A DNA stretch of 61,563 bases, filler included, from Platydemus manokwari (Eukaryota): assembly GCA_037951405.1 (NCBI GenBank). It is 6 parts of 6 records of this genome, joined end to end, with 100 filler letters (N's around TTAATTAATTAA, not from the genome) between each part and the next. Parts side by side here need not be neighbours in the genome. Positions count along the whole stretch, not along the records: positions 10,627 to 20,087 come from JBBMOY011246652.1; 5 more parts are not named here. One strand, given 5' to 3'. The notes under the pieces were generated by a model, which saw only the letters and a program-made list of their open reading frames with translations, made no database searches and had not been told where the DNA came from. How positions within the stretch are numbered: the stretch's first letter is position 1; each line of letters opens with the position of its first letter. Shown here one piece after another: positions 1-61,563 of this stretch. The translations under genes and the position numbers were made by a program.

Positions 1-3
1 TAC

Positions 4-80
4 CATCAACAGCTTTACTTGAAGCATAAGCCGGCGAATGCCACGATGCAATCGTTGGTCTCTTTCTTGACAAAAGAATA
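4..80 (-). CDS. Possible internal exon, N-terminal motif of an F5/8 type C (discoidin)/fucolectin-like domain; gene continues left of the window
   Basis: Minus strand reads aag|(x)ILLSRKRPTIASWHSPAYASSKAVDG|gta. This resembles the LLSxxRPxxASS...ASxAVDG start of F5/8C or FTP domains and has AG/GT boundaries. It is very short, so support is weak. Confidence 0.35.
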
Positions 81-3000
81 ACTTAATCCACATAGTTTAA
101 TTAATTTAAAGTTGTGTCAAATCTTACTATTTCGAGCATACAATTTTGAAATCAAATACAAAAATTTATAAATCAACATTTGTTATGACAGTATAAAATG
201 ATAAAATGTTATTTATTTCATTTTTACAAAATCAGATAAGATTTCAAGCTTCGACCAATAAGAGTTTAAATAAAACTTTTCCAGAAAATAAAATTTTGAT
301 TGTATCTGGGGTTTAAAAATAGGAACTCAAAATCCTTTTCAAAATTGAATTTCAGAAAAAGCTGAAAGCTTGATTACATTGAGCTTCGGATATTATAAAA
401 TTCACCAATTAAAATTTGATTCATTCTGTTTTTCCAATTGGCGCCACGTAATTTTTATTGAGAAAGAAACCAAATATCATCACTATTGAATTTTTTGTTT
501 TACTTCCTATATCAATAAAATTAATGCGAAAAGCGCCTTGGTTTTTTGTTTTTATTGTTAATTAAAAATACTTTTATGAAACATATATTATTTATTTATC
601 ATTAAACTAGGAATGTTTTTTGGAATTGATTTAAATTACTCTTTTCTATTATGCTCTAAATCTTTCGTTTCTTTCGATGTTATTCAGATACTTTCCATCT
701 GTTTCTCTTGATAAAACATTTTTTAACTAATAATAATTAAATCGCAATTCAACATTTTCACAAAATTCTGTCTTCATCATTAATGAAAATCAAGAGTTCA
801 ATGTTAATTTCGTTGTAATTTGCTTTTATTATCATATCTTTCCTTCCATTTTTCGTTATGTCTTTAAAACAAGATATCAAGATGTTGGGTTATCAAAAAC
901 AATTTGAATCTACAAATATGTATTTACTAAAACAATACATTCAATATCTGAATTATAACAAACATTTAAGCAATTCACAAAGATAATCATTCAAGATGGG
1001 ATCACCAATGAAAGTCAAAAACAGTAGAAAGAGCATAAGCTAAGCCCTAAAGTTACCAACCAAAAAAGACGGGCAATAATCTATGAATTCGATCTGTTTG
1101 ATAGATCCATCGGGTGTGTCTGATTGATGTCACGGATCTTCGTTTTCGATTCACTGAATTTGTTTGTGGATCGATTTACTTGAGATTTTCCTATATCTCT
1201 CGTCCCATTGGTAGATATTTGAGCTTGCTGATTTTTGAAGGTGTGTGTTTGTCGATTCTTAGTGTCTAAAGATGGATTAACATTGGAATGAATCTGATTA
1301 GCTAACGGCATGTTTGTTATCAGTTTGTTTGTATTGACAATTTTTAGGGTTTTACTTTGGTTCTTGTGAGCCTTTTGATTGATTTGTGAAACACCCGACA
1401 AACCTAACAGAATTAAAGATGACAAAAATAATTACAAAGATAGATAGATACTAAGTCACATAAAACTTTGTGTAATTTTATTTGTTTAGAAGGTTTTATA
1501 AGATCTGACTTTATGCCTGACTCATGAAAGCGCAATTAAAAATGAGGGAATAATTTAAAGATATTCGGAATCTTTGAAAACTATAGGGAGAAGAGTTGAT
1601 CAATTTAAATAAATTAAGGTTTAATTAAAAAGTAGTTGTAGGGAATCAAAATTTTATCGAAGGATGAAATTTACTTTTATCGCGTTGCTGATAAAATCAT
1701 TCTTTTCTTCTTTTTCTTACTGGTTTATTGTAGGATCATTACATGCATAATTTCCTAATGAAAATAAAATTAATTCACGTATTAGAAATTTCGTCAATAA
1801 ATTGCAGGCGATTGTTAAGAATATTTTTCTTCGTCTCAAGTAGCTATCACATGGAATTGTTGGATGATAGTTCTATGGGGTTGTTAGCAGAATAAACTAT
1901 TATTGTTTAATAATTAAATATTTTGGGCTGTTTTAAGTGAAATAAGTTTTGAGCGTAGTTAATTATCATCTAGTTGAATTTATTTATTATTATCTTTCTT
2001 TTTTGGTCTATCAGCTTTTTAAGTTATTATATTTTATTTATATTATTTCTGGCATCCTACGCTTTTATCATTGTATTTGTATAATTATTAAATTATTGTT
2101 TATTTTTTGAGATTTAATAAATTATATTTATATTTACATTTATAGCTTCTATTTTTTCGAAGGAGCCTGGAATTTTTGATAAATATTTATATCATTTAAT
2201 GTTTTTATTTTATGGTATTTCTGTACCCAACAATATCATATTTACATAAATTGCACTCGATGAATTAATCAAAGTTATTTAGATTCAAATTGTTTGAAGC
2301 ATTGTACGTTGCGAATACTATCAATTTCAGTGAATTTAATCAACAGATCTGTAGATATAGAATTTCGTTTTCCAAATCTTAGATGACAATGTCGCAAAAT
2401 ATGGATATTTTAATTTCATCTGGGTTTCCTCCTTTGGTAAAGAGTTTTTGATCTTCACCTTTGTAATTTAATTAAATTATATTAATGTTTACATTTTATA
2501 AATAAATGTCATCATTTTATTCGTCATAACTTATTTATTTTTAATTTTCATTCTTGTTCTATTTTAAAGCTTTTGCTGTCGGCGGGTCTTATTTATTTAA
2601 ATAAGTTGAATTATTTAATCCATCTCATTTAATTATTTATATTTTATCAAACCTCTTCTGATGTTTAATTTCTTTGTTTTCCTACTGTAAATATTTGTTT
2701 TTTTGTTATTATTGTTATTAATTATTCTTAATGAAATTATACATAATGAAATTGTTGTCATTATTTTCATTGGGTCTTTAAAATGAATCTAACATATTGA
2801 GTATCAAACAAAGAATATCAAAAAGATATACAGTAAAAAAATTATACAAAATTAAAATATAAAATATTCTGAAATCAATTTTACATCCATACCTCACAAT
2901 GTTCCATTAAACATATTCAGTTTAAGGTTAAAAATAAAAATGAAATATTTCATATATTTCATTTCTGTTTTGCCATATAATATCACTATAACATGGCACA

Positions 3001-4034
3001 TGATATAAAATTGCCATAGAGATGTTATTCACAAATACTGAAAACAAACAGAAATAGATGAAGAGATATCATATTAATCTCGCGGAGACCATCGAGAAAA
3101 TAACTGAAAAATATAGAATGAATAAATTTCAACTTTTTATTTTCAGAAATAGCATAACATCGATGGTTGATTTGAAAAGATAACAAAAACTTCAATTCAA
3201 CCATCAGCCGATAATATTTTCTGCTTCCTATGAAATCCATCAGTATTATTAGTTAGATAATGAAAAATTATGAATATTATTTTATAAAAAAAACTGCAGT
3301 ACGAGTATCTAATAGACCCCATAATTTTTTTTAAAAAACTTTGGTCATTCTTACATTCATTCTTATACCTATTTATAGAAGCAACTCTTGTCAAATATCG
3401 ATTATCATATTCGGACATTAAATACAATAAAATATCGTCACATTATAAAATAAAATGATCGAAAACGTTAAACATTTTGGATTAATCCGCCGACGTAAAA
3501 ATTTGGACTGAAATCCTTAAATTATAATTTACATTATTATAAATTCAGAACTTTCCCAACATTTTGAAAATAATCCGAGATATAATTAATGGATTTATTG
3601 TCAAGGATTTTTCGAGAGATTATCATATAGAATATATGTATATATAATTATATTTTAAATGATGTAACTAAATTATAAACGCAAAAACTAATCCAGACCG
3701 CCATATTTATTTAAAGTGATGTGGCATTATAAGAATGAAATACATTTATTCAACAAAATCAAATCAAACAACACAATGGTATAGATTAATTAAATAAGCT
3801 TTCTTATAAACTTCCAATAACGATGTCTATGGAATCTTTTCAATGAATTTTTAAATTCTTTTTAAAAGCTTATATAGCAGACCTACTTGCAAAGAATGCT
3901 CCATCGCCTTGATGATATAGTCAGCATTATTCATCCGACAACTCATCGTAAATGACAAGCGTGTTATAGTATTCAAACAAAACGATATCCAAATGCACAC
4001 ATTGAATCATGAGATGAGCTCCATTTGCATATGG

Positions 4035-4255
4035 CAGGGGTCTCCAAACTTTTTCAGCAAAGGGCCACATTGCTGATATTTTAAAATTTGGAGAGCCAAA
4101 ACTATGATAGGTGTACAAAAATTGTGGTTCAAAATGAGTAGTTGAAATAATTAATAAGTCATTTAAATGATCATCAGACAATCGTAGCAAGATTTTTGTC
4201 ATAATGTTCGTGTGTTTCATAGTAAGCTTGGCGGGCCGTACTTTGGAGACCCCTA
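4035..4255. mobile_element. hAT (Charlie-like) MITE, about 221 bp
   Basis: Terminal inverted repeats CAGGGGTCTCCAAA (4035) and TTTGGAGACCCCTA (ending 4255), 13/14 match. Subterminal GGGCCAC and GGCGGGCCG motifs are typical of hAT MITEs. The 8-bp TSD is not preserved. Confidence 0.75.
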
Positions 4256-4959
4256 CTACCGAAAATTGTCAAAAATTTATACAAAGAATCAGCAAATAAT
4301 GAAACTTTGCTAGATAATCTTGGAGCTATTAATTATCAAAATAAGAATTTTTGTTAAACAAATATAACAGATTCAGACTATCATCTAGATAGATTATACT
4401 GGTTATCCAATTTTCAATCTTCAATAACACATTCATAAGTTTCTAAAAAGTCCCAGGTGCCGAATATAATTTGATTAAACTGAAACTGTCCGTATCTAGA
4501 GCTGAATGCTGTTTTTTTTCTTTTTTCTTCCTTTAATTCAACTTAGTGAAATCCGTTCGCCAAACTCTTTATTGAAAAATATCTGACTCCTTGTACAGTT
4601 TTAGTAACAGGTACTTCGCTTTAAATTAATGTTTCAATAAAAAGAAATCAATAATTAAATTTTCTCGAGATAAGAGAGGCCGTTCGCCATTTTGAAACTG
4701 ACAAGAGCGATATTTAATTAACAGGTGCTGGTCATGGTCAAGGCGACATAAACAATAAGGAAGACTAAATTTACTTCTCAGAAAAACAAATGCGGATACT
4801 TGCTCAACTAGATTTCAAAGCAAGGAAATTCGAGGCAGCTTTTGAAATTGCCACAAAATCTTACAACGCCGACCGCTGTGCACCTAGTGCATCTGGCAGA
4901 AATAAAGTCAGTTATAAGAATATATTATTTGCTGATTAATCACTAATCACATCCATTTA

Positions 4960-5982
4960 TCAAGAATGCTTAAGATCAAAAAATATACCAGATTATTAAC
5001 TCCAATATAACATCATCATGATCCCTAAATCAATGAAGCAAGGTCATTATGCCGAGGTTGGTTCATGGAGACCAATCGCTCTATTGGATTGTGTCTAGAA
5101 GGTATTTACGAGCATCCCCTGTAGTCAACTCAGTAGGTTGATTTCAGAAAACCAGATCCTACATTGGCTCCAGAAAAGCTTAGGTTGACAGACAGATGTG
5201 GTGAGCATAACTTCCTACTCAGAGCGGCAATAGAAAAATATAATCATAAAAGAAGGAATAATATACAAATTTGTTTTTTGGACATAGAAAAGGCATTTCC
5301 GTCAATTAACACAGAAGTTCTGATCATAATTTTAAAAAGAATGGGAATGGCCAAGGCGGCAATTAATGCAATAAAGGCATTGTACCGAAACTGTAGAACA
5401 GCCTTCATGTGCATCAGAATTGTTACGAATGAAATCCCCATAACAAGAGGGGTTAGGCAAGGGTGCCCAATATCAACGCTGCTCTTCAGCATAGCTATAA
5501 ACCCAATTCTAGTTCAGATGAAAGAGGAGAGCAGCTGCGTTATTGTGCTGAAGGAACACAAGAATATGGCCCTTGCCTATGCAGATGGTATAGCTTTGAT
5601 AAGCACAAATTTGGTAGCATGTCAGAATGTATTGTCAAAGTTAAATGAACTAGGTCATCTACTTGGCTTCAACTTTAAACCATCGAAATGCGGACACGTA
5701 TGCAATATCAAGATTAATCAAATGATAAAACCATTAAGTATAAGAAATCAAGCTATACCACAAGTGGCCACGGAGGACCATTATCGATACCTAGGAGTTA
5801 AATTTTCACTAAAACTATATAATCCAATAGAAAGCCTGGAAGTAGAACTCAAGACCATCACCGAAAAACTAATAGAATGTATCCTACTCCTATGGGAGAC
5901 GATAAATGCTTACAATACCTTTATCCACAGCAAAGTAATTTTCTTCGTCCAGAATAATAAAATTTCAGAAATAATAAAATAA
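4960..5982 (+). pseudogene. Truncated non-LTR retrotransposon reverse transcriptase (RLE group, NeSL/R2/R4-like)
   Basis: Upstream of the ORF: IIMIPK...SWRPIALLDCV*KVF. ORF 5164-5982 has CGEHNFLL, LDIEKAFPSI, GVRQGCPISTLLF, LAYADG (catalytic YADD mutated) and YRYLGV. It is interrupted by stops/frameshift and ends before any endonuclease domain. Confidence 0.88.
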
Positions 5983-6015
5983 AAAACTATAGGAATAAAT
6001 AACATATATATATAT

Positions 6016-6125
6016 AGTAACGTGATTAAATAAATAAACACATGGTGTTTGTTTAAATAATTGATTGGCGGTTGATTGCAGTTTTTTCAATAAATATTAT
6101 GGCGCAATGTGCTTATAACTTAACT
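6016..6125 (+). repeat. 5' LTR (110 bp)
   Basis: Ungapped match to 9302-9411 with 19 mismatches by hand count; AGT...ACT termini; directly followed by the PBS. Confidence 0.88.
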
Positions 6126-9100
6126 GGCGACCACGCCATACAAATCAACGCAATAACAAGGAATCAGCAGAAGAAACAGTTATTAGAGAGTTTTCCTAAA
6201 CAGGTACAAGAAGCGCTCAATATCAATATTTGAAAATTGGATGGAAGAAATTCCAATGAAGCAGCAAAGTGGATACAAGATACAGAAGAGTGGCTACTAA
6301 TTAATAGTCTGATCTACTGCTCTCAGACGAGGCAAGCATTTGTGGAAAAACATCAAATCGGAAGATTCACCCGAATCGTGGTTTGAAGATACATTTACAA
6401 TAAAAAAAATCGATAATGGATATGATTGTCGAACTTGAAAATGTTCAACAATCGAACAGCGAACGGTTTGCAACCTTCGAGATAAGAGTTCACAGATTGG
6501 TTGAGGCTATGATGAATTTTGGATTGAAACAAGATTCCATAGTGAAAGATGTCATCAGCAAGAGAACACGATTGAATGGGTTAAAATACGCTCTGTCCCT
6601 GAAAAAAGATATGGATATCATAGAAATTAGGAGTGCTGTGAAGGTGTTCGCGTATCGAGAACAAGGCGTACAACGAGGTAACCAGGCAGTCAATACAATT
6701 CGTAGAGACAGCTATGCTCAAGCACGAAAAACTGGACCAAGCAACCGGTGGAATAATCAGTACAAAAAAGAAAGCAACTAGTCCAGTAATTGTAAACCAC
6801 TCCATTCTATCAGAACAAGGAAACCCGAACCAATAGCTTCACAACAGAAGTTCCTTTCAGGTAGAGAGAGACCGGTGTATTTGATGAAATACACGGTCAA
6901 GAAACTTTACAATAAGTGTCGAGGCATGCCAGACCCAAAGGATAAATGATTGCGTGGAGCCAATTGCTTCTGCTATGAAGAAAGCGGACACTACAGAAGC
7001 CAGTACCAACGAAGGCACAAATCTTTAATATCCGGGCAAGAAGTCATCATTTCAAATCATGCTATTTAATACGAAGTACAAGATACAGAATAGAAGGTAA
7101 AATTTTATGTATTCAAGACGAAATCGAGAATCACTTTTATCCAATTGAAGACCCAGTAATGCACGAGATAAAAGATCAAAAAAACCACAACAACTCCGTC
7201 GCATACATTTCATCGGTGGAGTTGAATCAATCGATAACAAGAAAATTTGAAACGGAACCAGACGTGATAAGATGTTTAAGAAGGACGACGCTAGGGTGTG
7301 GAGTAAAGTGTTGATCAACAGAACTGGAGTAGAGATGTTGTGGAATTTGGGAATGTCTATTACAGTGATGAGCGAAAACTATTGGAAGAAAGTGGGAAGC
7401 CTAAAATTGCAAGATAGTTTGATTACTCGTAGTGGAGTGATTTCAACGTGTGCCGAACGTCCCCTAGATTATTCAGATGTCATTGCCGAGTGGAAAGAAA
7501 AGTAAAATTAGAGTTATGATAGCAAAAAGAATTTGTTCAGATTTCATTGGAGGTGTTGACACGATGCATGCATTCGGGATTCAGCTAAAAGAGGTGGCCA
7601 CAATCAATTCATCACAATTTAACGACAAATACACAGATTAGAAAAGATCAAAACACGCAATGGAAACGATCAAAAATGGGAACACGGACAGAATTGGAAA
7701 ACTTATCAAGGAATACGGAAAAATATTGATGGCTTCGCCATTGGATCTAGGCAAAACTAACTTAGTTGTTCACGATATTATAATTACCAGAAATCTTATT
7801 TCGTAGAATTCAAGAAGACAGCTCATGCACTTAGAAACAAAAATTGAATATATGATAAAAAACCTGTTCGAAATAGGAATATAGGAGAGACCATGCAAGA
7901 TTGCTTGGAATTTACCACTGGTCATCGTAGGAAAAAAGGACGGATCTATCTGGATGTGTGTGGATTATTGAAGACTCAATGAAGTGACAGAAAAATTTAG
8001 TTTCCCTATGCCTGATATCCACCAACTTCTAGACTGTTTGGCTGATTCTAAATATTTCTCCTCGATAGATTTGGGACAGGCTTATTACTAAGTCGAACTA
8101 AATCCGAGATTCCAAGATTGCACATCTTTCAGCACAATAACCAGCCAATACTGTTTCAAAAGACTTCCGTTTGAACTATCTCCACCACCAGCAACCTTTC
8201 AAAACATAATGCACAAGCTGAAATCAATTCACTTTCAAGAATTAAAGATTAATTGAAGATTAACTCCAATACGCTGATATTGGAGAAAGAGAAAGGTTTA
8301 GCTGCTATAATACCAAAAGATTTTGCCGCTCAAGTTATCAAGACAATTCACGAGGGACTTTGCCACTTAGCTTCAAAGAAAACTTTTAGACGAAAGTTTT
8401 TATTGGTCAAAACATGTTCAACACCATCAAAGAGATACCCCAGGTATGTATTATATCCGAGAAGAGAAAGAACTAAGGAGTTTCAGCTCACTCGGTTAGG
8501 CTCTGAGTTTCAAGAGCATATCGTGGTGAACATTGCTCAAATGGGCACGATACATAGTAACAAGATGTATCTAGTAGTCATTATCGACGGATTCAGCAAG
8601 CTAGTGAGCCTCACTGCTACATCTAAGCAAGACGAAAAGACAATATTTCAGGTCATTTTAAACTCGTGGATTTATTGTTTTGGAAAGCCAAAGAGCATTC
8701 TATCTGATAACGGGAAACAATTTGGAGACAAATCTATGAGAGAGGGGTGTTTGAAGTTAGGTATCAAACAAGAATTTAGCTCACGATACCAGCATCAATC
8801 GAACGGGCTAGCGGAAAAGGCCATCAAGACGGTACGAGATATGATAACAGCTACTTTTAAGGGTGAGAGTCATGAGAAAAATTGGGCTGCATTAATGCCA
8901 AGGAATGAGCTCTGCATCAACGTAACACATCAATCAACAACGAAGTTCTCACCTTTCGAGATAATCTACGGGCAGAAGATCAATTTTCATACAGATATGA
9001 GTCACAAGAACCAAACTCGAGTTGATATTGCAGCAGCAGCTAAAGAAAACTTTATAGTGGTAGCCTACATAATATCTAACCGAGACAGGGGGAAAAGAAC

Positions 9101-9301
9101 ACATCAAAATTTTTAGGTGGAAGAGAAGGTGCTGTTTTGAGTAGATTCCCAGAAGAGATGAGAAATTGATACCAGTGCAAAGGCCCCTATCGAATTGCCG
9201 GATTAATGTCAGACAGACAAGTGGAGATTCAATTCTCTCATGCGATAAAATCCATACGATTAGAGTGGCCGAAACGGTGTTATGAGCCTTAAGAGGATGC
9301 G

Positions 9302-9411
9302 AGTAACGTGATTAAATAAAGAAACACGTTGTATTTGTTTAAATAATTGATTGGCTGATTAGTGTAGTTTTTTAAATAAATATTATGTCTGAAAGTGTTA
9401 ATGAGGTAACT
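9302..9411 (+). repeat. 3' LTR (110 bp)
   Basis: Direct repeat of 6016-6125, preceded by a purine-rich tract. Confidence 0.88.
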
Positions 9412-9510
9412 ATTGAATTTTAAGACAAAGTTCATTGGATAGATATTTCTTATGGACAAAAATTATCAGAAGATTTTATTATTGAATTTAAAGATAAATT
9501 GGATTGTTAA
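9412..9510 (+). pseudogene. Tryptophan-repeat (23-aa period) gene fragment of large-DNA-virus/Polinton type
   Basis: Translates IEF*DKVHWIDISYGQKLSEDFI / IEFKDKLDC*, a 23-residue periodicity with the QKLSEDFIxEFxDKxxW pattern. Confidence 0.65.
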
Positions 9511-9546
9511 ATAAGTTTTACATTTATTTGTCTTAATTCAATTTTT

Positions 9547-10317
9547 AAGTCTGAAATTGACATTTGTTTTTTTAGAAGAAATAAAATAAAATTTAATAAT
9601 TATCCAAATATTCATTCATCTTTTAGAATGCTAATTGATGGAAGTTCTGTTTGTGGTAAAACTCAATTACTTATTAAAATGTTATTAATACTCAGGTTTT
9701 TGATTTTGATAATTTAATAATATTTTCAAGAACGGTTTATCAAGAAGAATACCAAATTTTATATCATGGGTTTAAAATTGGAATATCAAAGAATGTATTA
9801 CAAAAATATTTCAAGATTAAGATAATTTAGATAAAGATTTAACTATAAGAGAAATGTGTAAACTTTATTTACCCCCTTTAGACAAAAGTTAAGATATCAA
9901 CAACCATGACTTCCATATTTAATGAAATTATGAAATTATGAAATCCGATTTAAATAGAACTAAAAAAATTAATAATTTTTTATGGTTGTGTTACACAGAA
10001 AAACCAGGAAATAATGTCTGCTTTTTTTTACAAGAGGAAGGCATAATAGTTGTTATAGTATTTACCTCTCTCAGAGCTAGTATGATTTACCAAAGAATTC
10101 AATAAGAAATAATTCAAATTTCATTATTTAATTTAAATTAAATTAAAGAAATAAAGACTTAATACACTCTGATTTATTTTCCAACATCATAGAAAAAGAA
10201 GAATTTAATTTTTCAGTAAATAAACTATGAGAGGCGAAATATAAATGTGTATCTTTCAATAAAGATGAAGATCTAATTCTTGAAGATGTGTTTACCATTT
10301 ATAAAGAAGAAGATTAA
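9547..10317 (+). pseudogene. A32-like (FtsK-HerA) DNA packaging ATPase pseudogene, Polinton/Maverick-adintovirus type
   Basis: FRMLIDGSSVCGKTQLL (Walker A at 9640-9663), LIIFSRTVYQEEYQ, LIIFYG (decayed Walker B, from LIIFDD), FFTRGRHNSCYSIYLSQS*YDLPKNSIRNNSNFII*F (A32 motifs and Arg finger). Several stops and frameshifts explain its absence from the ORF track. Confidence 0.85.
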
Positions 10318-10526
10318 AGACTTAAATTTATAAATTACAAATGGAAACTTTTTGCATAAATAAAAGAATTAAAAAATATTGTTTCCTTGAAAAATAAAAT
10401 AAATACTGTAGCTGAAAAAAATCAATATTATAAAGTTAAGTTAAATCAAGGGCTTTATTATACTCTGGGGGCACTTTCGCCTTGACCCAGATTATTGCTA
10501 TGGTTACATAGCAACCTGTAATTTCT

Positions 10527-10626
10527 NNNNNNNNNNNNNNNNNNNNNNNNNNNNNNNNNNNNNNNNNNNNTTAATTAATTAANNNNNNNNNNNNNNNNNN
10601 NNNNNNNNNNNNNNNNNNNNNNNNNN
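10527..10626. other. Assembly gap, 100-nt spacer with TTAATTAATTAA linker
   Basis: N44-TTAATTAATTAA-N44. Identical spacers occur at 20088-20187, 31195-31294, 40596-40695 and 51821-51920. Confidence 0.98.
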
Positions 10627-11640
10627 AACGGCCACTTCATTCAGGCCGATTCTTACCTACCTTTTGACAGTGGCATTTTGATTTCATACCAACCTATCTC
10701 ATACGGATGTTAAACAGTATACTGCAATATATCCATGGTTTCTAATTATAGCTTTTCTAAATCCATCATTTATGATAAGGAGGCAAAGTTCCTCATCAGA
10801 CAACATTTTATAAAATCACCCTGAATTATTTGAAAAGAATGAAATAATTTATTAGGATAATAACCGATACAAGTATCTAGCGATGAAAATATTTATTAAT
10901 ATAATAATAATCTTATCAGTGAATTTTATCTCGAACCACAATTAATCAAATTATTTATATATTTCTACAAATATTTTTATCTTTACATGAAAACACCTCA
11001 GTCTGGGAGATGGTGTATGTGTCGATGTTCCAGTCCAAACTATCTTGTCATTCGTAATTACATGATAAAATAACACGTCTGTCTTTTCCATTAACAAGGA
11101 ACTTGTGACATTTAGTTGAACTTCGAATATCAGTTACTTAAAATTTTCCAGTGTTAATTTTATGGAAAATATAACTGGCCGACAAATAAATATTTCATGA
11201 TTTTCATAAATAGCATCCAGCAATTTTCTATCAATATGGCAATACATTTTTTTCTGAAAGTTATTTCTCGTAATAATCTTATGGTGTTTCTAACAAATAA
11301 TAATATCCTATAAATTTATATAGTTAATATATTAATTGTAATAATTAAATTATTATTTTTAATTAAGTATCTTATTATCAATAAAAGTTATACTCATATT
11401 TCAGTCAATGCTTGATCGTTTTTCTTGCTCGTCAAATCGAATGGTAATCCATATTCTGATTGTAATGAATTTGTTTTTAACAGCTATATATGAAATAGTT
11501 TCTTTCGTCCTTAAAGTCATGTCATTGATCCTAGATACTAGCTTGGTGTATGGAATTCCGAAATATTCCTATTAATGTTTCTTCAAAATATATAATAGTA
11601 AATGTTTTGATGTTGTAAAAACGGTCCAGGTCATCGATTT

Positions 11641-11665
11641 CTATCTATCTATCTATCTATCTATC
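11641..11665. repeat. (CTAT)n microsatellite
   Basis: ctatctatctatctatctatctatc. Confidence 0.9.
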
Positions 11666-12220
11666 GATTAATTACTTAAAATTTTAATAGAATTGAAAAT
11701 TCAATGGTTAGAATATGTCAGGAATCAAAAATAATTGTTAATAGAAGTAATTTTCTTTAAATAAAGAATTGTTGAAGAATTGAAATGGTATTCAATTGAT
11801 TTTTATGTAGCTTTAGTATCGACAATATTGAAAGTGTGTTCTCTGTCCCGGTAAAATTGTAATTTGTAAAAATATTAAAATACTATTTTTATCAATTGAT
11901 TTGATATATTTATTAACGGATAAACATCTTGATCGATTGCAAACAATCAATTCAGTTCAGATCAATCGGTAGGCGTAATGAGAAGTTTTTTTTAATTTAA
12001 ACCTAGTATTTTCATTCAAAGTCAGTGGACCTTTATGAATTGGAGTGTGAAAAACCCAATGTGGATTTCAACCTTGATTGGAAAATTTTTTAATTTAGAA
12101 ATTCAGACGCTCTCTTATTTAGTAAATTCTAACACAGACCACACTATAAGACAAATCAGAACATGGGCGATGATTTCCTTTAAAAATTTTCTATTGATAA
12201 AGTTAAAGATTTTAAATATA

Positions 12221-13457
12221 TTGGGCTGGCGCATGGATTCGTGCTGTTTTTTACAATTATGAAAAATGCCTACTGATCAAGAATAAAAACCATGCAACAA
12301 ATTCCAAATAACAAAATCAATTTATAAAATTATTAGTAAAAACAAATATCTCAATCTCAATAGACGAGATATTCTCCCTCACAATCGATCATTTCCTTCC
12401 ATTCTTCTGGAAGTTTGTCAATCTTCGTTTTCAAATGTGAAACCAGAAAGTTGACACGCTTGGAGCGGAAAAGATGAAAATCTACTGGAGCTAAGTCGGG
12501 CGAATATAGAGGATGGGGAAGAACTTCCCAGACAAACTCTTCAATAGAGAACTTTGTCATTGTAGCGACTTGAGGCCGAGCATTATCATTATGTAAAACT
12601 ATCTTCTTCTTATTGGTCCTCTTCGCATTGATTGAAGTGTTTAGTGGCTTGAGTTGTTTACAATAAAGTTCAGCATTGATTGTTTGTTTATTGGTAAGAT
12701 TTCGTAATGAATAACACCAATTTGGTCCCACCAAACATACAACAAGATTCGAACGTGGCTGTGGTTGCCTTTCTGGATTTACCCAAGCTTTTGAGTATCA
12801 AATTTACATACAAGCATCATTTTTTATTGCCCGTTACTATCCTGGAAAGGAAATATTGGTGATCTGCTCAGCAGACTGATGACCAACGAATAAAATGAAT
12901 CAATCGAAACACATTGATTTTCGTGACTTTCTTTTAGAAGATGAGGTACCAATGATCCTAGCTTTTGATTTTTTCCCATATTCATGTGATGTCGAAAAAT
13001 AGTGGTGTGATCACAATCCATTGCTTGTCCAAGTACTCGTGTCGATTGACGCGGATCATCATGAACCAATTGGTTCAAACAGCCTTCAGCAAAATAAATA
13101 GGTCGGCCTGACCGAGGTGCATCACTTAAATCAAAGTTTCCACTGTTAAATTTGGAAAACCAATTTATGAGCTGTTTGTTCACTGACTGCCTTTTCTCCA
13201 TAAACGCAACAAATCATTCTGGTTGCTTCTGTAGCATTTAAATGTTGATTAAAATAGAAAAGGAGTAGATGCCGGAAATGTTTATTTTTATCTACCTGAC
13301 ACTCCATTTTAATGAGGGTAATGAAAGCGAAAATTAGACTAAAATGATTTAAATAGATAATTCAGCTGAATGTCTATAACTCAAATCAGTTAAAACAAGA
13401 AGTTGGTGTGTTTTCTGTGCAACAAATAAAATCGCACGATTTCATGCACCAACCCAA
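12221..13457 (-). mobile_element. Full-length inactive mariner (DD34D) transposon, about 1237 bp
   Basis: TIRs TTGGGCTGGCGCATGGATTCGTGC and GCACGATTTCATGCACCAACCCAA, with TA on both sides (12219-20, 13458-59). Transposase from ATG 13307 (MECQVDKNKHFRHLLLFYFN) through WFSKF...PRSGRP, LVPHLL, HNDNARP and YSPDLAPVDFHLFRS to 12357, broken by frameshifts. Confidence 0.95.
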
Positions 13458-15996
13458 TAATGAAAATTTTCATCAGAATAAATAAATTTATCGAAATTAT
13501 TAGCATTTCAAAGAATAATTTTCCAATTTAAAATAACAAGAAGTGAAACTAATCAAAGAGGACTTAAAATGAAGATTCTAATTGGAAAATGGAAATAACT
13601 ATACCGTTACACATAAATAAGAATTAACCAATCCCGGTCACAGAAAATCAATAGATCCAATTGAAACTTGATAAATAAAATATCAAATCAAAACGTGATA
13701 CTGATAAAATAGTTGTAGCTAATAATGATTATCGATTTTGATGTATCATGAGCGAAATTGAACCCACAACTACATTTAAACACATCAAAAATCGTAAAAT
13801 TTGTAACGAAAAATTTTAAATACTGCAGCAATTTATTTCATATCAGATCAGAAAAATTATTTTCATTATAAGAACACAATATAATCGATATTTTAATAAT
13901 CACCTGTCGATATCAGAAGGTGTTGTAATAATGTTGGTTTGATATGAGAATGAATTGATCATTTCGAAGGCACACTGTTAGAAGATTTCAATTAGCTAAT
14001 CAGATGTTTCTCATCTAGAATAGAAATGATAGAAAACGGTATTTTGTTTCCTTGATAACCGTTGACGAAACCATGTGGTTGATGATTGGTTTGTGGTCTC
14101 AGTTCTTATGGTTTGAAAAGTTTTTCACAAGAAAATTGAAAATAATTAATCGATTCAAACAAAAATTAGCTAATAATTAAAATTCAATAACCTCATTTAT
14201 TAATTTATTGATGACAGTGGAACCCTTTACAAACACTTAGTTAGTCTCGAAACCCAATGAGTAAGGAAATACGGAAAATATCTAGTTCCTGTTTTGCACT
14301 TGTGTCCCACTGGAAACGAGTAGACCACAAGGGATTCACTGTTCTCATAGTCCTCTTACATTTGAGATGCAAAAATAAACAAAAAATAAAAAATAAAAAA
14401 CCGTATGAAAATATTTCTGTTTATTGCGACCTTGTCATTTGAGATGTAGCCGTTAAATTTATCATCAAATTATTTTTCATTTAAATCCAACTCCAACAAT
14501 AACAAAATTAATGAAATATTGACGAAAGCACACACATATATTATCTGATAAATATCTATTACAGCCATCTACGATTAATAATTCGTCAGTCAATGTCTGA
14601 GACGAAAATTTCCAACAGCTACGATAGAAGTTCAAGAAAAAATAATTTAAAAATAAGATCAGAATATAAATTATTAAAAATATTATTTCGAGTAAAAAGA
14701 ACTGAAAATAAAGTGCAAATCGAAGAGATGTAACGAAAACAATTAATGGTAAAGAAAGAATCATATAAACTGATAATGATATTAATCTTGTTGTTGTCAT
14801 TACCGATTGTGTCAATCATATTGATCTTATCATTTTTTCTATCATACCGTTGAAACTTGGCCATTTTTACTCCAACTCAATTATCGTTAGATTATATATG
14901 AATGAAAATATGAAAAGATATTAATATGTGATTATCAATCATCAAATGAAAGTGTGAGTGTACATAGTGATTTTATTTCAATATTTTTGACAAATATTAT
15001 CAGAAAATAATAACAATCGACATTAGAATTACTTACACATGATAATCGATGATGTCAAATGGTAATAATGAATTATATATGTATATGATGATGGTCTATC
15101 AATGAATATATTTCAAGATTGTATCTCAATTGACCAATTAGCGCAATCCGATATCATTTCAGATTAAATTCTGTAACAGAATAATCATAATTAATTAAAT
15201 GAAACCAAAACTATCGCTCTGTTTTGTCATAGAAAATAAATATCCAATTACAAAGGATCCGAATAATACATTTCAAAAGGTGAAATAATATTTATTTATT
15301 AGACATTGTTTTTTAAATAATTTAGTCAATAATTCTGATCTCAGTGCCATCATGATATCTAAAATATCATTTATCGACCATAGAACCAATCAATATCTTT
15401 TCAAAGCGATATCACAACATCTATTCTCTCACTGACACTAAACGCCATTACCATGTCAACACGTGTATGTGTGTGTCAATCTAAATAGACAAATCGAATG
15501 TATAATCAAGAAATGATCGAAATAAACCAATATCAGTCATTGCAATTCCAATAAATCAATATTCGACCAAATGAAGTGATATATATATCTTTAACAAATC
15601 GATATTTCGTTTTGAAATAACAGCAAAAATATTGATTAAATGAAAAATAATTAGAAATAAAAAATCGATAATTCAAGTCTCAAATGCGACAGTGGGCATT
15701 CATAAAACACAGAAAAATGAAATCCAAAAATCTAGAATCTCTGTAATTCCACAACGATTCCAACGTTAATAAAACCACCATGGCAACAGCAACAAATGAA
15801 AACCAACAACACAATATCTGATGCCATGTTGCCCTTGCCAACAACAACAACAACAAATCAATCAATCAGTTCTACAGATCGATAAAAATTATCATAAATC
15901 AATACAAAAAAAACAACAAGATCAATATATAAAATCGTCACCATCAAAATATTATCATTATTATTATTATTATTATCATTATTAATAATATTATTA

Positions 15997-16428
15997 TCAA
16001 GCCGAATTGTGATAAAACTGGAAATTAACCAAGCGGTTCAAGTGAAAATATCGAATCAAAAACGATTGCTCAAATATTTCTTCTGGCTGTTGTTGATTGG
16101 AGGAGTAGGACGACGAGGACGACGAGGCGGACGTGGCGGAGGAGGAGGAGGAGAAAAATGGGCGAGTAATTGCCGGTAGAAACGATGGCGGCAGTGGCAT
16201 TGTTGGGTTGTGATGAGGCATTGAAATCGATAATAATATCAATATGTACACCAATGAAATAAGAGCGATAATCAAGAAACTCAAAACAGCCAACAAATAG
16301 TAGCGCCAGTGGGCCCACAGCCACACGAGCACAGTTGTGAGTGGTCTGCAAGGCATAATAATCGAGGAGGTAGTCAAAATGATGATCATATGCCATCCCC
16401 ACCTGATATTAGACCACCTTCTACACCG
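15997..16428 (-). other. In-frame open extension after the PDCD10 UGA (candidate readthrough extension, or 3'UTR ORF)
   Basis: 13 sense codons (16428-16390) join the stop to the 130-aa ORF 15997-16389 in the same frame. Stop context is UGA-CGG. Confidence 0.4.
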
Positions 16429-18645
16429 TCAAGCGGCATCGCGCACAACCAATAGAATCATGTTGGTCTGATTGACAAGCAGATTAGCACTAGCGTAGAC
16501 CTCGGACGGCCTGGAAAAACATGAGATGAAAAATATTGATTATTTAAACGCTCTCCGATCGATCAGGCGATATTGTGGAGCACTTGCTTACTTGTTGTCT
16601 CTGAAAAATGCTTTCAACGTGTTACTGAACCGTTTGGAATATTTGACAAAGTCTCGCTTGGCTTGTTCCAAACTTGTTTTGTGATTGTCTGTGGGCAAAT
16701 GAGTGATCACTTCTGACACACAATCCAACAAGTTTTTGATGGCGCCAGCGATTTCTCTGAAGGGTATATCAAATAAAAATCATTGTTTTTCATAGACTGG
16801 TAAATAGTGATTATAATATTTGTCACATGTTTCCATAGCAACCGCTACAAAAATCACAATTGTTATTACAATCCGATCTAATAATGCAACGAGAATTTAC
16901 ATCGATACAACGAAATATATATAAAAATCAATTGGAATAATGTCTGTGTTGCCAATAGCAACATCAGATAAAATTGGCCCAATTAAATAAAACAAGGCGG
17001 AAAACAATCTCGATATAAGCTACAACAACAATGTTCTTCTCGATAATTGATCTGAGATAAAAATCTATAATTAGCTTCACCGGTTGCTAATAGTTACGCG
17101 TGCTAGACGAAAATTGCGATTGAAGATGAAAATAAATAAGTGGCAAATATTGATTATTGAAACACTGATTAGATAATCGAAAATATTGAAATAATTCCAT
17201 TACAAGACCCCGTGGCAATCGAAATCACATCAGACATGCAGTGTTCAATCGAAAACTCAATCAATAATTCTTGATCGACACAATTGATTGAGAGAAGCAC
17301 TCAACCGTGATGACTTCACACAAATCACTGAGAGGTCAACAATGCAGCAAATCGCAACAAGTACACACCTACACATTTTCACCACAAAACATTGACAATC
17401 ATCGATATGTAATTAGCGTAACCGTTACTGAGAAATCGATTTTCCACACAATCACACACACACTCACAAACACACAAAACAGTGGGCAGACACACACTCG
17501 TTTACAGCCATCGCTACTGGGCAATTTATAACGCACACACCCTCCACACAAATAATCAACCAATATCGCATAACAAATCAATATCCGAAATTACTTAATC
17601 GTTTCGAGGAAACTGCGCCTGTCGCCAATTTCATCCGGAATTCGACTGAGAATCTCTTTCAGTGTATGCGCCTTGCTTTCCAATAAATTGTAGGTCTGCC
17701 TCCTCATATTCCTGACGACACCTGTTATGGGAAGTCGTGTAAAATAGTGACAGATATTGGAGATAAATATATGAGTAGATCGATATCAAATGAGCTCGAA
17801 CAGAGATGTTTGTGACGGACAGAAGTAGCAAGGATTGTAAGGCCACAAATTGTATGCAAAGGGGTGAAATGGCCAGGCCCACTTGAACCACCTTCGGTCC
17901 ACAGACCAATGACTACTGCAGGTATTCGATCAGGAGTGTTTGGTGGTTCCGATTGAACACCAGTGGCGTTGGTAAGGAGAATCATCAAACAAGGAAATGT
18001 TTCGTGATTTAAAAAGAAAAAGAGCATTATGACGTCACCATATCTAAAAGTGCTTCCATTGAATTTATAATTGATTCTGAAACGATGCCAAGATGGATTT
18101 TTGTTGCTTTTCAACAAGTTTAGATTCACCATTTTATAGCACAAAAATAACATTTTTATTCAATTAAACTTATAATTATAATTTTTTATTGCAATTAAAT
18201 TCATTTTAATGAAATAAATGACCAAAAAACAACGAAACCTGTTTCAGCCATTGATGCCATACGTAGAAACGTTTCCGACATATCAACCTCATTTTCCAAA
18301 CCCAGCTTCGTTAGAACACCAATTAAAAAATTTTGAGAAAACCCAGGATATTGTTGTTCAACCTAAATGGTAAAATCATTGAATTTAAGCATGGGCTAGT
18401 AAATGACAAGCGTTATTTAGATAAATTGCATTTGGGTTTAAAAGCAATGAAAAATGCTAAACCTTAGCGAATGATTGCTTTAATGTGTGAGTGTGGCTGA
18501 GACTTTTTTGCTCCAACTAAAATAGTGTTGAAAACATTTATATAAATCCTTGATAAATAGCAAATACTTTTTCAAAAACTGGTTCAAAAATCATTGGAGT
18601 TGCTAATTTGTGGAAAACATTATTATCCCCGTTTGAATTACTCAT
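16429..18645 (-). CDS. PDCD10: Programmed cell death protein 10 / CCM3, 209 aa, 6 exons
   Basis: Exons 18645-18568, 18516-18463, 18362-18239, 17721-17595, 16756-16592 and 16510-16429, all GT-AG and phase-consistent (630 nt). Protein includes [87 protein letters not shown] and VYASANLLVNQTN, collinear with known PDCD10. Confidence 0.96.
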
Positions 18646-20087
18646 GATCTCTAAAATACAATAGTCTTATTTTGATTTTTACAAAATTAATAATTTTAAA
18701 AAAGATCAATTCATATTTTACATTTTAGCGGCTAAAGTAATTTAAAAGTCTTCCTATTTACAATGTTTGTTTTAAACAAAATTATATTTTGTGAAATACA
18801 AACTTGTGTTATTATTTTTGTATATAATCATATATTAGTAGTCTTTAATATTTCAGTATAGATTCTATTTTGTTAATTATAAATAAAGTAAAGATCAGAA
18901 TTTGAATATTAAAATCAAAAAAATAAAGCATGAAAATTTTTGGTATAAATTAAAAGTAAACTAATCTAAATACTTTAAAATTTTATTAATTCCATAAAAT
19001 GTGTACATTTAATATTTTAAATTATTGTTATTTTCATAGACACTATTTAAATAAAAAAAATTATTATACGTTTATGTCAGACAAAATTAAACATGACAAA
19101 CACAAAAAAATCAACCTAGAATTTTTTAATAGCTGAATTTCTACCAAACCTCAACATGAGAACGCCTTATGTAAAAGGAATTATAAAGCATTAAAGTTTT
19201 CAAAATTCTAGAAAAGATCATAGATGAGACAAATACATGCGTGATAGAAGAAAAAGTGATTAAATAAGTTGTGAAAAGTAGCCAGATTATGTATAAAACA
19301 ATAACAATGTTGATTCTAGTGACGCTTTTGACATCCATGATTGTTTGAGAAAATAAGTTAAGTCTTCAGTAAAATGATTAAACACAGACCAATAACTAAT
19401 CATTGGTCGTGCTGACAAAACAAAATTTCCATTTTAAACTTGGTAAATCAATCACAAGTAGTTCTTTCAGCCGCAGCACCTTTTCCACAAACAGCACAGA
19501 AATCGTGAGAACTTTTGTTAAAAGCAAAACAAAGGGGTCTTCAAAAATTCTCATTTTTCACAACTTGACATTACGTTTTAGTTATTTAAAAATTAATGGA
19601 AATTGACTCAAACATAAAAACCAAACATTGATTCCAGTAGAACATTCTATTTCTAAAGATTTGAAACATTTTACCGAAAATAGTTTATGGTATGCATAAT
19701 ATTAAAATTAAAAAAACTTATCGCGACAAAGTTTCCAACCTTGTATATTTAATATTATTATGATAACAATATTAAAAACAAATTAATAATAACATTAATT
19801 TATTATAAATGGATGAAAAACAATTATAATGATGCTAAAGGTCGAAAACATGAAGTTAGATTCTGTAAATAGTGTTACTTATGAGGAATGTAAGCACCTG
19901 AACGACATAAGCCGCTACTGGTTTATAAAGAACTCATTGAAAAAGAACTGAAAGTCACGGAACAAAATTATACTAACTAAAATTAATATTTAGCCTATAT
20001 GTTGGGGTTCTGGCCCAACTATTTACTTAAAACAATTAATTTACATTGAAAAATATTTGTATAACATTTGCATGCCAGTACGTATAA

Positions 20088-20187
20088 NNNNNNNNNNNNN
20101 NNNNNNNNNNNNNNNNNNNNNNNNNNNNNNNTTAATTAATTAANNNNNNNNNNNNNNNNNNNNNNNNNNNNNNNNNNNNNNNNNNNN
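20088..20187. other. Assembly gap with linker
   Basis: N-run with TTAATTAATTAA. Confidence 0.98.
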
Positions 20188-20973
20188 AATCGGCATGTGT
20201 TAAAATATTTAAAGATGGAATATTTGTTTAAATAATATTTAATACGAAATATATTTTTACACATAGCGAATTATGAGTTTTGATTTTAACCTTAAAAGCG
20301 AAGAAGTCTTAGCAGCTAATAATTATTATAAACGATAATAATATCATTTATAAAAATAAATAGTAATGTTATGAAAAATGAAAATAAAAACATGATTCAA
20401 CAAATAGTATTTAATAAACAATAGTTAAAAGCAGATATCAGTCCTCAGATAAAATGAGAAATAAATGTGAGATATTGGCGAGAAAACATCATTGTCACAG
20501 ATAATTTTAAAATCTACAACCATGAGATACAATAGCGTAGTGATTTTACTCAAAGACGTTATCAGAACAATAATTTATTAAAAAGAAAATTCTTAATTCT
20601 AAAATCGGAGAAAATCTAAAGGCAGAGGAGTCATATCAGGGATTCCTCTCTAGTAACATTTTATTTTTAGTTGATACTCCAATCAATGAGTCCACCATCT
20701 CTTCAATCTAAGACAAATTTTCGTTTATCTTCTTTTTGCTATAGGTTTCATAAATTATGTTACAAGATATATTAAAATATAAATTTGGTTCATTTTTCTA
20801 GGATTGATTTTGACCTGCTTGGGTCTAGAATCTTTCGATTCGTGACGTCGTCGGCTCAGTAAAGGCTTGGTCTGTTACAATGTTGCTTTCTCCTTTCACT
20901 TATCTTGGCTCTTCTTGAGTAGAAATAGTTGAATTTATTTACAGATTAGAATCTAATCTGTAAAACAATTAAA

Positions 20974-21948
20974 CAGTGGTTTTCAACCTTTTAGGTGCAG
21001 AGGAACCCTACGGAAACATTTCTCTGTCTCGACGAACTCCTGTGGCAATAATTTAATTGTTTTTACAGAAAACATCATTTATTTTTAAAAATGAAATAAA
21101 AGTATTTATGTTTAGAGTATTGCACATGTTTGTTAATGAAATAAAAACAAAATTGTACATGTTTGAATGGACTAAATTTATTCTTATCAAAAACTCAGTG
21201 GGAAATTTGAGATTGGTGTTTCTTGCATAAATTTTTAAGATTTGGTCTTGTTTTTGACAGACACACGACGTTCGTCTTCTACAGACAGTAATTGTGATTG
21301 TTTCTTGTGTTAAAAATTACACAAGATGTCGTAGCGCTTTCTAGGTAATTGCATGATATTTCTTTCCAACCAGCAAATAAAATGCATTCAAGTTAGATTC
21401 AAAATGCTGTAAATGTGAACTGTTCTTTAGATGGGTTTCTAATCCAGAAATACTAGTCAACAGATATAGATTGAAAATACTTGTCAAGATTTGCAAAGTA
21501 TCCAAATGGTTTAAAATCAGTAGCCTAATTTCTTGACAATTTCTTTTAAAAACAATTAGAAACATCCCCAAATTTACTGCAACTGTGTTTCTTCCATATT
21601 ATCAATTTCTTTTGAAAAGTATTTATTTAGTCAGTAGAAAACAAGATATTTTCGTTCTTGCCCTGCATGCTATTTTTCAAGAGGTATAGTTCATGAAAGA
21701 TATCGGCGAGATATACCAATTTCTAACACCAATGACCATTACTCAAACATTCTACGAAGTTTTTCAGGTTTTCTTGCAAACAGAAAGTCAATAACTCTTC
21801 TCTTAATTCGTTAAAACGAGACAATACTTTCCATTTTTCCAACCATCTTATTTAACACGTTGTTTATTTGTTCGTTATTTTAATCTAGATATTTAGAAAA
21901 TGAGGAACCCCTGGAGTGTACTGGTGAAATCCTGGTTGAAAATCATTA
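20974..21948 (-). mobile_element. hAT (Buster/Charlie) internal-deletion derivative, about 975 bp
   Basis: TIRs CAGTGGTTTTCAACC and GGTTGAAAATCATTA, with subterminal GAGGAACCC at both ends. Minus-strand transposase remnant GKVLSRFNELREELL...KLVYLADIFHEL...SMQGKNENI...FQKKLIIWK and C-terminus RPNLKNLCKKHQSQISH*. Confidence 0.88.
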
Positions 21949-21989
21949 AATTAGATGATATATATGTGAAAATGTCTGGTTTCCTATTT

Positions 21990-23690
21990 CGTAAAAATAG
22001 TAATTGAAATGCTGACAGTGGCTAGTAATTCCTTAATGTTGATACAATACCCTTCTCATATTTGCTAATCGCGTTGGATCCGCATGCAATGACTCGTTCA
22101 TTTCCTTGATTAACTCTTTGCGATAATGGTGCTCCTACTATGCCTAGAATGAACTCTTTATTATAATCCGCGAATGACAAGATAGGTGCTTCTGTCAGAG
22201 CTTTTTTGGTCTTCGAAAACAGGCTGCATACTTCATTCCAAATGAGTTTTTCATTATTTTTATCACAAAATTCTTCCAGTACTCTTGAATTCTTCGAGTA
22301 TTCCTTTGTGATATCTACAAATTTCCTAACGTCCTGCATTTCCCATTCTTTTTTATCTTCTTCCAGTATTTCATAGTGTTGATCTATCATTCTTGAAATT
22401 ATTAATATGTCGTCCAAGTATATCATGGTTACTTTTTCTCTCCTATCCCATAGTATTTTTGTTATTAGTTATTGAAATGTTCCTGGTGATACTGCGATTT
22501 CAAACGATATCCGTGAAAAACAGTATTACTCCTCTTTAGTCGAGAATGCAGTTTTTTCTTGTAATTCTTCATCAAGCTCTACCTGATAATATGCCTTTCC
22601 CAGGTGTACCGACGTGAAATACTTCCACCCGTGTAAGATATCTAATAGTTATTCTATATTCGGTATGGGAAATGCTTGTCTCTCCGTTATTAAGTTTAGT
22701 TGTAGAAAAACAAGGCATAATCTTACATCCTTTTTATCTTTTTTTTTAATATTCATAGAAGTGGCGTATTCCACGATGAATTGCAAGTTCTTATAATACT
22801 GTTTTCCCTAAGATTCTTGAATATTTCAATGATCTGTCATGAATTTTGTTTTCCTGAATCTATCTCCATCGGTTATATTCCTACAAATCTTGCGGTTATC
22901 TCAGTGATGAAGGTGCTTCTGTTTCTTTGTGTTGATAGTTCTTCTATGTTCCATTATAACTTTAATTTATATTCTTCTTTAAACTTTATTCGGCTTATAA
23001 TCCTCGGTTTTATGTGCTCTTATTCTACCAACAATCTCTATTTTACTGACGTCGGCACATCGTAAACTTTCACTTGTATATTCGATTTATACTTGTTCTA
23101 GTGTCTCTAATAATCGTATAATCCATGACATTTACTATTTGTCCAGTGTCTAACAAGCATTGAAACTCTTTATCCAATATTTTATAGTTGTGATCGATTT
23201 CCCTCGATCATTAATATTCTTATTTCTTTTTCGCCTCTATGTTCCACTTCTGCATTGTCAATCATCCCTTTCTTTATATATTTCACAACTTTCAATTGTA
23301 TAAATTTTTCCTGATTCTATATAATTGTTGTTACGGGTTACAATTTGTTTTTTGCTTTCTTATCTTTAATGTTCTGGACACTGACTTGCTTGTTTATTTT
23401 AGTTTTTATTTTATTTAAATTGCTTATATTATAAATATCAATATGGCTACTTATAGTCTCGGTATCTTGCTCACACTTAGATTTACTGTATACCCCCGAC
23501 ATACTCTCCGGGTGTCGGCGCGTTCTCTACTCTTACTCGACTACATTTACTTGTCTATTATTTCGGTTCATAATTTTGTAATTTTGTCCGTTGAAATTCT
23601 GTCTGTTTTCATTTATGGAACCTCTTCTGTACTCCATTTGTGATTAATTCTTCTCTGGTTTATTAATGTACCTTACTGGGAGTTGGACCT
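21990..23690 (-). pseudogene. Degenerate Gypsy gag-pol remnant (RT and RNase H recognisable)
   Basis: Minus strand: TERQAFPIPNIE*LLDILHG.KYF...LGKAYYQVEL...KTAFST...SPGTFQ...IYLDDILII (ORF 22022-22426), then LTEAPILSFADYNKEFIL...GAPLSQ...ERVIACGS. Many stops and deletions; boundaries approximate. Confidence 0.85.
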
Positions 23691-26600
23691 CTAATTTTTT
23701 AAGCAAGATAATTTTATAAATATCGATATGGTATATTTATTTTTAATATAATTTTTAAAAATATCTTTTAACCCAAATTTTTATAATTTTCATTTTTTGT
23801 AAATTTTAATTACTTATCGTATTTTAAAATAAACATCGCAATGTAAATTTGTATTTCTTTGTTGTCACTAATAATATGATTCCAGACTTATATATTTGTA
23901 ATGTGTTTATTAATAATTACATTAAAATCTGCTTACTTGCCACCGTGAGCGTAACCGCTCGTTGGGATCAGATCAGCCACTTTAAGTCTAATTACAGCTC
24001 CCAGTTAAATTCTAATAATATAATATAATTATTGAATTAATGATGTATCGTGTCGTCATATTTATCAATTAAACAACGATAGTTAATAATTATTGTGTTT
24101 GGCCTACAATTTAGGAAGGAAAGGTATTACCTGCAATATTCAATACAATGAAACCTTTAGACTAATAGTCTGCCAATTGCATTATCACAATACTTTCTAC
24201 TGAAGCCTCTTAACAAACCAAATAACAAATTAAATCCCATTCATTAATTTAATTGAACTGTGGATTATTGTAAAGAATTTCTCTTTGCAACTAGTGCTGT
24301 TGCTAAATTAATCTAGCTTTTTATCTAATGAATTGTTTCATATACGTTGAGTATATGTGAGGATAGTATCCGTATAGGTTACGATTAGTATTTAGGCAAT
24401 CAAAAGGGATTTCTAAGCTGGTAATGCAATAGAGGTGTCAGCTATAATATTATTTTTTGACGATTCTTCTTATTGGTCCATTGTTGATAACGGGTTGCCA
24501 AAACTGTGAACCAAGAGAAGAAAAGATGACACAGAGTTCGTTGGGTTTGAACAATATCAAACTTATCACTTTACTTATTGTTAGATCTATAATTAGAATA
24601 AAATTTAATAAAAGTAAAACATTATCATCTCTGTTCCAACTTATCTATTAAAAGTGCATCAGTCGTATATGTCTAGTAAAATAAATTCACCTCCAATCGT
24701 TCACTACTTCATTGGTATCAATGAAGAAGCCAACATATAATTTTCTGGTCAAATATTTGAAAGCAACTTATTAAATGAAGATTTTTTGTCAACATGTTAT
24801 CATTTAATCGACTTTGTCGATGGCAGGAGACAAATACTCTTTACATCACTTTATATGACATCTCGTGAGACTAATTAGAAATCTACTTTAATCTAGTAGA
24901 GGAATAAAATAGAATTGGAAAGATGAAATTAAATTGATGTCGTCACATACATGATCGGGTTGAGTGAAATAGAATTAAAATAAGATTTAACAACGAACTT
25001 CAAGTTAGAATATTATCCAGCGATTACTTTGAATTGTAATGTCATCTGAATTTATTAATAATTAATTTCATAGGTTTGTTTTCCACATCGTCTCTTCTTT
25101 ATTATTCACATCGATCTCTTTCATTTGACCACTTAATTGCTGTCATTTGTCAGAAAGCCATGAGTTTAGATATTAATTAAAAGAATGATCGTATATATCA
25201 ATATTCCAAAAATGAAAAATGGAAAATAGAGGAAGTCACAAACACACTCACAGAAACTCGAACACACTATCTACTAGTTTAGCTGTTGATCGACTAAAAA
25301 ATTTGCAATTTTAGAATCGATATAGACGTGGTCTACTTAATTAAATTTTAGTTTTGTTCAGGAGTGCAGTGACTCAATTCAATTATAAAGAAATAATTTA
25401 TTTACATCCATTCAAATCCAACTGAAACAATAATATCATTTTATATTGACCGATAGTAAAGTCCAAAATTGTACACATTAATACAGATCACCGGTATCAA
25501 TAATCCGTAATTTCTTTTGCAGTTAAACGGAGACATCACAACAAAAGTATCGATTTGTTTATGTTTATTGACCCCAATAATCAGAAATTGTTTACTACCC
25601 ACTTCATTTGAGTTAAGTCTGTGTTTAATTCATCCCTCATTTGAAATTAGGTATTTTTTAAATTGATAATGTACTGTTTATCGAAATCTCTATTGCATGC
25701 AGAATATATCCGGAGAAAATTTATGTTTTATATAATGCTATCTAATGTCATTCAATCGCATAGGAAAAAAGAATTCCAAAAGCTTTTACCATTTAATGAA
25801 GAAATAAAAGCAAATTAATAAATCCCTTATTGTTAATGCTTGTTGGTAAAATCATCGCTGTCTTAAATGTGTTTTAATTTATTACCAAAAAATGATCTCA
25901 AATATTTAGTTATAAATATTCCAATGATGAGCATTGAATCTAAAAATTTCAAATTAAATTTCTATACACGAGAAAGAATAAATGAAATGTTATTTCTAAA
26001 AATATTAATCGAAAATTTTATTTGTTTTTCTTTATATTTCAATGTGTTATAATAAATCTTTTTGTTTTTTTATTTAAAGCATTCCAAAATGAAGTATTGT
26101 ATTCATTAATAAGTAAATATGAATAGGTAAACAACGTGAGGGTTTCTCTACGGGTGAATTTGTGATAACATCGTGTTAATTATCTAATAACCAATGCATT
26201 ATCTGGTACAAAAATTCGTGAGATATCTGACAAACAAAATGATATTTTCTAAAAATTGTCTATGGGTTTTATGTGAACTAAAACAAGAAATTTTTACGGC
26301 AGTATAGTTTTATAAACACATGACTGAGAGTCATAGAAAAATTTTATGAGTCAACATGAATTTATTCAAAAATATTAATGAGTTATTCTGAACTTACTCA
26401 AAATAAATAGTTTCAACTCGACAAATCTATTGTTAGTGGTAACAACCTCGTTTAAATTTGGAGAACTTTTCATTTAGACGATTATCGTAATTTTTATTAT
26501 TCCAAACAAATTATTATCTTTTAAACAAACTAAAACCTTTTCCGGAGAGCTTATTTATTTGCCAATCATAATCAGCCATACGAATATTAATATATCTATA

Positions 26601-26868
26601 AATAAAAATATTGAAATAATTTAAAAGTCATTTCATTTTATATATTTTTAAAATAATTTACTTAAATTTAAAGTTATAAAATTTAATTAATTATTTTATA
26701 AATATTTAATTTCAATATTATTTTAAATAATTAAAATTATTGTTAAAAGTGTTTATAAATTATTATTAATTTTGCTCCTTTAAAATTCCCTCACATCTAT
26801 AATTTAAATAACTTTCGTTTTATTGAAATTTGATTAACTGACGAAGTGATGTAAATATAAAATCGATA

Positions 26869-27710
26869 CAGTATTACTCCTCCTATTCCCAGTCAATTTT
26901 GGGGAATTGGAAAATTGGGGCGTTTAAGAGGAGTTTCTTTATAAGAAAAATAATAAAGAACAATTAAATGAATTTTGAAACACCTAGGTTTAGAAAATTC
27001 ACATATAAGAACAGGTTTTAATCTATGACTCCCCTGCCATATTTCATAACCATTCCTGTCATATTTACATATTGATTTAGCCCGAACAAATTTGTAAAAG
27101 ATCCATATTCTTCAATTTTAGATTTAAGTTCATTTAAAAAATCTTCAGGCTGTATGGTTGACATGTCATGTGATTCACCTTGTATATTTCCTAACTTCAA
27201 TAATTTTTTCCCTTAAAACTTCTTAACCACCCGTTTGAAGATTTAAAATCTGGTATGCCATTTAAATCAGATATTTAAATTGTCTTTTCTTTTATTACAT
27301 TATCCGTAATGATAGCACCTCTTTCTTCAAGTCTATCAACCCACACGGACAAGTATTCGTCTAAAACATTAAACTTTAAAACGGGAATTCGCCAACCACT
27401 TTTCGAATCAAAAAATCCTTGTTTCTTCCGATATTATTGATAGTTCTTCTTGAAAGTTTTTTTTAAAATTTAGCTGAAAAAACCTTTGCTACTCTGTTTT
27501 CTGAATATTCACAGTTTCAATTCTATTGAACAACAGCTAACTTTACACACTTTTGTTTTGCCATAAATAAGGTCAAATGAAAATTTTTTTCATAAAGAAT
27601 TAATATTAAAACAACGTTATCTTTTTCTATTATAATTTTCTATTATAATTTTTAAACTTCCAAAAAATTTTAGCTGTTAGAAGGAGTAGTGATTAGGAAG
27701 AGGGAGACTG
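26869..27710 (-). mobile_element. pogo/Tigger-like deletion derivative, about 842 bp
   Basis: TA-flanked CAGT...ACTG termini with imperfect TIRs (CAGTATTACTCCTCCTATTC / GATTAGGAAGAGGGAGACTG). Minus strand encodes a CENP-B-type HTH remnant LDEYLSVWV...GAIITDNVIKEK...FKSSNGWL...IQGES. No DDE domain. Confidence 0.8.
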
Positions 27711-28556
27711 TACTATTAAATAAACTTATAAATTAACAGAAATTTTAAATTGAATTCAATTTTGAAGGTTATATTTATCTTTATGAAACAAGTTTTACAG
27801 AAAAGAGCACTGATTCTAAAATTTAAAAACCCAATGCGTGTATAATTCTAGCATGTTTTTAAAAACATATTTAGAAATCTAGTGTTATTATTTTTAATCA
27901 AAATAAAATTGAGTTTGTATGAGTCTGAAATATTTTGGTTTACTTAAAGAGTTTAAACAATACATAACTCACTATATATAATTTTATTGGTTCATTGATT
28001 TTACTGGCTCTAGAAGAGCTTCGATAGCAAGAATTGGAATTTATACTATCGGAAAATATTATCTAAAGGATTTTACTTTAATTTAATAATCGAGCATTGA
28101 GTGCAAACTAGACCAAATATAACATTGTCGAATTGGCTAAACAAAATCATAGTAATTAATCTTTATCTATTATAGCTCTATTATTGTCTCCAATAAAATT
28201 TAACTCAAGACGATCATGGCTTATAAATTTTTTTTGAAGTATGAAATAATGTATAATACGTGTTTGTAAATGAAAACAATTAATATAATATGATGTGTCA
28301 GAAAAGCGAGTTCTCATCAGTTGTCGGCGAAGATGGGAAATTCAGTAATAAATAATGGTTTCGACAATAATTTGATGATTATCCTTAAGATGGTTTCGAC
28401 AGTATTTGATTTAATTATGATTTCAGTTAAATGGGATAAATGCTAACTAAATAAACAATAATTGCTAACAATTCTTAAGATTCTCTGACCAAATTGTGTC
28501 TTAGAACTTTAGAAAAAATTAATCCAACAATACACTTTAGAATGCAATACATTTAT

Positions 28557-28709
28557 NNNNNNNNNNNNNNNNNNNNNNNNNNNNNNNNNNNNNNNNNNNN
28601 NNNNNNNNNNNNNNNNNNNNNNNNNNNNNNNNNNNNNNNNNNNNNNNNNNNNNNNNNNNNNNNNNNNNNNNNNNNNNNNNNNNNNNNNNNNNNNNNNNNN
28701 NNNNNNNNN
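28557..28709. other. Assembly gap (153 N, no linker)
   Basis: Uninterrupted N-run. Confidence 0.98.
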
Positions 28710-31194
28710 ACCATTTAAAGCCTGTTTTATTTTATTTTAATTTTAATATCATCTTTCAACCGAATTCCATCTTCTCTTTACATACGATATTCATTTGATA
28801 AAATATTTAACAAAAGAATCTCAGACAATCAAATAACATTGAGTCAAACTTAAAGTTGAATTAAATATAAAACAAAGTGCTAAATCAATATATCATTCTC
28901 TGGTATTGGCACAGTACGATTCATAATGGATTTGAGGATATGCTACTGAGGAACAAATTGATAAATTCGCAGCTTCAGGTTTATCGATTGATACCTGATT
29001 TATAATAATTATATATATCTTTTAAAAATCCACTATATCGATATTCCTATTGTTCAAAAATTATTATATTCGCCTATAATACAATGCTTAAGATTTTAGA
29101 AAAGCACACTATGATGCACTTAAGTTATTCAATAACAATTATGGCCACCAAGCAACATCTGGTATAAGTTATTGAATATCCAATGATAGCATTCGCTCTA
29201 TCACTATAAATTCTACTAATTTTAAAAATGCAAATTCTTTTGAATATTGGTTGTCTGGTTAGTATGAATTCATTCAATTTCAACCCTGTCACAAAGTCAA
29301 ACGATTAAGCTTTTTAACTTTAGTCTGTGAAGAATTTTCATAAAACAAGAAACTGTCTCGAAGTGGCCCTACATTTTGAGTATTTTCAACTCATAAATCG
29401 ATTGCAAGTCTGTTTCCTTCTTTAACTGAGAGGTTTGAATCAACTTATAGTGCTGACGAAAAAGTAATTGAAACAACAAAGTATCGTAGTTGCTATCGCT
29501 GAAAATTAAATGGGTCATGGTTTCTAGGTATGAAAGGCACCTTAGCATTTAAATATCCCCGTTTCATCGCATTATTCAAATGAAGTTGAGTCTCAAAGAT
29601 ATTAATACGTTTAACTAATATCGAAACCGAATATTCTGTGAAGATTTTATCATTTTATTACAACAAGATTCTCAACTCAATAAGAACATTATTTGAACAG
29701 ACGAAACTAAATTCTATATCTGTGGATCAATTAACCATCTTTATTGGTCTGTTACAAACCAAAATACTGTTTATAAAATAGTGTGCAGAGAAGTTTGATC
29801 TTAAGTGGTTGAGAAGCGAATTCGGCTTTGCCTTAACAATAATAAAATAAGTATTGCAAATGTACGATGTGGAACACATCGTATAATAGGCAATGAGCTA
29901 TAGACGACTTAAATAATCCCACCACAAACATAATCCAAACAATTTAATAATATTTTATTCTGGTTACAAAAATAGTTTACTTTTAAACTGTGACGGGTAA
30001 TTTTGCTAGTCATTCAACCATAGTTAATTATTCGACATTTCAACTTAATTCAAGTAAATCTCCGACAAATACTCTCTATAAATGCTGGATTTTAATTCTA
30101 AAAAATGATTGATGAACTGTAAAAATTCCATTGGTTATAGAAATGTGATTTCATAATTAATCTTTGATTTGAATCTTCTCGTTTTGTGATTGCATATCTT
30201 TTAGAATTGGACTTCAATCAAATTATAAAGAAAAGAAACTATTATTATTAGAAATGTAATCATCAATTTTACTCTGTCTTTCTTTAAGGAAAATGAAATT
30301 TATTTGCTTTAAGACAATTATTTTTTACTTTATTTCTCTTATTAAGCCGAATTCTACACAGTAAAATACTCTATTAATAATTACGATAGTTATGATTTCA
30401 CGAACAATTTATGTTACAAGATTAAAATATTCTGAAAAAATAATCATTTCCATGGGACAATAGTCAATATGAATAGAATTTTTTTTATCCTGGAGTGTAC
30501 CAGTTTCTCAAGGGACATTTCTGTTTAAATTTCTAATAACCCAGTTTAAATTTGATCCTAGTTTAATTTACTAGAATATGTATAAGTACTTTTGACCATG
30601 TATTCTTTATCAATAATAATGCGTTTGCATAATTCTAGTGTTATATCTAAAGCACCATGTGTTGAGGCGAAAACTCTAAAGCATAGTTTCCAAGTACCTG
30701 TACCTTGCCTCTCATTTATAAACCATTGTCTCGATGGGAGTTTAGAAATCCTTTATTGATGACTCAAAAATTTCAATAATTTCAAAGTTGGCCTTTATAT
30801 TGAAGACCACTTTTGCAAAAAGATAATCCTTGCTAGTATAAAATGCTCTATAGACAAAGATGCGATGTTTGGTGATATAACAACAGCAACATTTAAAAAT
30901 ATGCTCCACTTCTTGAACGAATGACTGGTATTATTGTCCAAAATATTTATTTCATCGAATGGAATTTCATAATACAATCAGCACAATAACGTAATAAATA
31001 TTTTTGAGTGTAATAATTAAATAGCTATCAAAATAACTATGTTTTGATGTTATTTCTGACAAAATATTTCTGAGTGAATGTTAATAATGGTTTGAATGAA
31101 GTTAAATGAAAATGGATAAAAGAGCTTGGAGTATTTCAAAAAGAGGGATAAATTTATTATTAACCAAATCTTTATAATATTAAATCACACTAGT

Positions 31195-31294
31195 NNNNNN
31201 NNNNNNNNNNNNNNNNNNNNNNNNNNNNNNNNNNNNNNTTAATTAATTAANNNNNNNNNNNNNNNNNNNNNNNNNNNNNNNNNNNNNNNNNNNN
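31195..31294. other. Assembly gap with linker
   Basis: N-run with TTAATTAATTAA. Confidence 0.98.
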
Positions 31295-32749
31295 TAAAAT
31301 CAATACTTTTAAATAATAAGGAACGTAGTGGTTCTCACGATCTCGGTGAGATTACCATAGTTAATTTGTTTATAAAAATCTCGTTTGAGTTAATCTGAGT
31401 GTTAATTTGTTTCTGTATATTGTATTCTAAATAAAACTTGATATAACATTTTTGTTTGTTGATAATAACTTCTTGATATAAACCGATAAATAATATAAAG
31501 GAACTCACGCTGTTGAGTTGTAATATAACAAACAACGAAAAATAACATCCCACTACAACCCAACACTTTAAAGCATAAATAAACTGGACATACAATAAAA
31601 TTATCACTGAGGCATTAACCGTATAAATCCCAGTAAAGTAAATAAAATGAAAGTGAATCAATGAAGAATAAGCAAGAATCAGACAGAAGGCAATATAAAA
31701 ATAAAACTCAAACATATTACTCTCAAATAGATAATCAATAAAAATCAATGATATCAAAAATCAAGAAAAATTGACAATTGAGAAAATCGTTAAAGTTAAA
31801 ATGTTATTTTGTAAAGAGTTTAATAATTTATAAAAAAAAAGATTGAAGAAATTATTCTATAAATATTATAATTGTCGGGTTGAGGTCTGTACTCAATAAA
31901 ATTAATATGTAAACAAACCACTTAAGATGAAAACAAGACACGAAATATTTAGTGCTTAATTTTGTTAATCGAAAATTTATTTATTCATCATCCCCTTATC
32001 ATAATTTGATTATTTAACTATTATCTCAATTATACAAAGAGGTCGTTAATATTGTATTCTGAAACCAGGTGAACTAGTTCATTGAAAATTCCAAATTAGT
32101 GTAGTGCACACAGAGCAAACTAAAACTTTAAAAATTCAACTCAGATCTCCAACTTAACCAATCTAAACAAATGAATTAAAAATATTAATTAATCGAATTA
32201 AAATAATATTTAGAATATGTTAGATGTTTTTGCAATAAACTCCAATTAGACACTCAGTTGTTTACGAACATTGTTCTTTTTTAATAACATTTTTTAATTT
32301 TGTTTAAATTCTTAAATGTAATAATATTCTTTGTTACTATTTTTAGAAACTTTATTTCTATTTTGTCAAAAACTAAGGTTATTTTATAAAGTTAGTACTC
32401 AATGTTACTGAAGTTTGTTGTGTTTTTATTTATATAATTGCTTATTATTTAATTCATAATTTGTACTTTCAATCGTTTCAATTTGATAATAAAAATTAGA
32501 ATCAGTGAATTCAATTCATATCGTTTAAAAGTTATTAAATAAAAATCTAAAAAATAAATCCTAGAACATGAAAAGTAAAAAAAATTCCAAAAAAAATTAA
32601 CATATTACCAAATATCTTAAATCTGAACAATATTGATTCATTTGAAATGAACATAACAATCTTTATTAAATAAATCATTTTTTAAAAAAATGATGCAATA
32701 AATACAATTTTTACATCAAAAATTTCCAATTATCACTAATTTTACCATA

Positions 32750-33335
32750 AGTTAAGAAAATGAGTCCATTGACCTACTTTCGTTATAATGAATTTTCGCG
32801 AATGAGATAATTTTATAACTTAATTTTATATATCATTGCGGTGTTTGATGTATTCGTATAATTCAGTTAATATCTCTTTTATTAGGATATTTAATGGTGA
32901 CAAAACATACTTTTAAAACCAAGTTTCCATTCCAATATGATTATTTGAGTTTTTAAATTTATATTTTATTAATTATAAATCGAGTTAGTTAAGTACAGAT
33001 ATGTTTAATAATACCATTGCTTATTTTATAAAATAATTGTAAAAATTGAGAATATCTCTTAATTAGCTTCTAATGTTAAAAAAAGAGGTCCTCGTTAATT
33101 TTCAATAAATTGCAATTCGACCTACTTTTTTCATTTTATCAAATAAACAAATTTTAAGAATTTTCAAGCTCGAGTGTATTTAATATTCGATTTCAAACAA
33201 CTAAAATTCTTCTTAAGCACTTCAATAAAAAATTCAAAATGCTTTTAAAGAATATAATTAAATAAACTATATAGAATTTTGCAATACACTCAACAAATTT
33301 AAAATCTCATTTTAGGACCTATTTTTTTAACTTTA
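32750..33335. repeat. MITE-like dispersed repeat
   Basis: 32750-32905 is homologous to 45678-45830 (shared AGATAATTTTATAACTTAATTTTATATAT...TATTCGTATAATTCAGTTAATAT). An 18-bp inverted repeat (17/18) lies at 33075-33092 and 33314-33331. Confidence 0.6.
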
Positions 33336-33642
33336 GACAAAATTTCAAATATTTAACACAATTTCTATAAAAATTTGAAATTTCATTTTTAAAATCAATA
33401 TTTATGTAAATGAGTCACTGTGATGAACCATATCCCTATGACAACTTCCACAAATACGCCAATCCCTTGGAGTTTTCATGTTAATATTCTCCACGAAATA
33501 GGTAAACTCAGCTTCCAATGATTTTATTCAAAAAAGGACACAAAAAGCAAAAGTTGGTTAGCCAAAAAAAACACGTTGAGGGCGTCCAATCAAATAAATA
33601 AGAAAATAATCTCCTATTAAATAAAATAACATGCACAAAATT

Positions 33643-36600
33643 TCAAATTGTAAAGTCGCCTTCGATTTTCGAACCGTTTTTCTTACTCCACACGATCTCA
33701 TAGTCAAATCTCGGAGAATTAGATTTACTGCTGAAAATCGATGGAAAATACAATCGATAACAAATCAGAGCAAGTAAAATGCCAATCGTCGCACCGACTC
33801 CAATATCTAAATTTTAAAATATCTTCAAACTAATATTTATAAATCAAATAATTTCTCCTAAAACACTGAAAACAATACCCCACGGTTCGACTTCTCCCGA
33901 ATTCGTTTATACCCAATAATATTTAACAAAATAATTCTGATTCGAAAAATTGATCCAAAATTATATCATGGCCTGCATTAAAAAATTAAAAAGTCGAAAT
34001 TTGACTCGTGTCGTTATTTTATGTTAATTTCGAAAACCATTATTGATTTACATATTCTGCATAATTACGAAAATATCCCGCTAATTTATGCTTCGATAAA
34101 GCCGAATTTATTTCGAATGTTCGCATGGAAATACTTTTGATAAGAGAAAATGTTTCTATGTTTGCACGTGAAGAGAAAAATTGCACACCAGCGAAAAAAA
34201 CACCAATTGATTCTGTTTGGAAAGAAGACCTATTTTTTAAGCGTCTCGTAATTTGTGAACAGCTGCTACTGATTGCAACTGACATTTATTTACATTGATG
34301 AACCCATTTAATCCCACATCATCGCAATGAATCATGTTTACCTCGCAATGGTGACGAATAGATGATATTCTGTCTGATTTCAGAAGTGGTTTTTCAGATT
34401 AGAATTCTAAACAACATATGTCGAAATGTTTATTTATTCTGATTTTATTTAATCACGATTCATTATTTTTTTGAGGTTTTAATCGATAATTACCGAATGA
34501 TAGTCATTCTATTGGATCAATCTAGATGACCTCATAAATGGAACACTTTGATTAATAGTTCGATTATATCTGGTGGTTCATAATAGGGATTAATAACCTA
34601 ATTAATTGTAACTACCAAAATTTAGATGGGTTGCTGTCAGACGGTCTACACAATTAATAAAATTTATTCTCATCGTGTGCATATGAGGTAAAGCTTTATG
34701 GAAGGATCTTTAATAATTGAATCCCAACTTTATAATGATGAGGGTTGTCAATGTCGACAAGTTGACCACTAAGGTTTACTGATAATCATTATGTTCAATG
34801 TTTGTTCTCAATTACAGCACGCTTATGTACACTGTTCGAGTTACTAAAATATATTGATTGAAGCAGTACACACACAGACAAATGTTGTATTGATTTCTAT
34901 TCGTCAGTATTGAAATTAATTTCAAATCCGCAATTCCATAATCCATTTATTGATGGATTCGAATCCACGGTAAAGTTACACAACTCTACCTGCTTATAGG
35001 CATGTACTGCAATCATACTGCAATCATAAGCGTTTCCATAGGAACCTCAGTTCCATGTCATCATATTTCTCAACTTTAAGGATACCCGAAAATATCATCT
35101 TTCAAACATTAAAATAAAATAGAACTCGGAAAGAGTTCTGTCTGTCAAATTTGTTTCACGTCAGAGAGTCATAAAAACATCTCAAATATCGACAGATATT
35201 AATGAAATTTAAAGAAACTCACCATCGAAATGATGATGAAAATCGATGAGCCGAGAAATGCACACCACAACAGCTATCATTACTGGTAAGAGACAAATAG
35301 CTAATTTACAACCAACAAAGCGGCCGTTTTCGAGGGGCCACCACTTCGTGGAGTCATTTTTATTTATATCTGCAAAAGTTTTCTGTTTGGCAAACAATCT
35401 CAACTGACCAATGAGAAAGAGCGTGGTGAATCCAAAGGCCGCCATCGACATACTAGAATGACCACTGGGAAAACTTTTCAATCCTTCATTAATTTCGTCT
35501 TCGGCGCCATTGCATATTGAAAACTTTTTCCCGTCGATAAAACACCGGAAATAGAAATCCGGTCGTGGTCTGAACATTGATATAAATAAATCAATAATAA
35601 TTAACAGATCATTGATCGAAAATCAAATTGAAAACAATTCACAGCGAAGAACATATTTTGTCAATTAGATATTACTTGAGCGACAAGCACTTATTCCTTA
35701 TGCGCTTTACAAATTGATTGACAAACAATTCAAAAATATTGACCCAATATTACTCCACAAAAGTAGTCAAAACCTATTTTTATTGTTGATAGATAATGTA
35801 TAAATATTAATTAATAAATGTATAGTAACTACTCATTCAAACAAAATAATATATCGATTGAATATTGGTGAATAACTATTAAATACCGATGAGTTACTGA
35901 TAAATATTGTTTATGAATTATTGATTATTAGCAAGTAATTGATAAATATGGATTGAACATTAAAGAATAAATATTATAAATCAGCGAGTTATTGATAAAT
36001 ATTAACGAATTATTGATTATTAGCAAGTAATTGATAAATATCGATTGAATACTGGAGAATAACTATTAGACATTAGTGAGTTATTGATAAATATTGATGA
36101 TGAATTATTGATAAATTGCAAATAATTGGTGAATATCGATTAAATATTGGAGAATTATTGGACATTAGTGAATTATTGATAAACATTGATGGTGAATTAT
36201 TGATAAATTTCAAATAATTGATAAATATCGATTGAATATTAAATAATCATTTGATAATCAATAAAATAATGAAACAAGAAACAAAATGCAAATGCTCAAT
36301 TGACAATAAATGAATCCAGCTGTCCTACACAAATTATTTATATTCATGCTGTGTCAATAAATATTTATTACTAATTATATATTATTTTTTAAAAAAACTG
36401 GTCACAAATGAAGCCGCCGCATTTGCTGGTAGCGAAAGTCCAACTTTAAAACTCAAGAATGCTCATATTGTGTCTTTTATAAAATCAAACCAATGGCTGA
36501 TGACATCACAATCAATTGGACACAAAAAACATTATTTATGAAATCATTTCAGATCTGCTAATGTAAAACACCTGAAATCATTGGAAATCAATAAAAAATC

Positions 36601-37302
36601 AATTTGATTCACCGCTAAATATTATGATTTAATAACTGGAACTGAGAATTCAAATCAATGGCATTAGTGGGATATCATTTAGCATTGATAAATAATTAGT
36701 AAATATTATTATATAAAACAGATATAATGATAAATATAATCATCTAATAATAATAGCCAAATATTATCGAGAGATCAATATTTATCAATAATAAAATCAA
36801 TCACCTGCCAACAAGCAATTTCAAAGTATTTGTGATTGAAAGATTCAATAATATTGCCAAAGAATAACCTGAATGGCAAATATCGATTAATAAATTCATT
36901 CTCATCAGCAAATCGAGAAATAAAATCCCACAACTCACCGAGTAGAGCACTGATTGTGATTGAATTTTTCTTTTTATTCGTTATTAAAATAGTGGATGGA
37001 AACGTGATAATATTTATTATAACCAAAATCTATTACAAATCAATAACAATCAATATTCCATTCAAAGCCTTCTTACTATGAGACTACGAAATGGAATATA
37101 ATTCGTTCCAGTCGGATTCATATAAAGCCACCATTCTTCGTCGTGGATTTCTCTTACTCGAGGTTTCATAGTTGAAGTTATACTATATAATATTCAGTTG
37201 ATGTCAACATGGTACAAGAATAATAAGTAAATACAAGTAATAAACTAATAAAATGATTCGAACTGATAATTCTGATATGCATTCAATTTTTTCGATGTGC
37301 AT
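33643..37302 (-). CDS. Phospholipid phosphatase (PAP2 family, PLPP4/PLPP5 / DPP1-like), 6 exons
   Basis: Exons 37302-37235, 37182-37077, 37029-36939, 36868-36805, 35569-35223 and 33806-33643, GT-AG and phase-consistent. N-terminus ELSVRIILL...REIHDEEWWLYMNP; intact catalytic motifs C1 KLLVGRPRPDF, C2 SFPSGHSS and C3 SRLIDFHHHFDDIGVG. Confidence 0.94.
35850..36240. repeat. Degenerate minisatellite (about 92-95 nt unit, about 4 copies) in PLPP intron 4
   Basis: Unit start GAGTTA(C/T)TGATAAA-like at 35891, 35986, 36078 and 36170; units built from TTGATAAAT sub-repeats. Confidence 0.8.
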
Positions 37303-37926
37303 TGTTAATCAAGCAGATAGTTTTGGTTTGAAATTTATAACCGATTATGACTTTGGTAAAATTTTCAAATAATTTTGTAATACAATCTAATAAATGAATT
37401 AGTTTGAATTTGTGTGATTATTTTATTACTAGTTAAAACGCAAGAAGTTTAAAATTTTTGATAATTATTTTAAATAATTAAAATAAATGTATTTATTTCA
37501 ATGAAATTTATTAAATTATTTAACAACATTATTTTGATAGCAAATGATTGGAAATTATTTATCCTTAGTTATTTTTATATATAATTAGAATTTTAAAATA
37601 GCTGTAAATTTGAAATCATTAGTATGTCGATAAGCAATTTAGTTGTTTATTTTCTTTACAAATAAAGTTATTAACAAATGTATGAAAGTTAGTAGCAATG
37701 AAGTCTAAATAATATCATTTAAAATACAAGTTAGGTCGCAAAAAACTTTATTAAACAATGTTTACAACTAATCCAATTTAGTAAAAACTTTTCCAAATGA
37801 CTTTAATATTGATACATCTTAGTAGTATTGAAGCTAGATCATGGACAAGTGTTTGTGTAGTAAAAATAAGGTCGGGTTGCGGTTTTATTAATTTAATGTT
37901 GTATTTTAATTTTATTTCAATTGCTT

Positions 37927-38312
37927 ACTACTCAGTACGACTTAATAAATGAACACGTTCAACATACTTCTCAAAATTTAAACAAAACCTGGCTTACGAT
38001 TGGTATTTGGCCATCTTTAGATCGATATTTATATCCGAGATCTGTGTATAATATTTTGTGTCATGTTGTATCACATTTTTATTTGATCTTTGCTTTTCCA
38101 TGTTTCTATTGGGCTATTATGTTTATGCATAAATGGAATTGGTCAGTTTCTATGTGTGTGCTAATGTTTGGCTATATCCCTTTTTCCAATTGTCCTTTAC
38201 CATTTAACTCCACTGACATTGGCTGGTTGCTATGGCTATATAGCAATGCAGTTATACAAATGTTAAAAGTGCTTAAACAAAGGTTCCAAGGTTCAAATCC
38301 GTTTTTGTTTTT
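37927..38312. repeat. Dispersed repeat copy 1 (probably a retroelement 3' fragment on the minus strand)
   Basis: Collinear similarity to 40232-40595 (TCAGTACGACT...CCATCTTTA...TTGATCTTT.CTTTTCCATGTTTCT...GGTTCCAAGGT.CAA). Confidence 0.7.
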
Positions 38313-39556
38313 GCAGAATTTTATCTCATTCAACACTAGCAATTTTCAATTACTTACAAATGTCTATTATTTTCCATACCTTGAATTTTATGATTTATGA
38401 TTTTTAAAAGTTCTTTAATCTTATAAATCTTTAAATTTTCTCTGACATAACAAGTTTTATTACGCAACTAGCTGCCATTTCAATTAATTAATTAATTTTA
38501 TTTTGTTCTTTTATATTTTATTTAATTAAATTGTCTCAATTCACATGAAAAATCCAATTTTGTTTAATCTATAATTTTAATAATCTAATATTTATAGATA
38601 ATAAAAAAATATTTTTATATAATTATTTATGTACATTCAAAAATTCACAAAATCACTAAGGTTATACAAATAATATCACATTGAAATTCAAATAATCACA
38701 ATAAGGGTCAGATAAAGTCAGAATTATTTAATAGAATCTCATTATTGATATTTAAATTCGAAATTCGAAGGTCGTAGTATTTGGAATCCAAAGTATTTCG
38801 CTGATCAAATTCACGTTGCAGCACTTCTTACTCTATATCTTTTTCTTCTGTTTCCAGACCTTTTTCAGACTGAGTTACTGAGGTTAGATTATATAGGTCT
38901 TCGTTAATCGTTTAAATTCCTTATTTGCTAAACCTTGTTTAGTTGGTATTGTCCGATGTTTCGTTGGTTTTGTGGGTGTCGTTTTCGTTTTGGCTGTTTT
39001 TTTTCATATAACATATGATCTAATGCAGACAGTGATTTTTCATCTGCGCTCTACTCACTATCTGAAGAGTGCACTAGTCAGTTTATGGTTTCCCTAACAG
39101 GATGATAAAAGTCAATCTTTGTGTCATGATAGGAATGATCTGACAAGTGCAAATGAGAACTATTTATGTGTGATGTAGCTTGGAAATCATTTGTAATTTT
39201 TATTATTTTATTTTGTGTCAATCTGTATGGTTGCTATCTCGTAATAAACATTTATAATAATAAGTTTTTGTTATTGATTAAATGAGGATCATTAATAGTC
39301 TAACATTGTTTACCATCATCGGTGTTAAGGAGTTTAGGAATTAATATAAGGTGCATAAATTGAGACTGGCAGTTAAGTCATACCACTACTAGCATAATAA
39401 TTGTATTTATACAAGTAAGTTAAGCGAAGTGACGAAAAAAGTAGCAAACAGATTCGATGCACCGGCAACTTTTATCAAAATTTCAATGAAACTGTTTGAG
39501 ACAATAGTGATATCAGATATAAAAAAATTGATATTAAAAAAAATAAAAATAATAAA

Positions 39557-39601
<45 letters not shown>
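39557..39601. repeat. (AAT)n microsatellite
   Basis: Perfect AAT run; source of the poly-Ile ORF 39429-39614. Confidence 0.95.
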
Positions 39602-40231
39602 TGTGAGAAGATGAAATTGAATTTGAATTTATATTGAATTTGAATTTATATTGAATTTTATTTGATATTAAATTTTATTTATTTTGTTTAAATAATTGTC
39701 TTTGAAAAGAATTGAATGTCGAGTGTTTTAGAGTTCGTTTTCGATGCGTTCTTTTAAATAGTAGCGGCTTACTATAATAATAATAATAACAATAATAATA
39801 ATGTCCCAAACGTAATAGTTATTTTAACCCGCTACTATCTAATTTTGCTATTATATGCCGGATCTTATTATTGACGCAACTGTATCTGACAGATTATCAA
39901 ATAAATATAAAAAATTAGTTGGTGTAACGATGAAAATTTATTGATTGTGGCATTAGGAGTTGACTGAAATGAAAGAGCAGAATAAGAATTTTCAATTTAA
40001 TTGTGAATACTGTCATTGAATTGTGAGGTTTTTGAGATGCTGACAGTATATTAACTGATCAAAGGAATATGATTACAAGATGATATTGTTGGGTCTGGAT
40101 TTTGAATAACTAAATATTTGTTGACTTCAAAAAAACGATGGTTGTAAACTTTATTTTTAACTCTAGTACAAATCAGCATGATTCACAAAGTATCATAAAA
40201 TTAAAATAAAACTTGACTTTAAACTACATAC

Positions 40232-40595
40232 ATACTAATCAGTACGACTCGATACAATGTCTCAATAACCAGAACCAAAACTTGACTTCCAACTGGCAGT
40301 TGACCATCTTTATATTGGTATTTGTAATCGAGATATGTGTCTAATATTTTGTTATGTTTATATCACCTTTTGACTTGATCTTTACTTTTCCATGTTTCTG
40401 TTAGTTTTCGTATGTGCGCGAATGGTCAATCTCTTTGTGTATGTCTTTGTGAGGCTATGCCCCGTTTTCCAATTATTGTTTTCTATATAACTTAGCTGTG
40501 ATTAGTTGATTGCCATGACTGTATGATTGTGTAGGCATGCAAATGTTTAAAGTGCTAAAACAAGGGTTCCAAGGTGCAATTTCGTTTTTCTTTTT
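40232..40595. repeat. Dispersed repeat copy 2, cut by the gap
   Basis: Diverged direct copy of 37927-38312. Confidence 0.7.
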
Positions 40596-40695
40596 NNNNN
40601 NNNNNNNNNNNNNNNNNNNNNNNNNNNNNNNNNNNNNNNTTAATTAATTAANNNNNNNNNNNNNNNNNNNNNNNNNNNNNNNNNNNNNNNNNNNN

Positions 40696-40764
<69 letters not shown>
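40596..40764. other. Assembly gap with linker followed by (AAT)n microsatellite
   Basis: N-run 40596-40695; AAT run 40696-40764. Confidence 0.97.
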
Positions 40765-40766
<2 letters not shown>

Positions 40767-43700
40767 ATTTCATACAAACAATATATTTGGCTAACTTTAA
40801 ACACTAACATAGTTGTTCCTCTTAATGATTATTCTGATTTGTTAATTTTTTGCTAAAGAACCTAAAAAGATCACTATATTAATGGCTACATTATATGAAG
40901 GGCACAACAAGTAAATTTTTTTATAAAAATAAATTGATAAAAGATTATTAGCATTTACAAATTAATAAAATAATAAATAAATAAAATTAAAATTTGCTAA
41001 TAATTACTACTGATAAATAATGGACGTACTTCTTTACTCTACACACAAAAGCAACAAGGGAGTACACAAAATTAGTAACCGATTCTATTTAATAATAAAA
41101 TCAATGTACAATTTATATATTTACGAATTATCACCATAGTAACTAGTTCAGTTTTAATATTTAAGCAAAAACACTTATTGAGAAATAATTCCTCGAGAGG
41201 GCTTGATACGAATCCATAGAATGCTTTCCTAAAAGTATAGTATTCGATGTTTCATTGTTTCATTCAGATAATTTTCGAGTGATCTTCTTCAAGAGTATTC
41301 TGTACTTTTCTGATTATTTTATATTTATTTTATTAAAAAATTAGGATGATCAAATTCATAAGTGTTTTAGTTTTAAAATTTATCTTCTTTGATGATCCGA
41401 TAGAGACAAATCATAAAGAACAATTAAAAGAGATATGATTGAATCCTATTAGCCTGTCCTAAGTATTTAGTGTAGCGATTTAAAGATAATTCAACTAATA
41501 ATAACTTGTTGAACGATCTGTAAGTCTTATAAATATGATTCAAATCAAAACAATGGAGATTCACCAATGATCTGATTCCAATCAGATTAGTAGGTTGCGT
41601 GTATAATTCGGATAGTGTAATATTAATATAATAATAATATAATGAAACAATGATATGAAAAATTTTATTATAATATAAAATTATCGAATGTGTAATGCTA
41701 AAATATTAACAGAGATTTAGTGTTGTGTCTTGAAGATGATATCAACCCACGTAGAAAACTTCGGACAATAAACTAAAGAAATGACCTTAGATTAGAAACC
41801 CTTTTGGCATAGAAATAAGTTTTAAATCCCTGTACATCTCATCAAGCTTTACCAGGGGAGGAGTGAAATTAAAGCAATAAAATTTTCCATTGGCATAGAT
41901 TTGTAAAATTAACTGATTAAATTCATTGAAAAAATAAAAGTATTAGAGAAGGATGCACTCCCGAGCTTAATGGTGAGGAATCCCTAAGCTGAGTGATGAG
42001 AATTGATTAAAATATTCCACTGGATTGAGGCTGATCCGAGAAAACTGTTGTCGATTATGTCGATTAGATAATGCAGGATTAATATACCGAAATGAATACG
42101 CTATAATTCCCAAAATCTAACGTGCAATTAATATGCTGAAGAATGAGCATACTGAGATTTTCTTCAAGAAATTATTATGCAATTAATATGCTGAAGATGA
42201 GCGTCGAAATAGTGTACTAACTTTTTTTTCACAGAAGTAAATGTGGAAATTCCCAATTTTGAGCTGGGTTTATATACCCAGATTTTTTTGTGGGAGTGAT
42301 GATTATTTTTCCGTGAATTATTTAAAATTAAATTTGGGGTTGGCTTATTCATCTTATTATTTATATTGTTAGTCTGAGTGGGATGTGGGATGAACGAACC
42401 CAGCACGTATTGAGAGGTTAGACAATTACCAAGAATTGTATTAGAATAAATTCGAAGAAAATTCTAAAAGTCGTGGAACTAAAAGCCAGAGCACTAAAAT
42501 ATAATAGGCTGTACAAAAGTTACACCAAAATTTAATAACATTAATTCGTATCATTTTATCGTCTTACATGAAACGAATGAAAATATTTCATGAATATTCT
42601 GTAAATAGCGAAAAATTTGGATATTTTTTGGGAAAGCTAGAAATTGTGATCTTACATAGTTCATACTGATTAGTTACATTAAAGGTTCTTTCGGAATACA
42701 TTGTTGATCTCAGACAAAATCTTTATTCAGAAATATTCGATTCACCATTTTATAAAAACAATCCATATAACGGCAAATTTATTTATTTAATTTTCCATAT
42801 AATGTCTGTAATAAGTTTTTAAAAGAATATTTTATTGTTTTGAACACATAACCATTTTATCCACAAGTTATTTTGAATGAATTTGGTTAAATTTGAGCTC
42901 ACTTGCAGTTCCCTATCTTTATTTTGTTTTGAGAGATTTGTCTTGACATCTTAGTGGCACGACCTTTTTTATTTCCTTTAGAGATCTTTGCTTATAACAA
43001 TAAATATTAGTCCATTGAAATTCATTTTAATTAATTTTCATACTTTGTTAACCTCTGTTATTGTTTTTTATTTATTTATATACCAAAGTTGGAATTTAAA
43101 TCTTACAGAATATCATTAATATATTAAAGGAATCAAAACCTTAATACTGGTACAGTGTTACTTTCGGGTCTTATTGCTTTTACTGTTTTTTAATTTTATT
43201 TATATTTGATATCAATATTGTCTTAATCAATTTCAATGAGTTCTTGATAAAGTCTGAAGGAGCCATAAACCTTATTTTTTTAATCCTCACCTCGCACAAC
43301 CTTATTGTGTGAAGACAATAAATGCTGCAGACTCAAATCTCAGAATCAATTAATTTAATCTATTTAAATTACTAACTATGCTGACATCAATGATAATGAG
43401 CAATGGTTTAGGAACAACAAAAGCATGTTACTACATATGTTTATTAGTAATTGACACCGATACAAATTGGTTAACAATAATAAAATAATAATTACAATTG
43501 GATTTTGATACTATACTATTTATCTACCTATAACGAACCTTAACAACTTTTCAGACTAAAGCAAACCTTTACACTTGGGGCAAAACCATTTACGATTTAT
43601 ATTTGATACAGAGCTCGATATCTTACTATAGGGTCGTGCGATAAAATATTGGGCACATAGGAAATCCTGACCGCACGGTTCTTAAATGCAGAATAATATA

Positions 43701-45677
43701 TCCTATCCCTGTAAAACAATCGATGTAACGTGTAACTGCGTCTTCAGTAGTGTGTTTTTGTGGCAGTGTTAATGGTGACTGTTGCCTTGTAATAGATGAA
43801 AATTTATTTGTCGATGTTATTGCGCGATAATGCATTACATGTTGTGGTTAAATAAATTTATTTATTATTAAGGAGAATTTCACTGTATCTACTCTAAGTG
43901 GGTTTTACTAATAATATTATTTTACATTTTTAGAGATAATAATTATCATATATACTGATATATTATACTATTTTAAGTAGATTTCACTCAGATGTACTAG
44001 AAGTTGTTCGATCATTGGATGATTAAAACCTATGATTATTTCACTCAATATCAATATCAATTATCACTTGTTATCATTAAAAATTATTATTTATTATTAC
44101 TAATATTATTATTGTTTTTCTATTTTTTGATATACGTGAGCGAAAACCCAGTAGATAATCTCAATTTCTTTAACGAACATCGTCTAGATAAGAACGGTTT
44201 GCATGTATTTGATTTCAATATTCAGTAGAAAAAAGGAAAATTTCCTTTCATCATTTCGTTGTAAAAAAATTTCAAAGATCACAGAACGCGATGTAAGCAA
44301 TTAATGACGAAAGCAATGAAAAGAGAGCGAAGATTCATTACAACAGTATCGTATGATCCGTTAAACTTGGCGATTCTTTCCAAATAGATATAAATATTTC
44401 ATATCATCTCGTGTATTGAAAATATATTTATGAAAACACAATGCGAGCAACGGATAAAAATGTCCCATTTTCATCACACTAACGACATACATCATTCCTT
44501 TTCATTTAATAAGACTAGCCACACAATACTTACATAAGAGTTACGTAATCATTTTTTCTTCAACTCATCATTCTAATTGCAGCTGATTCTGTGAGAGAAC
44601 TTCAAACCTAATTCAAACCTACAAAGTATCCGTATTGAATATCTCAAATTTAAAGTATCAGTGGCAAGGTTCTTTTATTATGTTTAAGTTTGTTCTTTTC
44701 TAAATTCTTTCAGTTGAAATATCATAGAAGAATTCATCATTTAATCAGAAATTCCAAGAAACATATAAAGAAGAGAATTTCACAAAACATCAAAGGTTTA
44801 AAAAAGATAAATCAATATTTTAAAACAAAAAAAAATAATTCTTTGAACTGTAAATAAAATATGGTTGTAATAAATAAATAAATAAATAAATAACAGCAAA
44901 ATATTTGCATCAACATTATTAACGATGCAATGGACTGTTATATGTAATCGAAATTGAAAATAATATTCCAAAAATCAACTCATCCGAGATTGATGTAATA
45001 TGTATTAAAATAAATTCATTCTCCATCAACGTGGAGAATAAACATAAATCCAATCTATATAACTTCATCAAAAGGAAAAATGAAAACAATTACATATCCT
45101 TAAGTTCGCAATAACCGAAATTCAAAACCCATCTGCAAAATACACCATTAACAAAATAGCAATTTTCGGCATTGGATCAATCTGTGATTCTTACCAGCTC
45201 GTCATGACAGCTTCATTATGAATTGAAGGAGAGAAGCAGAGAGATAGAGAGAAGAAAAAGGCAAATATTAATCCGATATTTGGCGGTAAAATTTTATGAA
45301 ACAGTTAATGTTGTTGTCATTGACGCTAAGTGGGCCAATTGAATGGCTTTTCCAGAAGAAAACAGGATTTTAATACCGATTTTTTTTTGAATTATTATTT
45401 TAGAAATAATGATGATGATATTTGGATTTCTACTAGTTCTGGCGCAACAAATAATTGTTGGGGATTTTCATTTCCGAAAACACTTGAAACTCATTTCAAA
45501 AATATTATTATGAATACTTTTATTTTGATAATGGTGAAAATAAATATTAAAATCAATTAAAACACAGAGTTTAGCAAATAATAACAGAAAACGAGAGAGA
45601 AAATTAGCTCATAACATATTTTGATAGAAGTCATTGAAATAAATACTTTGGATAAATAAATAATTTCTTTTGACTTT

Positions 45678-45830
45678 AGTTAAGAAAAGGGGTACTTTTA
45701 CCTACTTTCGTAATTATGAATTTTTGTGTTAGATAATTTTATAACTTAATTTTATATATAACTGCCGTGTTTGATTTATTCGTATAATTCAGTTAATATT
45801 TCATTTTTTAAGATGTCTAATAGTGGCAAT
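45678..45830. repeat. Fragment of the MITE-like repeat also at 32750
   Basis: Direct similarity to 32750-32905. Confidence 0.7.
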
Positions 45831-46062
45831 TTTTATTCAATCTAAAACGTTTTATATTCTCTACTTATGGTTCTCTCGAATAGGTATCTTTTATGCAAAA
45901 CATACTAATTAACATTAATCTTGATAATTATGATAATATATAATTAGTCCAATAAACTTTATTCACTTATTTAAGTACTTGATATAAAAATAGTCCAATG
46001 AAATTCAAGGAAAGAATTTATAAATATTTATTGAAATATATTCAGCAACCTTATCTTCAAAT

Positions 46063-47055
46063 ATGTGCATTTCTTTATTAGATTTTCCAAATCGACAAAG
46101 ATTTATTCTGCAGATTATTTATAATATAATAGCAGCTTCATCTTTGTTGTATAACTGCTCATGCATCGTTGTGATTTTGAAGAGAAAAATTCGACTGCAA
46201 TCACAAATTGCAACACATATTTTGAGGAATCAATTCTTCATTGATTTCTTCGTGATTTTATTTTTGATATTTTTATTGAATTTAAAATATGCCGGCACGG
46301 AAAGTCTGTTCATCAATAAATTACAATGTCATTTTTGGTATAGTCAGTTTCCATTTTGGACCATGGTTTCGATTTCGATTAACAATTTAACAAATAATTT
46401 TGTCGATCGAATGATAGCTGTGAAATGGGCAACATCATATCGATCATCAATGAACTTGCGATTGAAAGTGTATTATGGAATCTTATTCATCATTCCTATA
46501 TGTATCAATTGTCCAACACTATTCACAACGAAATTTATCGATGATGTGTGTGTCGATGGCACGAAAAACGGCTCGGAAGCTTATTTGAAGATTCTTCCGG
46601 TCTACGGAGTGTTCTTATTGATTTTTACATTTGTTATGCCACAAATAATAGTATTAATTACATTCATCGCTATTTATCCAGTTCTATCACGAAGCATTAA
46701 AGGTCATGATACAACATTAATGCGAAAATCGGAAATCCGTTTCACTATCGTCTCTTTGATGATATTTGTTATGCTAGTTTTGACCTATGGATCACAGAGT
46801 ATTTTATATTTACTCAAGACCTTTCAAGTTGTTTGCTATCAAAGAAATGATTCATTCCAGCAATCGATGATGTTTTTAGAATCGATATGTAGCATGACCA
46901 ATCCACTGGTTTTCAATTTAATGTTGAAAACTCTCCATGTTAATTGGCTAGACTTTTGGGGAATATCTTTATGCAGAAGAAAATTTGCAAATTCAGTTGG
47001 TCCTCTGAGTAGCTTGCCGTCTCCATCAATAAAAAATGAAGAACATCATAGTTGA
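46063..47055 (+). CDS. Rhodopsin-like (class A) orphan GPCR, 330 aa, single coding ORF
   Basis: Seven hydrophobic segments; TM1 Asn (LYN), TM2 LRNQFFID, Cys at the top of TM3 (LQCHFW) and in ECL2 (DVCVD), DRM in place of DRY, TM5 Pro (VMPQ), NPLVF in place of NPxxY. Confidence 0.9.
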   Translation: MCISLLDFPNRQRFILQIIYNIIAASSLLYNCSCIVVILKRKIRLQSQIATHILRNQFFIDFFVILFLIFLLNLKYAGTESLFINKLQCHFWYSQFPFWTMVSISINNLTNNFVDRMIAVKWATSYRSSMNLRLKVYYGILFIIPICINCPTLFTTKFIDDVCVDGTKNGSEAYLKILPVYGVFLLIFTFVMPQIIVLITFIAIYPVLSRSIKGHDTTLMRKSEIRFTIVSLMIFVMLVLTYGSQSILYLLKTFQVVCYQRNDSFQQSMMFLESICSMTNPLVFNLMLKTLHVNWLDFWGISLCRRKFANSVGPLSSLPSPSIKNEEHHS

Positions 47056-50047
47056 ACATATCACAAAACACACAGTATTGTTTATTTTAGAATAGCTATG
47101 GAACAATAATTGTGTACTATGAGTACATATGGTTTATTTGTTTCTATTTTATTACCACAGACAGCGTTAGCTTAATAGATTTATCAATCAACGATCTACT
47201 CATTAATGTCACATCGTTGAATTTGATGAAAATAATTTGTTACTTTTGAAAAAGTTTTTGTAGCCATTTAATGAAATCTAATAAATTTATCGCGAGTTAT
47301 AAATAAATTTTAGAATTCACATTTAAAATATTGATTCTTATTGGAAACTTATTTTTTAAAATCAATATTCTGCATCTATTTTACTTCACAACGGCAGAAT
47401 AATTTCTCAAAAAAGCAATTCAATTCAGATTGTCTTTAACTCAACGAGTAAAATCATTAATATAAAAATTTCCCATCTAACGGGACAATCAATTTTTAAA
47501 ATCGAAAGAATATTTTATTTTTTTATTATTTTCTATAATTATATTTACATTTTAATATTATTTCCCAATTGTAAGATAATTGAATTCCCAATTATAAAGC
47601 GAATGTCTTTAAATTTATTGATTCTCTCTCTTTGTTTGTACAGCTGTCTGCAAAGTTGGAACTTTTTCTGAAAATTGAGAAATGAAAATTGGAAAAAAAT
47701 AAATAAGAAAGCTAAAATTAAAATATTTATTAATATTTTTTAGTCATTCAGTTTTCATCAGATTTTCCCAATATTTTATTATCGATTTTAAAATTTAGAA
47801 TGAGAGATAATAATGGTGCTTAATTCTATGCGTAAAAATGTAGATAAAACAAAATATAAAATACCTTTAAAGAAACATTTTTATTGAATATTTTATTAAA
47901 TATGAATCCTTTATTTAATGATTTAGGTTTAAAAATAAATATTTTATAAATAAATTTTTATATAATTTTTTTATATATTTTATATAATTTATATTCTTTA
48001 TTTTTCAATAAATTTTCGAAAGAAATCAAAGAAAATTGTGAGATTTTTTAATGTTCATTTTGGAAAAGTCAAATAATAACTTAATTAAAAAATAATTATG
48101 TTAAGTATGATCAGATTGACACCACGAGAGTAGTTTTATCAACAGAATATTACCTTTTAATGAAAAACGTTAATTGGTGATGGGGAAGATTTTAAAATAA
48201 ATTATATTTGAAAGATTTTAAGAAAATCATTGATTTCTTTAAATAAAGGTGATTTAAATCTTATTCGGTGTCGTGACATTTCAGCTCTTTTTCAATGTGT
48301 GCATTATTAAATAGCAGTGGCTTACAATGATAATATAAATGAAAAATATCGGTGTATTCAAACAAAAAATTCATTGTTATAATTTTTTATTTTATAATAT
48401 TATAGAGAATGCTAGGTGTTTACCGTTTGTGCACATTGATTGTTTAAATAATTTTTCACATAAGAAATAAACATCTAGCTATAAGGTTGGTTAATATGTG
48501 GATTTTATTTCTCACTCACCTTTAAAATTCATCAAATTTTTTATTTTAAATTTAAAAAATAATTTTTCAGCAAAAATGTACACGTCACTCTTTGAAGTAA
48601 AAAGATAAATTAGAATTTCTGACGTCACAAATAAAATAGTAAAAATAAAATTACTTCTTTGTCTGTTTTTTCAGTTCATTTTGACCTTACTGTTTACAGA
48701 AGACCTTTATTGATTATTGGGTTAAAGATCGGAAATTTGTATTCGCCAATTAATTAGGTTCCTAGCTTGCTAGATCCGATAACATGGAACAAAAGATGAA
48801 ATTTAAGGTTATAATCTTGGCAAATAAAGACAAATGAAATTCTAATAAAGAAAATTCAACTGTATAGTTCGAGGAACTCTTGAATTGTAAAGAAAATCAA
48901 TGACACTTGCTATTAAACAAACAAGAGTCTTTTTGTTTGATACAAGATATGGATCAATTATTTGTTTTTCGTTTCTTAATAGCTAGAGAATCAAACAAAT
49001 TAAATATAAATAAATAAATATCGAGAATTGTTTTGATTATAAGTAATTAGTGATGTCATCAAATACACATGGAATATATGTTAGCTAATTGTTTTTAAAA
49101 TTTTTAGAAAATGGGTGTAATATCAATAAATAATTTAAATGATATTTTTAATTTTATGTTATGCTATAAAATGTTGATGACAAGTTTTATCGATCAAATA
49201 CTATTTTTAGATAGACAAATAATTATTAAATAAACCAAATAATTATAATTTCTGATGTAAACAAAAAACAAGGATTTTATTTTCCTCATTAATTTTATCA
49301 GGGATTCCAGTTTAGCTAGGACGATTAGAATTTATACAGGTTTCAATTATCTTGTGAATGCCTGCAAAAGTCCTGCTTATGTTTCACGCTTTGGTGATGC
49401 CCAGATCTAATTAATTCATACCAACCAGCGGTGGTTAATTTAACGATAAACCACATCTGAATAAATAGGTCAAGATTTATGAAACTTCACTCTTGTAATT
49501 TCTCGAAGATCGCACCTTTAATGGTTTCGAATTAATAATTTTTTCTTGTTTTCGGTTTAAATTAGTTAACCTGCAATTTTTTGTGATCAATTCCATGACA
49601 AGAAAATTAATTTTCTTGATATGAGGCATTTAAAAAAATTTATACTAATTTATACTAATTTTAGTCTTTGTTTCTCCTCTTTTATAATTTAGTATTTTTA
49701 AATATTATTTTCACAACTTTCAATTAATACTTCCTATTTTAAGACATTATAATTTATTTTATCGATTTTTTAATTTTATGTAATCTTTTATTTTGATTTT
49801 CGAGTTTGATTTAATCTATTTTTAGATTTTATTTTAGCTATTTTTAGATTTTATTGAATTTATTTTTAGATTATAATTAATATTTTTATAAACCATTAAA
49901 ATATTCTTTATTTGTTACTTGTCTTGTTACCTAACACTTGCTCTGTATAACACTTTTTGTTCTATTATCCTATCTCATATTTATCCATAAAATAGTCATA
50001 TTTCAGGCTACAACCAAAAGGTATATTGACATAAGACAAGATTATTC

Positions 50048-51343
50048 CATCTTAAATTGTCAAATGTTTTATTTTTTATTTACAATAAAGATATTTGCTG
50101 GCTAATGGACTGTCTCAGTACAGGATTCTTGTAGCTTTAAGGAATTATTCTGTTATAACTGCTTTGGTAAACAAATGGCAATCGACAAGTAAAACAGTTT
50201 CTTCGAATTTGTCTACATTAATGATTTTGTAAATAAAAGTCGCAAAACCAGTTTTTCTCTTCGCTCATAGAATCACTGGCTCTTAGATCATTTCCTTGAG
50301 TGATTAAGTCTGAATGTAAATATGGATGTCATTGTCTTGATTATCTTCATATTGGTTCTTGGTGATAGAGTTAAAATCATGTCCTGAAATTTTTTCCGGT
50401 TACTGTTTTGGAAAGTACTCCTCGACAAGATCTGGATCTAGTGAAGATATGAGGTGACTTGTATAGAGAATCGCTGTAATACGCTATCTCCTAGCATCAA
50501 CTGTAATAGTTCCTAAGATATTTTCTGTGAAATATATTTGAAATGGTTGACATATTGAGACATGTTGAAGAGTTTCTGTTTTGCACTTTGTTAGTACTTT
50601 TTCACTAACTTCTCTAATTAAATTTACATTTATGTCATTCCTATAAATTTATTTTTATTTATATTTACCAAAGATCCTACAGTTTGTCAATTAGAGAATG
50701 TATTGTTTGTATTTACTTCACCTGTTTGTTGATTTCACGTGGTTTCTTAAAATGACAATTTTGACAATCTTTAATTACTTATTTCATATCAAATAGATTT
50801 TTGACATTAATTTTATAAATTCCTTAGCACTTCTCTGTTGAGAAATCTTATACACCATAAACAAGACGTAGTTTTCTGAAGTGGTTTTGTACAGTGTCTT
50901 TGAATTTTCGAGTGTCTGGATAAGCTTTTAATTTTTCATATACTTTCATCATTTCCTATATTATTTTTTTCAGGAAAATTACTGACACATTAGTATCAGT
51001 CTCTCCTCTTTCTTTAAATTTATTTAAGTGCGAGTATTTATCCAGATTGTCTCAGTTATACCAGCACTAGGAATAGTTCAAAAAAACTTATGCTTTGTTT
51101 GAGAAGAAAATGTATTTGATTCCATGTCTAATTATTTTTACCGCGTGCCTCTCAAACTGAATTCCATATGATGTCTCATCCTGAATTGTGAAATGTTTTA
51201 GTTTATATTTACAATAAGAATATTCTTTGGCTAATGGACTGTCTTTATACAGGATTTTTGTAGCTTTAAGAAATAATTCTGTGATAACAGCTTTGGTATA
51301 CAAATGGCGATCTACTTGTAAAACTGTTTCTTCGAATTTGTCT
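50048..51343 (-). pseudogene. Highly decayed LTR-retrotransposon pol remnants with a 167-bp direct duplication
   Basis: 50048-50214 and 51177-51343 are diverged direct copies. They translate HLYTKAV...ILYKDSPLAKEYS...HFTIQDETSYGI (RNase H-like). Between them YEKLKAYPDTRKF...VIKDCQNCHFKK resembles a decayed integrase HHCC finger. Confidence 0.5.
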
Positions 51344-51820
51344 TCTATGTAGTTTCTTAAAATGATACCTTTGAAAATTCTTTAAAAACCTATTTTATAT
51401 CGAAGAGAAAACATGTAAATAATTAATTAAATATCATTAGTCTTATAGAGTTTAAATATTTTGGACATGCAAAGCATTTCTAAGATTTGAAATTGAAATG
51501 AAAATATAAAACAATACGATTTTGTTATAAAAATTAGATTTCCCTAAAATTACTTTATAAAATAATTTATCTCCAATTTTAATGAAATTATTATGTGCCA
51601 AAATTTGATTTATTAGATGAGCCAATTGAAGAAAGAATTTGTAAAAGAAAAAAGTTTCGTTTATTTTGAAAACTAAAAAACTCAATTAAAATCAAGAATA
51701 ATTTTATAAAATTTAATTTATTGAAATAAAATTAATTAATTTATTATCTGCAGTAATATAAGATTAATAATTAGATGCACTTATTATGATGTTTTGCATT
51801 AAATAATTAATGATGTATAT

Positions 51821-51920
51821 NNNNNNNNNNNNNNNNNNNNNNNNNNNNNNNNNNNNNNNNNNNNTTAATTAATTAANNNNNNNNNNNNNNNNNNNNNNNN
51901 NNNNNNNNNNNNNNNNNNNN
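51821..51920. other. Assembly gap with linker
   Basis: N-run with TTAATTAATTAA. Confidence 0.98.
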
Positions 51921-54900
51921 TAATATTCGCAAAATACCATTAAACGTTATAAAGCCTGTCGTTTTATAAACTAATATTATAATCAATATTTAATCAATAT
52001 TTTAATTATCTAATCTGCGGATAATTAGTTTGATTTAATTAGTCATTTAATTATTGTTTTAATTATTTCAAAAAATTTAAATAACTTTTAAACATTTCAA
52101 ATGAAATAAATGGTTAGAAATAATTTTCAAAAACTTGTTGGAATATTGTAATTGGATATACTTTGTGGGTTGAATATCTTAAATTCGTTTTCAATTCATA
52201 TTTAACGAAATAATCGCAGTTAAGAATGAGAAAGCTAAATTATAATGACAAATATTTTAATTAAAATTTATAAACTAAAAATAATATTTTCAATCACTCA
52301 AATTTGTCGTTAATAAGCGTTGTTTATAGTTGGGCCTACGGAATAATAAATAGTAGACGATTTAATTGGCTAAGACTACTTCAATAAAATTGATTTGGCT
52401 TTTTGACTTGGGTAAAAGTTTTATACAAAATGAACATTGAATAGATTTAGATAGAAGAAATTTAGCGATATATAATAAAATTTGTTCAGCACTAATTTCA
52501 CAAATACCTCTAATAGATACTTTAAAATAAAATAAAATTAATATTTCAATAAATACTCAATTTATGTAAAATGTGTGCAAGAAATCAATTCTTTGATGAC
52601 ATTTTAATTTATGTATATACTTTGAGCTCTGTGATACCTTGTTAAATATTCTAAGTATAATTTTCAATCTTAATAAAAATTAATAAAATTCTAAAATTAA
52701 ATTCATAATATCAAAGATTTGAAGAAGATTTGTTTTTTAAAATATTATTTTCCTTCGTCTCATAATTTATGGGGGTTGATTTTCAATTTAAAAATACAAT
52801 TAACGAAAACAAATTATCATCATCAATTATTTGCATACATGTCATATTATTAACAAAATTACCTTTTTTGATTTAAGCAGTCCTCCTGATTCACTAACAA
52901 AGCTTCGATCCATGATGCTAAATGATTGTGAACTGGATTTATCGATAAATTACCATTGAAAAATTAAAAAAAAATCATATACCCGTTAACATTTTACCAT
53001 CATGAAAAACAATACTGGAGATAAAATCCAGGAAAATGAAATGAGATTGATATAAAATAATGCACTATAAATAGGGACTTGAAAGATTATTTGTGATTAT
53101 GCACCAATTGGTGAAACCCAATCAATTGAGAGGTGCTTATAACCCCTCACCTTGATGTATCAAATTTCCCTTAACAAATTATAAACAACTGACTGGGATA
53201 TCAATTGGGATAATTTTCTGCAATTAGTGTTTGTGTGTAGGTAAAGTGCGTTGTGCAAAGTCAATGCGCTGTGATTCATCCAAATCGTAAAGCAGCGGAA
53301 TTATGAGAATAAGTATATTTTGGAGACTATTAAGCTATTGGTCATCTGAGACTACCTGCTAGCTCTTACCAACTGATATCAGCTGTTATTTACATAATTA
53401 CTAAAGTCTATACTAGCTATATTTGCAATCTGCCATTGATATATATACATGGGAAAATTTTCTCGGAAAATGATTTTTTTCCTACTATTGGTTTATTAAA
53501 ATTTCATAACATTGTCTTTCTTATTAATTTGTAATGAGTTGATGGGTGTGTGTAATACAGAGCATATAGTGAGTTTACATAAGCCTGTATTTCAAAAGAG
53601 TTTCGGCAGGATTTCAAAATAGTCCAATCATATCACCAATTGCACACTATTCATGTTACGATTCCAGATAGGTATCAAGTGGGTTTTCATGTAATGTTGT
53701 AAACAAACAATTTTACCTGCAAAAAATATCATTTTCAACGTTACAAAACCGATTTAATTGATCATTTTGTCCATAAAAAAGATTTAGAAATTCGTTTCGC
53801 TAATAGTAAATGGTAATAATATAATTATTCATTTTCAAAGTCAATTAATAGAAAAAAATTTCCGTATTTTGATTTTACAGAATTTACCATTATTGACTTC
53901 TTGAAAAATATTGACCTTAGAAAACTTTTATTTATCGGTTTGGTTAAAAAAGAGTTTTCATTTATTTGTAGACAAATATTTGTTTAAAATTTAAATGCTG
54001 ATAATTAATTCATTTTCTTTATTTTAACTCAAGATGGCTGCAGAGTAAAATTTGAAAAACTAATAAATTTTCGTGAAAGTTTTTCAAAGCTAAGTTTGAT
54101 AAAATATATTAAAATAATAAGCATATATCAAACATTATTTATAAATTACCCGATATTATAAGTCTAGACATAGTTGATTGCTTTGTGATTTGTAAATCTA
54201 AATGAATAAATTAATCCGTAATAATTGCATACAAGATTTAAATATTTCTTAAAATGTATTAAATTTATTTGTTTATTTATTTTATATATGATTTAAGTAG
54301 AAATCTGTAACTGAAACTCGAGTACAATATCTTTCATTCCATTTATTGTTTGTCATTATTGCTTATATATTATTATATAAAATTTATTATGTAACCATTA
54401 AATTCCTTCTCTAACTCCTATGCCCAACGGGTGGAGAAAGTCTATCTTGGTACTATTCAACATGTACTATAAAATTTTTCAACAAATTAAACTAATCTCT
54501 CATTATTTATCTGCTATTTTTATCTAAAATTTTTGTATGTTGTTTTATTTTAAGATTTTTCAAGTACTTTCAAAAGTTTATCACGGAAAATAAGGTAATT
54601 GAGATGAATTTTAATTATTTTTCGAAAGTTTATTTCAAGTAAATAGGGTTAATTGTTTGAAATGAAGAACAGAAAATAATTATTTCAAAATCAAGCGATG
54701 AAAAGATTTGTGACAGTTTCTTTATTAAAGTCTTAATTAATAAGAAACAAAACATGAAGAACATCAGAATTTTTATATTTTAAAAAATTTATATAAATAA
54801 CATTTTCATTAACTTTGACTTTTCACTTATCAATGGTAAATGGATAATAAAATTTTTGAAATATCGAAGATGCTAAGGTTTGATTAACTGATTTAAATTG

Positions 54901-57900
54901 TGTCAGATATGAATATATTCTGATGCATACAATTCTAATGATGGGATTTTACTTGTGTTATTGATCACAAGTGCTTTATTGTAATGTCGAATTAATTTGT
55001 GGCGATACCCCCCACTAATCTGATCTGATTCCTTTCAAATTATAGGTTTCTTTTATAAAATCAATATTTATGAAAACAAATAAGCTTTATTAGTGATACA
55101 ATAGTATCAAATATGTGTAATAATGATACATTAACAATAAATTGATTTTAAAATAACGTCACTGAATTTAATATTAGAGCTGTAGTATTCTGAAGAGTAG
55201 TTGTAGGAAAAAACACTGATTCTGAAAGAAATAAACGAAGTGCGAATTTTTTAAAGGATGTAGATAGCTTGTTTACATAAATTTTCATTTATAGATTCAA
55301 CTGACAAACCAACTTCCCTTAGTACATGTTCTCTTACCAAGTTAATTGAATTATTGTTATGAAAATTTTAAATTAAAATGGCCCATTCTGAAACCACTCA
55401 TTGTTAACCTTGCTTTTCTGATTCTGACAAAAATTTATGTTATAGTTTTATGTACCAAATATTTGGTGACATATAAATGTCACTGCATTTATTGAATTTG
55501 TTGGCATTTTAAATCCCATTCTTTGTTTTCGAATTTCTTCAGTGCTTTTGCTTAAGAAAATTCTGCCCAAGAAACATATTATAATGACAATTATGAACAT
55601 TATTATGAGAACGAAAGCTACATAAGCGTGACGATTGTGATTTGAAAACTATAGCTATACTATAGTTATTTCCTGAACTTTATCCAACTATTTCTCATAA
55701 TTATTTGATATTATAAATAGTAAAGAGTACTGAAATCAAATGCGAATTATTAAACTTGAAAAAATGATAAAAATAATATGAGAACAATAGGCTGAACAAA
55801 TATTGTAATGTATATGAAATGAACACCAAATTTTATTACACTCGAGATATTTACATAACTAGAGTAACCTCCAAGTGAATAGATTCCAGTGTTATCAACT
55901 ACTGGAAAAGAATCTCTTCCTTAAGTAGTGAAGATTCAAAATATTTTAATAAAATTCTTGTATTTTTAACAAAAACACACACTGCCATGGAAATAATCAA
56001 GACCTCAAATTCTACAAAAATTACAAAAACATATTGAATAATTTTTAAATAAATAAATTGAAATTTAAGTTCATGCCAAAAATATTCTTAATGGTGTGTT
56101 CCTATATAAAAAAGAAGAGTTTATAACTAGATGTCTTTCTATTCATTATCTACATCTCCCTGTGCATTTATCAAAATAATAAATTCATTTCTACCATTTC
56201 CTAAACTATTAGTTGCCATGACAATGACAGCATAGAAAATAATAACATTTATTCATAATGAAAATAATAACTTGTAAAAATATAAGCTAGAAAAGCTGAT
56301 TGGTACGAAAATGATAATGTGTGATGATGTTATGAATAATGAATGGATTTTGGCAAGACTCCAATAGATGGAAATTTTTATTGAAATTCTTAACGTAAGA
56401 ATTTCATTCTTTTCTTGGAGAATTTCGTTAAATTGCAATTTCTGGTTCAGTCATCAGGCATAAAATAATGCGCTGAAAAGACAAGTCTTTATTAATATAT
56501 TTCGTTTTATTTAGTTTTATATTTCGTGTCAGATGTCGTAGATATTTTACACGATATTGAAATCTTAGGATTATTTTATACAGTTTTTAAAATGATTTAC
56601 TTAGATTGGAAGAAAATATATTGATTCCTTTAATTGTTATTTATAAATAAAGGAATTTATAATCATTGTTGTAATATTTAAGGGACATAAATTCACCAAT
56701 ATATTTTGAAATAATGGGGATATGTTTATTTTATATTATTTTAATATGATGAATCAAACAAACAAAGAAAGTCAAATCACACTTTTTCAAAATCTCTTTA
56801 ATTTCCGAGACATCTCAAATCCATCTTTTCGATATTCTTGCCTTTGATTTAAGGAAATTTTTAATAACTGCAAAAAGCGCCTGATTTTTTTGAATCTTTA
56901 AATTATTTAGATATTTCATGTATAATATTGGAATATTTTTCTTTTCTAAGCAAATTTTCTTCCACAATAAAAAGAAATTATTTTTTTCTTTCTGGTATGA
57001 TAATAAGATTGATAATAACAAAGATAATAACATTTCTTTCGATTGATGTTTTTGCTTCCCTTGAGCTCGCCGTATTCGTGGATTTGTGTGTTCTGTCACA
57101 ATCTCGGATAGAGGTAATCCATATTGCAATAACACTTATCCAGACGTGGATTAGTGTGGTCAGAGTTAGGGAATGAGAATTATCAAATGCTACACATATT
57201 CCATTGATGTATATGATATTATAATTTCATAACTAACGATTTGCACATCGAATTTAAACAAATAAAAACCATTCCCCGTCTATAAAAGCAGTCACTTTAA
57301 TTGAATTATTGAAAATCCCCCAATGAAGAAATCAAATCAAATTTCAACATTGGTTATTAAAAACTATTTCCAGTGATTCTATAAAAATCACAAAAATATG
57401 TTACTGATTAATATGTTGCCGAATTGGTAAATTGAAATAAATAGAACTTTGAAATTAACGGCAATCGAACACATGGTTGAATTTTTATGAAAATCCAATG
57501 CTAGCTGTTGGCTGCCACTATTTTATTAAACACGAATTTATAACAAGCTTAAGAAGTTCAACCAACAATATATTTGATTTCAAAAAGATATTTTTCACCA
57601 TTGATGGTTTTGATATTAATATTTTTCTTATTTGTATTTATTATATAAAATTTATTTGTCATAACTGCATAATCTTCATAACAGCCTTGTTAAAAATTAA
57701 ATAAACTGGTATATTTTATCTATAAAAACAATATGTTTCGTCATCTCTAAATAATTTATTTATTTTCAACTTTACTTTATGATATTGAGCTCAAACTATT
57801 AATTAAATACAGCCAGTAGTATTCGATTTGAATTGTCATGCTTGAAATTAGAAATAAAGAACAATATGTATTTTAAAGTATTCTCACGAAAGATAACTTT

Positions 57901-58758
57901 TAGTTAATTAAACTAATTTTAAATAATATGATTTTGTAACGCCAAGGTTACCATGTGGTATTTTAAAGTTGAGAGATGAGTTCAATACATTGTAGAATGT
58001 CTAAAATGTAGATCTCATTTTCGAATATTTCATAAAAATATATTTTAAATTTTAAAATTTGGAAATTAATTAGAAATCCACTCAACTAAACAAAATGACA
58101 TACAGTTGATGTAATTTTTTAATAATATTTGATAATTTTTATGCAATTAAATTTCAGTTTTATATTTAAATTATTAAATAAATTTTTTAACTTCGAAGTT
58201 CTTAACTTTGCATTCCGAGTTCTATTTTTTGATTTATTTGAAAATTTATGCATTTCCAAACAGGCAATCTTTGAAAGAAAATCTAATAATTGACATCATA
58301 AATGTCAAAATGATGTCTTATCCTCATTACATTTGTTATCCTCGTGGAGAAATTTGATTTGTGTGTACGCATTTACCATTCGTAATTCGATGTATCAACA
58401 ATTCTTAAATTATCTGAATTATTAAGTGACTCGAGACTGCAATGAGTTTGGAATATATGATTTACCCCTAATTAGCTTTGAAAATAATAAAATTGATAAT
58501 AAATGACAGTGTTATTGATTGATCCCGATCATCCTTTGATGACCGCCGATCTTGATATGATTGTATAATTGATTGGAATATAATTTCTACTCATATTACA
58601 AAAATAAAATTTCACATTTCTAAATAATGATAAACATATTATAAATAAATTAAGATAGATAACGTCACTCTAAACTGCTTGAAATCCTTATGTACAAGAT
58701 GAGGTGATTGTTAGATAAATTTCAGTAAAAATAGGGATTACTATATTCCCAAAGAAAA

Positions 58759-59241
58759 TTATTCATTCTGCATTATAGATACATCGTATTCATTAACGGA
58801 AGAAGTTGGACTCCGATTGAGAAAATCACTTTCCTTTGCAAAGCTTCCGTGTCTTTGGTATTTAATGCTATGATTTCTGTTAGTAATTGGAATATTAGAA
58901 CATGTAACATGTGGTACATACACAGATGATGTGTGTATTTGTATTGAAGATGCTTGAGCGTTCTTGTTAACAGATTTGGAGTTGTTGATCGGTTCACGAC
59001 TATTATCAAATTATTAATAAAAATAAATTTTTAATTCATTTATACCATATAGCAATAATGCCAAGTATTACAAAGATAATAAATACAACCAATGCCAAGA
59101 TTACTGCATACATCCAAAAATTATCCACTCCATCTGCTATATTATTAGAAAATATCATTTATTACGTTATGAAAATAATTTTAATAACTTACGTGGTAAA
59201 TATATTGGTCCATTTGACTCTGGTGAGGAAGCGTGACTCAT
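58759..59241 (-). CDS. Unrecognised small single-pass membrane protein, 125 aa, 3 exons
   Basis: Exons 59241-59193, 59133-59046 and 58999-58759, with 59-nt (GTAAGT...TAGCAG) and 46-nt (GTATAA...TAG) introns and phases 1/2 consistent. Protein MSHASSPESNGPIYLPHGVDNFWMYAVILALVVFIIFVILGIIAICREPINNSKS...QRHGSFAKESDFLNRSPTSSVNEYDVSIMQNE*. Confidence 0.78.
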
Positions 59242-59685
59242 AATAAAAATGAGTAGTTATTTTATAGAAAAAATAGAATTAATATTTCCAATAGCTTATT
59301 TCCTTTTATTAAACAAGTAAGAATGATTACAATTGAATATAATTGGTTGAATAAAATTTCTTCCCTACTAATAACTATTGATTTTTAAACAACGTTTTAT
59401 TTACATTAATTTTTATAATAAAATATTAGTCCAGTAAATTTATTTTTTCATAAATAATAATTTATTATCTTGATTTAAAACAAAACAAAGATAGAGTAAA
59501 TATTATATCACTAATCACGAAATTTCCTTAACAAAATTGATGTTATTGTTTAAATTGATGAATTTATTTATAATTGCCGGTGAATATAAAAATAAATAAT
59601 CTAAAATTTAGATTCTAAAATTAAATTTTAATAATCATGAAATTAAAATTATGAGCAAAGTATTTCATCAAAATATTTTATTGTT
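59242..59685. promoter_or_regulatory. Probable bidirectional promoter/5'UTR region
   Basis: 444 nt of very AT-rich DNA between two divergent ATGs (59241 minus, 59686 plus). No specific elements identified. Confidence 0.5.
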
Positions 59686-61197
59686 ATGGCAACATCAGAT
59701 TACTCTTCTACCTTTACATCATCAAATGATGGGTCTGTAATTATAGTGAATAACATCTATTAAATGCAAATTTTCATTTTCAGTGAATGTCTTTTTCAGA
59801 GTCCTGCTCAAATTATGGTTAGACAAGATATTGGATGGGAGCCCATGGGAATGGGAGGTCTTAGCCGAATTGAGGTAAAACAGAAGCCAAGTCTTCTTAA
59901 TAATGAAGGTTTCGAATATTTTATTGAAGCGTATAAATTAACTAATTCAAACGAAAGAAATGTAAAAGATTTTCTACCTTTAATTTTTTTCTTATAACAA
60001 GACTTTCAGCTCAGTTTAGAGTGTAAACTCGATTCTGATACTAGCTATTATAGAATCAGTCCTACATTTCATTGCTGGACTACCAAAAACGATAAAATTG
60101 GACTCACTTTTGATACTTATGAGGCAGCTGAGAATTTTGAGAAGCTATTTCAACAGATTTTAAAACGTTTGGAAAAAGGTATTTAATAACTGAAAATTTG
60201 GACAGTAAATTAACTTTACTATTTTTACAACTAAGATTTTATTTCAATTGTTTTAATTTTAATAAGTTAATTTTAAATTTAAAAATCAAGATTTTATCTT
60301 TTATTTAATATTACTTAATGAAAAAATTGATTGGTTAATGGTTTTTGTTTCACAATTTTCTAATAATCAATTCAATAAAAATTTTTTACCAATTTTCAGG
60401 AACTTGCAATCAGAAATGTGATGATGAATCTGATCTGACAGCCAATATAAATAATAAAGACAAAAATTCTAAAACCCCTCGAGCCACCAAAGATGAACTG
60501 TTGATTAAAGCTTGGGGCTCTTGCCAGCACATTGGTCAAGGTGATATTCCATGTCAAATGAAATGTTTTCAATCACCACCAACTACCTATTCTCAAATTC
60601 ATGATTGTATAGCCTCACCGAATCTTGATTCACTATCTCGACATTATCATAGCCCATCTGCTGCTAGTGCCCCATGCTTGTTACGTCTAAACATTGGTCC
60701 TGCATTTGAAACTGTTCCCGGATCATCGGTTAATGAGGGGCCTTCACCAGCGATAACTGGATGGCTGACAAGACTACTAGCATGTGTCGGCCAACGACCT
60801 CCATACGATAATCGTCTAAGTAGAAGCAGTGCTAATTCCGGTAGTTGCAGTAGTCGTCAACGATCCAGAAGACACCCTCGTACCAGCCAAGATGGACCTT
60901 CTTGTACCAGCGCCCTTCAAGATAGTTCAGTGTCAAATGAAGGTACAAGTGGAGATAATATGATGTCTTGGCTACCTGCTAAAAGACCTCGAAATAGTCA
61001 TCGACCGGGTATTCTGATTTGTGTATACTGTCGTCGAAGATTCCGTCCTCAAAGCAATCCTCCTGGAAGTTGTGAACTCGCTCCAGATAAGGCTCGTCAA
61101 TTCGTCGATCTATTAACTTGTAGACCATGCGGTCACCAATTTATTCAATGTTTTTATCGCAGTATCAGTAATCCCTCTGTCACTGATTCCGATCTCA
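59686..61197 (+). CDS. SPRED: Sprouty-related EVH1 domain protein, 3'-partial (exons 1-4)
   Basis: Exons 59686-59732, 59784-59961, 60010-60178 and 60400-61197, phase-consistent. EVH1: AQIMVRQDIGWEPMGMGGLS...LECKL...ISPTFHCW...KIGLTF...AENF. Sprouty domain start: CVYCRRRF...NPPGSCELAPD...LTCRPC. Donor GTGAGT at 61198, so the domain should continue beyond the window. Confidence 0.93.
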
Positions 61198-61563
61198 GTG
61201 AGTACTTGTAGCGATTTATTTAAAATTTCTTTCGCCATAATTCATATTTTACCCATTCGATTGGTTAGTTTTATTGCTGGTCTTCATTTCTGTTGTATAT
61301 TTCTGTACGTGTGTGTGTGTGGATGTTAATCACCATTCATAAAGCTTGTCTTTTTATTAATTTATTGGTATATTGATGATATAGATATTTTTCAAGACAA
61401 AAAATCAATATGTCCAAATATTATTTCATATTTACTTATCGGTAGTTCTACTCGTATCTTCTTCAATTGGTTATTATAGCTCACTTAATAGTTTGAAATC
61501 AATCAGAGAATTTTATTGATTTTCTACCATTTATTGGATAAAATTGATTCTTATATGATATTT

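What the first reader, a model, noticed from the sequence alone, without database searches (positions are those of the whole stretch)
15997..16510. Candidate stop-codon readthrough producing a membrane-anchored PDCD10/CCM3 isoform
Seen in sequence: the spliced PDCD10 CDS ends GCT-TGA (16431-16429), and the frame then stays open for 143 codons to 15997: RCRRWSNIRWGWHMIIILTTSSIIMPCRPLTTVLVWLWAHWRYYLLAVLSFLIIALISLVYILILLSISMP...(Ser-rich)...HNSA*. The stop context is UGA-CGG. About 10 nt downstream a stem can form: GGUGGUCU (16418-16411) with AGACCACU (16347-16340), enclosing GGCAUAUGAUC (16394-16384) paired with GAUUAUUAUGCC (16363-16352); alternatively AGGUGGUC pairs with GACUACCU (16375-16368). 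Established: UGA followed by C (UGA-CGG, UGA-CUA) plus a 3' stem-loop after a short spacer is the readthrough signal of alphaviruses and several animal genes, and PDCD10 is normally a soluble GCKIII/STRIPAK adaptor. Inference: a minority of about 353-aa product with a transmembrane anchor could tether CCM3 complexes to a membrane. Caveat: the region is relatively GC-rich and partly triplet-repeat derived, and a second frame is also open for 110 codons, so open length alone is weak evidence.
Basis: partly seen in the sequence, partly recalled or inferred. Interest (0 to 1): 0.8.

Follow-up and report, generated by a model that had tools for sequence, protein, structure and literature searches.

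The report
Possible stop-codon readthrough in PDCD10
The PDCD10/CCM3 gene of this unidentified invertebrate ends at a leaky-type stop (UGA-C) followed by an unusually conserved 44-base block and a 143-codon open frame, so it is a credible but unproven candidate for translation past the stop codon.

Summary
PDCD10/CCM3 has five GT-AG exons on the minus strand. It ends at TGA 16431-16429, the same C-terminal position as its orthologues, followed by CGG and 143 stop-free codons to 15997.

For:
- Frame 0 has 0 stops against about 6 expected (p 5.5e-4 to 8e-3).
- The stretch has exon-like GC, is strongly 3-periodic, and 28% of it is tandem triplet duplication.
- Only one close relative was found, metagenome contig L001. 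Its third codon positions are 42% diverged and its introns cannot be aligned, yet it keeps TGA-CGG and differs at only 6 of the first 44 bases after the stop.
- Eighty control pairs of other PDCD10 orthologues show no such conservation, so something functional starts at the stop codon.

Against:
- The proposed stem is no better than chance.
- Membrane-like segments are common in translations of this T-rich strand.
- The frame's composition is unlike the gene's own coding sequence.
- There are no homologues and no RNA data.
- L001 ends 17 codons after the stop.

Verdict: readthrough candidate about 0.4; conserved 3'UTR element plus chance ORF about 0.3; alternative splicing or downstream ORF about 0.2. 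Membrane anchoring remains speculation.

The parts
18568..18645 (-). PDCD10 exon 1 (ATG at 18645)
   Evidence: GT-AG gene model giving a 191-aa protein
18239..18362 (-). PDCD10 exon 2
   Evidence: Weak Pfam PDCD10_N hit, E 0.032, below the curated cut-off; gene model
17595..17721 (-). PDCD10 exon 3
   Evidence: Pfam PDC10_C hit, E 1.5e-12; gene model
16592..16756 (-). PDCD10 exon 4
   Evidence: Pfam PDC10_C hit. 113 PDCD10 relatives found. Amino-acid sequence 100% identical in L001
16432..16510 (-). PDCD10 exon 5, coding part (last 26 residues)
   Evidence: One amino-acid change against L001. Ends where other orthologues end
16429..16431 (-). Canonical stop codon TGA, followed by C (UGA-CGG)
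   Evidence: Same in DNA run X1 and in relative L001
16385..16428 (-). Conserved 44-nt block directly 3' of the stop
   Evidence: 6/44 differences to L001 against 42% at third codon positions, p 5e-5. Local alignment score 32 against a maximum of 13 in 80 control orthologue pairs
15997..16428 (-). 143-codon in-frame open extension plus its stop (TGA 15999-15997)
   Evidence: Stop depletion p 5.5e-4 to 8e-3. GC 45% against 31% for the piece. 3-periodicity chi2 27-28. No homologues
16210..16314 (-). Strongly hydrophobic stretch of the extension (residues 39-73; Kyte-Doolittle 19-residue window up to 3.12)
   Evidence: Not specific: 14 of 25 open runs on this strand reach 1.6
16099..16153 (-). 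(TCC)n/(GGA)n microsatellite coding the Ser run; length-polymorphic by 3 nt
   Evidence: Tandem Repeats Finder. GGA insertion behind 16137 in run X1
16070..16408 (-). Second open frame (112 codons; ATG at 16396 in a G-rich context, conserved in L001)
   Evidence: No homologues
16411..16418 (-).
   Evidence: Present. The outer two bases differ in L001. Not above chance
16340..16347 (-). It also holds an AG (16347-16346) in phase with the exon-4 donor
   Evidence: The phase is my own reading of the sequence. Not covered by L001
15950..15997 (-). (ATA/ATT)n microsatellite that closes all frames right after the extension
15295..15300 (-). First canonical AATAAA downstream of the stop (about 1.13 kb)

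Best explanation
The stop codon of PDCD10 in this lineage is a leaky UGA-C stop kept by selection. A minority of ribosomes insert an amino acid at UGA (near-cognate decoding) and continue in frame into 16428-16000. This would make a protein of about 335 aa (191 + 1 + 143) beside the normal 191-aa one.

Shown:
- The canonical stop, its UGA-CGG context and their conservation in a relative.
- An exceptionally conserved 44-nt block that begins at the stop.
- Stop depletion specific to frame 0, and triplet-only repeat evolution of the stretch.

Inferred:
- That ribosomes actually pass the stop.
- That the whole 143 codons are read.
- That the conserved block is the stimulating signal.

What the tail does is open. 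Hydrophobic 3'UTR-encoded tails are also known to mark readthrough products for BAG6/GCN1-dependent clearance (PMC10364623), so it could equally be a degron that lowers PDCD10 output.
For: 1. TGA-CGG is in the window, in DNA run X1 and in the diverged relative L001. UGA-CGG/UGA-CUA is the consensus readthrough context of alphaviruses, several plant viruses and coltiviruses (PMC3159437).
2. Window against L001: 34 synonymous and 1 non-synonymous codon changes in 81 codons, third-position divergence 0.42, introns unalignable. Yet only 6/44 changes follow the stop (p 5e-5), at all three codon positions. This is the pattern seen 3' of known readthrough stops (PMC3159437).
3. Control: in 80 pairs among 21 other PDCD10 loci, the first 53 nt after the stop score a median of 7 and a maximum of 13. 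This pair scores 32. Other orthologues use TAA/TAG/TGA with any next base and have 0-59 open codons.
4. Frame 0 has 0 stops against about 6 expected. P is 0.8% (dinucleotide shuffles) and 0.055% (codon-position-preserving shuffles).
5. GC is 45%, like the exons, and drops to 28-30% right at the extension's end.
6. The stretch has the strongest 3-periodicity in the piece, and its phase is coherent over five 72-nt segments.
7. 28% of the stretch is tandem triplet duplication, against 8% in the coding sequence or shuffles. Period-4 repeats are 0% against 7.5% in neighbouring noncoding DNA.
8. The one length polymorphism seen is 3 nt.
9. No AATAAA/ATTAAA lies between the stop and 15300.
10. Leu codon use resembles that of the coding sequence.
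Against: - No RNA, ribosome or peptide evidence. No RNA run holds the locus.
- The relative's contig ends 17 codons after the stop, so conservation of the long frame is unknown.
- Within the 14 comparable codons there are 3 replacements and 2 synonymous changes. That gives dN/dS of about 0.7, so there is no sign of selection on the peptide.
- The frame-0 composition is unlike the gene's coding sequence. G at codon position 1 is 11% against 30%. The 143 residues hold no Lys, no Asp and one Gly. The position-specific log-odds is -46.7 bits, the same as out-of-frame PDCD10.
- Ser codons are TCC/TCG from a microsatellite, against AGT in the coding sequence (p 0.002).
- No homologue in Pfam, PDB, the 5.8-billion-protein word search or the Atlas.
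- The stem is not above chance.
- Abundant readthrough is reported only in insects and crustaceans, with single-digit counts in C. elegans and human, and readthrough genes tend to be long (PMC5100048). PDCD10 is short, and the organism is not identified.
- A 144-codon open run in intron 2 shows that long noncoding open frames occur here.
Confidence: 0.4

Rival explanations
1. Noncoding 3'UTR. The 44-nt block is a lineage-specific regulatory element (a protein- or RNA-binding site) that happens to start at the stop. The rest is a pyrimidine-rich patch derived from triplet repeats, and its frame 0 is open by chance. Ribosomes terminate normally.
For: - The strand is A-poor (21% A), so stops are rare.
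- 28% of the stretch is triplet-repeat duplication, next to (TCC)n, (ATT)n and (CAA)n microsatellites. Lag-3 self-identity is 0.36-0.39, above that of the real coding sequence at 0.27.
- The composition and Ser codons are un-protein-like.
- No homologues.
- The conserved block shows no excess of synonymous change.
- Another 144-codon open run sits in an intron of the same gene.
- Membrane-like segments are usual in translations of this strand.
- Readthrough is rare outside Pancrustacea (PMC5100048).
Against: It needs three independent rarities at one spot.
- A fully open frame, with p 5.5e-4 to 8e-3 even given the local composition.
- A post-stop conservation seen in none of 80 control pairs.
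- The least common, leakiest stop context, kept at 42% synonymous divergence.

In addition, periodicity remains after masking the tandem triplets (chi2 16, p 0.014), and period-4 repeats are absent.
Confidence: 0.3
2. The stretch is coding but is reached without readthrough.

(a) Alternative 3' splice sites inside the last exon region. The AG at 16404-16403, or the one at 16347-16346, joined to the exon-4 donor (phase 2), both land in frame 0. Either would replace the last 26 residues of PDCD10.

(b) A downstream ORF starting at ATG 16396 (frame 2, 108 codons, G-rich start context) or at ATG 16389 (frame 0, 130 codons), translated by reinitiation or from its own transcript.
For: - Both AGs are in the right phase (my own reading).
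- The CAG|G at 16405-16402 and both ATGs lie inside the block conserved in L001.
- The periodicity phase puts G at codon position 1 of frame 2, the usual coding signature. Frame 2 scores better than frame 0 in the position-specific model, at -18 against -47 bits.
- The same evidence for frame-preserving evolution as above applies.
Against: - The sequence before the AG at 16404 is purine-rich, unlike the pyrimidine tract before the gene's real exon-5 acceptor.
- Loss of the last helix would probably destroy the C-terminal domain of PDCD10 (inference).
- Reinitiation after a 191-codon ORF is inefficient in eukaryotes (general knowledge).
- There is no poly(A) signal for an upstream cistron.
- Frame 2 has no homologues either, and its stop count equals expectation (4 against 3.6; composition, stop count).
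- Neither route explains why TGA-C itself is kept.
Confidence: 0.2
3. UGA is decoded as selenocysteine, or is a sense codon in this organism.
For: Only the open frame after UGA and a conserved block right behind it. This is loosely reminiscent of the redefinition element behind the UGA of selenoprotein N (my own knowledge).
Against: - No SECIS or any other Rfam family in 14000-16600 on either strand at E up to 1.
- The UGA sits exactly at the C-terminal end shared with all orthologues.
- PDCD10 is not a known selenoprotein.
- The five exons contain no in-frame UGA.
Confidence: 0.02

Closest known systems
Alphavirus-type (UGA-CGG / UGA-CUA) readthrough signals of alphaviruses, tobra-, peclu-, furo- and pomoviruses and coltiviruses (Firth et al. 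2011, PMC3159437)
   Same: - UGA followed by CGG.
- Enhanced conservation, synonymous positions included, directly 3' of the stop.
- A long in-frame extension.
   Different: Those signals have a stem of 10-14 bp starting about 8 nt after the stop, supported by compensatory changes. Here only an 8-9 bp stem with a 10-nt spacer is possible. It is no better than chance, its outer bases differ in the relative, and its 3' arm could not be compared. This is also a cellular gene, not a virus.
Conserved readthrough of cellular genes in Drosophila and Anopheles, such as headcase and kelch (PMC5100048, PMC3159437)
   Same: - A leaky stop context kept over evolution.
- A stop-free in-frame region after the stop.
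- A low-complexity, fast-diverging extension.
   Different: Those cases rest on multi-species coding signatures (PhyloCSF) and ribosome profiling. Here one relative covers only 17 codons. Readthrough genes there are long regulatory genes, whereas PDCD10 is short. The clade is unidentified and may lie outside Pancrustacea, where readthrough is rare.
Short UGA-CUA(G) readthrough of metabolic enzymes (MDH1, LDHB) giving dual localisation (Stiebler et al. 2014, listed in the references of PMC5100048; details from my own knowledge)
   Same: The idea that a minor C-terminally extended isoform is sent to another compartment.
   Different: Those extensions are a few residues ending in a peroxisomal signal. 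This one is 143 residues, hydrophobic and Ser/Pro-rich, with no recognisable targeting motif.
Readthrough mitigation: hydrophobic 3'UTR-encoded tails cleared via BAG6 and GCN1 (PMC10364623; bioRxiv 10.1101/2022.07.20.500724)
   Same: A T-rich region after the stop encodes a strongly hydrophobic tail.
   Different: That pathway concerns accidental readthrough and needs no conserved leaky context. Here the context and the stop-proximal block are conserved.

Membership tests
PDCD10/CCM3 | PDCD10 C-terminal (PF06840) and N-terminal dimerisation (PF20929) domains | tested here: met
   PF06840 hits on exons 3 and 4 (E 1.5e-12 and 2.8e-5). Weak PF20929 hit on exon 2 (E 0.032). 113 PDCD10 relatives found with exon 4.
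PDCD10/CCM3 | Canonical C-terminus: the stop lies about 20 residues after the ...SAN.L..QTN... motif | tested here: met
   The window ends at the same spacing as about 28 other orthologues and as L001.
Programmed stop-codon readthrough, UGA-CGG type | UGA followed by C (CGG or CUA) | tested here: met
   TGA-CGG at 16431-16426. Identical in L001 despite 42% third-position divergence.
Programmed stop-codon readthrough, UGA-CGG type | Extended 3' stem (10 bp or more) about 8 nt after the stop, supported by covariation | tested here: inconclusive
   Only an 8-9 bp stem. Fold z-score -0.33. Such stems occur at 43-48% of control positions. No covariation in the 56 nt shared with L001. The 3' arm lies beyond L001's end.
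Programmed stop-codon readthrough, UGA-CGG type | Enhanced nucleotide conservation directly 3' of the stop | tested here: met
   6/44 differences against 42% at synonymous-type sites, p 5e-5. Score 32 against a maximum of 13 in 80 control pairs.
Programmed stop-codon readthrough, UGA-CGG type | In-frame extension kept open, with a coding signature, in related species | tested here: inconclusive
   Open for all 17 codons visible in L001. dN/dS is about 0.7 on 14 codons. No longer relative found.
Programmed stop-codon readthrough, UGA-CGG type | Extended protein or ribosome footprints beyond the stop | not testable with these tools
   No RNA run holds the locus. The one run laid (X1) is unspliced DNA contigs.
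Selenoprotein (UGA = Sec) | SECIS element in the 3'UTR | tested here: not met
   No Rfam match at E up to 1 in 14000-16600, both strands.
Membrane-anchored protein | Hydrophobic helix of about 20 residues that stands out from background | tested here: inconclusive
   The Kyte-Doolittle 19-residue window reaches 3.12 at residues 48-66, the highest in the piece. However, 14 of 25 open runs of 50 aa or more on this strand exceed 1.6.

The most novel reading that the evidence does not exclude
A non-model invertebrate lineage has evolved programmed UGA-CGG readthrough of PDCD10/CCM3. It would be driven by a conserved 44-nt element that is not the classical stem-loop. It would add a 143-residue tail whose Arg/Trp-rich start and hydrophobic core insert into a membrane, tethering a fraction of the GCKIII-kinase/STRIPAK adaptor there.
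Probability: 0.12. Interest if true: 0.7.

Novelty: new member of a known kind. Interest (0 to 1): 0.45.

Why it matters
Stop-codon readthrough of cellular genes is well documented in insects but nearly unknown elsewhere. No paper in the searched library links readthrough to PDCD10.

If confirmed, this would be a new cellular case with the virus-like UGA-CGG context and a linear conserved element instead of a stem. It would also give a soluble signalling adaptor a second, probably membrane-bound or unstable, isoform.

The comparative result stands whatever the mechanism: a sharp drop from 42% to 14% divergence exactly at the stop codon, absent in other PDCD10 lineages. It marks a functional element worth testing.

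Tried and rejected
- RNA evidence: no RNA run holds the locus. The single holder, X1, is unspliced DNA contigs.
- Homology of the extension (frame 0) and of the second frame: nothing in Pfam, the word search of 5.8 billion proteins, the Atlas (recognition values in the range of shuffled sequences) or PDB. The word search only sees proteins of 79-250 aa, so short fragments on small contigs would be missed.
- More close relatives: the search with P0001 found only itself. The JGI metagenome scan gave only orthologues of 69% identity or less. Cluster look-ups gave no useful names except Mytilus.
- Distant full-length orthologue P0030 (L030): TGA-CAA, with only 18 open codons.
- Stem-loop as signal: rejected as evidence.
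- Selenocysteine: no SECIS.
- Plus-strand gene under the extension: all three plus frames have 5-12 stops. The best position-specific score of any frame is still negative.
- Repeats linking the extension to other parts of the piece: none.
- Intron-2 open run (144 codons): no Pfam or PDB match and no periodicity. It was used as a control.
Full report
**The gene and the observation**

The minus strand carries a five-exon PDCD10/CCM3 gene with GT-AG introns: 18645-18568, 18362-18239, 17721-17595, 16756-16592 and 16510-16429. It encodes 191 aa. Pfam PDC10_C matches exons 3 and 4, and PDCD10_N matches exon 2 weakly.

The last exon ends ...VVRDAA, then TGA at 16431-16429. About 28 other orthologues collected here end at the same distance from the conserved SAN.L..QTN motif, so this is the canonical stop.

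The stop is followed by CGG and 143 sense codons, to TGA at 15999-15997. A second frame is open for 112 codons. The stop is not an assembly slip: a DNA run of the same organism (X1) and a related organism (L001) both have it.

**Is the open frame more than chance?**

- The extension is A-poor on this strand (21% A) and has 45% GC, against 31% for the piece.
- Given that composition, a fully open frame 0 has probability 0.3% (independent bases) or 0.8% (dinucleotide shuffles).
- Keeping the base composition of each codon position gives 0.055%.
- Frames 1 and 2 carry 7 and 4 stops, as expected. Frame 0 carries none against about 6 expected.
- On the other side, intron 2 of the same gene holds a 144-codon open run (18159-17728) with no family or PDB match and no periodicity. 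A scan over many genes will therefore meet chance cases.

**Internal signs of frame-preserving evolution**

- GC is exon-like from exon 4 to the end of the extension and falls to 28-30% exactly at 16000.
- The extension has the strongest 3-periodicity in the piece (chi2 27-28, p about 1e-4). This also holds before the (TCC)n microsatellite, and the phase is the same in five successive 72-nt segments.
- 28% of the extension consists of tandem triplet duplications, against 8% in the true coding sequence and in shuffles. Period-4 repeats are absent, although they make up 7.5% of the flanking noncoding DNA.
- After masking the duplications, periodicity persists (p 0.014).
- The only length difference in X1 is a 3-nt insertion in the (TCC)n run.

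These points fit a sequence under a reading-frame constraint. A cluster of decaying triplet microsatellites could mimic much of it: lag-3 self-identity is 0.36-0.39, higher than in the real coding sequence.

**Signs against a normal coding sequence**

- In frame 0, G at codon position 1 is 11%, against 30% in PDCD10.
- The 143 residues hold no Lys, no Asp and one Gly, in a genome whose PDCD10 is rich in Lys, Asn and Glu.
- A position-specific model trained on the PDCD10 coding sequence gives -46.7 bits, like the out-of-frame coding sequence. The training set is one soluble protein, so this weighs only moderately.
- Ser codons are TCC/TCG rather than AGT (p 0.002), while Leu codons match.
- No homologue was found by any search.

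**The comparative result**

A search with exon 4 against 1.84 billion representatives found one close relative, P0001, on a 693-nt ENA metagenome contig (L001).

- Over 81 codons of exons 4-5, the two sequences differ by 34 synonymous and 1 non-synonymous codon changes. Third-position divergence is 0.42.
- The introns cannot be aligned.
- Directly after the stop, divergence drops to 6 changes in 44 nt (p 5e-5). TGA and the next nine bases are identical.
- The changes fall on all codon positions (2, 1, 3). Two are synonymous in frame 0 and three codons change the residue. The constraint therefore looks nucleotide-level rather than peptide-level.
- After 44 nt, the alignment breaks at an ATC repeat, where a 3-nt gap fits best. 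The contig then ends, 17 open codons after the stop.

Control: among 21 other PDCD10 loci (80 pairs with conserved protein and third-position divergence of 0.1 or more), the first 53 nt after the stop give local scores with a median of 7 and a maximum of 13. The window-L001 pair gives 32. In those lineages the stop codon itself varies (TAA, TAG, TGA with any next base), and the open frame after it is 0-59 codons.

The conserved block is therefore specific to the lineage that also has the leaky context and the long frame.

**The proposed stem and anchor**

- The 102 nt after the stop fold no better than shuffles (z -0.33).
- Uninterrupted stems of 8 bp or more starting 5-13 nt after a point occur at 43-48% of control positions.
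- The part shared with L001 shows no covariation, and the outer bases of the 5' arm differ.
- The hydrophobic core (residues 48-66, Kyte-Doolittle 3.12) is the strongest in the piece. However, 14 of 25 open runs on this T-rich strand also look membrane-like.
- Hydrophobic 3'UTR-encoded tails are known to send readthrough products to BAG6/GCN1-dependent clearance (PMC10364623). An anchor is therefore only one of two readings.

**Other routes and other readings**

- No AATAAA/ATTAAA lies between the stop and 15300, so the extension is probably in the mRNA.
- No SECIS or other Rfam family is present.
- Two AG dinucleotides (16404-16403, inside the conserved block, and 16347-16346) would join the exon-4 donor in frame 0. 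ATGs at 16396 and 16389 are conserved in L001. Alternative splicing or a downstream ORF therefore cannot be excluded (my own reading).
- The plus strand has 5-12 stops in every frame.

**Weighing**

Readthrough is rare outside insects and crustaceans and favours long genes (PMC5100048), and the organism is unidentified. Against that low prior stand three features that are each rare under the null and that coincide at one codon: the open frame, the conserved post-stop block and the conserved UGA-C.

| Reading | Probability |
|---|---|
| Readthrough | about 0.4 |
| Conserved UTR element plus chance ORF | about 0.3 |
| Splicing or downstream ORF | about 0.2 |
| Other | remainder |

The membrane-anchor function has no direct support.

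**Limits**

There were no RNA data. One relative covers 53 nt after the stop. The length filter of the word search may hide short fragments of the relative's extension.

Noticed in passing
window 12357-13307, minus strand: Remnant of a mariner/Mos1-type transposase, split over three overlapping or frameshifted ORFs. Pfam hits: HTH_48 (E 8.8e-14) and the Transposase_1 partial DDE domain (E 5e-4).
   Followed up: partly
window 17728-18159, minus strand (intron 2 of PDCD10): GC-rich patch (40-44% GC) with a 144-codon open run that ends 7 nt before exon 3. It has no Pfam or PDB match and no 3-periodicity. Its origin is unexplained.
   Followed up: partly
L001 (ENA ERZ27257134, contig k141_1029146), 1-693: A metagenome contig from a related organism. 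The exon-4 protein is 100% identical, with one amino-acid change (Met to Ile) in exon 5. Third-position divergence is 42% and the introns are unalignable. It is the only close relative of this gene in the collections searched.
   Followed up: yes
window 16137; 16848, 16872, 17243: DNA run X1 of the same organism differs by a GGA insertion in the (GGA)n/(TCC)n repeat and by three single-base differences in intron 3. There are none in the exons or in the rest of the extension.
   Followed up: no
window 16396-16394 and 16405-16402, minus strand: Inside the conserved block lie an ATG in a G-rich start context (opening the 108-codon second frame) and a CAG|G that could act as a 3' splice site in phase with exon 4. 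Both are identical in L001.
   Followed up: partly
window 18568-18645 and 18239-18362, minus strand: The gene model gives only 191 aa, and the N-terminal dimerisation domain matches Pfam weakly (E 0.032). Either the N-terminus is shortened in this lineage, or a small exon between 18568 and 18362 was missed.
   Followed up: no
window 15839-15856 and 15950-15997: (CAA)6 and (TAT/ATT)16 microsatellites lie directly downstream of the extension. The latter supplies a run of in-frame stops.
   Followed up: no
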